Shown: positions 1-64,000 of the stretch, piece after piece | How positions within the stretch are numbered: position 1 is the first letter of the stretch | How the letters are laid out: each line of letters starts with the position of its first letter | From: Octopus vulgaris | Taxonomy: Eukaryota | Direction: 5' to 3' | Assembly (NCBI GenBank): GCA_951406725.2 | Contig: OX597826.1 | Span: 1,488,001-1,552,000 of the forward strand | Length of the DNA: 64,000 nucleotides | Notes under the pieces: model-generated | Told to the model about the DNA's origin: nothing | The model's input: only the letters and a program-made list of their open reading frames with translations | The model's database searches: none | Program-made: the position numbers and the translations under genes

Positions 1-49
1 AAACTTTTCATCTTGAGTTACATTGTAACTTTTCCCAACTAGTAATATA

Positions 50-376
50 TGTAACTGGCACTCTGTCAGTTATGATGACGAGAGTTCCAGTTGATCCAAT
101 CAACAGAACAGCCTGCCAGCGAAATTAACGTGCTGAGTGCACCACAGACACACGTGGACCCTTAACATAGCTCTGAGGGTGATTCAGCACGATACAAAAC
201 GTGACAAAGCTGGCCCCTTGTGAATTACAGGTACAACTCATTCATGCCAGCTGAGTGGACTGGAGCAACGGGAAGTAAAGTGTCTTGCTCAAGGACACAA
301 TGCCCTGCTGGGAATTGAACTCACAACCTTACAATGGTGAGCCAACTGCCCTAACCACAAAGCCACATGCCTTCAC
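50..376 (-). mobile_element. tRNA-derived SINE (family G)
   Basis: Minus strand has box A tggctttgtgg and box B gagttcaattccc, the shared ccttgagcaagacactt...gctccagtccactcagctgg core, and tail ...actgacagagtgcca. Degenerate 3' parts occur near 1500-1670 and 2000-2200. Confidence 0.75.
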
Positions 377-902
377 CAGTAATATATATGTGTGTGTGTG
401 TGTAATTTTCATGACTTAGTGGTTTACTGGTGTATATTAGTCAATATTGTTGACTGTATTTTAGTTAAAGCCATAGCTTTGATTAGGTTTGTCCAGAGTT
501 GCCTCTCTTTGATATTTCTCATTGATAATGGCTAACGAGTTGGAAGCATTGATGCCTGGGAATTTGACAGGTGGCATCAGTGGACATTTATGTTGTGACA
601 CCTTTTTATCATAAGCGAGATTTTTTTAATCCAAGATAGTTGCAGTGAATTTATCTTTAGCAGTTGAAATATGTCACAAACATTTTAACTAACCTAAAGT
701 TTTCACACACACACACATACATCTTTTACTTGTTTCAGTTATTTGACGGTGGCCATGCTGAAGCACCACCTTAGTCAAACTAAACGACCCTAGGACTTAT
801 TCTTTGTAAGCCTAGTACTTATTCTATTGGTCTCTTTTGCCAAACTGCTAAGTTATGGGGACATAAACACACCAACATCAGTTGTCAAGCAATGGTGGGG
901 TG

Positions 903-1345
903 CATCACTTTATGTCCGTTGTCCATAATGGCATGGGTTGGACGATTTGACTGGGCTGGCATGCTGGAAAGCTGCACTAGGCTCCAGTCCGATTTGCCAT
1001 GGTTTTCTATGGCTGGATGCCCTTCCTAACACCAAACACTCCAAGAGTGTAATAGGTGCATTTACACGCCACCGGCACGGGTGCCATTTGTGTGACAATA
1101 GGGTGCATTTATGTGCCACTGGCATGGGTGCCAATTTGCATGACACTGGTATCTGTCACAACTGCAACTTTGCTCAGCTTGATGGGTTTTCTTCTCAAGC
1201 ATGACATAATGCCAAAGGTCTTGGTCATTGCCTCCATGAGGCCCAACGCTTGAAAGGAACACAACCACCTTGCCTCTGTGAGGCCCAACACTTGAAAAGA
1301 ACGCAGCCACTTTGCTTCCGTAAGGCCCAATGCTTGAAAGAGACT
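903..1345 (-). mobile_element. Family B retroposon with three ~40-bp internal repeats
   Basis: ggatgcccttcctaacaccaa motif; aggcccaa(c/t)(g/a)cttgaaa occurs 3 times at about 1238-1340. Confidence 0.8.
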
Positions 1346-2425
1346 CATATAGTGTATGTGTGTGCAGTGTATAAAATACATCTCTAAATGTGTGTGTGTT
1401 ATATTTATTGCATGGTACTTTGGTTAAATATCTTCTAAAAGTAAATGAAATTCTGTTGAAATGAAACTATGTAGAGGCTTGTTGCTAAATAAACCATTCT
1501 GGTAACTGAATGAGTCAGACTTACTGTACACTATGTTAAAGCTGAACCTACATGAAAATGAATCTTACAGTGACAAAGAAACTATGGAATACACAGCCAC
1601 TGATACTATAAACAATTAGTGAATAGTTTCATTGATTGAATTGGAACATTCATTCACTAAAGCTGGCAAAATCTATTCATTCATTAGCTAATTCGTTTGT
1701 GATTATGTTAGCAAGCTTGCTATCATGATAGCTTAATAAGTGAATGCATTAAATCGTCACAGCATGGCTGAATTGTTAAGACGTTTGCTTTGCAATTACA
1801 AAGTTCAGGGTTCCATCTCACTGCATAAGTTCTCGAGCAAGTGTTTTTTTTTTCCATGATGAATATTTGGAAGGACTTGTGCTATGAATTAACATGGAAA
1901 GTGGTAGAATATTCCATGAACACATGTACCCTTAATGTAGTCCTTGACCCAGAATCTTGGGGTGAGCCAAGCCTTGCAGGTAGTATCAGTAATGAGACAG
2001 AAACTGTGTGGAAGCTTATCATATAGATCACACCTGTTATTCAAATATTCAGCTTTGTCACACACAGTCATGCTGATTCTGCCCTAGGATTACCTTATGG
2101 ATAAATATTTCTGTGAAATACTCAACCACTTTCCATGTTAATTCAAAGAGTAAGCCTTTCCGTCTATCAAACAACTGAATATTCAACATCGAAAATTATG
2201 GAAGTTAGATCACCACCACCACCATCATCATCATCATTTAATGTCCACTTTTCTTTGCTTCCATGGGTTAGATGGAATTTGTTGAGGTAGATCTTTTACA
2301 ATTAGATGCTCTTCCTGTTGCCAACTTTTACCTCATTCCAAATATGGTAATATTTCCCTCATGGCCAGACATGCATTTCTCAGAAGACTTATTTACAACC
2401 ATCACATGATGTCAACACATACACA

Positions 2426-2507
<82 letters not shown>

Positions 2508-2915
2508 CATTTAATGTCCATTGTCCATGCTGGCATGGGTTGGACTAGAGCTGGTAAGCTGCACCAGACTCCAGTCTGATCTGGTATGGATTTTACAGCT
2601 GGATGCCCTTCCTAATGCCAACCACTTTACAGAATGTGCTGGGTGCTATTACGTGGTACTGCACAGGTGCTTTTACATGGTTTCACACAGATCATCTATA
2701 TTATCATCATTTAATGCCCTTCTTCCATGCTGGCATGGGTTAAATGGTTTGACAGAAGCTGGCAAGCCACAGGACTGCACCAAGCCAAACTGTTTTGGGC
2801 AGGGTTTTCATGAATGCCCTTCCTAACACCAACCAATTTACAGAGTAGACTGATTACTTTTTATGTGGCATGGCACCCCCAGTCACAATTAGTGATGATA
2901 ACATTTTACCTTTAT

Positions 2916-2968
<53 letters not shown>

Positions 2969-2974
2969 TTTATT

Positions 2975-3282
2975 ATTTATGAGCCCTTTTCAAGCCTAGC
3001 CAGGCTCATGGGCCCATTTTCCCAGTTTCTGTGGCGTATGTGTTACCCCCAGCTGGACGGGAAGCCAGTGCATCACAGTGTTACTCAAGAAACAGGAAGA
3101 AAGGGTGAGAGAAAGTTGTGGTGAAAGAGTACAACAGGGGTTGCCACCGTCCCCTGCCGGAGCCCCATGGAGCTTTAAGTGTTTTTGCTCAATAAACACA
3201 CACAACACCCGGTCTGGGAATCGAAACTGTGATCCTCCGACTGCGAGTCCGCTGCCCTAACCACTGGGTCATTGCGCCTCCA
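2975..3282 (-). mobile_element. tRNA-derived SINE family D
   Basis: Reverse of ggaggcgcaatg(a/g)cccagtggttagggcagcggactcgcagtcggagg...gagcctggctaggcttgaaaaggg; matches 14698-14980. Confidence 0.88.
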
Positions 3283-3569
3283 CACACATATTATATATAT
3301 ACATGTATGTATATTGTTTATGTGTTTAAAAGCTAGCCTTGAGGCCTTTTCTCCCTCCATTTTGAAGACAGGTTATAAGCCACTGACCATTAGGGTCTGA
3401 TGAGACATTTGTAAATCTAAGCACTTTAAGGACTTAAAATCCTGGGTCACCCCATGAACTGGCCATAACTATCTTTGTCTAAATACTCAACAGCTCTATA
3501 ACTTAGAGGGTTTCTCTTTCAGATTCCTGATTTACTGAAGATATATATATATATATACAATATATATAT

Positions 3570-3936
3570 TCTTTTATCTTTTTATTTGTTTGTCATTTGA
3601 CTGTGGCCATGCTGGAGCTCTGCCTTGAAGGGTTTTAGTCGAACAAATCGAATGCAGGTCTTATTTATTAAAGCCTAGTACTTATTCTATCGGTCTCTTT
3701 TTGCTAAACCACTAAGTTACAGGGATGTAAGCACACCAACACTGGTTGTCAAGCAGTGATAGGAGGACAAACACAGATACACATACACATATATATATAT
3801 ATATATGACAGGCTTCTTTCAGTTTCCATCTACCTAATCCACTCATAAGGCTTTGGTCAGCCTGAGGCTATAGAAGACACTTAAACCTGGAACCTTGTGG
3901 TTGGGAAGCAAGTCTCTTACCCCACAGCCATGTCTG
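3570..3936 (-). mobile_element. SINE family A
   Basis: Collinear with 8041-8440 in reverse. Confidence 0.85.
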
Positions 3937-3948
3937 TATGTATGTATA

Positions 3949-3986
<38 letters not shown>

Positions 3987-6023
3987 GGTAAGAATAAAAC
4001 ACTTGATGATTTCTGTGACCACATATCAAATTACCCATATCAACATATGCACAAACAAAAACACAAACCAAACTTCAGCAAAAAAGAATGGGCTGAGTTG
4101 AACAAATTAAAACTAGATAAAACAATAACAATCAAAGAGGCCGATAAAGGGAGTGCTGTTGTCTTAATGGATACGACATTTTACATAACTTTGGTACTTT
4201 CTATGCTGGAAGACACAACATACTATGAAAAGGCACAAAACTACAGTCAACAAAAAATAATGAGGGAACTAAAATCCATATTAAACCCATACAAAGCAGG
4301 GCTCACCGACAAAGAATATGATTATATGACCAATTTCACAAGTAAAACTAGCCAATTCTACGGTATACCTAAGATCCACAAAAGTGAAAAAATAAGCAAC
4401 GCATGCAAGATAGCTACAGACAAAATAATTAAAGTCCCTAATCCTAATGACCTCAAATTGAGACCCATAATAGCAGGTCCCGCATGCGAAACCCACCGCC
4501 TCAGTAACTTTTTAGACACCCTGTTAAAACCACTCCTCAAACATGTCAAAAGCTATATAAGGGACGACTTAGATATGCTCAATCACCTACCGAATACTAT
4601 AAACAAAAACACCATACTGGTATCCTTCGATGTAGTCAACCTCTACTCCAATATCCCCCACAACCTAGGACTAGAGGCAATCCAATTCTGGCTAGAGAAT
4701 CACGCCAACGAACTACCACACCGCATCAAAAAAGAATTTGTGATAGAAGGGGTTAAATTCATCCTGGAAAATAACTTCTTCGCCTTCAATGACAACTTCT
4801 ACCGACAAAAATCGGGGACTGCGATGGGTACACGAATGGCCCCCTCCTTTGCCAACCTAGTCATAGGATACCTAGAGATCAGTCTGTATCGTAAGGTTCT
4901 AGAAAGATATGGCAGCCCTTTCTCCATCTACATAGAAAACAACTGGAAGAGATATCTAGATGACTGTTTCATCCTTTGGCATAAAAATATAGAAAAACTC
5001 ATAGAATTCCAGAAAATTTTAAACGGACTGGACGTAAACATCCAATTCACGATGGAATATAGCCAACAACAACTCCCCTTCCTCGATATCCTCATTAAGA
5101 AAGCTAATAATATAATAGAAACAGACATATACTATAAGCCTACAGACTCTAAGCAATATCTTCCATTCAATTCATGCCACCCCAGACACACCAGGATGAA
5201 TATCCCCTTCAATCTAGCAAAAAGGATATGCACTATAGTCTCTAACGCAAACACCAGAGACACACGACTACAAGAACTAAAAGATACCCTAATCACCAGG
5301 AACTATCCACCTTCACTTATTGACAAGTGCATTCAACGTGCCCTTCAACTTAACATCAAGGAACTGAGACATCCCAAATCAAAGAAAAACTTACAACCAA
5401 AAGCCTTACCATACATCTCCACACACAACCCTCTCAATAACGAAGCCTTCGACACCATCCTCCACAACATACCCCTCCTAAAAAAAGACCACAGAATGAA
5501 CACAATCCTCCAAACACACACGATCATAAAAAGCAAAAGACAGCCTAGATCCATGAAAAGTCTCCTTACACAAGCCCGAATTCACTCTTCAACACAGAAG
5601 CCGACAGTAAAAAAATGTGGAAGACCCAATTGCGGGATATGCGACTATCTAATCGAGGGTTCGGAGTTCTCCTTCAAACAGGGACAACGGTTTACAGTGA
5701 AAAGCAACTTCACATGTGCTTCGGAGAACCTAATATACTCACTAACCTGCTCCGGGTGTCAAGAGCAGTACATAGGCCAAACAAAAAATGGTTTGCGTAA
5801 ACGAATGGCCCTGCACAGATCCCAGATAAAAATTCCCCAAAACAGAAAAATAGCTTTTAGCCAACACATAGATACTTGCGCCAACAAAAAAACACCAAAC
5901 TTCAGAATTTTCCCCCTCTACCAATTTAGGGACGATACAACCTCGAGACAAAGAATAAGTAAAGAAAATCTCTTTATTACAAAATACAAGCCACTTCTTA
6001 ACGGGTCTACGACAAACAATTAA
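3987..6023 (+). CDS. Penelope-like element polyprotein (5'-truncated): reverse transcriptase + Cys-rich linker + GIY-YIG endonuclease, Neptune-like
   Basis: About 678 uninterrupted codons. PLE motifs: IKEADKGSAVV, FYGIPKIHK, LRPII, VSFDVVNLYSNIP, GTAMGTRMAPSFANL, RYLDDCF (4953-4964), LPFLDI, YYKPT, SCHP. These are followed by CGRPNCGIC and NLIYSLTCSGCQEQYIGQT (GIY-YIG). The ORF-track start at 3897 is read-through from a SINE and (TA)n; homology begins at 3987. Confidence 0.95.
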   Translation, partial: GKNKTLDDFCDHISNYPYQHMHKQKHKPNFSKKEWAELNKLKLDKTITIKEADKGSAVVLMDTTFYITLVLSMLEDTTYYEKAQNYSQQKIMRELKSILNPYKAGLTDKEYDYMTNFTSKTSQFYGIPKIHKSEKISNACKIATDKIIKVPNPNDLKLRPIIAGPACETHRLSNFLDTLLKPLLKHVKSYIRDDLDMLNHLPNTINKNTILVSFDVVNLYSNIPHNLGLEAIQFWLENHANELPHRIKKEFVIEGVKFILENNFFAFNDNFYRQKSGTAMGTRMAPSFANLVIGYLEISLYRKVLERYGSPFSIYIENNWKRYLDDCFILWHKNIEKLIEFQKILNGLDVNIQFTMEYSQQQLPFLDILIKKANNIIETDIYYKPTDSKQYLPFNSCHPRHTRMNIPFNLAKRICTIVSNANTRDTRLQELKDTLITRNYPPSLIDKCIQRALQLNIKELRHPKSKKNLQPKALPYISTHNPLNNEAFDTILHNIPLLKKDHRMNTILQTHTIIKSKRQPRSMKSLLTQARIHSSTQKPTVKKCGRPNCGICDYLIEGSEFSFKQGQRFTVKSNFTCASENLIYSLTCSGCQEQYIGQTKNGLRKRMALHRSQIKIPQNRKIAFSQHIDTCANKKTPNFRIFPLYQFRDDTTSRQRISKENLFITKYKPLLNGSTTNN

Positions 6024-6149
6024 TATACCTCAACTTTAGAATAAAAGAAAAAAATATATATACACACACAAATACTACACTCCATAGAATCCATTACTAA
6101 TCAGCCCCTTCATAGCTATATTTACACCCATTCATATTCTCCCTTCTCT

Positions 6150-6355
6150 GTTTTTTTCTTCTTCTTCTTCTTCATCATCATCGTTATCATCATCATCGGC
6201 GTCATCATCATCACCACCATCTTCTCCTTCTCCTTCTTCTTCTTCTTCTTCTTCTTCTTCTTCTTCATCGTTATCATCATCATCGTCGTCATAATCATCA
6301 CCACCATCACCATCATCTTCTCCTTCTCCTTCTTCTTCTTCTTCTTCTTCTCCAC
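6150..6355 (+). repeat. Duplicated compound (TTC)n/(ATC)n/(ACC)n microsatellite block inside the PLE 3' UTR
   Basis: Two similar blocks of ttc-run / catcgttatcatcatcatcg / atcaccaccatc / ttctccttctccttc. Confidence 0.85.
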
Positions 6356-6682
6356 CCCCTACCCCTTAAGTTTGTCACTAATGTTTTTTAGTATAACACC
6401 TACGCTAATTCTATAAACAATCCTGAATTGAACTGAGACTGCCAGCCGCCACTGACCATTCAAAATACGACCATCAGGGCACTCCCAGATTCTCCCACCC
6501 CCTTTCCTCACCAGCCTTCCCTCTACTACCCTACCAAGAACTCACAACTACCTCGAACACACAAGTGCAAACAAGGGAGTCAGAGAAAGGCAGAATGCCA
6601 CTTAAATCTGAACACTACTATAGAAATATTCTTTTAAAAAACTTTTCTTCTAATTTTTCTAAATTTAATTATTTAATCGTTA

Positions 6683-6720
6683 CAGTTGAAAAGGTCTCAA
6701 AATGACCGAAACCGGTACTG
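6683..6720 (+). ncRNA. Minimal type I hammerhead ribozyme in the PLE 3' end (U3-A8 core variant)
   Basis: CAG-TTGAAAA-GGTC-tcaaaat-GACC-GAAA-CCGG-TA-CTG: stem I CAG/CTG, stem II GGTC/GACC, palindromic minimal helix III (ACCGGT), UA cleavage site. Confidence 0.75.
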
Positions 6721-6797
6721 AAATGTTCACTATAAAATTATTTTAGCATTTTCTATTTTTTACTTGTTTTTTCATATATATATATATATATACATAT

Positions 6798-6928
6798 AAC
6801 TCTTTCTGTTGAAGAGCATAGGATTGAAATGTAAAAGGCTTTTTCTATTCCTGAGCGCTATACTAATACATTTGTTTGTTTGTACTCCTGCCTTCGTCTT
6901 TTGTTTATTTTCGTAAACTTTCCCTTTA
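6798..6928 (+). mobile_element. Short TA-flanked hammerhead-bearing repeat (PLE pLTR-like), copy 1
   Basis: CTTT-CTGTTGA-A-GAGC-atag-GATT-GAAA-TG-TA-AAAG (6802-6837). Homologous to 19578-19755 (-) and 29137-29310 (+). Confidence 0.65.
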
Positions 6929-8040
6929 TATATATATACACATGCACACACATAGATGCAATGATTTTTCAGTTCCCATCTACCAAATTCATCCACAAGA
7001 TTTTAGTTGGCCCAGGGCTAAAGTAAAAGTCACCCCAGTTGCAGCACAAAGGGTCTGAACCAGAGACCCCACAGCTGTGAAGCAAGCTTCTCAACCATAC
7101 AGCCACACCTGTGCCCTATACCCATACCTATGCTAATGATTACATGTTTTTATTTTTAAATGGGTGGATATTCAAATTCTCCAAAAATTTACAAGAGACA
7201 TTCACAAAATTGACATTCTATGGCTTTTGCTTCTCTGCAAAATTCTTTATTTTCATTCAGCTTTTTTTATTATTTATTTTTCCAAAATTCTCTAGATTAC
7301 TTTAATACCATGTTTGTTTATATTTTGTACTAACTTACCAGTCTTTTAGTTCTTTCCTTCTAATTCTAATGAAATACATCAACAACTGATGTCTCCTACC
7401 CTCTACATTCATATGAGTGCTTTCTTTTTGTGTTTTTCTATTTTACAAGGAAAATGGAAGAAAATGCCTGGATCTATGTAAGACAAATGGTTTTGAGCCA
7501 ACAAAAAGAAAAGATACATTAGACGGTGTACTCCTAGATACACAATCACTAAAATGATAGGAATGTCTTTGATAATTGATCTGCTTGATCGGGCAAGTGT
7601 TCTTCATCATCATCGTTTAACGTCCGCTTTCCATGCTAGCATGGGTTGGACGTGTGACTGAGGGCTAGCAAACCAGATGGCTGCACCAGACTCCTATCTG
7701 ATCTGGCAGAGTTTCTACAGCTGGATGCCCTTCCTAATGCCAACCAATCCGAGAGTGTAGTGGGTGCTTTTACGTGCCAGTCAGGCGGCACTGGCAACAA
7801 CCTCGCTCGAATCTTTTACCCCTTGTTAAATAATGAGGTTCAAACATCTTCAGAAGTATAAAACATAGAGCAAGAAGGGTACTTCATCAGGCTGGCTTGT
7901 TGAGAGAAGAGGGTACTCTATCAGGCTGACTTGCTCTAAATTTTTTCCTATTATTACTAATATCACAAAGGTGTTATGCAAACAGAATCATTAGAGAGGC
8001 AGAAACAATGGTATTGCAGTTCTTGTTCTGATTCCCTACT

Positions 8041-8440
8041 GGAAGTGCAGGAGTGGCCATGTGGTAAGTAGCTTGCTTACCAACCACATGGTCCCGGGTT
8101 CAGTCCCACTGTGTGGCACTTTGGGCAAGTGTCTTCTACTATAGTCTCGGGCTGACCAAAGCCTTGTGAGTGGATTTGGTAGATGGAAACTGGAAGAAGT
8201 CCATTGTATATGTATATATATATGTATGTGTGTATATGTTTGTGTGTGTGTCTGTTTGTTCCCCAGCATTGCTTGAGAACCGATGCTGGTGTGTTGACGT
8301 CCCCGTCACTTAGCAGTTCGGCAAAAGACAATAAGTACTTGGCTTACAAAGAATAAGCTCTGGGGTTGATTTACTCGACTATAAAGGCAGTGCTCCAGCA
8401 TGGCTGCAGTCAAATGACTGAAACAAGTAAAAGAGTAAGT
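8041..8440 (+). mobile_element. tRNA-derived SINE (family A, about 400 bp, internal (TA)/(GT)n, AAGTAAAAGAG tail); representative copy
   Basis: Box A tggccatgtgg, box B ggttcagtccc. Other copies or fragments (approximate): 722-900(-), 6955-7112(-), 14162-14478(+), 20858-20990(+), 28915-29460(-), 35250-35470(+), 37045-37610(+), 49652-49805(+), 51720-51882(+), 61300-61440(+), 63793-63995(-). Confidence 0.9.
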
Positions 8441-8827
8441 CAATTTTGCCTTTTTTTCTTTTAGCGCCAGTGAACTAAAGTACCAATCAAATACTGGAGT
8501 CCGTGGGACTGACTAACCTTAAACCCATTAAATTCACTCACTTGCGTCCATTGTTTTGCTAATATATTACAAAGATTAGGGATGGTAATAACGTGAAGTC
8601 ATAGCTGAGTGCTTATTTAATATTAAAAATAATCTATTTGCTAGACTAATTTTGATCAAGATATTGATCAAAAATACAATTCGACTTTCTCTCAAAGAAA
8701 ACGAAAATCAATATGCATTTGTAAATGTTTTTACTTAGCAAATCAGTCATGTTAATGATTTTAAACATATAAACACAACAAATACTTGTCTAACACTTAA
8801 GGTGTATAATATCTAGTAATGTCTGGT

Positions 8828-9062
8828 AAGGCAGCGAGCTGGCAGAAACGTTTGCATGCTATTTAAAATGCTTGGTGGTATTTCGTCTCTCTTTACGTTC
8901 TGAGTTCAAATTCCACCGAGGTCGACTTTGCCTTTCATCCTTTCAGGGTTAATAATTTAAGTACCAGTTATGCACTGGGATTGATGTAATCAACTTAATC
9001 CCTTTGTCTTTCCTTGTTTGTCCCCTCTGTGTTTAGCCCCTTGTGGGCAGTAAAGAAATAAG
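8828..9062 (+). mobile_element. SINE family C (gagctggcagaa...gagttcaaattcc...gcctttcatcctttcggggtcgataaa)
   Basis: Box A/B-like head. Copies also at about 15222-15422, 16897-17123 and 39820-40120. Confidence 0.85.
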
Positions 9063-10106
9063 TAATGTCTATTAATCACAGACGAATGAAAATGGCTCTC
9101 ATCCTGTCTGTCTCCCTCTCTCTTTCTTGCTATCTTTCTATTTAAGAGAGAGAGAGAGAGAGAGTTATAGTGAAATTAATGTAATTATTGTTCTTATATA
9201 ACCCCAGGTCAGTCCTGGTTGAGCAGACCTATCATCAAGGGTATTCCAGCAATGACCATCCCATCTTTCTGTATATAGGCATTCTCTGTATTACAGAAAT
9301 ATTGTGTTCCTGAAAATCCTGCCATAATTTGGAATTTTCTTATGAAAGCCCCATTTTCTCAGAGTTCGATGGGGTAAATAGGGATTCCATGTGCTGGCAA
9401 GATTCTGAGATTTTCAAAACATGCAACAGTTCCATAACATAAAGAATGTCTGTATGATTGGGGGTGGAGAGATTTAGATACTGTGTCTAGCAGATCGAGT
9501 GAGTGTGAATAGGTTCATTATGTATTTACATGAAGGGTCAGGTGGGTGAACAAATAGCCTTGGTCTCTAGTTTGGTGTCTAAAAAGATAAATGGAGGAGA
9601 GAATAGGGTTTTAATGAAGTGGACAAGGCACAAAATGAGTGTCACTTTCATACAAGCTGAATGTATCTCTAATCTTTCATGGAAACAAATATGGCTACGA
9701 GGAAATATTACCTTATGTGGAAAGAGGTGAAGTTTGGAGACAGGAAAAGCATCTGGCTCTAGAAAATTCTCAACAAATTCCACCTGACCCACGAAAACAT
9801 GAAAAAAATGGATGTTATGACGATGATGGTGATGAATTATTTTCAAATTTGATTAAAATGAAGGCAGTGAATTTCAACAGAAATAACCAAACGGAAAGGT
9901 TAAACTGGTTTTTGGAACATGATTTAGCCCCACTCCTACCAGCATGGAAGGTGAATGTTAAACAATGATGACTTCATGAGTGATTCTTACATAAAATTCT
10001 ATTAGTTGTCTTAAATTCATATATTATCAACAATTTTGTATCATAAACCCAGAGGCTGATCTTAGGCAGGTTGGTATCAAAAGTGTTCAGTTTACAATTG
10101 TGAAAT

Positions 10107-10520
10107 CTAATCCTTCCACATTGAACACTCGACCATTCAGATTATTCTGTTAAATGTAATGATCATTGATTCAATGTTTTGAATTAATCATGCATTATCT
10201 CGTAGCTTCAATATTTCAGTGATGTGATTGTATTTTTTGGAATGACATTGTAAGGTAGGTGTGAAAGGCTTGATCTTGCCAATCTGAATATAAAACAGGT
10301 AGAATATTTGGGTTGGGTATGGCCCGTTTAAATGCTGAAGGGTTAAACTGGCTAGATCTGGCCAAAATATTCTCTCACATCTGCCTTTCAGTGTCATTCT
10401 AAAGATAACCAATCTCATAATCAGAATCTTAAAGCTATGAGACAATGCATGATTAATTCAAAACAATATGAATTAATAAGCCTTACATTTGACAGAGTAA
10501 TCTGAATGCTAAAGGGTTAG
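10107..10520. mobile_element. Nested pair of TTAA-type (piggyBac-like) MITEs in opposite orientation
   Basis: Termini aatgctgaagggttaa (10346) and aatgctaaagggttag (10520). Region 10133-10310 is an inverted copy of 10350-10510. Confidence 0.7.
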
Positions 10521-12117
10521 ACCCAAAACTCAGAAAGCTCTTAGAGTCAGGTCCTGGAAAAACATTTTATTCAGTTTGACATTCTGCCATTTCTTCCAAA
10601 TTTTCCACTTTACATTCTTTTCTATCATAAAGAAGTGGGTTATGTTTGTTTAAGTGACAGATAAAGAACTGCATTGAAGTGAATTCGTTCTTGTGCTCTC
10701 ATTCACAACCTCACTATGCATACAATATTGCCTTAGCTGTTTTCTCTGCAGTAACTAGTTCTATTCAATCAAACTGTACAGGTTTTCTTGATTGAGGCTA
10801 GTCCAGGTGAATCAAAATATTTCAATTTTTAGTTTTCTTTTACTCAAGAGGGAAAGAGCAAAGCTCACGACCCTGCATGGGGCCTCAGATTGATAAGAGC
10901 AAGGGAGAGAGAGAGAGAGGGAAGAAATTACCCAAGAATTGTAAAGCTAGCCTGAATGCCTGCAACAGAGTGTAATAAAAAAAGTGCGTAATAGCTTTGC
11001 AAATGGATGAGAGTCAAACAAATCAGATTTTATATATCATCATCTGGCATCCGTTTTCCATGCCAGCATGGGTTAGATGGTTTGACTGGAACTAGTAAGC
11101 CAGAATGCTGTACCAGGTTCCAGTCTGATTTGGTTTCGTTTCTATGGCTGGATCCCCTTCCTAATGTCAAACACTCCAAGAGTGATGTGGATGCCTTTTA
11201 TGTGTCACCAGCACTTGTCCACAATTATGATTTCACTTGGCTGGACAAGTCTTCTCAAGCACAACAGATCACCAAAGATCTCAATCACTTGTCATTGCCC
11301 CTGGCACCCAACATCCAAAGATCATGCTATACCTCCTTGTCCCATGTCTTCCTGGGTTTACATCTTCCACAGGTTCCCTCTACAGTTAGAGATATCTCAT
11401 AGATTTGTGCACAATAGTGTATTTGAATTTATGTGCATTAAAAAGATTTTAATGGGCCAAATCATTGACAGTTTATTACTTAGAACAGAATTGTTATTTG
11501 GCTGGCATTGTGACCCCATTTAGTGTTTGTGACATACACATTGGAATAGCATTTCCCAACCATTTTATCCTTGAAGAAGGAGTGCTTGGAATAAATACAA
11601 TTTCTTAGAGAATTCCTGCTTAAAAGTAACTTCATTTTTTTAATATTAATCTTTGTCTTTCTCTTCCATAAAGTTAAATTTGCTAAGGCAAACAGAATAT
11701 ATTTTTCTCATGCTTGGTTTTAAGCAAAAAATAATTCAAGTTTTTCTTGAATTTTAAACAATACAAAAAATAACAGAAATCAAGAAACCTCGTAAAAGAG
11801 TTTTTGTTTGTGAAACGGAAAAACAAAGAAACGATTGAAGTGAGCTGCCAGTGTTTTGTGGGGGGTGTTCTTTCTGTAAATCTCTAACTGGGCTTTGAGT
11901 TGCTGATGCAACAATAAAGGTGGGGCCATAAATTCTGTTACTGAAGTTGTAGAAAAGGCCACTAGGTGGTTTGCTGCTGCTGAGATGCAAGTTAGGACTT
12001 CATCAACACCAGCTGAGGAGAGACCAGAAATCCCCATGAGAACTCAAAAATATCACTCGTATTCCGGAGCATTTGTGAGATATATCTTGGAACTATGCAG
12101 AAAAAAATATATATGTA

Positions 12118-12482
12118 AGCACAAGCATGGCTGTGTGGTAAGAAATTTGCTTCCCAACCACTAGATTCCAGGTTCAGTCCCATTGCATGGCACCTTGGGC
12201 AAATGTCCTTATGAGTGGATTTGGTAGATGGAGACTGAAAGAAGCCTGTCATGTGTCTGTGTGAGTGTGTGTGTCTTTGTTTAATTCCCCTTCCCACTTG
12301 ACACCTAGTGTTGTTGTGTTTACATCTTTGTAACTTAGCAGTTTGGCAAGGAGACCAACAAAATAAATACCAGCCTTAATAAAAAAAAAAGTACTGAAGT
12401 TGATTCATTCAACAAAAATTTCAAGGCAGTGCCCCAGCATGGCCACAGTCTAATGACTGAAACAAGTAAAAGAGTAAAAGAA
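12118..12482 (+). mobile_element. SINE family A
   Basis: tggctgtgtggtaag...gaaacaagtaaaagagtaaaag. Confidence 0.85.
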
Positions 12483-12657
12483 TATAAATAACATACATTC
12501 TCCTTAACAAACCAGTTATTACGAAGAGGATTCAAGAAATATTTTTAAGCCAAATTCTTATTTACAACCAAATATTCCTAAAATTCTTTATTCAGAGACT
12601 ACGGTTCTCACAAGTCTAACTACAATTGTCAGGATTTCTGTATGGCAGGGAATATAT

Positions 12658-13024
12658 TAGTAGTAGTTGGCATCTGTCAGTCTCAAGAAATCATGGATCT
12701 GTGTCTGAAGAAATCTTGTCAACTGCTGATGGTGGTGCTGCACCTGGCCCACACCGCAGTGGCAATCATGTGACTGCATTTGAAGCAGCTCTCTACTGGC
12801 GCTACTGCTTCTTCCTGCCATTGAGTTCCTGTCTTTTTTCCCTTTGCTTCATCCCCTTTTGCAGAATTTGTTTCCAGCATGGGCGATCATTTGCAATCTC
12901 TTCCCATCCCAGGAGTCCCAGATCAAGTGACTAGATACCTTCCTTGCAGACATCCTTGAAACAAAGATGAGGTCATCCTCGCACTCTTGTGCAGGTGGCC
13001 AATTCCCCACGCAGGGAATATACC
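12658..13024 (-). mobile_element. RTE-clade LINE 3' fragment
   Basis: Minus-strand translation LRGELATCTRVRG*PHLCFKDVCKEGI*SLDLGLLGWEEIANDRPCWKQIL matches the RTE post-RT region. It ends in ...gagactgacagatgcca plus a (CTA)n tail. Confidence 0.8.
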
Positions 13025-13197
13025 ATGCATATATAATAAAATTATGTAGACAAAATGGAATACAAACATGACTAGAAAATGCATTTGCATATAATTAGCA
13101 TATTTATCACCATTTTCAATGAAGTTCCTTGCAACTTCTCGAGAAACTTTGAGGTTCTAGAAAAACTCCTGATGGAAAATACTGCATTAGCATGCCT

Positions 13198-13557
13198 TTT
13201 ATTTTTTACTTGCTTCAGCCATAAGAACGCGGCCATGCTGGGGCACTTGAAGGATTTTAATCAAACAAATTGACCCCAGTACTTTTTTTGCTCTAAAGCC
13301 TGGAACTTATTCTAATGGTCACTTTTGCTAAACTGCTAAGTTACAGGGATGTAAACACACCAACACCGGTTGTCAAGCGGTGATGGGGAACAAACATGGG
13401 CACAAAGACTCACAAATAACCAAATCCACTCACAAGGCTTTGGTTGGCCTGAGGCCATACTAGAAGACACCTGACCAAGGTGTCACACAGCGGAACTGAA
13501 ACCGGAACCATGTGGTTGGGAAGCAAACTTTCTTATCACACAGCCACACCTGCACCG
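13198..13557 (-). mobile_element. SINE family A
   Basis: Reverse copy ending cacacagccacacctgcacc. Confidence 0.85.
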
Positions 13558-14697
13558 ATGGCAAAAAGTGGTTGGGAATGCTCGTGGGGGGGGGGAGATC
13601 TTATCACCAAATGAGGAGTGGTATGCATGAGTACAATATCATAGAGAGAAACAAGCAAGGTGTCCTTTAGCTACCTGTCCCTCACCATCACAAAAGGTGG
13701 AGGAAATCTAGTCCCCACCTGCCATGTTTGTTGTCATTATAGGAGGGTGAGTGTGGTGGTGGGGAGAGGGTGGACAAGGAAACCTGTTGTAATTAAAATA
13801 AACAACAGTAACAACAGTACATATATGTACTAATATGTGTATATGCTACATGCATATACACACACAGACATTCATATATTCATATATGTATACACATTCA
13901 TATATGTATACACACACACACATATATATACTACACACATGTACTTATACGTGCAAAAACACTACACACACACATATTATATATATATATATATACACAC
14001 TACATACATATTACATAGATATGTATACATACTACACACACACACATACTATACACATTGCACACATATACTTACATATTACACATGCATGCATATATAT
14101 ATATATATATATATATACTACACACATGTACATAAGCCACACGTGTGAAAAGTATATGCATAGGTGCAGGAACGACTGAGAAGAAGCATGCTTCCCGACC
14201 ACATAGTTCTGGGTTCAAGCCCACTGCATGGCACCTTGGGCAAGCCTTGTGAGTAGATTTGGTAGATGGAAATGGAATGAAGCCCATTGTATATATGTGT
14301 ATTTGTGTTTATCTCCCACCACTGCTTGACAACTGGTGTTGGTGTGTTTATGTCCCCATAACTTAGCAGTTTGGCAAAAGAAACCAATAGGATAAATATT
14401 AGGCTCAACAAAAAATAAGATTCTTCACAGCAGTGCTCCATTATGGGCACAGTCTAATGACTGAAGCAAGTAAGAAAAATATAAACATGCACACAGACTT
14501 GTGGCCACTGATGACGTCATGTACCTGGCACCGGTGCCAGTGGCACGTAGAAAGTACCTTTGGGGAGCTGGGCTTCAATGAGGCAATGACAAATGACCAA
14601 AACCTTTGATAATATGCTGTGCTTGAGAAGAAGGCCTATGAAGCCTAGTGAAGTTGTAGTCATGGCATATACTGGTGTCATATAAAGGCCACACATG

Positions 14698-14995
14698 TGG
14701 AGGCGCAATGGCCCAGTGGTTAGGGCAGTGGACTCGCAGTCGGAGGATCACGGTTTCGATTCTCAGACTCAGCGTTGTGTGTGTTTATTGAGCGAAAACA
14801 CCTAAAGCTCCACGAGGCTCTGGCAGGGGGTGGTGGCGACCCCTGTTGTACTCTTTCGCACCAACTTTCTCTCACTTTCTCTTCCTGTTTCTTGAGTAAC
14901 GCTGCAATGAGAACACATACGCCACTGAAACCGGGAAACCGGGCCTATGAGCCTGGCTAGGCTTGAAAAGGGTGCATAAATAAATAAAAAAAAAA
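14698..14995 (+). mobile_element. tRNA-derived SINE family D nested in a family B element
   Basis: Box A tggcccagtgg, box B ggtttcgattc, A-rich tail. Family B sequence lies on both sides. Confidence 0.88.
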
Positions 14996-16718
14996 ACAAG
15001 CACATATATAGGTGGCACATAAAAACACTCTTGGAGGGGTTGGCATTAGGAAGGGTTGGCATTAGGAAGGGCATCCAGCCGTAGAAACCATGCCAAATCA
15101 GACTGGAGTCTGGTGTAGCTCCTCAGTTTACCAGCCCTGGTCAAACTGTTGAACCCATGCCAGAGAGACAACGGACACTAAAGGATGATAATGATTACAC
15201 TCACACACACACACATATATTGGGCTGCAAGCTGGCAGAATCGTTAGCTTGCCAGGTGAAATGCTTAGCGGTATTTCGTCTGCCATTACAATCTGGGTTC
15301 AAATTCTGCCAAGGTCGACTTTGCCTTTCATCCTTTTGGGGTCAATTAAATAAGTACCAGTTATGCACTGGGGTCAATGTAATTGACTTAATCTCTGTCT
15401 GTTCTTTGTGCAATAAAGAAATATCTATCTATCTATCTATCTATCTATATATATATACTTACATACAAACACAACTTCCATTCATGACTACAAACAGGCA
15501 TTCACAATTACATCGGTCAATCGATAAATACATTCTTACAGACATAATCTCAAATTTACACATATATAAATACTATTTACATTTGACAATATATAAAGTG
15601 TGAAAAAAAAAGGAAAAAGAAAGAAACAAACAAAACAGTTTGCATAACCTATTACCATAATATGTCAATCAAAATGAATGTTCTAATTTACCATAGAAAT
15701 CATTTATACTTTAAATATATAAAATTCATGGGCAAGTATTTATTGTGTTGCTAGCCATATAAAGACTCCAAGCTTCATAAATAATGCAAGCATTGCATTC
15801 TGTATATAAGTAATATGGATATCAAGGGTTGAATTCATTGAATATCATTTATTAGTTGAAATATTCAGTGTTAAAATATGGACATTTGTCTGAAATTAAC
15901 TGTCATAACTGGATGAATTTTATTTCTTTTTCATTCTCTCTATCAGTCTCTTTCCCTGCTCTTTAATAAGAGAGAAAAAAAAAGGAAGAAACCTGTGTGT
16001 GTCATCAATTTTTTTGTTTCTTTTTTCATTTTTTTCTCTCTTTATTTCTTTATTTATTTATTTATCTATGTATTTGCTTATTGAACAACATAACAGGGCA
16101 AACAATTTGAATTATCCATGTGACATTAGTATGATTCTAAAATTTGACCTAGAACAATCCAGAGGGAAGTATATTTATCACCAGCAATATAAACTCATAG
16201 GTCTTCGGCTTGTAATGGTTTGATTAGTGCAAACACATAAAACTCTTGGACCTTGAGTCATTCTGTTCCTTTTGCTAAATATTAATAAAAATATCCATAC
16301 ACTCATATTTTGAGTTCTAGTTTCTCTTTTTGCATCAACATACCTGTGTGTGTGTGTGTGGACCCGTGCCAATGTCATGTTAAGAGCACTTTTCGAGCAT
16401 TGAGCCTCAGGGAGGCAAAGTGGCTGAGTTCCTTTCGAGTGTTGGGCCTCATGGAGGCAATTGCCGACACCTTTGGCACTATGTTGTACTTGAGAAGGAG
16501 ATTCATCAAGCCGAGCAAAATTGCAGTCATGGTAGATAATGGTGTCAAGCTGGTGGCACATAAAAGCACCTATTACACCGTCAGAGTGGTTGGCATTAGG
16601 AAGGGCATCCAACCGTAGAAAACCAGACTGGAGTCTGGTGCAGCTTTCCTGCTTACTAGCTCTGGTCAAACCATCCAACCCATACCAGCATGGACAATTG
16701 ACGTTAAATGATGATGAT

Positions 16719-16772
<54 letters not shown>

Positions 16773-17655
16773 TGTATTGAAGAATGAATTACATGCATGA
16801 TATAGATATCCATGGAGAAAATGAGAACATATTGGAAGAATCTGGCAAAAGGCCTTTTGTCATATTCTTCTGATGAGTGAGAGATGGTTTTACTTAATGG
16901 AGCTGGCAGAAACGTTAGCACGTCGGGCGAAATGCTTAGCGGTATTTTGTCTGCCATGACGTTGTGAGTTCAATCCTGCTGAGGTCGACTTTGCCTTTCA
17001 TCCTTTCGGGGTCGATAAATTAAGTACCAGTTACGCACTGGGGTCGATGTAATCGATTTAATCCCTTTGTCTGTCCTTGTTTGTCCCCTCTATGTTTAGA
17101 CCCTTGTGGGTAATAAAGAAATATATTATATATGAATGTGATTTCAAGCCACAATTCATCCGAAACAGCTGTCAAGATTATGCTATTACATATCTCCTTT
17201 CATTTATTTTACATATCAGATTGCAGTCTGGTGCAGCCTTCTGGCTTGCTAGTCTTCAGTCAAACCGTCCAACTCATGCCAGCCTAGAAAGCAGATATTA
17301 AATGATGATGATCATAGTATTGACTAGACTATTGGATGTTGTTACATATCGCTGGTCACAATGTGCTTTGCCACCTGACTGGTTAGGTGAGCAGGCCAAC
17401 ATTCCTCCCGATTGGAAGGCTATTCCATCACTGGGTCACACATTTCCATTTGAGTGTGCTGGAGCAATGTGAAATGAAGTGTCTTGCTCAAGAACACAAT
17501 CCATCACCTGTCTGGGAATCAAACCTATAACCTGGCAATCATGAGTGCAACACCCTAACCATGAGGCTACACACCTTCACACACACACACACATATATAT
17601 ATATATGCATGTATATAAATATATATTTATGTATATATACATGTGTGTGTGTGTG

Positions 17656-17693
<38 letters not shown>

Positions 17694-17699
<6 letters not shown>

Positions 17700-17898
17700 G
17701 GTGGATGAAAAGTTCCTGGCTTTGGGTAAAAGAAAATACAAGAGGATCAGTTAATAATGGTTTTATCCAACATATTCCCCTCTCAGATTCACACTCTTAT
17801 TGCAGTGGTCCTTTAGTTTTTCTAAGCTCTGTAAAAGTATTTGGAAGGTTGGGCATTCGCGATACCTTTAAAGTAAGAAACTTTTCAGCATCCTCTCA
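17694..17898. mobile_element. Mariner-type MITE (TIR about GAGGGGGTGCTGAAAAGTTCCTGGCTTT)
   Basis: TIRs gagagggtggatgaaaagttcctggcttt and aaagtaagaaacttttcagcatcctctc, in a TA context. Five copies in the window. Confidence 0.8.
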
Positions 17899-17943
17899 TA
17901 TATGTAAGTCTATATAATAAATGTATATAAATATGTACACATG

Positions 17944-17990
<47 letters not shown>

Positions 17991-18011
17991 GTGCGCGTGT
18001 GTGTGTATATA

Positions 18012-18660
18012 TCATCATCATTGTCGTTTAACATCTGCTTTCTATGCTGGCATGGGTTGGATGGTTTGACTGAGGACTGGTGAGCCAGAGGCTGCACCAG
18101 GCTCTATCTGATCTGGCAAAATTTCTACAACTGGATGCCCTTCCTAATGCCAACCACTCCAAGAGTGTAGCTGATGCTTTTACGTGCCACCAGCATGCTT
18201 GAAAGGTGTTTTTTACCTGCTTGGGAGCCAGTCCAGCAGCAATGACCAGTCCAGCAGCAATGACCAGTCCAGCAGCAATGACCAGTCCAGCAGCAATGAC
18301 GGGAGCCAGTCCAGCAGCACTGGCCACGCTCGAATGTTGTTTTTCACATGTCACCAGCATGTGTTGGTAAGGCAATGCTGGCAACAATCACGCTCGAATG
18401 GTGCATTTTATGTGCCACCGGCACAGGTGCCAGGGTAGGCTGGCAGCGGCCACGATAGATTGGTGCTTTTTACTTGCCACTGGCATGGAAGCCAGTCAAG
18501 GCAGCGCTGGCATCGGCCACGTTCGGATGGTGCTTTTTACATGCCACCGGCACAGGTATCATACTACAATTTCCATTTGATTTTTATTTTGATGTACTTG
18601 ACTCAATAAGTCTCCTCAAGCACAGCAGGTTGCCCTACGATCGAAGATAAGCACAGCATG
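18012..18660 (-). mobile_element. Family B retroposon with expanded internal modules, including an 18-bp tandem repeat
   Basis: ccagtccagcagcaatga x4 at about 18228-18299, plus about five ~60-bp modules. Confidence 0.85.
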
Positions 18661-19577
18661 CCATTCTACATTTAAAATATTTTCCTTTGATATCATTTTT
18701 CAGTTATATTATGATAAAAGAATTTTTTTTTGTATATAAAATTATTACAAAAAAATTGAAGAAAATATTTCAAACTCGATTGACGAGAAAGACAAGTAAA
18801 ATAAACTTGACAAATAGTAATATAAAACACAAGATAAAAAAAAAAGGAACTACCATATCAGTTTGGTGCCTTATAGATTGAGTCTTTAGAGGTTTACTTG
18901 TTGCCTTCAAGCTTGACTTATAAGGTTACTTTGTAGCCTTATAAGGTAAAGAGATCATTAACTGGTGTGTCTATATGATTGTCCAACAACAAAAGTAAAT
19001 TATTGTATGTGTGATAATTGGTTTTCACAAAAAGAACCCCAAAAAGCAAAAAACAAACAAACAAATAAAAAATAAAACAGGAGAATGTCAAGAAATAAAT
19101 GACAAAAAAAAGAACAACAGGGACACATATAGGTCAGCTTAAATAAATTAATATACATGAGAAGAAGTTAAGAGTGGGAGTAACAATGGAACAACTTACG
19201 TTGAGTGTATTTTAACCTACAAATCGAAGTTTAAGCCCAAATATTTCTCTACTGGAACAATATGAATAAAAGAGAAAAGAGCTGTGGCTGAAGATACTGA
19301 AGATACCCACAGACAATACAGTGACTGCTTTGGGGGAAGTGTATTATTAGATCACAATAACCAGTTGATAACAAAGTAAATAGTTTGGGGATTCATTAAT
19401 TATGATGACTGGAAGTCATTGGTATTCATAATTAAGTAGGTTCCACTATGGTTGTGTGGGTATACATTTACACACATGAATATATGTACACACACACTAT
19501 ATATAGTGTGTGTAATATATATATATAGTGTGTGTAATATATATATATATTTAAAGTGTATGTATGTATATATATAT

Positions 19578-19755
19578 TGTTGGAATTTACAGAAAAACAA
19601 AAGGTGTATAAACAACAAACAGGTGTATTAGTTCAATGCTCGGGAAGGTGAGAAAGTCTTTTACATTTTGAGCCTACGCTCTTCAACAGAAAGGAACACA
19701 AGGAAATAAACAGAGAGAGAATAAAGAAAAGCTTTAGGGGCTAGTGGTCAATCGT
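19578..19755 (-). mobile_element. Short TA-flanked hammerhead-bearing repeat, copy 2
   Basis: Minus strand reads CTTT-CTGTTGA-A-GAGC-gtag-GCTC-AAAA-TG-TA-AAAG, followed by the same downstream sequence (actaataca...tgtttgttgttt) as the other copies. Confidence 0.65.
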
Positions 19756-19796
19756 GCGCGTGTGTTTGTGTGTGTGTGTGTGTAAGATATATATAT

Positions 19797-20180
19797 CTTT
19801 TACTCTCTTTTACTTGTTTCGGTCATTGTTTTAGTCGAGCAAATCGATCCCAGGACTTATTCTTTGTAAGCCTAGTACTTATTCTATTGGTCTCTTTTTG
19901 CCAAACTGCTAAGTTACGGGGACGTAAACACACCAACTTCGGTTGTCAAGCGATGTTGGTGGGACAAATAGACACACAAACATATACACACATATACATA
20001 TATATATGGATATATATGATGGGTTTCTTTCAGTTTCCGTCTACCAAATCCACTCACAAGGCTTTGGTCGGCCTAAGGCTATAATAGAAGACACTTGCCC
20101 AAGGTGCCATGTAGTGGGAATGAACCCAGTACCACGTGGTTGGTAAGCAAGCTACTTATCACACAGCCACTCCTACGTCT
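19797..20180 (-). mobile_element. SINE family A
   Basis: Reverse copy, near full length. Confidence 0.85.
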
Positions 20181-20500
20181 AATATATATCATCATCATCA
20201 TCATTGCTTAACGTCCGCTTTCCATGTTAGCATGGGTTGGACGATTTTTGACTGAGGGCTGGCGAACCAGATGGCTGCACCAGGCTCTAATCTTGATCTG
20301 GCAGAATTTCTACAGCTGGATGCCCTTCCTAACGCCAACCAATCCGAGAGTGTAGCGGGAGCTTTTTACGTGCCAGTCAGGCGGTACAGGCAACGACCTT
20401 GCTCGAATCTTTTTACACATGCCACCGGCACAGGTGCCAGTAAGGCGATGCTGGTAATGATCACGCTTGAATGGTGCCTTTTATGTGCCACTGACACGGA

Positions 20501-20531
<31 letters not shown>

Positions 20532-20992
20532 TTCATACATATACTAACATACACATATGAATATGTATATTGTCAATGAAATGATTAATATTTATTATAT
20601 AAACATAATAAATTGAAATTATGGAAACATGTACAACAGTTATTTCAATAGATCCTTGTAAATCTATGAAAATATATTGGTAGACAGGCAGGAGATAGGG
20701 AAGAGAAAACTGAAAAGAATAGATAAGTGAAGGGATTGTATGCTTAACTTGTCATAAATGACTGTGAAGGCAGGTTTTAGAATTTGAATTGACAGACAGG
20801 CAGGCAGGCAGACAGGTAGGCAGACAGGTAGGTAGATAGATTTAGGCAGGTATATATAGCTTCCCAATCACCTGGTTCTGAGCTCAGTCCAACTTTGAGG
20901 CACTTTGGGCAAGTGTCTTCTATAATCTTGGGCTGACCAAAGCCTTGTGAGTGGATTTGGTAGACGGAAACTGAAAGAAGCCTGTCATTGTG

Positions 20993-21218
20993 TGTAGGTA
21001 GATAGATAGATAGATGGGTAGATAGATAGATATAGATAGATAGAGAGATATATAGATAGATAGATAAATAGATAGATAAGTAGATAGATAAGTAGATAGA
21101 TAAGTAGATAGATAAGTAGATAGATAGATAGATAGATAGATATAGGTAGATAGGTAGATAGATAGGTAGATAGATAGGTAGATAAATAGATAGATAGATA
21201 GGTAGATAGATAGATAAG

Positions 21219-21286
<68 letters not shown>

Positions 21287-21312
21287 AAGGTGGATAGATA
21301 GATAGGTAGATA
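20993..21312. repeat. (GATA)n/(GGTA)n tetranucleotide microsatellite
   Basis: Direct inspection. Confidence 0.97.
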
Positions 21313-21814
21313 GAAAATGTAGATTAGGTTGATAGATAAATAGATAGAACAATTTGTTTGACAGAAGATAGACAGATGAGATAGATAGATAGACTGACAG
21401 ACAGAGACAGCAGGCTAGATATAGGAATATTTCTTTGAATAAGTTTAGTGACATATGAATTGTAAAAGTAAAAATTAACTTTCTTCTTCCCATGTTCCTC
21501 CTCACATCCCTTGTCATCCTGCAAGGATTGCAATCTACATTTGCTGTTGTTGTTAATGTTTCTAGATTATTATTATTATTATTATTATTATCAGTCTGTC
21601 AGTATTAATGAAGCCTTAGGAAAATAAGTACATTCAATGATTACTATTTGGGACTGAGCCTTTTTTATGGTTAAACTGACTGGTTGATAAGATTAAGCAA
21701 AAACCATATCAAGATACTGAGCAAGTTTGGGACCCACAAATTTTGATACCAGTATCTGTTTGATGTCCCTTTGCCATTTATCTAATTTCATTCCATCTCC
21801 ATCGTGACGGATCA

Positions 21815-22010
21815 TTTTGAAGCTGAACGAGAGAGGAAAGAGGAAAAGAAATGACAAGAAAGGAAATGGAGGCTGCAACAACCACAGCCTCCACCACGGA
21901 TCCCTTTGTGAACTTTGCAACAAACGCTTCCATGCAAGAATTGGCCTAATTAGTCATGAGAGGCATAAACACGGACAGAGGGGAAGAAGTGGTCAAGAGG
22001 AAACCAAATG
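21815..22010 (+). mobile_element. RTE-clade LINE C-terminal CCHH zinc-finger fragment
   Basis: CELCNKRFHARIGLISHERHKH resembles the terminal C..C.R.F.ARIGLISH.R.H finger typical of RTE ORFs. Confidence 0.7.
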
Positions 22011-22063
22011 AATTATTAAACACGATACAATGCTGGCAAATTTCATCTAATTATATATATGTA

Positions 22064-22105
<42 letters not shown>

Positions 22106-22230
22106 TAGAAGAAATGAGGTACTCAGAAGATCGGATGGTTTATATTTACAGATATTTATTTGTATATTACATTTTTTATATATATATATATCATATCACT
22201 TAGATCATCAGCGCTTTCTCCCATTCTAGT

Positions 22231-22730
22231 TGAGTTGCATAGATAGTCTTTCTCCTTATCTGTAAAGGAGTCCTGGTATTCATTGACTAAAGTTCTAATT
22301 TTTGTTATTGTTGCTTTCTCCGGTGGTGTTGGTTCCTCTTTATACTATGTCTGCTTGTTCAGCAACTCCAGTATCTTTTCTTTGTAGTAATCTGTGTCCA
22401 TAATTCCTATTGCTCCACCTTTGTCAGCTTCTTTTGTAATGATTGATTTGTCATTTTTCAGTTTTTGTAAGGTTTGTTTTTCTCCTCTGCGGAGATTCTG
22501 TTTGCATTTGTGTGTGTTGAGAGGGAATTTGGATATTGTCTCTATGTATGCGTCAAGGTGTTTGTCACTTCCCTTGTAAGGGGTGAAATGGGATTTTTTT
22601 CTTATGATTGAGTTATCTTCTGTTTCTTTATATTCAAAGAATTCCATAAGGCGGAGGTGGCGGCTGAGGTTGTCTATATCAGTTTTTAGTTCTATGAGGT
22701 TTGGAGTGGGTGTAGGTGTAAATTTGAGGT
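22231..22730 (-). pseudogene. PLE RT N-terminal fragment
   Basis: LKFTPTP...LSRHLRLMEFF...KKSHFTP...LQKLKNDKSIITKEADKGGAIGIMDTDYYKEKILELL. Aligns by eye with the start of the 3987 ORF; in-frame stop at 22345-22347. Confidence 0.88.
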
Positions 22731-22751
22731 ATTTTAACTCCTCACACAGGA

Positions 22752-22807
22752 ACTTAGTTTGATTTGAAAACCCCACTAGAATGGGAGAAAGCGCTAATGA
22801 TCTAAGT
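22752..22807 (+). ncRNA. Minimal hammerhead ribozyme (U3-A8 variant) in the inverted pLTR
   Basis: ACTTAGtttgAT-TTGAAAA-CCCC-actagaat-GGGA-GAAA-GCGC-TA-ATgatCTAAGT. Palindromic helix III AGCGCT, bulged stem I, and a C.A mismatch at the base of stem II. Confidence 0.6.
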
Positions 22808-22937
22808 GATATGATATATATATATATATATATATAAAATGTAATATACAAATAAATATCTGTAAATATAAACCATCCGATCTTCTGAGTACCTCATTTC
22901 TTTTAATATATAATACCTGTACATCATCTCCAAACCT

Positions 22938-22978
<41 letters not shown>

Positions 22979-23339
22979 GTTATAATAAAAACCACAGCTA
23001 CCCAGGGTTTCCTGGTCGAAATAATAATTTCATCAATTTTCAAGCTGAGAACTCTGGGTATCAGTATTTAACAAGGTTTGGGGTTTTTATTATAAAATTA
23101 TTTTTATTCTCTTAGCTGATTGAGTGTTTTTCTACTTGTTGAAGCCTTACCACATGATGTTTGTATCACCATCATCATCCTCATTTAATGTCTGTTGTCC
23201 ATGCTCGCATGGGTTGGATGCTTTGACCAGAGCTGGTCAGCTGGTGAACTGCACCAGACTCAAGCCTGATTTAGCATAGTTTCTATGGCCAGATGCCCTT
23301 CCCATCACTAACCACTTTACAGTCTATGCCAGGTGCTTC

Positions 23340-23882
23340 TACATGGCACTACATGGGTGCTTTTACATGACACAGTATGGGCATACATGGAACCACATGG
23401 GTACTCCTATGTGGCACTACAGGGGCACTTATGTGGCACTGTGTGAGCATTTTTATGTGGCACCATGTAGGTACTTTTATGTGGCACCACATGGGAACTT
23501 TTATGTGACACCATATGGACACTTTTATGTGACACCACATGGGCACTTATGTGGCATCACATGGACACTTTTATGTGACACCACATGGACACTTTTATGT
23601 GACACCACATGGACACTTTTATGTGACACCACATGGACACTTATGTGGAACCACATGGACACTTATGTGGAACCACATGGACACTTTTATGTGGCACCAC
23701 ATGGGCACTTATGTGGCACCACATGGGAACTTTTATGTGGCACCACATGGGCACTTATGTGGCACCACATGGGAACTTTTATGTGGCACCATATGGACAC
23801 TTTTATGTGGCACCACATGGGCACTTATGTGACACCACATGGGCACTTATGTGGAACCACATGGACACTTTTATGTGGCACT
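23340..23882. repeat. Minisatellite of 22/24-bp units with palindromic core ATGTGGCACCACAT, inside a family B retroposon (23165-24095)
   Basis: About 23 units of gggcacttatgtggcaccacat / ggacacttttatgtgacaccacat. Confidence 0.95.
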
Positions 23883-24093
23883 GCAACAAGTGCTTTACAG
23901 ACTCCAGTCTGTTTTGGCATGGTTTCTATGGCTGGATGCTCTACCTAACTCCAATCATTCTGAGAATGTAGTGGGTACTTTTATGTGCCACCCACATGGG
24001 TGCCATTTGCATGACACCAGTATCTGCCATGGCTGTGGTTTTACCTGGCTTGATGGGTCTTCTCAATATTGGCTTTGTCTGGCTTGATGGGTC

Positions 24094-24148
<55 letters not shown>

Positions 24149-24984
24149 CACACACGCACACAAACATCAGAAAGATGAATGGAGAATTATACATCATTGT
24201 AAATTATTTATGACAATATTATTCTCAATTCTTTTTTATGATGTCTTCACTATAAACTCTACATGCTGTATGAAGTCCAATGAAATGAACTCTGGATTTA
24301 CCTATCAAGTGAAGTACTGCTTAATTACCCTTCCTGTTGCTAAACCTCACCTGTTTGCAAGGTAAGGTTATACTTCACTATGGGCAGAAATGTGGTGCAT
24401 GGCAGACCGAAAAAACATTGCTTGTATGACAGTGAAACTTATTCATGTGTATGTATATACACATATATGTGTACGTGTGCTTGTGTGCTCGTAAGTATGC
24501 ATGTATGTCTAAGTGAATGCTGACATTCCCAAGTCTGAGCAGGAGACAATCTCAACAAATTTACAGAGATGTCATTTTACATTCCTTGTGAATAAAACAT
24601 CCTGCATCACTATTTTAAAAGCCTAGTGAAATAAAAATAATCTTTAACTTGAAAAACAAGTGAAAATCGGCAACAAAAAGGGCATCTTGTCATAAAATAC
24701 TGTCTGCTGCAATCTAGCACTTTCTCTGATTTCATCACACTAGTTTGGTTTTGGTGGCAGTGGCCTTCAGGAAACTTTCATATTAACTAGAGAAGCAAAT
24801 TATAAACTATTATTATTGCTTTGTCTATCTTTGATAGAACCGTCCTATTCAGTAATGGTTCAAAATGATGCAGCTAAGATTTATCTTATCTGAAATGAGC
24901 TTATGGACTAAAATGAAAAACAGGGATAAAATCGACTTGCAGATATGGTATTAAATCTTTGCTTTGTTACTGTCTCTCTCTCAA

Positions 24985-25033
<49 letters not shown>

Positions 25034-27013
25034 AAATTCCTGTGACTGCATTTGTGTGCATGTATATATTGTGTGTGAATGTATATATATATATTCCCAC
25101 CCATGCTAGCATGAAAGACGGATGTTAAATGACGACGATGATGGTGGTGTATGTGTTTGTATGTGTGTGTGTATATACTATATGCTTGTGTATGCACATA
25201 CATACACACACACACGTTCCCATGGAAGTCTAAGTATGGTGAGTCATATATAATTTATGAAATATCAATCAAAATATACAGTCACATAAAAGGAACATAT
25301 TTCAACACAATCATTATTCATTAGTCTGTTTTGAATCTTTTCAAAATACATTTCAAAATGAAGTCTGACATTTTCAATTATCATTATTATCATTATTATT
25401 ATCATCATCATCATCATCGTCTTTATTATTATTACTATCATTATTATGCAAAAAATAATGTTATTGATTTCTTACATAAACACAAAAGCATCAGTTTTGG
25501 AAAGGAATGGGGAAGCGGTATTTAAGTGTGTTTACTTTTGTAGTTTTCAGGTATTTTGTTTGATGATGGTGAACTTTCCCCCCCAGCAGTGAATTGATGA
25601 CAGTGGACTCACTGGACACAGAATCTCCCCGAGAAGGCTACATTAAGGCTACACATGTCTGTGGAATACTCAGCCACTTGCATGTATCAAACTCATGACC
25701 TGATAATCCTGAGCCAAATACTCTAAATGCTAAGCTACACACCCTCCAAAAAAGAAAAATAACAGCAGACACACAAACATGATTTCGAGCATGTTTCTAT
25801 CACATTGCTTGCTAAGAGACGACCCTGATTACGCCACACCATGCTTGCCACTCTCTGTCTCTCAAATTTGGGAGGAATTTAAATCTATTTTCCTCTTCTT
25901 ATTTTCATTTTTATCTTGTTTTTCAATAATGCTATTTTTATCACCACATGATAATTGGTCAGTTAGTATGCTTAATAGGATAGGTTATATAACCACATAT
26001 CTAAATAAATAGGTTTGTTGTAAATTTGTTTTGGATTATTACATTGAAGAAAACACTTCTGGGGATCAATTTGATCAACTAACTCTTTCAAGACGTTACC
26101 CCAATAAAATTGTAAAAGAATATATTCTGTCCAAGCTGAAGTTTTCTATTTCTTGGGTGTTCTTCAGAGCAAATGTGCAGCAGAGGGGAAACTTGATGTG
26201 ATGGAGTGAGGATTTGGCTTTGAATGAATGAACTCTAATACATGTATTGAGTAGTTTTTCTCTCAATTTGACATCCAAAGGTATATATTTGTATATATGT
26301 ACAGGAATTGCTGGATGGTTAAGAAGTTCACTCTGCAAACCACAAGTTTTCTGGTTCAGTTCCACTGTGTGCCACTTTGAGCAAATGTTTATTACTACAT
26401 ATCTTTTCAGCCAGTCTTGGAGGACCTATAATGGTCATAATAATAACTATGAACTTTTCATGCCACGCCTCTTCTTCCTGACAGTGATACCCTAATCCCA
26501 CCAAAAAATATTGATTGGAATAAGCTAAGAGTGATAATTAGGGAACTTGTAGTCTCTCTAGTCTAACACAAGTTAAAATAAATATTTGTCCTGAGCAAGA
26601 CATGAAACTGTAATTAGTGGTTTAGGCTCCAGCTTGAGAATTCAGTAGTTTTAGGGACTATTGAGCCACTTCTTAGTCACTACTATTCTCATGTTCACTC
26701 TGGCACAAGGTGGTAGTACTAATTGTAGGTGCCATTTACAAATCAGAAAGCAGAAGATAGTCCTATAGCTAAGGCTTATACAAAACTTGGAGGGGGGGGG
26801 CTGGTCCAGGCCTACTAATATGTGGAAATGCCTTGACATCATGTGAACAGGTCCTTCTGCTTAAGTGTTAAATAGTCCTTGCGCCTAAAGGGTAAGCTCA
26901 AGAAAGCAGAAAACTAGCAGAGTAAACGGTAAATAAAGTAAGCAGTAATATTTATTTCCACTTAAAATGTAGATGTGCTGTTAGAAAAAAAACTATCTCT
27001 AGCAGTTGAGCAT

Positions 27014-27073
27014 ACAGCACTGATGAGACCAAGGAAGGTTGAAATCACATGATCTGGTGGTCTCAGTATTGGA
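27014..27073 (+). ncRNA. Hammerhead-like motif, retrozyme unit 1
   Basis: CTGATGA (27020-27026)-GACC-aaggaa-GGTT-GAAA-TCAC-atgatctg-GTGG-TC. Confidence 0.65.
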
Positions 27074-27256
27074 GTTTGTGGGGAGTAATCTCCCTACTAA
27101 TGGTATAAACAAGTGTGCGTTTTGCACCAAAAGCCTATATGAGAATTTTTCTGATGGTAAAAGGAAGCTCACTAGCTAACTGTAACACCAGTAGCTTGTT
27201 CAGGCACTAATTGCTAGTGGGGAGATGGGTCACTGCTATCTCTAGTGGCTGAGCAT

Positions 27257-27316
27257 CCATCATCGATGAGTCTAACGAAGGTCAAAACCACATGATCTGG
27301 TGGTCTCAGAGCTGGA
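27257..27316 (+). ncRNA. Hammerhead-like motif, retrozyme unit 2 (core mutated)
   Basis: TCGATGA (27263-27269)-GTCT-aacgaa-GGTC-AAAA-CCAC-atgatctg-GTGG-TC. Confidence 0.5.
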
Positions 27317-28117
27317 GTTGGTAGGGAGTAGTTTTCCTGCTAGCAAATATAAACAAATGTGCATTTGACACCTAAAGCCAATATGAGAGTTTCTCTCATG
27401 GTAAAAGAATCTACAACAGTAAATAATCTCGTAGAAAGCAGCAGGAAACAATTGCTGCACGTTTCTGAAGAAAAATCATGCATCTTCAGAGTTTGGTGTG
27501 AGAGTTCATGATCACAGTTGTCTGTAGGCAAGTCACATGAAAGAGATTAATAAATATCCTTGTTATTTGCCAAATGTCTGCCCTGTGCTTTGTATTAGAT
27601 AATAATAACAAAACTCATCTGCTCTGTGCTAAATTCATTACCCATTTCAAAATGATTTTGCTAACAAATGATTTGGGGAGGGTTGGGGTTAAAAACAAAA
27701 AATAAAAAACGGTTTGTGTGTCAAAACAGAACAATTATTTTAGCTTTTTATTTGGTCAATTACTAAATAAAACACAGGAAAGATAATTATCAATTAACTC
27801 ATGTAAAATGGAACAAAAATATATATTTGTGTCAATGTTTGACTTCTACGTTCTATTAAAACAAAAAAAAGCAACATAGACAATGTTTCTTGAACAAACT
27901 GTCTGTACACACACACACACACACACACATTTAGCAAGTAAATAACAGAGTCAGATGATAACTGATGATAACTGATGGTGGTGGTGGTGGTGGTGTCAAC
28001 AAAAATGGCAGAATTCTGAATAAGTTTGTGTGACTTAGGTGAGGAGAGAAAGAATCTGACAATGCAGGACTGGCTCTGATTATGAGAAAAGAAATTCTTC
28101 AACAGAGGGGTTGGATA

Positions 28118-28487
28118 GTTTCAGTCATTTGAATGTGGCCATGCTGGAGCACCGCCTTTAGTCGAGCAAATCGACCCCAGGACTTACTCTTTGTAAGCCT
28201 AGTACTTATTCTATCAGTCTCTTTTGCCGAACCGCTATGTTACAGGGGACATAAACAAACCAGCATCAGTTGTCAAGCGATGTTGGGGAGACAAACACAG
28301 ACACCCAAACATACACACTCACATATACGACGAGCTTCTTTCAGTTTCCGTCTACCAAATCCACCCACAAGGGTTGGCCTGAGGCTATAGTAGAAGACAC
28401 TTGCCCAAGGTGCTACACAGTGGGACTGAACCCGGAACCATGTGGTTGGTAAGCAAGCTACTTACCACACAGCCACTCCTACACCTA
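28118..28487 (-). mobile_element. SINE family A
   Basis: Reverse copy, near full length. Confidence 0.85.
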
Positions 28488-29136
28488 TAGTATTAAGAAT
28501 ATACAAACGATAGGGTGAGAAGAGAGGGATTACACCTACAAAAAATGATTGTAGATAATGCATAAAAAGAAGAAATGAAAAAAAATATATTCTTTTTGTA
28601 TTGTCATGTAACTATCATGATGTTGACCATTATCATTGTTTGAAGGGCCACTTTTCTGTGCCTGCAAGGGTTGGGTTGAATTTGTTGAGCCAGATGCCCT
28701 TCCTTTCACTAGCCCTCATCTGTTTCCAAGCAAGGTAATAATATTCCACCAAGGTCAGATGTGTTTTCACTGGAGATTGAAAATAAAGGACACCGTTTGC
28801 GTGACAGTGGAACTTGTTTACAATGATTGCACAAAATTAAGGCAAGAACAAGTAAAACACATACCTCACCCCCTACAACGTGTATGCATGTGTGTGTGTA
28901 TCTTGTATCTGATACATGTTTCAGTCATTAGACTACAGCCATGCTGGGGGCACTGCCATGACATTTTAGTGAATGAATCGATCCAATTACCTATTTTTTT
29001 TAAAGGCTGGTACTTATTCTATTGGTTTCTTATGCTGAACTGCCAAATTAGGAGGATGTAAACACACCAACACTGCATGTCAAGTGGTGGTGGAGAACAA
29101 ACACACACACATAGATCTATATACATACATATATAT

Positions 29137-29310
29137 CGTTGGACTCGACATATTTTTTTCATTCTCTCTGTTTATTTTCTCTTTTTCTGTTGAAGAGTGT
29201 AGGCTTGAAATGTAAAAGACCTTTTCATTTTTCCAGAGCATCAAACTAATAGACTTGCTTATTGTTCATACACCTGTCTTTGTCTTCCATTTTTCTATAA
29301 ATTTCAACTA
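29137..29310 (+). mobile_element. Short TA-flanked hammerhead-bearing repeat, copy 3, nested in the microsatellite of a family-A SINE
   Basis: TTTT-CTGTTGA-A-GAGT-gtag-GCTT-GAAA-TG-TA-AAAG (29183-29218). SINE A sequence continues on both sides (28915-29110 and 29325-29460). Confidence 0.65.
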
Positions 29311-29669
29311 TATATATATATATATACACGATGGGCTTCTTTCAATTTCTATCTACCAAATCCACTCACAAGGCTTTGGTCGGTCTGAGGCTATAGCAGA
29401 AAACACTTGCCCAAGGTACCATGCAGTGGGACTGAACACTAAACCATGCGGCTGAGAAGCATGTATATATATAGCTGGGACCCTGGTAGGTGCTACTACT
29501 CTGGATCAGAGTAAACCTAAGAACAATAATGGTTAACAGGTGGTTCCACACTCCTCAAAACCCTGAAACATCCAAACCAGAGTCTTGTTACCAAAAGCAG
29601 TTTTCCGGCTCCTGGAACTCTTTACAATATACTTTGTTGTTCTGCTTATGCGTGCGTTCCAATAATTGT

Positions 29670-30062
29670 GACAATGGTACCATTTTGCAGTACATAACTA
29701 CTGAAAGAGCCTTCAACTTCAAGTTAGAAACATTTGAAACTGTGATCAAGGAATTCCTTTATGCAGATGATGGCTTCCTGGCTCACACTGCAGGTACCAT
29801 ACACTATGTTATGGATCATACTGCCCCTTGATATATATATATATCCCTTGGCTTTAAAAAAAATAAGTCTAACAAAAACCAGTATAATGTTCACACCTGC
29901 ACCTAGTGAACCATATGTTGAACCAAGTATCATAGTATACAGTACAATATTAGGTGTAGTTGATATTTTTGTTTATCTGGGTGGAATGTTGTTGAGAGAT
30001 GTTTCCCCAGATGCAGAAATATATCTATGCATTCAGAAAGTATCTGTTGCATTGGAGAAGGT
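29670..30062 (+). mobile_element. RTE-clade LINE reverse transcriptase fragment (frameshifted)
   Basis: IKEFLYADD, then ISLTKTSIMFTPAPSEPYVEPSIIV...VVDIFVYLGGMLLRDVSPDAEIYLCIQKVSVALEK. Confidence 0.85.
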
Positions 30063-31293
30063 CTTCCTCTATAGGTATACTGGTGAAAATTGCAATTATC
30101 ACTAATAACAGTTGGTTAAATATCAAAAATATTTGTAATGTTTAATTGTTTAATAATCTTGTTATTTTCTGGGTTATTAACATCAAATTCAGAAAGATTT
30201 GTTTTCAAATATCATATTTGACAGATGGAACAGGAGATTCCCATTTCTTGCCCCACCAAAACAAATAAGTCTAAAAAAACACCCACTCCCAAGGTCTTAT
30301 ATATGCAAAGTTAGGCTGATATTGCTTTTTTTAATGTACAAAAAGCATATTTTCACCTGGATATGAGCTGCTGAAATTAGGGTGCATCTCATGACATTTT
30401 TTTCTTCTCCAAACACTGCCCAAAATCCAACCAGGGTTGTGTATGAAAAGTTGGGCCGATTTTGCATTCTTTAAGGCACTAAAAATTATTTTCCTAAATA
30501 TGTACCACTGAAATTGGAACACATCAAATATGCCTGTGTCTTTTATGCCATCAAATACAATACTTAACATCTACACCAGGTTTTCATCAGTCTAATCGTC
30601 AATTGTCATCTGTGTCTTATTTTTGCATACATACATATGTAACAATATGGTGGAAAGGATTCTAACTAGGAAATTTTATTTCCTGAATCAGGATTAAAAT
30701 GCACACACATAAATGGCAGCATGCACTGGGTTACTTACACATGTCTTGTCATAACAGTAGTTTTATATTTTGGACAACAGCATATCAATTCTATTCCAGT
30801 GTTATTAAAACCAGGGCAATTATCCTTTATTTGCCAATGAATTCTGGTTAACTTAATACAACTGGTGTTAAGGATGTTGAAATGTCATACTTGTTAATCA
30901 AATGGAATGCCTCGTTCTATTTTTTTTTTGGCTTTTGTTGGTAATGCTATTTAACATTTTTTGTCATTTCTGTGTTAAATTTTCAGTTTTTTTTGTTGTT
31001 TGAGAAAGAAAAAAACGCCCAAGAGTCAATAGTTTATTCTGATGTCCTGTCCTCACCACCACTTCAATCTACTTCCATGCTTTCTCTCTATCTGTCTGTC
31101 TGTCTGTCACCTACCTAGACTTCAGCATAATTAAAAAGTCATGAAACACACATACAATGCTTGTATGGACATGCATGCATAGACATACACAGAGTTGCCT
31201 ATTTAATTGTAAACTTGCAATCTTGTTGTCACATACACACGCAAGTGTACAGGTACACATTCAGATTCACATATCTACATAAATGCATAAAAG

Positions 31294-31326
<33 letters not shown>

Positions 31327-31474
31327 GCTGTGTGTGTGTTTGTCTTGACACTTGTATGTGAATGTGTGTCTATGCAGTTCACTTAAAAGTTGCTAATAGC
31401 AGAAACCTATCCAAAATCATGCATACATATGCACACATGCATATAAACGCATACACAAACACACATGCATATAC

Positions 31475-31856
31475 TCTCTTTTCTTTTACTCTCTTTTCCT
31501 TGTTTCAGTCATCTGACTGTGGCCATGCTGGAGGACTGCCTTTAGTCGAGCAAATCGACCCCGGGACTTATTCTTTGTAAGCCTAGTACTTATTCTATTG
31601 GTCTCTTTTGCCGAACCGCTAAGTGATGTTGGGGGACAAACACAGACACACAAACACATACACACACACATATATATATACATACATATATACGACAGGC
31701 TTCTTTCAGTTTCTGTCTACCAAATCCACTCACAAGGCATTGGTCGGCCTGGGGCTATAGCAGAAGACACTTGCCCAAGATGCCACGCAGTGGGACTGAA
31801 CCCAGAACCATGTGGTTGGTTAGCAAGCTACTTCCCACACAGCCACTCCTGTGCCT
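31475..31856 (-). mobile_element. SINE family A
   Basis: Reverse copy, near full length. Confidence 0.85.
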
Positions 31857-32076
31857 ATATAAATAAATTATATATAAAATTATGAATTTAGCTATTATCA
31901 ATTGATTCCAGCTTTCAATTACAAGTTTCTATAAAAATAAAAATAAAAAAAAGGGAAAATTTAATAATACTCAAAGTATTTCCAGTTCAAACATATTTTT
32001 TAATTAATTTTTTTAGCAGAATATAAATTCACCAAGAAAGAGGCATAAATTTTAATTAATACGAAGTCAACTCATC

Positions 32077-32111
<35 letters not shown>

Positions 32112-32511
32112 CAGCATTATTATCGTTATTTTCCAATGCTGGTGAGCCTGAATTTTATTTCAATTTTTTACTTTGGCAACCAGAAAAATGGGTAAATTGA
32201 CAAATTAAACAACTTAAAAATGCTAAGTTGTTTGACCCCAGAAAGAAATCTGTGGTTTGACAAGTTTTTAGTGAGTAGAAGTGAAGTTGCGTTTGGGGGT
32301 GTGTGTAATACATGCATGTAAACGGGCGTTTACAAACACTTCTGTCTATTTATCTAGCTATACACATATATACATGTATAATTATATACATACATACATG
32401 ATGATACATGCATAGTAAGTGCAGTTCAAAATATATTTTTTATCCAAGTACAAAAAAGTTGATATGCATGTTATATATAAATACAAAAGCAAACGTACAC
32501 ACACACACACA

Positions 32512-32758
32512 TTGGGTTGGTGAATAATTATTGCCGCTTTTTTCAACAAATTTTATTCAACAAAAACGATAACAATATTTAACAAAAACATCTATAAATG
32601 ACGGGTCTGACTGTCTGCCCAGCAAATAGGAAGCAGGAATTGAAGTAGATGGTGAATATGCTCCGGAATAATCATTTAAAGATGTTTTTGTTACATGTTA
32701 TTGTTTTTGCTAAATAAAATTTGTTGAAAAAAGCCACAAAAATTATGCACCAACCCAA
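32512..32758. mobile_element. Mariner-type MITE with ~90-bp TIRs (TTGGGTTGGTG..ATAATT)
   Basis: ttgggttggtgaataatt...aaaaacatctataaatga is mirrored by tcatttaaagatgttttt...aattatgcaccaacccaa, followed by TA. Confidence 0.85.
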
Positions 32759-32924
32759 TACATCACTATTTGATTTGATTCCATTATTACAAATATATAT
32801 ATATATATATCAACAGAAATAAATATCAATTCAGATATAACAACAATATTTTCATGTAAAATACACTTCAAAGTGCTCAGTAAAATTGTTACAAAACATA
32901 ACTAAAATAGATTCAAAGATATAC

Positions 32925-33148
32925 TCTTACTCTTTTACTCTTTTAGTTGTTTCAGTCATTCGACTGCGGCCATGCTGGAGCACCGCCTTTAATCAAGCAA
33001 CTCGACCCCGGGACTTATTCTTTTGTAAGCCCAGTACTTATTCTATCGGTCTCTTTTGCTGAACCGCTAAGTAACAGGGACATAAACACACCAGCATCGG
33101 TTGTCAAGCAATGTTAGGGGGACAATCACAGACACACAAACACACACA

Positions 33149-33188
<40 letters not shown>

Positions 33189-33355
33189 TACAACGGGCTT
33201 CTTTTCAGTTTCCATCTACCAAATCCACTCACAAGGCTTTGGTCGGCCCGAGGCTATAGTAGAAGACACATGCCCAAGGTGCCACGCAGTGGGACTGAAC
33301 CCGGAACCATGTGGTTGGTAAACAAGCTACTTACCACACAGCCACTCCTGCGCCT
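32925..33355 (-). mobile_element. SINE family A (young, CpG-retaining copy)
   Basis: Full-length reverse copy ending cagccactcctgcgcc. Confidence 0.9.
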
Positions 33356-33535
33356 TATTATTATAAATAATATAATAATATATAAAAGAAAGGCAAGTGA
33401 TAAGATATAAAAATAGCTTAAAGTAAATATATACATAGGCATAAGCATAGCTGTGAGGTTAGAAAATTTGCTTTACCACTTATGTGGAAGCCCATCATGT
33501 GTGCATGTAAATGTGTGTGTGTGTGTGTGTGTGTA

Positions 33536-33726
33536 TGCAGAGGTGCTGAAAAGTTCCTGGCTTTCTGAGAGGCCTGGCTGGAATCCCAACCTTCCAAGTT
33601 CTTTTACAGGGCTTAGAAGAATTGAAGGACCGCTGCAATAAGTGCGTGAATCTGAGAATATGTTGAATCATAACTGATTCTCATATATTTTCTTTTATCC
33701 AAAGCCAGGAACTTTTCAGCACTCCA
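33536..33726. mobile_element. Mariner-type MITE, same family
   Basis: gtgctgaaaagttcctggcttt / aaagccaggaacttttcagcac. Confidence 0.8.
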
Positions 33727-33812
33727 TAATGTGTGTGTGTGTGTGTATGCAAATATATATGCTTGGTCACAGTCAAATGACTTAAAAGAATAAAAAAATA
33801 TATATACCCACA

Positions 33813-34007
33813 TGAGTGGGTGTGAAAAGTTCCTGGTTTTAAGAGCATTGCGAAAGGTTTGGTTCTTGTATGAGGCTTAGAAATACTGAAGGACTGCTGC
33901 AATAAGTGTGTGAATCTGAGAGAGGAATATGTTGAATAAAACCATAATTGACTGATTCTCCTGCATTTTTGTCTACTGAAAGCCAAGAACTTTTCACCAC
34001 CCTCTTG
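33813..34007. mobile_element. Mariner-type MITE, same family
   Basis: gtgaaaagttcctggtttt / aaagccaagaacttttcacc. Confidence 0.8.
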
Positions 34008-34046
<39 letters not shown>

Positions 34047-34087
34047 TAATAACGGTGCATCAGCATGGCCGCAGCTCTGAGCTGAAA

Positions 34088-34126
<39 letters not shown>

Positions 34127-34645
34127 ATTACCATCATCATCATTTAATGTCTGTTTTTCCAAACTAACATGGGTTGGATCGTTTGACAAGATCTTGCAAG
34201 TCACAGGGCTGCACCGAATTCCAGTGTTAGCTTTGGCACAGTTTCTAGTGCTGGATGCCCTTCTTAATATCAATTACATTAAAATGTGTACTGGGTGGCA
34301 CGTTGCTTTGTGCCACTGGCACTAGTGAGGTTTCTGAGAAACTTGTAAGACAGAAAATAGACCAAGGAAAAGACTTCTAAGTGGTGGGGGAGTGTTTGAG
34401 AAGGGGAGGCAGCTTTATGCCTGGTGTTGAAAGACTAAAGCATGATAGAGGGTCAAGTGCAGGAGTCTTGCTAGAGTGAAGATATATGGCTACCCTACAT
34501 TATAGGGGTGGGTGGGAGTAGATGAGAAGGAGATCTAAGAGTCATGATGAATGCCTAAGGAAATCTCTCAAGGTGAGCAGAAGATGGGATATGGACAGTG
34601 GGTCACGAAGGGGGTGGGGAAGAGTTGATACTTTCGTGATGTGGA

Positions 34646-35134
34646 CTGGGCCGGATTAAGACCCATAGAGGCCCTATAAGCACTTAAAAGATTTTGGTGA
34701 AATAAATTTGTATTTTCCATAATGAAACAAAACTAACCATGAGATGGAAAATAATGTTTATTTCTCCTACTTTTTTTTTTAATTGCAAAGTCTTTGATGA
34801 AATTCTCAAAATTAATTTTACGTAATACAGTTGCTTCTAAACTTAGTAGATCAAAGGCATCCAGCCTGCTCTGTTGCCTTGTTGTTCTGATGGGATTTTT
34901 AATAAACTTCAGCTGAGAAAATGAATGCTCAGCTGAGCAATTTGTGATCATTAATGTTAAAAATATACTAAAGACAATTTTTACATTTGGAAAGGCACGC
35001 TCAATAATGTTTATTTTAGCAAGTTTGGGGTGATTTCTTTTGTGCCATAAACCATTTACCATTTCTGTGGTGCCCCACTTTCCTTTGATGGCTTAAGCAC
35101 ATGCTAATTTTGCTTAATGGTTAATCCAGTGCTG
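34646..35134 (-). mobile_element. hAT-superfamily deletion derivative retaining the C-terminal dimerisation domain
   Basis: Imperfect TIRs ctgggccggattaa (34646) and ttaatccagtgctg (ends 35134). The internal minus ORF reads FPNVKIVFSIFLTLMITNCSAEHSFSQLKFIKNPIRTTRQQSRLDAFDLLSLE. Confidence 0.85.
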
Positions 35135-35732
35135 AATATGAGGGGAGATTAACAGATGGTTACAGATGGGGATAAAGGTGAATGTAGTGTGTGATGGGCA
35201 AGGATGGAGGTGCTACTAATGGGAAATATCAGTATAGAGAGATGTATGAGCATGTGTGTGTCTTTGTGCCTGCGTTTGTCTCCTCCTTCCCCATCGTTCG
35301 ACAACAGGTGTCTATTTATGTCCCTATAACTTAACAGTTTGGCAAAACAGATCAATAGAATAAGTACCACACTTAAAATAAATAAGTCCTGGGGTCAATT
35401 TGTTTGACTGAACCCTTTAAGGCAGTGCCCCAGCATGGCCACAGTTCAATGACTGAAGCAAATTAAAGCAGGCAAAACAACATGCATATGAAAATGATAC
35501 ACCCATACCAGGCATTCGTTATTACCATCTGATGAAGAGTCATGTGACATGGGTGTTTAACATGTGCAGGTTAGTGTGCAAGGAGTGTATTATCCTGTCC
35601 AGGAAGGTCATTGTCGTTAACATCATTCTATTGTCATCATCATCAGCATCAGCAGCAACAGCAATGAGTAATATAACTATTTAGTTTAGATAGTAATACT
35701 TCAATTCATTTTATCTCTTCTGTTGTGTGTGC

Positions 35733-35789
<57 letters not shown>

Positions 35790-35912
35790 TACAGATGGAG
35801 GTAATTAAGAAAGGGAAACACCATAATAAATTTATAAGCAGTGTATTTGAGTGTGTGTGTATTGTGTGTGCATGTACATCATCATCATCATGTATATGAA
35901 AATAAACTTCTT

Positions 35913-35955
<43 letters not shown>

Positions 35956-36039
35956 TGCTAATCTTAGATCCAAAAGTAGATATACAAAACTATAAACATG
36001 CATACATGAATTCATAAACACACACACATAAATATATAT

Positions 36040-36079
<40 letters not shown>

Positions 36080-36459
36080 GTGTATGTATATACATGTATG
36101 TATGTGTGTATATATATATATATATATGCACACACACACACACACACGTACATACATACATACATACATGCACACAGTCGATGAGCTGCTTGTACATATT
36201 TTGCAAATGTCAGGCAATTCCCACCAAGTTGGTTTCTTCGCCTCATATTTAACAACCGTTATCCTATAATTCCTGCTACAATGTGAGGCGAACTTTGAGA
36301 ATATGAAAGTAAGTCTATGCCTGTGACATATACAAAAGAGACTGACCTAGTCACAACAACTCCAAAAATCAAACCACACACACACACACACACACACATC
36401 ATTGATATGGATGTTAAGATTTTTGTGAGAATCTGATAGGATTTTCCAATTCATTTTTT

Positions 36460-36840
36460 ATCTTTAACTCATTTCAGTCACTGGACTGCAGCCATTCTGG
36501 GGCACCACTTTGAAAGTTAGTCAAACATATCAACGTCTGTATTTAATTTTTTTTTATTTTTGCAGTCTGCTACATATTCTATTGGTCTCTTTTGCTGAAC
36601 TGCTAAGTTATGGGGATGTAAACAAACCAACACCAGTTGTCAAGCTGTGGTGAGGGACAAACACACACACATACGACAGGCTTCTTTCAGTTTCCATTTA
36701 CCAAATCCATTTCTAAGGGTTTTGTCAGCCCAGGGCTATATCATAGAAGACACTTGCCAAGAGTATCATGCATTGGGACTGAACCCAAGACCACATGGTT
36801 GAGAAGCAAGTGTATTAACCACACAGCCACACCTATGCCT
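36460..36840 (-). mobile_element. SINE family A
   Basis: Diverged reverse copy. Confidence 0.8.
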
Positions 36841-37903
36841 ATTTTAAAGAAATGTGGAATGCTTCAAGAATTTAAAATTTATTTTTGATAGCCATTTATA
36901 TTTTTATTTTTACTAATTTAAGTTTTCCCTTTCACGTTTAAATGAAGTAATTGTTTAAAATGATAAAAAAAGGATGTAAAACCAAGATGTAGGGCTGTTT
37001 AAGTTCTCACGCACAAACGTCTACCTACACACACAATAACTGCTCTAGTCTTGTGGTAAGAAGTTCACTTCCTAGCCATATGGTTCTCAGTTCAGTCCTA
37101 CAGATGGCACCCTAGGCAAATATCTTCTACCATAACCTCAGGTCAATCAAGGATTTGGTAGATGGAAACTGAGAGAAGCCTATTGTGTGTGTGTGTGTAT
37201 GTACATATATCTATATATATATCTTTTGGTATGTTTGTTTCCAAACAACACTTCTTTTAGTGCTGTTGACACCGCTGGATTGAATGGTACTGCCCAGGTG
37301 TCGAAACCATAATGATATTCATGGGGCAGCTGATGATGGGGGTATGTTGGATTGTTGGTATGGCTGTTTTTGTATATATGGAATAGTATTATAACTCATA
37401 CTTTTGATATATATTTATAAAATATGTATGTGCATACATCTATGTATGTCTTTGTGTTTGTCCCCCACCACCACATGACAACCAGCATTGGGTTGTTTAC
37501 ATCCCTGTAACTTACTGGTTCAGCAAAAAGAGATTGATAAAATAAATTCCATAGGTACTGGGATCAATATTTTCTTGACTAAACTCTTCCAGGCAAGCCC
37601 AATGACTGAGATGAAAATAGTCTAAAGAAAAACAAAATAAAATTTCAAAATTTCATAATAAAAAAAAAATCATTATCATTGTTTACATGTCTGCTTTCAG
37701 GTGAGATTTGCTGAGACAGAATTTCTATGATTAGATGCTCTTCCTGTCACCAACCTTTAATCCGTTTCCAAGTAAGGTAATATTTTCTCCCAAGTTCTCC
37801 AAACGACAAACATTTCAATGGTTAGACATGTTTATATAGAAAATTACAAATGAACGACATTGTTGCTTGTATGAAGATGTCCAGCCAAAGAGAAACAAAT
37901 ACA

Positions 37904-37960
<57 letters not shown>

Positions 37961-38619
37961 TTTCATATCACACTCCAGACACGCTCAACTACCAAAACAG
38001 AAAACACACACAAAATTAAAATGGGAGAAAGGACTACCATCCAATATGAATACCACCATTAATAAGAATGATGATAATAATATTAATCGTACGCTCAACG
38101 TAAAACATCCAAAAATTTATTCATGTATTCACCATAAAAGTGTTTTGCTGCGTGTAAAATGTCAAAACAATAAATTGGCTACAAATTTGTTTTCTGACAT
38201 TTCCAATCAAATTCTTCTGCTTTTTTTTTTTGTCTTTTATTTTACATTTTTCTCATGTTACTTTTGTCTCACTGTCCTTTTCTTTTTCTAAAATTTAAAA
38301 AAAACTTGAATACATAAATTTATCTTTTATCACGCAGACCTAATCCAGTTTGATTATTTTAATGTATTTGCCTTTTATCTTCAGAGAAGTTTCTCCTTTC
38401 TTTCGGCTTATTTTTTGGTATTTTAAAAAACAAGAAAATAAAAGAAAAACAAGAAAACAACTTATTTTGTCTTTCATTTGAATAAAATTCAACAGATGAA
38501 CCAATGATGGAATCTCTAAGAAGCTGCTCAAATTGACACATCTGACCTGCTAGAATTAGCAGCCAAAGTTTTCTCAACCCATTCTGTCCCAACTATATAT
38601 GTATATACATATATCATCA

Positions 38620-38868
38620 TGCACCCTTTTAAAGCCTAGCCAGGCTCATTGGCCCAGTTTCTTGGTTTCAATGGCATATGTGTTCCCTAGCTGAACGGGA
38701 CCCCAGTCCATTGCAGCGTTACTCATTTTTGCTAGCTGAGTGGACTGGAGCAACATGAAATGAAGTGTTTTGCTCAAGAACACAACGTGTCGCCCGGTCC
38801 AGGAATCGAAACCACAATCTTTACGATCATGGTGCTGACACCCTAACCACTAAACCACACGCCTCCAC
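38620..38868 (-). mobile_element. tRNA-derived SINE family E (head differs from D, same 3' tail)
   Basis: Tail gagcctggctaggctttaaaaggg is shared with D; the middle ttcttgagcaaaacacttcatttc..gctccagtccactcagct is shared with F and G. Related copy at 51895-52135(+). Confidence 0.8.
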
Positions 38869-38889
38869 ATATATATATATTCCATACAT

Positions 38890-39200
38890 CATCCTGTGAT
38901 GCATCTCGACACATCGTCCTCTGATATTTTCTGGTGCCATTAGGTGTTTTGTGTCTTTCAACATTAGATACCTTCACCCAGTTACTGTTAAGCCTCAGCT
39001 TGTGTCCAGTTAGCACTACCCCTTCCGGAGTTGGCACCTTCTGATCCACAGCCACCTTGGTGTAAATTCAGCTACATCCACAGCCAACCTGATGGCCTTC
39101 TGTCTACTGGACCCTGCAGTGCCAAGTATGTTGCAAGCTCTGCAGAGAGATCATCTTGGAAAACCTCTTCATCTCATCTTGATGAGATCTCACCTTGCTA
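38890..39200 (-). mobile_element. RLE-type (R2 superfamily, HERO-like) non-LTR retrotransposon 3' fragment
   Basis: Minus-strand translation LIKMR*RGFPR*SLCRACNILGTAGSSRQKAIRLAVDVAEFTPRWLWIRR. The first codons are each at most one substitution from PIEVGCRGF. A 3' UTR-like segment follows. Confidence 0.7.
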
Positions 39201-39267
39201 GAATTAGTAGTCAAAGCTTTCTCAAATTACTCTGCACAAACTATGCACTCTCTTTCTCTCTCTCTCT

Positions 39268-39313
<46 letters not shown>

Positions 39314-41541
39314 ATGTGCGAGAGTAGAAAAGAATATTATGGCAATACATGGCAAAATCAAAGCATTATAGAAAAATCTTTCTGTATTGAGTAACCCTTT
39401 AGACTCCAAGTTAAAACTGCATATAATCAATCTCTCATTCTTCCAAATTCAAAACTAGTAAGTACAAGTTAAGTTTGGACTCGACTTATTTTCTAATTAA
39501 AAATTTATTACTTCATGCTTGTGTCAAATATCCTTATTTTATTATCAGTGGCAGAACTATGAGTGCCAGAAAAAATGCTTTGCATTATATTTCTTAGCAT
39601 TTTACATTGTAGCGGACGTTTAAGGGAAATTTCTCTCTCTGTTATATATACATAAGTACGGATGTAGTAGATAACAGCTAACCTTCGGCCACCCTTTTGC
39701 ACCCGGTGGTGTCTTTCTTTTCCTTCTGGCACTTATACACATTTATCCTTTTTATCATTTATTGTATTGACAGTGCGATGTACTAAAGGAGCCATTCTCA
39801 TCACCTCTCCTTTGCACGGTTGTTCTACAACATTTTGAGTTCAAATCTGGAAAAAGTCAAATTTGCCTTTTATCCTTCAGGGCTGATAAAACAAAGTACC
39901 CATCAAATATTGAGTCTGATTTCATCAACTGTTTCCCCTATCCAACATTTCTGGCCTTGTACCTATGACAAATTATTTTTATCAAGATGGTGTTGGATTG
40001 GTGGAATCATAAGAGTACTGGACAAAATGCCTTGCAGTATTTCTTTCAGTAATTTACATTCTGAATTCAAATCCTACCAGGGGTAGTTTGTCTATCATCC
40101 TTCTGGGGTCAATAAAGTCATAAGATAGACTTCAACCAACATGAATTGTGACCTGAATATGACACATTTGTTACATGAACCCCTGGAAAAGTGGTTCATA
40201 CATATCTGGTTGAATTGAATAACAAACTTCATATATCACACCAGAAAAACTATCTCAACCTTGCTTTTCTCTCTACCCATAACCTGTCCTTCTTTATCAT
40301 TTCCTTCCCACACAACCATTTCTCCTCTTTGCCTACACTGCATCTAATTTTCCTTTACATTACTCCATCTACCAAAGTAACACCCTACCAAAAACTAAAT
40401 GTCAAACCAGAAAGAGCAAAGAGAACCAAAGCCTGATAACAACTAGGAAGTCAAACACCAAAATCATAGTCAACCTTTTTTTCAAAAAACTAATAAATAT
40501 CTGTCTCTATCTAGCTATACACCCATACACCTACAGGTGTGTGTGTATCGTGTCTGTGTGAATGTTTGCGGTTTGCATTGAGCAACAACTACAAGTGGTG
40601 ACATCCCCTTTGTAGCTGGGTTGCAATTGGTGACACTTATTGACATTTCCTCTCAAAAGATCATTTGGTAGCTCTGTGCTTTCAAATTCCTTTAGAATAA
40701 AAAAAAAATCATTCCTAGCTTGAAAAACAAGTGTTGATGACAGGGAACGCATCCAAATGTAAAAATCCTTCCTTAAATGACTCCCCCCCAAAAGAAGCAG
40801 ATGTTAAACACAGAAATTAATGAATAAACAATCAATATAAGTGTGTGTGGGTGTGTGCGTGAAAAGACTATGTGCACTCTTACAAAAGTGACAAATAAGG
40901 ATTTATATTACTAATCCAAAGAGTTCAATTAGTGGGGTGGGTGGGTATTTTGGTTTGAGGGTACATGGAGACAGCATGGGTTGTGAATCAAATTGTTCTG
41001 TTGATATTTCAAGTTCACATCACAGACAAACAATGGTTTAATGAGTCTTGTGTGAAATCTTTGCTGCAGGAATGTAAGAGAATCTCTTCTCTCCTTGTTC
41101 TATATCCAATTCCTTTAAAGGCTAAACTGTGGTTGTGACATTCCAGGAGTGTTGTCATCATTTTACACTGTTTAAACATAAATAATTTGATTTCTCCTCA
41201 GGATTTCTAATTGCCAATACATACGTATTTACTCTTTATTTCCGTCTTTTTTTTTATGGAAGACCTTTTATTTTATTTATTTGTTGGTCCTTTTTTTTTA
41301 TAGAGGGGGTGTTTAATATGCTTATATATGTGAGCCTCTTCTTTTGTGTGTAAATGTTTGAGTTGAAAAAACCGTAGCAGCAAGTCATGGGAAGAGAAAA
41401 ATAGATGGATAGAGAATGAGAGAGAGGGGGGGGGGGGGAGAATGTGAGAGATGAAACATGAGAGAGGAGGAGGAAAGAAGGAAGAAGTAGAGAAAATAAG
41501 AGAAGGATAGTTGGATGTATATGTGTGTGTATGAGTGTATA

Positions 41542-41758
41542 TGAGGAAATGCTGAAAAGTTCCTGGCTTTAAGGATATCGTGAAAGGCTTGGTTGGAGAC
41601 CCCAATCTTTCGAGTTCTTTTATAGGGGTTAGAAATACTTAAGGACCCCTGCAATAAGTGTGTGGATCTGAGAGGGGAATATGTGGAATAAGAACATAAT
41701 TAACTGACCTTCCAGCATATTCTTGAATCCAAAACCAGGAACTTTATAGAACCATCGT
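41542..41758. mobile_element. Mariner-type MITE, same family
   Basis: tgctgaaaagttcctggcttt / aaaaccaggaacttt; the internal sequence matches the other copies. Confidence 0.75.
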
Positions 41759-42234
41759 GTATACACACAAAGACAAAAAAACACATACACATACACAAAC
41801 ATATATACATTCATAGAGATAGAGACATGTACACACACATATATATGTTCTTTGCATTGGACATCACAGCCAAAGCTATATACTGGGGTATCACGTTCAG
41901 CACCACCTTCACCACATTGTATCTATGCACTTGTGAGTGTGCATACATGTAAGAATGTACGTGTGTGTGTGTGCAGAATATTTCCATCCAATGAGCTTTG
42001 GTCATGTTGGGCCATACATCCATGCACCCACACACATGCATATATATATATATACATACCAATACACATATGTATACACATATGCACATCATGTTGGTGG
42101 CATGATGAAAGATGCTTAGTCTGTATTTTGCAATGAAGTGGGAGACACGTCCAACCTAAGCCAGTGTAACAAAACATATCTAATGCGTATTTGTGTGTAT
42201 TTGTATTGACTCTCAATGTGTATTTGAGCAAGTA

Positions 42235-42627
42235 CATATGTGTGTGTGTGTATATGTATATATATGTATATATATATATATGTGTATATATATATATATA
42301 TGAATATATATATATGAATATATATATATGCATATATACATACATGTATATATATACATACATACATGTATATATATACATACATACATATATATACATA
42401 CATACATACATATACATACATACATGTATATATATACATACATACATGTATATATATACATACATACATACATACATGTATATATATACATACATACATG
42501 TATATATATACATACATACATGTATATATATACATACATACATACATATACATACATACATGTATATATATACATACATACATACATATACATACATACA
42601 TGTATATATATACATACATACATATAT

Positions 42628-42658
<31 letters not shown>

Positions 42659-42689
42659 CATACATATATATACATACATACATACATAT

Positions 42690-42732
<43 letters not shown>

Positions 42733-42975
42733 CATATGTGTGTATATACATACATATATACATATAGATATACATATATATATGTATATCTATATATATA
42801 TATATATATATGTATATCTATCTATATGTATATATATATATATGTATATCTATCTATATATGTATATATATATATGTATATGTATATCTATATATATATA
42901 TATGTATATCTATCTATATGTATATCTATCTATATGTATATCTATCTATATGTATATATACACACATATATACAT
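42235..42975. repeat. Large compound (TA)n/(TACA)n/(TATC)n satellite with ~22-26-bp higher-order periodicity
   Basis: Repeating catacatgtatatatata(cata)n units; this is the source of many spurious ORFs. Confidence 0.97.
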
Positions 42976-43125
42976 TTGACACAGCATTTGACATTATACG
43001 TATGTATGTGATTTTATGATGTGAATAACTACAACAAACCCTGTTGAATCCTAACCACACCTAAAATTCTACTCATGTGTGGGAGGCATTGTGGAAGATT
43101 ATTATTATTATTACCATCATCATCA

Positions 43126-43570
43126 AGGCAGGGAGTTGGCAGAATCCTCAGCATTCCAGGCAAAATGCTTAGCAGCATTTCGTCCAATTTCATGTTCTGA
43201 GTTCAAATTCCACCAAGGTCGACTTTGTCTTTCTTCCTATGTGTCAATCAAATGAGTACCAGTTAAGTACTGGTGTTGATGTAATCGACCTGTCGCATTC
43301 TCTGAAATTACTGGGCTTGTGTCAAAATGTGAAATCATTGTCATTATTATTATGGCGGTGAGCTGGTGGAATCATTACTACATTGGGCAAAATGCTTAGT
43401 GGCATTTCGTTTGTCTTTATATTCTGAGTTCAAATTCTGCTGTGGTCAACTTTGCCATTCATGCTTTCAGGGTCGATAAAATAAATACCAGTTAAGCACT
43501 GGGGTCAATGTAATTGACTTATCCTGCTCTTGAATTTGCTGGCCTTGTGTCAAAATTTGAAACCATTATT
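43126..43570 (+). mobile_element. Two tandem family C SINEs separated by (ATT)n
   Basis: Units 43126-43345 and 43353-43570. Confidence 0.85.
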
Positions 43571-43909
43571 ACCTCCGCCTTAGCGAAGGTGGAGGTATTG
43601 TTTTTAGTTGTGATTGTTTGTTTGTCCATATTCAGTAACAATAATAAATTTAATTTATCCTTGAGAATTTTTAGTTTTTACCAATTTCGAATATATTGCT
43701 CCTGTTTAAAACCTCTTACTTATGTGACAATTGCATTTCTAGCTCTACCTTTATCATGAAGTTCAACATCATAAAATCAACCTTAACCAATTGTAAACTT
43801 GAACTTTGAAGACTGATGATGTCATTCCATCAACGTGTGGACACTGGTTGCTCTCGTTCATATTTTGGATTTGACTTTCTATAATTTTGAATTTTTATCA
43901 CTTTTCATT

Positions 43910-43952
43910 TTGAACTTGATAAAGACAGGTTTGCTGTCGAAATATCGTTCAA
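43910..43952 (+). ncRNA. Minimal type I hammerhead ribozyme (U3-A8 variant), probably in a solo PLE pLTR
   Basis: TTGAAC-TTGATAA-A-GACAG-gtttg-CTGTC-GAAA-TA-TC-GTTCAA: perfect 6-bp stem I, 5-bp stem II, ATAT minimal helix III, AUC site. Confidence 0.75.
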
Positions 43953-44414
43953 CCAATGAAATATCTACAGCAATCACATTGTGCTCTTCATATTGTTAGT
44001 TTACCTTTGTGAAGAGTTACGTCAATCCTTTTAAATTATTATTATTATTATTCAGCAGTGTTATTGCATTTCTTTGCATGCTTTCACTGCACAACCCAGC
44101 AACAGCCCAGTCGGCTTTTAGTGTGGGTAGTGTTTTGTGGTTTCAAATTTTTTATTCTATAGGTATTGTGTCCCATATGCACTATTTCTCTGTATATTGT
44201 GCATATTTATGTGTCATTGGGTTTGGGTTCTGTATTAGCTTGCATGTTTTATATTTTATTATATTATACATTTCACCACCCACCATCAATAAGAACATTG
44301 ATATGCATAAATGCACATGTAGGACATGCACAGACAGACATACTTAGTGTTAAAGTATGTACATATGTATGTGTTATGTGCATATATATCGGTGCAAGTA
44401 TGGCTGTATGGGCT

Positions 44415-44795
44415 GAGGCATGGCTGTGTGGAAAGAAGCTTGCTTCCAAACCACTTGATTCAGAGTTCACTCCCACTGCATAGCACCTTGGGAAGATGTC
44501 TTCTTTTATGGCCTTGGGATGACCAAAGCCTTGTGAGAAGATTTGGTAGACAGAAACTGAAAGAAGTCTACCATGTGTGTGTGTGTTTGTTCTTCACCAC
44601 TGCTTAAAATCTGGTGTTGGTGTACTTACATCCCCATAACTTAGTGGTTTGGCAAAAGAGACTAATAAAATAAGTACCAGACTTAAAAAAAAAAGAAGAA
44701 ATACACGGGTTGATTCATTTGACTAAAAATTCTTCAAGGTGGTGCCCCAGCATGGCCGCAGCCTTATAATGCCTGAAACAAGTAAAAAATAAAGG
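44415..44795 (+). mobile_element. SINE family A
   Basis: Forward copy, near full length. Confidence 0.85.
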
Positions 44796-45158
44796 ATATA
44801 TATGTAAGTGTAAGAGTCTACATGTTTTTATTATTTGGCTCTAGGTCAGGCCTGATAGAATATACCTATTATTAAAGTGAATATGGAATGTGGGGTAACA
44901 CATCCCACCGAGCTGCAGCAATTTTTTTCTGGTTCCCAAAGCATCAAATGCCAAAAATGAACTTTCTTATCTTCCATTTTAAAGGGTTACAAAATTAACA
45001 CAGGTTATAGGAACATAAACCTTCTTCCACGAAAAGATAGCTTAAACTGTGCTCTAAATGGAAGTGTCGTCAAATCCTATTTTATGGACTCAACCATGTT
45101 CTAAAATAAGTCGAAAGGTAAGCTACTATAAATCGGCACGAACTTTCCAGACAACCCA

Positions 45159-45206
<48 letters not shown>

Positions 45207-46564
45207 GCTTGGTGACAGGAAAATAGAACTCACAACATGAGTATATATTTACAGAGCAACTCTCAGGCCTTGAGTCAATCAATAACTTCTGCTGCTTAAA
45301 AAGAACAATAATAATAATAATAATAATAATGATATATATATAAAACATTACATATAACTGTTTCCTCTGCAATGTGTGCATGTGTACACAAAAGATTTGT
45401 CTCCTTATGTAACGCAATAATTAACAATGAGATTCATTACATATTCATTGCACATCTAGCTTTGTCATAGGAAATAAAATTTGCACAACATGAGATTTTT
45501 GATGCACTGACTGCTAAAAATCAGAGAAAATGTATTCTGTGGGTGTATACATATGCATGTGTGTGTGTGTGTGTGTATGCCAAAGTGGTTATGAAATTCA
45601 CTTCCATTCCATGTAGTGCTGTGTTCATTCTCCTTTGTCCAGTGTGGATTGACCAAAATCTTTTAAGTGGGTTTGGTAAATGGAAGCTGAAAGCAGTTCA
45701 GTGTGTGTGTGTGTTTATACTTGTGCTTCCCTGAAAATCACTGATCTACAAGCAGTGACATTGTTGCCATTTCCCCACTGTCAACAAATTTATCTACTGG
45801 CTGTGGGCCTTTTGAAGACGTATGTAATAACATATCCATTAGTCGAAGAAAAAGAAAAAAGAAGAAACTAAGAAACAGTTGTGGGTCAGTAGAAAGCAAA
45901 TCATCCAGCTAGAAAACAAAGCTGCAATAATAAATTTGCCTAACCTATGCCAGCATGTCTAGGACAGATCTAGAAAAATAACCATAGAAACAAAAATATA
46001 CAGCTGGCTGGACATGTTTGTCTGCCTGATGGACTATAGTCTAATTAAGTGGTTAGTTTTCTAATGGAATATTGTTAAATACGATATGATATTGTGGTTG
46101 CTTTCTAATGGAACATTGTTAACCCTTTGCTTGTCCTAGGCAGTAGTAAAAAATGCATAAGAGAGCTGAACAGAAGGCAGTCTTCAGAGAAGAGTGGTTG
46201 GCATTAGGAAGGGCATCCAGCTGTAGAAACTCTGCCAGATCAGATTAGAGCCTGGTGCAGCCATCTGGTTCGCCAGTCCTCAGTCAAATCGTCCAACCCA
46301 TGCCAGCATGGAAAGCGGACATTAAATGATGATGATATATACACATACATATATACATACACACACACATATATATATTTGTGTGTGCGTGTGTATATAT
46401 ATATATATATATATTGACAAGGGTTGGATGGTCTGACAAGGGAACCAATGAGCTGCAGGGCTGTGTTGGGCTCCATTGTCATTCTTGGCATGGTTTCTGT
46501 AGCTGAATACCCTTTCTTATGTCAACCACTTTACAGAATGTATTGGGTACTACACAACACAGAC

Positions 46565-46860
46565 ATAGGGGTCCAAATTGGATCTATGTATGTTGTGGCT
46601 TGACATCAATGAATAAATACTACAGGATCCAGTGCATTGATTTACCCAGGAGCCTTTTGGGTTTAGGGGCCAAATCTTATCTATGTATGTTGTGCTTGCT
46701 GTCAAATATTGTAGGGCCTAGTGCATTGATTTTCCCAAAGTTTCATGGGGCTAGGGTCCTAAATCTAATCTATGTATACTGCGGCTTTCTCTCAATAAAT
46801 ACTATGAGGCCCAGTGTATCGATTTGCCTGGGGGTCTATGATGCTGCTAAGACAGCCTAG
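46565..46860 (+). mobile_element. hAT-like element end with three ~90-bp subterminal tandem repeats
   Basis: Three units of gggNccaaat..tctatgtatgttgtggctt..aaatact..ggcccagtgcattgattt. They end in gggggtctatgatgctgctaagacagcc, a TIR-like terminus similar to 34646. Confidence 0.5.
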
Positions 46861-47509
46861 CCAGGTCTATAAAAGAAGACATTTGCTCAAAGTGACGCAG
46901 AGTGGGACTGAACCCAAAATCATATGGTTGTGAAGCAAACTCCTTAATCACATAGCCATGAATAATTATGTATTTATTTATCTCTGTGTTTACATTTGTA
47001 AACGAAAGTACTTTACACATTCTCTTTGATACATTTAACATATTTAATGCATTTTTAACATACATGGATAATCACAGACTCTCACAAGTTCTGTAATTAT
47101 TACCAAGCAAAGCATAATTATTTTGTTATTCTTTTGCTTATTAGGTACAACAGCAACAATAACATCGACAACAAAGTTTGTTGATTTCTTTTGAATAGGC
47201 ACAAATCCAAAATTTTTCTAGGTTAAATTGTTCACGGAATTACGCCCCACAACTTATTTATTTTGATCAAGAATGAGCCAATAAAGGAACCACTACATGG
47301 TCACTCCTTTTGCTAGAAATAGCAGCCAAATTCTTCCCACTACTATTGCCACCAATTACATTTTACCATCATTGAAAAGGAGGAAACATTGGCTTAGGTA
47401 TTTCTAGTTACCATAAAAACACTTTTGGAATGGCTATGGATTGAGTATCATTGATTATAGATCTGTTTGATCAGAGCTGACCTGGGTCTTAAAATAATAG
47501 TTTCTATTT

Positions 47510-48992
47510 AAAGCACAACATGAGCAATTTTAGAGGAATGGGGTTAGATGATAGCATCGACCCCAGTACTTTACTAGTACTTTATTTTAATGACCCTGGA
47601 TTGATGAAAGGAAAATTCACTCTTAGCAAGATTTGAACTCAGAACATAAGGAACAAGAAATATTGTTTTTAATTTAGGCAAAAACCCCCAGCAATTTTAG
47701 GGTTTAGGGGTTTAACCAATGCCATTAGCCCCAGTCCTTGTTTGAACTTTATTTTATGAACTCTAAAAGAATGGACAGCAAAGTTACCTTAGGCGAGATT
47801 TGGACTCAGAAAGTAAAGAACCAGAACAAATGTTTCTAATTTATGTATAAAGATCCTTCCCAAGTCATACAAACTCAAGGGCCCGTTTCCTGGTTTTCAG
47901 AGAGCAAATATTTACCCCTCGACAGGACACCAGTCCATCACAGGCTTCCTAATTTTCGATGGTCTTGTGTTAAAAGTAGAAATCATTATGACATTATTCT
48001 GTTGTATCTTGGGAGATTCATTATGCCAATAATAAACACACACACTGGTTGTATTTCACTTTTTTTATTATCATTAGTCAAGTGGTTAAACATTTAGACA
48101 ACTAATTAATCAATTGTTTGATTAATCTTTCAGACAGTTAATCAGTTAGGTCTGCTGAAGCCCTTTCATCAGTATTTGAAAGCTCATCAATGACATGCCC
48201 TCAAAGCAGGCCTGGAGAGAGAGAGCACATCATTGTTGAGGTTGCGAATGGTGAAGAAAACGACTTTGATTAATCATCCAGTCAATCAGTCAGCTCGGTT
48301 CATCAAGCAATCAATTAGTTAACTGGCGAAATTTGGGGTGGGGTGGGGTCTAGTTGATTACATGAACCCCACTATGCAACTGGTACTTAATTTATCGACC
48401 TTGAAAGAATGAAAAGCAAAGTTGACTTTGGCAGAATTTGAACCCAGGACGTGGTGACGGGCGAAATACCGTTAAGCATTTGGTCCAGAATGCTAATGAT
48501 TCTGTAAGTTCACCATCTTAATAACAACAACAATACTAACAATAATAATAGTTTCAAATTTTGCCACAAGAGCAACAATTTAGGGGAGAGGATGAGTCGA
48601 ATACATCAACCCCAGTGTTCAACTTGTTCTTATTTTATCAACCCCAAAAGGGTGAAAAGTAAAGTTGACCTCGGCAGAATTTGAACACAGAGTGAAGCAA
48701 TCAGCAAAATACCACTAAGCATTTTTTTGTCCAGTGCACTAATGATTCTACCAGCTCGCCACCCTAATAATAAAAATTATTTCAAATTCTTCCCACAAGG
48801 GCAGCTTGGAAGAGATAGAGATGAGTCGATTGCATCAACCCCAGTATTCAACTGGTACTTATTTTATTGACCCAGAAAGGATGAAAGGCAAAGTTGACCT
48901 CAGCAGAATTTGAACTCGGAATGTAGTGATGGGAAAAATACCACTAAGCATTTTGTCCAGTATGCTAACAGTTCTGCCAGCTTACCACCTTA
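47510..48992 (-). mobile_element. Cluster of family C SINEs, partly head-to-tail with (AAT)n spacers
   Basis: Units at about 47510-47655, 47680-47830, 48320-48520, 48550-48765 and 48775-48992. Confidence 0.8.
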
Positions 48993-50319
48993 ATAATAAT
49001 AATAATAATAATGATAATAATAATAATAATAATAATAATTCCACAGATTTGTTTGTCAGTTGATTGACCGTAGCCAGTTGAACATGTCCCTTAGTGGCTG
49101 ACAATTTGTGCAGTTCTGATCAAGAGCAGAAAGAGTTGTGGAACATCATGGCCATGTATTGAGAGGAATTCTTTGGGATTTGAATGATTCACCTCTGGAA
49201 ACATGGGTGTTTCATTCATCGTCTTTAAACAAACCTTATTCAGGAACCTTTTGAGTGGGATGGGCTACTCCCACTGAAGAAAATTCTAACTGGGTCCCAC
49301 AAGCTGTTTATCTTGATATGAAATCACCATGCCATGCACATATGGTTGTGAGGTATGTGCCTGGTGTACCCTTAACAAATGGGAAGTCATGATGGATATA
49401 TTGGGCTTTGTATATTTGTACCCGAGTGCCACTTTGATGGCATGCACTGTTCTCTCACTCAATAATAAAAGAAGTGAAATAGAATCAGTGTTTGTGTTTA
49501 TTGTTGGCATAATGACCCTCCTGAAACACACCACAGGATTCAACATAAGCAAAACATAGACCCTTATGTATTTGTGTTGTAGTGATAGGGGAAAATTGCT
49601 AAATGCGCAAGGAATCTACAAGTTTTTAGTGACTAAAATAAGGATTTTTCTAAGGCATGGCTATGTGGTAAGAAGCTTGCATCCTAATCACATGGTTCTG
49701 GGTTCAGTTTCACTGTCACACCTTGGGCAAGTGTTTTCTACTGTAGCTTTGGGCTGACCAAAGCCTTGTGAGTGGATTTGGTGGTTGGAAACTGAAAAAC
49801 AGTCATATATATATATATATATATATGCATATATATATGTGTGTGTGTGTGTTTTTGTATCTGTGTTTTTCCCACTCTACATCAATGGGACGATGTGTTG
49901 CAAGTTATGCATAGCTGAACGCACGAGAATCCTTGCATGAACCAAGGAACATCCTTAACTCTGGATGGAGATGTTCAGGCCATGTTTACATTTTAGGAGG
50001 TTCCTGCTAACCTTCTGGAACCCACAAGATGCTGGTACAGCCGGAAGTCAAGAGCCATTAGCAAAGGGAGATAATCCCCAATTGATATCTTTGAGTGAGG
50101 CATTTACCTCTTTGTATTTTCAAGAGGTCATGGGCCAACAAGTTTTTGGGATCTGATGATATGCCATAAAGCCAAACCTGTTATGAATAGAAAACCTAAG
50201 GTGATCCCGAAAACCAGCCTCCCCCATTTTTAATATATGCTGCTCTACATCTTAGAGTGTTCTGCTTCTTTCAGATTCATGTTTCTTACAATATATATAT
50301 TAATATATAAGAAACCGGC

Positions 50320-50740
50320 TTCCATGCAAGTGGCACTTAAAAGGCACCATTCGAGCGTGGTTGCAGCGTTGCCTTAAAGAGCACCATCCGAGCGTGATTG
50401 TTGCCAGAGCGGCTATCTGGCCTCCGTGCTGGTGGCACGTAAAAGACACCATTTGAGCGTGATCATTACCAGCATCACCTTATTGGCACCTGTGCCGGTG
50501 GCATGTGTAGAAGATTTGAGTGAGGTCGTTGCCAGTACCGCCTGACTGGCCCCGTGCTGGTGGCACGTAAAAGCACCCACTACACTCTCGGAGTGGTTGG
50601 CGTTAGGAAGGGCATCCAGCTGTAGAAACTCTGCCAGATCAAGATTGAAGCCATCTGGTGCAGGCATCTGGTTCGCCAGCCCCTAGTCAAAATCGTCCAG
50701 CCCATGCTAGCATGGAAAGCGGACGTTAAATGATAATGAA
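50320..50740 (+). mobile_element. SINE-like retroposon family B (GGAAGGGCATCC motif, internal ~55-60-bp tandem modules, (GAT)n tail); representative copy
   Basis: ggagtggttggcgttaggaagggcatccagctgtagaaac...cccatgctagcatggaaagcggacgttaaatgat. Other copies (approximate): 2505-2880(-), 7606-7820(-), 11036-11400(-), 14500-15195(+, interrupted), 16360-16720(+), 17215-17315(+), 20188-20500(-), 46192-46335(+), 51460-51715(-), 58438-58730(-), 60752-60902(+). Confidence 0.85.
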
Positions 50741-50965
50741 TATATATGTATGTATTTTGCCTATAATATTGGTGTTAGTAGTATAATGTACTGAAGTGGG
50801 CAGTGGTGGTGGAGGATATAAATATACAAACAGAAGGAGCGAGAGAGTCAGTTCTGCTACTTGTCTCTTCAGCTTATCAGTTTCATGTTAGTCATGCTCC
50901 ATTTCTACCCAGTAATTTCTGAAACTCTCTGACAATAAGAAACCTTTAAAATCAAGCTAGTTTAG

Positions 50966-51008
<43 letters not shown>

Positions 51009-51201
51009 CATGTGTGTGTGTGTGCGTGGGTGTGTATGCGACAATCCCTTGTATTCATGTGTGGTGTAACCGATGCTAAGGCAGCAGTAATTCATAAGCA
51101 ATATCTATCTACCTTATCTATCCATTTGATCTATCTATCTAGGCAGGTAGGTAGCTAGGTAACAAATATAAAAGGCAGCATTCTACATTCACATACATAT
51201 A

Positions 51202-51412
51202 CAAGCAGGTAATGAAAAGTTTGTGGCTTTAGGTAAAAGAAAATACAGGAGGATCATTTAATTATGATTTTATTCAACATATTCCCCTCCTCTCATATTC
51301 ACACACTTATTGCAGTGGGCCTTCAGTTTTTCTAAGTCCTGTAAAAGAACTCCAAAGACGGGACCTGCAACCAGGCTTTTCTCGATACTTTTAAAGCTCA
51401 GCACCACCTCTT
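51202..51412. mobile_element. Mariner-type MITE, same family (right TIR partly deleted)
   Basis: The internal sequence is collinear with 17694-17898. Confidence 0.7.
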
Positions 51413-52157
51413 ATATATACCTTATAAAGTGATGGGTAGATTCTCACAAGTGTAAAATATCATCATCATCATCATCGTTTTAACATCCGCTTTCCATGCT
51501 AGCATGGGTTGGACGATTTAACTGAGGACTGGTGAACAAGACGGCTGCACCAGCCTCCAATTTTGATCTGGCAGAGTTTCTACAGCTGGATGCCCTTCCT
51601 AATGCCAACCACTCCAAGAGTGTAGTGGGTGCTTTTATGTGCCACCGGCACAAGGGCCAGTCAGGTGTTACTGGCAATGACCTCGCTCGAATGGTGTTTT
51701 TTTTATGTGGTACTCAATGATGCAGGCTTAGCTGTGTGGTAAAAAGCTTGCTTCCCAACTACATGGTTCTGGGTTCAGTCCCACTGCGTGGCATCTTGGA
51801 CAAGTGTCTTCTACTATAGCCTCAAGCCAACCAAAGCCTTGTGAGTGGGTTTGGTAGATGGAAACTGAAAGAAGCTCATTGTGTGTGTGTGTATGCATGT
51901 GGCTTAGTGGTTAGGGTGTTGGACTCATGATCATAAGATTGTGATTTCAATTCCTGGACCAGGCGACATGTGTTCTTGAGCAAAACACTTCATTTTTGTT
52001 GTTGTTCCAGTCCACTCAGCTGGCAGAAATGAGTAATCCCGTGACTGATTGGTGTCCCATCCAGGTAAGGAATATACATCCCATTGAAATTAGGAAACTG
52101 GTCTTTATGAGCCTGGCATGGCTTGAGAAGGAAACATTTTATTTTATATATATATAT

Positions 52158-52465
52158 AAAGGTACATGGCTCAGTGGTTAGAATATCAGGCTCACAATCA
52201 TGAAGTAGTGAGTTTGAAAACTGGACCGGGCTGCATATTGTGTTCTTGAGCAAGACACTTTATTTCACATTGCTCCAGTTCACTCAGCTGTAGAAATGAG
52301 TTGCAACATCACAGGTGCCAAGCTGTATTGGCCCCTTTGCCTCTCCCTTGGATAACACTGGTGGTGTGGAGAGGGGAGGCTGGTATGCATGGGCGACTGC
52401 TGGTCTTCCATAAACAAATTTGCCTGGATTTGTACCTTGGAGAGGAAATTTCTAGGTGTACAAAA
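52158..52465 (+). mobile_element. tRNA-derived SINE family F
   Basis: tggctcagtggttaga...gagtttga...ttcttgagcaagacactttatttcac...ctaggtgtac plus an A tail. Confidence 0.8.
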
Positions 52466-53144
52466 AAAAAAAATGCAACAGTGCATGCTCAAAATTGGTC
52501 AGCTTTAGGAATGGCACTGAGCCATCGAAACTATACCAAAGCAGACACAGCAGCATCTATGGAACACAAGACATTAAATGACGATGCTGTTGAGATACAA
52601 ATTTTAAAAATGAAGGAAATCTTGAATGCAGGAGAATAGCTTAGAGGATAGAGTAAAATGCCCTTATAGGCAGGAAAAAAAAGGGGTCAGCACCCTGCTA
52701 CAAAGAATGAAACTCATTTCCAGCTCAGAACTCTGTACCGTTGAGCTAAACGACCCCTGACAACAGATCCTATCTTTTATAAAGATAAATAATAGCTTTT
52801 GCAATGTGAGAACATTTTTGTAGACAAACAGTGGAGCATTGATTGAGTTGGTGTTTTAGGAATGAAGGAAATCTTGGATGCAACGGAATAATAACAGTGA
52901 AAACAGCTTCGATGATTGGGTAAAATACCTTTATAAACAGAAAAAAGTAGCCAGCAAGTCATATATATATATACACACACACACATATACATATATAAAT
53001 GTGTATTAAGGCTATCATTGGTTTCATGTTAAGAAAACTATCTTAATATCTTAACAATTCTTCAAGCCAATCACATGGAGGAATACATATATACATATAT
53101 ATGTGTATATTTTTAGGAACTTGATTGTTGTGGCCAGTCAGAGA

Positions 53145-53204
53145 GAGAGACCACTGGTTTCGCACCTGTAAATCACTTAACTGCATATGCGACTCATCAG
53201 ACCC
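53145..53204 (-). ncRNA. Degenerate hammerhead-like motif
   Basis: Minus strand reads GGGT-CTGATGA-gtc-GCA...(imperfect long stem)...TGC-GAAA-CCAGTGG-TC. Stem I is poor. Confidence 0.4.
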
Positions 53205-54967
53205 AAATGGCCAAAAGCAGATAACCCCTCTGTAGAGACACTAATGGTCACTCTCTGAATGATCATAACAATCAATTTTCTTGCGCTATGAAACATATTT
53301 AGCCCAGATCTTGTCTAGTCCATTCCTTAACTCTTATATATATATATATAATACAAAATGGGACAAGAACGCAAAATATCCAGACAGTTAGGTGATGCAA
53401 AAAAGGGACAACAAAACATCCAGGTAGACGATACAAAGAAAACAAGGATGGGTCATTCGAAGTTTTCTTTCCTCAGTCAAGCACCAGATTATTCTCGCAA
53501 TTTCGGCTGATTATTCTTGAGATTGCTCCAATCTGGCCAGCCCCAAGGAAAAACTAAGCTAAGAGTATTAGATTCCTTGGAAGAAAGCAGTGAATGTATA
53601 CAAAAGCAAGGACGAAAAAAACGGACAAAGTTACACAAATATAAAAGTCTATGGGGTATGCCACTGAAAAACCCGATGCATTTCATTGCCAACATATGCC
53701 ACGTAGGTGTACTCTCACCATTTTAAACTGACACCATACATCAATGTGATTAGTTCTGACTTTAGTCCTCTAATATCTCAAATATCCTCTGTTCCTATTG
53801 CATCTTGACATACCATACTGCTCAAGATATTGAGTTATTGATAACAGAGAGAAACATGGGCACTTGGTGCACACATGACACAGCCACTGGTTACAATGTC
53901 TTGACATTCCACAAAAACAGAGTAATTGATGATAAAAGGGGGGAAAAGACATGTGCACTTGGTACACACTTGATGTTGTCTGTTCCTCGCTTGCTGCTTT
54001 CATTCCTTGTGTGTCAATGCAGCCACATAACTTCTCTGACTTGTGTAAAATGTCAGACACAAGCCACATTGTCAAAGATGACACAGAAGGTCAGAAGTAA
54101 TATAATAATATAACTGTACAGTAAGTTTCTATCTATCTGTCTTGTCTGTAGAATGTGTGCATGCACACACACACATATACAATATATGTATGCATGTATA
54201 TATATATGTAGGCTTATAGGAAAATACCTCTACGTAATGTTATGCATGCTAAATATAGATGTTGTAGAATCTCAGGTATTTAATATAGTGGAGCAGTAAA
54301 ACTTCAAGTAACTGACATTATCTTTGCAATGAGAAGACAGAAACTCCCTTCAGGAGCATGTTTAAAATTCTTATAGCTACAAGTTAGGGAGATAACTGTC
54401 ATGATATCAGCTAATTCAGATTTTAAGAAAAACAAATTAACGATAGGAGATGAATTTCCAGCCGGTTGGTTGGCTGGTTGGTTGGTTGTCATATATTTTA
54501 TCCACTCCGACAAGCCAGCCATGGTTTTGCTTCTTTGGTACATTTACCATTAACTGTGTCAAAAGTCAAACAGCCAACCAACCATTCTAACTGGGACAGC
54601 TTTTTTTTTCCTCTTTTACCTGTCACTATTTCAGGTGAACTGTGGGCATATCTAATGAAATCTCACAATAGTCAGCGAGTCTCTGGTTGCATCCAAATAT
54701 ATTTTGTGTGTGTGTGTGTGTATGTCTACATATGTGTACATAGATGTATGTGTATATGTGTGGATGTGTAAATATATATATATGTAAGTGTATATATGGA
54801 TATGCATGTGTGTATGTATGAATGTTTGTATTTATACACCCCTCAAAACATTTGTGTGTGTGTACACACACATATATATATATATATATACACACACACA
54901 TATATATACACACGCACACACAGATATATAGATACACATATATATACAAACACATATATATACACAC

Positions 54968-55000
<33 letters not shown>

Positions 55001-55591
55001 TATGTGTATGTATGTATGAATATGTGTGTATATATAATACACACACATCATTGTAGTTATTGTTCTGCCTGCCCATGCTGACGGAGCACCCGACAGGCCA
55101 TTATAGACCGAGACAACAACTGTTCAGAGCTGCCCCCCTGAACTAGTTTAGTGGACTACATCTCAGTTCTAAGTTCCTTAAATCACAAGGTTTATGTTGA
55201 TAACATACCAAGTATTCATTACCACAAACATGGATCCCTGTTTGATATTCGTCACTCCCAGTCACTCCCACACACCACGAAAAGAACAGCTAAGTCTCCT
55301 GTAACACCAATTACAATGGCCACACCTTACTCCTGTAGATTTAGTACATTTCAACAAGTGATTCTTTGGTGTCATTCGTTTTCAGGCTGGCACCAACAAT
55401 ATCTGCTGTTCAAATGAGAACAACATGTTCTTATTTCATCATAGTTTCCACATTTTTGGTGGTTTTAATCTTTTCCTTTCAGCACTCAATCAAATTATTA
55501 TTAGTTTTTTTTTTCATAGTTGATATATTGGTGGAATAATCTACCTTGTTCTGGTTTAATGGATCCAAAATTTCTTTTAAATCATATTCGT

Positions 55592-55870
55592 TTAATCCAT
55601 TAACATTCAGATTATTTGTTTAATCCATTAACATTCAGATTATTTGTTTAATCCATTAACATTCAGGATATTCAATCAAATTTAATATTTATTCAGATTG
55701 TTTTGAAATAATCATGCATTATCTCATAGTTTTGAGATTTTCAATGTATGATTGTATATTTTTAGAATGATATCGTGGGGTAGGTGAGAGGGGTCAGATG
55801 CGGTCAATTTGAATGCAAAACAGGTAGAACATCTAGGCCGGTTACAGCTAGTTTAAATGTTAAATGGTTA
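55592..55870 (+). mobile_element. TTAA-type (piggyBac-like) MITE with triplicated left end
   Basis: The 28-bp unit tttaatccattaacattcagattatttg occurs 3 times (third partial). Right end aatgttaaatggttaa; the body is homologous to 10126-10346. Confidence 0.7.
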
Positions 55871-55944
55871 AGTATTCATTATTGCAGGTGAGTTTTATGA
55901 AATATCCCAGCCCACTGGCATCAACATTGCAAAACATTTCATCA

Positions 55945-56545
55945 TTTTTGTAAATAATCGCCACAGACTTCCTTACAGCAAAATCATTATATTGACCGAT
56001 GTATAAAGGGTTATTACATCCAAGTTACCTATAATGTAATTTGTTAAGTTATTGGAGTGGTTGCTGCCATTGATTTTGCTGAAGTGTTCCATGTTGTTAC
56101 TAACATCTATAGACATTTCGGTTAGTGATTGTATGGCCATTGCGAGGAGCTACAACAGCCAATAGTTGCTGGAGATATTGGCTCCACAGACTGACCTGGC
56201 TTCAGGCTCTAGCAATGAGATCAGAGGTAGGTATGTAATTTTTCTGAAGTCCACACAATGCAGATGCATTATTTTGGGTGGCTTGAAGTCGTTCCTAGTC
56301 CGATTTCTTTGAGTGGAAGATGTTATGCTTGTAGCCTTGTTAATCACTGATTCATTCATCACTGCTCTGGAAAAATATGGTACGTTCAATTGTGAACCAA
56401 GTTCACTTAACAGGGATTGATCTGTGATGATGTGGGTAAGTGGTCAGTGGAAGATTCTGCTTGGACTACATAACATTGTACCAGCAACTACTCACAACGC
56501 TCACTCAGCTACCCAGGATGTACTGACCACTGCTTGCGTTTATAT
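55945..56545 (+). mobile_element. Possible ancient LINE (CR1/L2-like) RT relic
   Basis: Degenerate but correctly ordered motifs: AAIDFAEVFHVV (cf. LDFSKAFDKV), WLQA..QR, VVPSPIS (cf. SVLGPIL), CLDYITLY (cf. YADDTTLY). Confidence 0.35.
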
Positions 56546-56561
56546 GACTGTGCTGCAAGGC

Positions 56562-56721
56562 TCTTTTACTCTTTTACTTATTTCAGTCATTTGACTGTGG
56601 CCATGCCGGAGCCACACCTTTAATTGAGCAAATCGATCCCAGGACTTATTCTTTGTAAGCCTAGTACTTATTCTATTGGTTTCTTTTGCCGAACTGCTAA
56701 GTTATGGGGACATAAACACAG

Positions 56722-56774
<53 letters not shown>

Positions 56775-56932
56775 GCTTCTTTCAGTTTCTGTCTACCAAA
56801 TCCACTCACAAGGCTTTGGTTGGCTCGAGGCTATAGTAGAAGACACTTGCCCAAAGTGCTACGCAGTGGGACTGAACCTGGAACTATGTGGTTGGTAAGC
56901 AAGGTACTTACCACACAGCCACTCCTACACCT
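56562..56932 (-). mobile_element. SINE family A
   Basis: Reverse copy. Confidence 0.85.
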
Positions 56933-57974
56933 TTATGTATATTTTTATACTGATTTTTAGCCCATAACAACATGGGACAAGTGAACAGAAAAATTATGAA
57001 GGTGCTTGATCCTAACAAATGATGCAAACAGGTGTGTTCTTTACAGGAAAGGGTAGAGATGATTTTATATCCTGGTGTTTAACAAAGTGGGGGGGAAAAG
57101 AAAATATTCACACAACACAATGCGATTACTGTTACATGAGGTTAACCGCTCTCTGCTAATGGCTCACAATGAACTGCTTTCCAACTGCTCACAGTGCTCT
57201 ATTTTATAGCAATGTGTCAGTCCACTTTTAGTCCCTTGGAGGTGGTTGGAATACTTTCACAACAGATGATCAAGAAAATATGCAATGGTAGAAGCTTCAT
57301 TGCTGTGGGCCCCAAGTTTGGTGTCAATAATTCTGGCATTCATTTCATTTACAAAGAATATGAAGATGATTTATATATATCACTGTGAATTTTTTGGAAC
57401 CAGTGAAAGCCCATGGCTTAGGGGTTTTGGCGTTTGGCTCACGACCGTGAGGGCAGGAGTTTGATTCCTTGACATCATTCGATGGTTGTAAATAAGCATT
57501 GTCCATTTCCAGTTGTCTGTGTAAAGGATGTCAGGTTATGAGGAAATATTACCTTGGAAACAGGTGAGCAACAGGAAAGGCATCCAGCAATAGACAATCT
57601 GCTTGAACAATCCCATTCATGCAAGCATGAATAAGTGACCATTAAGAACATTAAACAATGATGATGATGTAGCAAGAATTTAAAGAGTAATTTGTATCAC
57701 TGTTGCCAATGAGGATTGGGGGTTAGAATTAGAACTTAGACCAAAAATTTTGATAGCATTATCAGTAATTCACAGGAAGTCATTATTTTTATTATTTCTA
57801 AATAATTAGCATAGAATTGTTTTTTTTATGTTTTCAATTTCAGATATACAATCAATATTAATGTCTTTCAAAAATGCGGTGAAACTCAATCGTAATTTGA
57901 GAACAGATGTTTCATTTGTATTTTGTTATATTGCACCATATGCTCTGGTGGTATTGTCTGTTTGTATATCTAAC

Positions 57975-58165
57975 CTTTGTGCGTATGTGTGTGATTGTGT
58001 GTGTATGTGTGTGATTGTGTGCGCATGTGTGTCATTGTGTGTGTATGTGTGTGAGTGTGTGCGCATGTGTGTGATTGTGTCTGTGTACATGTATGTGTGT
58101 GTATACATGTATGTGTGAGTGTGTGTGTATGTGTGTGCACATGTGTGAGAGTGTATATGTGTGTA

Positions 58166-58200
<35 letters not shown>
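57975..58200. repeat. Degenerate (GT)n satellite
   Basis: Direct inspection. Similar low-complexity tracts lie at about 13830-14140, 35720-36175, 54705-55050 and 62420-63260. Confidence 0.95.
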
Positions 58201-58202
<2 letters not shown>

Positions 58203-58980
58203 AAATTGTAATGTGGCATGCTGTCTGTCACAACAGTTCCCTCATGGCAGCCAGGGATCTTTGTTACTCCCCAGTTAATTGGTTTTGTTACAATTGGTGC
58301 TGGTTCATCCATTTTATGTGTGAGCATGTGTGAATACATGTGAGTGTGTGCGTATGTACATACAAGTATGTGTGAGTATGTACATAATCACACACACTCC
58401 ATTTTAATAAATTTGTTGAAGTGCAAATATATATATCTCATCATTTAATGTCCATTTTCCATGCTGACGTGGGTTGGTCAGCTTGACAGGAACAGGCATG
58501 GTCAGGGGCCTCACGAGGTTCCATAGTCTGTCTTAGTTTGGTTTCCATGGCTGGATGCCCTTCCTAATGTCAACCGCTCCACAGAATGTACTGGGTGCCT
58601 TTTTGCGGCACCATAAACAGTGTCTTTTAAATGGCACCAGCACCCACACTAGTGCTTTTTACATGGCACCTTGGTTTTAGGATCTCAGTTCTGTTGTGGT
58701 GGGCATGTCTTCTCAAGTATAGCTATGCACCACACACACATATACATACATACATACTACTACTATTTACTATTTAGTGTACTTTATTGATTTCTAGAAT
58801 AAGGTTTTTATAGTTTGTTTTCTATATTTGGTGTAAATAACATCTTTCATTATTGAATTGTTTCATAGAGATTTTTCTCTAAATTATATACTTATATTAT
58901 ATATTGTGAAATTTGATTTCAAATTGTTAAATTGAATTTTTCCTTGTAAGTTTTGGAATTATATTTCCTACTATCATCAT

Positions 58981-59014
<34 letters not shown>

Positions 59015-59056
59015 TCAATCCATACTTTAATACACCATTACATATGAGTAATACAT

Positions 59057-59088
<32 letters not shown>

Positions 59089-59094
<6 letters not shown>

Positions 59095-60177
59095 GCAGAC
59101 GGTATTTGAAGGCACATGCATTTTTAGTCATTATTTTGGCTTCTATTTCAGAAAACAACAACGACGGGCCATATGCTTACTAATGAAATGAAAAGGAATG
59201 CTGTGATTGTGGCTTTGAAGGTTAAACATGGGGATTTAGAAATTTTTCATTTTCTGAGAGTTGCAAGATCTTTTGTCCACAAGATTCAGTGTGGCTTAGA
59301 TAAAGAAGATGGAAGCATATTACCTGTATCAAAACATAAAAACAGTCCAAATGCTCTGATTCTATCAGGACACCTGAATTTATTCAGGAAGTTAAGCAAA
59401 ACAGTGAAGAGAATCCAGGAAAATCAATGAAGTCAATTGGGAAAAAGTTTTGTGTATCAGAAAAAACAATCAGAAATGTTGTGCATCAAAATACAAATCT
59501 TATTTGATGAGGAGAAGTCAATTCTTGTCCAAAAAAAACAAAAACAAAAGAAAACCGTTTAATCAGATCCAAGATACTTTTGAACAAACTTAAAAATCCA
59601 CCAGAAAATGGTACGATTTGGTTTTTCTCAGATGAGAAAAACTTTGTCCAGGACCAGAAAACTAGAAGAAGAATGTGCAGACCCTTCTGAGATTCCAAGA
59701 GTAATGCACACACAATTTCCTGCAAGTGTTTGGGGGGTTGTTAGCAATGAAGGACATGTGATGCCTCCTCATTTTTTCCACAAGGCCTTAGGGTGATGTT
59801 GCTGTGTATATTGAGGTTCTGGATAAAGTTGTTAAGCCTTGGATCAACAGTGTATGCAATGAAAGGCGTGATGTCTTTCAACAGGATTCTGCACCATCAC
59901 ACAAAGCTCAAATGACAAGAATGGAGGGCCAACAATTTGCATTATCACATCACCCACCCAACATTTGGCCTCCTACTTCTCCAGATCTTAATCCACTGGA
60001 CTACTATGTATGGAACTTCGTTGATAAAAATGTCAATGAACAACCCCATAGCACCAAAGATTCTTTGAAAGATGCCATAATTTGAGTCATGTTGGATATG
60101 AACAAGGACCACTTAATCCAAGTGTGTAAACGATTTTGACCCAGTGTAGAGGCAGTTATTGATGTTTATGGTGATTT
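59089..60177 (+). mobile_element. Tc1/mariner-superfamily DD37D (maT-type) transposon relic, frameshifted, right end replaced by a SINE
   Basis: Starts TA-(T)AGGGTG in (TA)n. Reads MKRNAVIVAL..., FFSDEKNF, VWGVVSNEGHVMPPHFF, YIEVLDKVVKPWI, FQQDSAPSH...SPDLNPLDYYVW, with 37 residues between the last two Asp. Confidence 0.88.
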
Positions 60178-60750
60178 TCATCATCATCGTTTAAAGTCCG
60201 TTTTTCCATGCTGGCATGGGTTGGACAGTTTGACTGAGGTCTGGAGAACCAGCGGCTGCACCAGGCTCCAGTCTGATCTGGCAATGTTTCTGCAGCTGGA
60301 TGCCCTTCCCAATGCCAACCACACCAAGAGTGTAGTGGATAATTTTTATGTGCCACTGGCAGAGGAGCCAGTCAGGTGGGCCTGGCATCGATCATATTCA
60401 GATAGTGCTTTTTATGTGCCGCCGGCACAGGGCCAGTCAGGGGGTACTGGCATTGGCCACGTTTGGTAGGTGCTTTTTACATGTCACCAGCGTGGGAGCC
60501 AGTCAGGCAGAATAGGCATCAACCACATTCGGATGGTGCTTTTTACATGTCACCAGTACGGGAGCCAATCAGCAGGTACTGGCAACAGCTACAATATTGG
60601 TTTTACTTGACTCAACAGGTTTTCTGAAGCAAATGTCACACGATGCATCAGGGTTCTCTTAACTGGGCTGGACATTCGTATATGTGATCTCACTTTAGTT
60701 GCTGGGTCTTCTCAATCACAGCATATCTCAAAAGGTCTCAGTCTTCCATC
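60178..60750 (-). mobile_element. Family B retroposon with four ~63-bp internal modules
   Basis: Repeated gtgctttttacatgtcacc...gccagtcagg...tggcat units at 60340-60600. Confidence 0.85.
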
Positions 60751-60902
60751 ATAGGAAGGGCATCCAGCAGTAGAAACATTGCCAGATCAGACTGAAACCT
60801 GGTGCAGGCTTCTGGCTCGCCAGCCCTCAGTCAAACTGTCCAACCTATGCCAGCATGGAAAGAGGACGTTAAACAACGACAACGATGATGATGATGATGA
60901 TG

Positions 60903-61139
60903 ATATTCTGTTGTGTCTGGGGAGAGTAATTTTCTTTTTGTGCTTTATAATTTAACATCCTCACCGGTAAAATTTTTATTTTCCTAAAATAAAACTTATT
61001 CCTTATTTTTATTTTCCTAAAATTTTCATTGTGTCTTTTAGGAAAATAAAAATAAGGAATAAGTGGAAATTTTACCTGTGAGTGTGTTAAATTATAAGGC
61101 ACGAAAAGAAAGTGACTCTCCTCAGACACAACAGATTAT
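60903..61139. repeat. About 235-bp foldback (near-perfect inverted repeat)
   Basis: Left arm atattctgttgtgtctggggagagt...ttcctaaaa mirrors right arm ttttaggaaaataaaaataagg...actctcctcagacacaacagattat. Confidence 0.9.
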
Positions 61140-61440
61140 GCTTCAACACACAAACTCACATAAAGAATCTTGCAAACCAAATCCAAAACTGAAATATAAC
61201 ATAATTATTTAAAAAAACTAACAAAACCAACAATTTGTTTTGACTTATATACATTTTTTGATATATAAACAATTCAATTCCTTTATGAGAGCTACAGATA
61301 TGAGTGCATGGGTCAAAAGTCTGTTTCCCTACTACAGGGGGTCGAGTTCAGTTCCACTGTATGCCACTTTGGGCAAATGTCTTCTACTATAGCCCTGGTC
61401 AGACTGGAGCCTTGTGAATGAATTTGAACGACAGAAACTA

Positions 61441-61795
61441 AGTGGCTGTGTGGTAAGTAGATTGCTTACAACCACAGGGTTCTGAGTTCAGTCCCACTGT
61501 GTAGCACCTTGGGCAAGTGTCTTCTATTGTAGCCTTGGGCTGACCAAATCCTTGTGAGTGGATTTGGTAGACAGAAACTGAAAGAAGCCTGTCATATATG
61601 TGTGTGTGTGTTTGTCCTCCCACCATCACTTGACAACCAATGTTGGTGTTTGTCCCCATAACTTAGCGGTTTGGCAAAAGATACTGACAGAATAAGTACT
61701 AGGCTTACAAAGAATAAGACCTGGGGTCGATTTGTTTGACTAAAGGTAGTGCTCCAGCATGGCCGCAGTCAAATGACTGAAACGAATAAAAGAAC
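61441..61795 (+). mobile_element. SINE family A
   Basis: Forward copy, immediately preceded by a 5' fragment of the same family. Confidence 0.85.
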
Positions 61796-62430
61796 ATATA
61801 TATATATATATATACACACATACACACGTATGCACACATGTATATGTGTATGTTTGTGTCTCCTTGTCTTGACATTGTTTGGTGATTGTAAATGAGTATC
61901 ACTGTCATACAAGCAGTGTCAGTCATTTCCAATGTTTTCAGTGAAGATCATGTTTGGAGATAGAGAAATGCTACTTTACTTGGAAATGGGTAAAAGTTAG
62001 TGATAGGAAGAGCATCCATCTGCTTCCAAACACTGTCCGACCAACTCAAGCATGGAAAAATATATGTTAAAACAACCATGATGATCTTTTTTTCTATTTT
62101 ATGTTAGTAAACAAAAAAGACATGGTGTAGGGTCAAGAGGACCCTTTTATCTTGCTGAGGACATGACAACCTCTTTGGTGCCAGTGCCATCATAGAGATG
62201 CTTCCAGTATATTCTTTGCAGTGGTTGGTGATAGGAAGAGTGCCTAATGGTATAAGTCCAATCAAACATGTCATGCTTGAGCAATATTCAGTCCTCTGAT
62301 TGGTTAAAGAGAGCAGGAACTCTGAATCCGAATTGACACACAGTATAACGATCAGGATAACCCATGCCAGTCCAAAAAGCAGACACATGAGGATTATGAT
62401 GATATATGTGCGTGCACACATACACACACA

Positions 62431-62487
<57 letters not shown>

Positions 62488-62527
62488 AGTCTTATAAAAA
62501 TAATGATAAATATATTATATAAATATA

Positions 62528-62666
62528 TATTAATCAATCCAAACATGAACAAGCAAGAAAAACCAACAACGCGAGGACGTGGAATAAGTACAGTGTTATT
62601 GGACGCTCAGGAAAGGAAAGAAAAGTAAGAGGGTTTCCCGTTTCGAGCGGAGCTCTTCATCAGAAA
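62528..62666 (-). mobile_element. Microsatellite-flanked PLE pLTR-like fragment starting with a minimal hammerhead
   Basis: Minus strand reads TTT-CTGATGA-A-GAGC-tcc-GCTC-GAAA-CG-GG-AAA (62633-62666). The core is canonical but the cleavage dinucleotide is mutated to GG. Confidence 0.65.
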
Positions 62667-62667
62667 T

Positions 62668-62730
<63 letters not shown>

Positions 62731-62812
62731 GAGAGAGAGCAATATATATGGGCTTATAAAAATAATATTATATATACACACACACACACGCCTACATGCA
62801 CATGCATTATGA

Positions 62813-62874
<62 letters not shown>

Positions 62875-63619
62875 TTATATAAAAATGGTGTGTGTGAATA
62901 AGTACATACATACTTTACAATGTTCACACATATCTAAATATATATATAAAACTAAATACATACACACACATATATATATATAACTAAATATACACTCACA
63001 CACACATATATACAAATATATATGAATGTGAGTGTGTGTACACACACACATATATATATATATACATAATACATATACACATACGTACGTACACATATGT
63101 ATATGTATTATATATATATATATATATTTGTACATAAAGTATATATGTATTCACACAGAAACATGAACTCTCTTATTCAAACAATTATACATATATACAC
63201 ATACACACATGCTCTCTCTCTCTCTCTCTCTTTCTCTCACACACACACATGTACATGTATGTTTGCATGTACAAATATTTCTTTTTCAAACTAGTTAAAA
63301 AAGAAGCTCAGACAATTTGTATATTTTCTCCTCCCCCTCCTTTGCATTATGATTCTCTATTGATGCAAATTAAATCAAGTCTCCAGCGAGAACTCTGTAG
63401 TGTACGAGAAACCGGTTGGACAGGTTTAAGACAAAAGGAACCCAGAACTTTAGAATTATAGGCTGAGAAACGCAGCAGTAGTCAGTTTTCTTTATGGATC
63501 ATTTAAAGATTTTATACCTGTTTTTTTTGAATCATGAAAATGAGTACAAACAACTGAACGGTCTTCAAGTATATTTATTTCTCTATTTAGTTATTTAGTT
63601 ATTGTTATTATTATTATTA

Positions 63620-63654
<35 letters not shown>

Positions 63655-64000
63655 TTGTAATGCCGTTTAGGCAATGATTTGGCAGGAATGACATAATGTC
63701 ATATAACCTTGTATATGTCGTTTAGTATTCAAATTCTCTCGAGGTTGATTAATTTGGTTTTTGTTCTTTGGTGTTGTTTTGTTATTGTTTTATCTTTTGC
63801 TTGTTGCAGTCATTGGACTGTGGTCATGCTGGAGCTCTGCCTTGAAGGGTTTTAGTCAACCAGCTCGACCAGGTACCTACTTTTTCAACTTTGTACTTAT
63901 TCTGTCACTCTCTTTTACAGAACTGCGAATTATAGGGACACAAATGAACCAACATTGGTTGACATGGTGAGGGTGGAGACAAACAAAATCACAAACACAC

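What the first reader, a model, noticed from the sequence alone, without database searches (positions are those of the whole stretch)
26993..27410. Tandem 243-bp hammerhead-carrying repeat: candidate cephalopod non-LTR retrozyme / circular RNA element
Seen: two diverged direct repeats with 243-bp period and no credible ORF. Each has a hammerhead-like junction, with two-copy consensus TCCAGCA-CTGATGA-GACC-aacgaa-GGTC-GAAA-CCAC-atgatctg-GTGG-TC. The rest of the unit is a chain of hairpins: GTGGGGAG-taat-CTCCCTAC, GTGC-gtttt-GCAC, ATGAGAG-ttt-CTCTCAT, CTCACTAGC...GCTAGTGGG, and AGATGG-gtcactg-CTATCT across the unit junction. Unlike the minimal PLE hammerheads in this window, it has a full 4-bp stem III. 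Established: metazoan non-LTR retrozymes are non-coding tandem units of a few hundred bp with one type I HHR per unit; cleavage releases monomers that circularise. Inference: this is a decayed genomic copy of such a family, possibly mobilised by the PLE RT that is abundant here.
Basis: partly seen in the sequence, partly recalled or inferred. Interest (0 to 1): 0.85.

Follow-up and report, generated by a model that had tools for sequence, protein, structure and literature searches.

The report
Fossil hammerhead retrozyme with Penelope footprints
The flagged repeat is a decayed, internally deleted copy of an old, genome-wide 354-base non-coding repeat that carries a hammerhead ribozyme motif, and the way its copies are inserted suggests that Penelope-type retrotransposons likely copied it from a looped or multi-unit RNA, a partnership that has been proposed for such repeats but, in the papers read, not shown from insertion sites.

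Summary
The 243-bp direct repeat is real (79% identity). It is a decayed copy of a dispersed family whose unit is 354 nt. The 243-bp period comes from a local deletion, found at no other locus.

Helix I is CCATCA/TGGTGG, helix III is two pairs with a palindromic loop, and the cut would follow AUC, not GUC. Here unit 2's core is broken.

The family looks old: median 8.6% from consensus, about 10% of CpGs kept.

The copies carry the Penelope-like-element (PLE) insertion signature:
- 3' ends pile at two AT-rich sites about 40 nt apart (95 of 121 segments).
- There are 31 head-to-head inversions and no tail-to-tail ones.
- 15 of 17 inversions with both ends at these sites pair one short end with one long end.
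- 10 of 17 have a target duplication of 10 bp or more (control 3%).

85 of 121 segments cross the cleavage site, so the templates were circles or uncut multimers. Cleavage, circles and the autonomous partner are unshown. Verdict: new member of a known kind.

The parts
26945..26990 (-). Inverted, 5'-truncated arm of the same element (consensus 183-227), head-to-head with unit 1; its 3' end lies at the 'short' end site of the family
   Evidence: blastn 85% over 46 nt, E 1e-7; family end clusters
26993..27159 (+). Unit 1, consensus 1-167 (hammerhead, arm of the long helix, two small hairpins)
   Evidence: 87% to the majority consensus
27014..27060 (+). Hammerhead 1 (type I): core CUGAUGA 27020-27026, helix II GACC/GGTT, GAAA, 2-bp helix III plus A-U, predicted cut after AUC at 27054; helix I damaged (4 of 6 pairs)
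   Evidence: sequence; pair counts; Rfam HH9 14.7 bits, E 1.9, below the gathering score
27160..27164 (+). Deletion junction: consensus 168-273 (106 nt, holding both family 3'-end sites) replaced by 5 nt; main cause of the 243-bp period
   Evidence: pairwise alignment; no other scored genomic match spans it; an X6 contig spans 27034-27700 without a gap
27165..27235 (+). Rest of unit 1, consensus 274-354, with an 11-nt deletion
27236..27421 (+). Unit 2, consensus 1-179, with a 6-nt insertion; ends short of either family 3'-end site
   Evidence: 82% to the majority consensus over 186 columns
27257..27303 (+). Hammerhead 2, broken: UCGAUGA core, CAAA for GAAA, mismatches in helices II and III; homologous cut site 27297
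   Evidence: one contig of run X3 (organism B, depth 8.7) reads CTGATGA here

Best explanation
This is a decayed, internally deleted genomic copy of an old 354-nt non-coding repeat family with one type I hammerhead motif per unit, likely a non-LTR retrozyme that was copied into AT-rich sites by the reverse transcriptase and endonuclease of a Penelope-like element. Inferred life cycle: tandem copies were transcribed. Two hammerheads would pair through the palindromic helix III and cut after AUC, and the 354-nt piece would be ligated into a highly paired circle. A PLE protein would nick both strands of an AT-rich target about 10-14 nt apart. It would start reverse transcription inside the RNA at one of two AT-rich sites (consensus about 227 and about 265) and run on through the cleavage junction for up to about 3 units. 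When both nicks primed, one arm typically started at each site, giving head-to-head insertions with a target duplication and a 'tail' at one end only. Shown: family, unit length, hammerhead anatomy, end clusters, inversions, duplications, decay. Inferred: transcription, cleavage, circularisation, identity of the enzyme.
For: Unit 354 nt, GC 42%, longest stop-free frame 62 aa. The hammerhead anatomy matches the published canonical metazoan type I motif: helix I 6 bp, helix II 4 bp, helix III 1-2 bp with a palindromic loop (PMC4209133). Rfam HH9 aligns in this register at E 7e-5 and 9e-5. The circular consensus folds far better than shuffles: z -9.4 without and -10.4 with CpG restored. 26 of 93 loci hold 1.3 units or more, at most 2.87. 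3' ends: 49 of 121 segments at consensus 218-244, 46 at 258-276, 1 between, 1 at the cut site. 5' ends are spread: 8, 11 and 3 in those bins. In the two hammerhead-anchored samples alone, 53 of 70 segments end in the two clusters (p 1e-28). 31 head-to-head pairs in 30 of 93 loci, 0 tail-to-tail; 15 of 17 with both ends in clusters are short+long (p 0.002). Duplications of 10 bp or more flank 10 of 17 inverted insertions (3.3% of 272 control pairings). These are the described PLE marks (PMC11167929, PMC8557442, PMC3846280). In the sample anchored on the 3' region, 15 of 28 segments cross the cut site and 0 of 28 start at 55-70, so linear cut monomers were not the template.
Against: No cleavage or circle was observed. 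Rfam scores (26 bits at most) are below the HH9 gathering score of 52. In the folded circular consensus the active helices are not dominant: helix I 0.03-0.5, short helix III 0.02 or less. A dimer-type ribozyme would give this, but so would an inactive one. Many copies have U at core position 3 (67 of 98, my tally), of which 14 have G8. The C3-G8 / U3-A8 linkage is partial (p 0.013), and units within one array often differ at position 3. AUC is called essentially absent from natural hammerheads (PMC1636495 abstract). No autonomous partner was found: 0 tblastn hits of the window's PLE protein in 93 loci and no DNA similarity to that PLE. Only 2 of 54 non-inverted insertions show a duplication of 10 bp or more, which is control level. 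No clear duplication flanks the window copy. An uncut multimeric transcript explains the read-through as well as a circle does.
Confidence: 0.75

Rival explanations
1. Non-autonomous PLE derivative copied from uncut multimeric transcripts. The hammerhead is inherited from a pLTR, cuts weakly or not at all, and no circle is involved.
For: Read-through of the cut site (85 of 121 segments) fits uncut RNA. In an anole PLE in vitro, hammerhead mutants did not affect insertion and unprocessed RNA was the dominant substrate (PMC11167929). Majority U3 core and AUC triplet. In the Xenopus study 8 of 9 tested genomic dimers did not cleave.
Against: The motif is the full canonical type, not the minimal PLE type. 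In the predicted fold a long helix of about 45 bp pairs the two ends of the cleavage-defined monomer, as expected of a circle (z about -10). The major subfamily leans to A8 with U3, a known compensatory core.
Confidence: 0.15
2. Solo or tandem pseudo-LTRs of an autonomous Penelope-like element whose ORF-bearing copies were missed.
For: All insertion marks are PLE marks. Retrozyme families resemble pLTRs in Xenopus. Only 93 loci of a family of probably about 1000 were examined.
Against: 45 of 121 segments run through position 268 straight into the next unit. No shared flank other than family sequence and what look like common host repeats was seen (the output was cut). No hit to the window's PLE protein in 93 loci. 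No frame over 62 aa in the unit.
Confidence: 0.07
3. One reading: a 243-nt retrozyme with a stable 4-bp stem III cutting at GUC.
For: The 243-bp period is real at this locus and the alternative helix can pair.
Against: Family period about 354. The junction is unique among 40 scored matches. That register leaves no helix I, and Rfam aligns the other register.
Confidence: 0.03

Closest known systems
Metazoan non-LTR retrozymes (Cervera and de la Pena 2020, PMC7229834), closest the 350-390-bp Mytilus galloprovincialis repeats and axolotl Rtz_353
   Same: Non-coding unit of 150-450 bp, GC under 45%, one canonical type I hammerhead with a 2-bp helix III and tetraloop, tandem copies, strongly paired predicted circle, target duplications longer than 4 bp, PLEs in the same genome.
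   Different: Apparently extinct in this genome. Arrays reach only about 3 units in the sample. AUC cut triplet and a majority U3 core. Expression and cleavage are not shown. No sequence comparison with the mussel family was possible here.
EN+ Penelope-like elements and their pLTRs (PMC11167929, PMC8557442, PMC3846280)
   Same: Two 3'-end classes about 40 nt apart (tail), head-to-head 5'-truncated inversions, tail at one end only, 10-16-bp duplications around inverted insertions (8-10 bp in the rotifer paper), AT-rich targets, hammerhead upstream of the end sites.
   Different: No ORF; units join directly head to tail; the hammerhead is canonical rather than minimal.
Vertebrate non-LTR retrozymes as PLE derivatives (Li, Clavereau and Pollet, bioRxiv 10.64898/2026.07.22.740005)
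   Same: Same proposed dependence on PLEs; monomers and short multimers dispersed over chromosomes.
   Different: That work argues from co-occurrence and pLTR similarity and samples no mollusc. Here the evidence is insertion footprints, and no parent pLTR was found.

Membership tests
Canonical type I hammerhead | Core C3UGANG8A ... GAAA ... UH (or compensated U3-A8) | tested here: met
   Intact in window unit 1. 16 of 100 sampled hammerhead rows keep an intact core and at least 11 of 12 helix pairs. Broken in window unit 2.
Canonical type I hammerhead | Helix I 6 bp, helix II 4 bp, helix III 1-2 bp with a palindromic loop | tested here: met
   13 of 13 pairs in the consensus, 11 of 13 in each window unit; Rfam HH9 alignments.
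Canonical type I hammerhead | Reaches an Rfam gathering score | tested here: not met
   HH9 25.9 and 25.6 bits vs 52 for the two best-kept copies tried, 14.7 for the window. Hammerhead_1 is not listed; clan overlaps are hidden. HH9 is a different family.
Canonical type I hammerhead | Loop 1-loop 2 tertiary contact | not tested
   A bulge in the extended helix I and a 6-nt loop 2 are present; contacts not modelled.
Canonical type I hammerhead | Self-cleavage | not testable with these tools
   Needs an in vitro assay.
Non-LTR retrozyme | Non-coding tandem unit of 150-450 bp, low GC, one hammerhead per unit | tested here: met
   354 nt, GC 42%, no frame over 62 aa, 26 of 93 loci with 1.3 units or more.
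Non-LTR retrozyme | Dispersed multi-copy, with target duplications longer than 4 bp when present | tested here: met
   98 exact pattern matches on 28 contigs. Duplications of 10 bp or more in 10 of 17 inverted and 2 of 54 simple insertions.
Non-LTR retrozyme | Highly self-paired predicted circle | tested here: met
   z -9.4 to -11.7 for consensus variants; the window's 243-nt remnant only z -1.6.
Non-LTR retrozyme | Expressed as monomeric linear and circular RNA | tested here: inconclusive
   Only assembled contigs were available; they cannot show strand, ends or circles.
Autonomous EN+ PLE | RT plus GIY-YIG ORF between pLTRs | tested here: not met
   0 tblastn hits of one PLE protein in 93 loci; units join directly.
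PLE-mobilised sequence | Two 3'-end classes 30-40 nt apart, head-to-head inversions, tail at one end only | tested here: met
   95 of 121 ends, 31 vs 0 inversions, 15 of 17 short+long.

The most novel reading that the evidence does not exclude
This family is a fossil record of a Penelope reverse transcriptase doing target-primed, rolling-circle reverse transcription on a self-cleaved, circularised 354-nt RNA. The two DNA nicks primed at two different internal sites of the RNA, and the ribozyme used a rare AUC site with a core that moved between C3-G8 and U3-A8. It would be the first insertion-site evidence naming PLEs as the mobilisers of animal retrozymes, and the first retrozyme family from a probable cephalopod.
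Probability: 0.4. Interest if true: 0.65.

Novelty: new member of a known kind. Interest (0 to 1): 0.45.

Why it matters
Which enzyme moves animal retrozymes is stated as a hypothesis in PMC7229834 and PMC7761336, and argued from co-occurrence and pLTR similarity in the 2026 preprint. The tail, inversion and duplication pattern gives a simple genome-only test that can be applied to the coral, mussel and axolotl families. The short+long pairing of ends in inverted insertions also bears on how the PLE protein primes the two strands. The locus itself is a dead copy, and no function is indicated.

Tried and rejected
A 243-nt subfamily: rejected; the junction is unique among 40 scored matches.

A-to-I editing imprint in the inserted copies: not seen, A>G 3.3% vs T>C 3.5%.

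An ancestral CCGAUGA core decaying by CpG loss: not supported; only 1 of 9 matches with position 5 other than G is CCAA-type.

A young, CpG-intact subfamily: not seen; 4 exact matches of a 30-mer with three CpGs, 1 match of the full canonical core pattern, lowest divergence 3.2% among 133 rows. A diverged young relative would be missed.

The window's PLE as parent: no similarity.

Coding capacity around the circle: none over 62 aa.

Whole-window Rfam scan: the 150 rows shown of 233 were microsatellite-driven miRNA matches.

Expression: no RNA holder listed. Three runs guessed to be RNA held 34, 148 and 62 family-like contigs, mostly under 95% alike. Contigs cannot show ends, strand or circles, so this is no evidence either way.

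Target duplication around the window copy: none clear.

Earlier findings by sequence and by the first word search: none.

Not-in-print check: searches found no paper describing a cephalopod retrozyme. The library is partial, and Repbase, Dfam and the papers' supplements were not seen.

Full report
OBSERVATION. The two direct repeats are there, 243 bp apart and 79% identical over 171 nt, with no long ORF. The host genome G000 has 2.8 Gb in 227 contigs. That it is an octopus-type cephalopod is my inference from size and repeat content; no call names it.

FAMILY AND UNIT. A search of G000 with the flagged stretch gave 1653 first-look candidates, of which 40 were scored, giving 56 matches; the listed ones are 73-88% identical apart from the window itself. 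I fetched 101 loci in five searches and dropped 8 as duplicates or overlaps (L031, L032, L057, L059, L064, L071, L072, L096), leaving 93. Tandem periods elsewhere are mostly 337-361 bp, one 308. The iterated consensus is 354 nt, GC 42%, with no frame over 62 aa. Against it the window element reads: an inverted arm at 26945-26990 (consensus 183-227), then units covering 1-167, 274-354 and 1-179. A 106-nt stretch replaced by 5 nt, an 11-nt deletion and a 1-nt insertion give 243. No other of 40 scored matches spans that junction. A pattern with 21 fixed letters has 98 exact matches. At about 8.5% divergence that implies some 600 hammerhead-bearing units (a rough inference).

AGE. 21 positions show CpG decay, with 107 of 1038 CpG cells kept in the first 39 loci. 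Median divergence at other sites is 8.6%, minimum 3.2%, over 133 rows. Units in one array differ as much as units from different loci (16.5% vs 17.2%). Only 4 places keep a 30-mer with three CpGs. The insertion is shared with other samples. Two contigs of run X6 cover 26700-26991 and 27034-27700 with 2 and 6 differences. A contig of run X3 (another organism label) covers 27194-27548 with 28 differences and has CTGATGA where the window's unit 2 has TCGATGA (one contig, depth 8.7).

HAMMERHEAD. In the consensus, helix I is CCATCA/TGGTGG and continues after a bulge into a long helix. Helix II is GACC/GGTC. After GAAA comes the palindrome ATCACGTGAT, which gives A-U plus two pairs and a 4-nt loop. 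The triplet before the cut is AUC (window 27052-27054). This is the published canonical metazoan type I design, which works as a dimer when helix III is weak (PMC4209133, first quarter of the text read; PMC7229834, passages and Discussion). The Rfam HH9 model aligns two well-kept copies in this register at E 7e-5 and 9e-5, below its gathering score. Window unit 1 keeps the core, but only 4 of 6 helix I pairs; unit 2's core is broken.

Across copies the helix pairs change mostly by single transitions, double-sided changes being rare, as expected for dead copies; this says nothing for or against the structure. Among the 98 pattern matches (my hand tally), position 3 is U in 67, C in 27 and other in 4. 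U3 goes with A8 in 52 and G8 in 14; C3 goes with A8 in 14 and G8 in 13 (p 0.013). At positions 7-8, CA:TG is 42:4 for U3 and 11:12 for C3. Independent diagnostic sites split a major subfamily (A8 in 30 of 45) from a minor one (G8 in 14 of 17; C3 in 9 of 17). The window copy carries minor-type letters. This suggests a compensatory U3-A8 core in the major lineage, a variant known from Schistosoma PLEs. The split is not clean: units in one array often differ at position 3, and part of the sample was selected for likeness to the window. AUC is called essentially absent from natural hammerheads yet active in vitro (PMC1636495, abstract only).

FOLD. As a circle the consensus folds at -123 (majority) to -145 kcal/mol (CpG restored), z -9.4 and -10.4 against 40 shuffles each. 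A long helix pairs the two ends of the cleavage-defined monomer. The active hammerhead helices are not dominant in that ensemble: helix I 0.03-0.5, helix III 0.02 or less. The window's 243-nt remnant is not better than shuffles (z -1.6).

INSERTION FOOTPRINTS. Of 121 segments of 80 nt or more, 49 end at consensus 218-244, 46 at 258-276, 1 between them and 1 near the cut site; 5' ends are spread. Both end sites are AT-rich. The third sample was selected on the 3' region and favours long ends. The two hammerhead-anchored samples alone give 35 and 18 of 70 (p 1e-28). There are 31 head-to-head pairs in 30 of 93 loci and no tail-to-tail pair. In the 17 pairs with both ends in clusters (bins set after seeing the data: 205-244 and 250-276), 15 are short+long, 2 short+short and none long+long (p 0.002). 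The other 14 pairs have an end elsewhere; the window's own is one of them. Direct duplications of 10-16 bp (at most 1 mismatch, partly overlapping the element's own ends) flank 10 of those 17, against 3.3% of 272 mismatched pairings. They flank only 2 of 54 simple insertions, which is control level. Twenty bases beyond clustered ends are 70% AT vs 62% 200 bases on (95 ends).

These are the marks described for PLEs. Two internal reverse transcription starts give a 30-40-bp tail, with both strands cut and extended and AT-rich targets (PMC11167929, passages). An inverted 5'-truncated copy occurs, with the tail often at one end only (PMC8557442, passages). 8-10-bp duplications flank inverted pLTR insertions (PMC3846280, passages).

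TEMPLATE. A cut linear monomer copied from 227 or 265 would stop at position 63. In the sample chosen without regard to the hammerhead, 15 of 28 segments cross the cut site and none starts at 55-70; overall 85 of 121 cross (most of these were selected for holding the hammerhead). The templates were therefore circles or uncut multimers. The data do not separate the two.

PARTNER. The window has a PLE ORF (3885-6023; RVT_1 E 3e-8, GIY-YIG E 7e-4 just under its cutoff) with its own hammerhead-like motif at 6686, but it shares no DNA similarity with the unit. Its protein hits none of the 93 loci; more distant PLE families could be missed by one query. The mobiliser is inferred from the footprints only.

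COMPARISON AND NOVELTY. It works like, and on all sequence-testable features belongs with, the metazoan non-LTR retrozymes; expression as circles is untested. PLE mobilisation is a hypothesis in PMC7229834 and PMC7761336 (passages). It is argued from co-occurrence and pLTR similarity in bioRxiv 10.64898/2026.07.22.740005 (parts 1-3 of 5 read). In what I read none reports tails or inversions for retrozymes; PMC7229834 notes that duplications, when present, are longer than 4 bp. Searches found no cephalopod retrozyme. Supplements, Repbase and Dfam were not seen and may hold this family.

VERDICT. A new, apparently extinct member of a known kind, with useful footprint evidence on an open point. 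Interest 0.45.

Noticed in passing
window 3885-6780 (+): 5'-truncated Penelope-like element with an open RT + GIY-YIG frame to its stop (712 aa stop to stop, starting in flanking microsatellite). Its 3' region has a hammerhead-like motif at 6686 with a UUGAAAA (U3-A8) core and a palindromic minimal helix III, and it ends in a TA tract.
   Followed up: partly
window 22228-22554 (-): Fragment of a second, diverged PLE-like RT (36% over 112 aa to the 3885 ORF).
   Followed up: no
window about 3370-3420 (+): Another CTGATGA motif after CCACTGACCATTAGGGT, possibly a decayed hammerhead of a different repeat; not picked up by my descriptor.
   Followed up: no
L073-L101, consensus 89-121: 8 of 28 segments anchored on the 3' region have their 5' end at consensus 89-121, where reverse transcription would enter the predicted long helix; possible structure-dependent stalling.
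   Followed up: no
consensus 259-282 (the TCACT part is window 27169-27173): A TATATAT tract followed by TCACT resembles the TATA/Inr pair described in a rotifer pLTR (PMC3846280), with a shorter spacing (12 nt); the long 3'-end site falls on this tract.
   Followed up: no
window 23388-23881: Tandem array of a 24-bp unit, about 21 copies, 84% matches.
   Followed up: no
window 48591-49003: Tandem of a 229-bp unit, 1.8 copies, 80% matches; unrelated to the 354-nt family by blastn.
   Followed up: no
L056 and L057 (G000:C4, about 10 kb apart): Two near-identical loci (over 99% in 300-nt flanks), a local duplication that includes a family copy.
   Followed up: no
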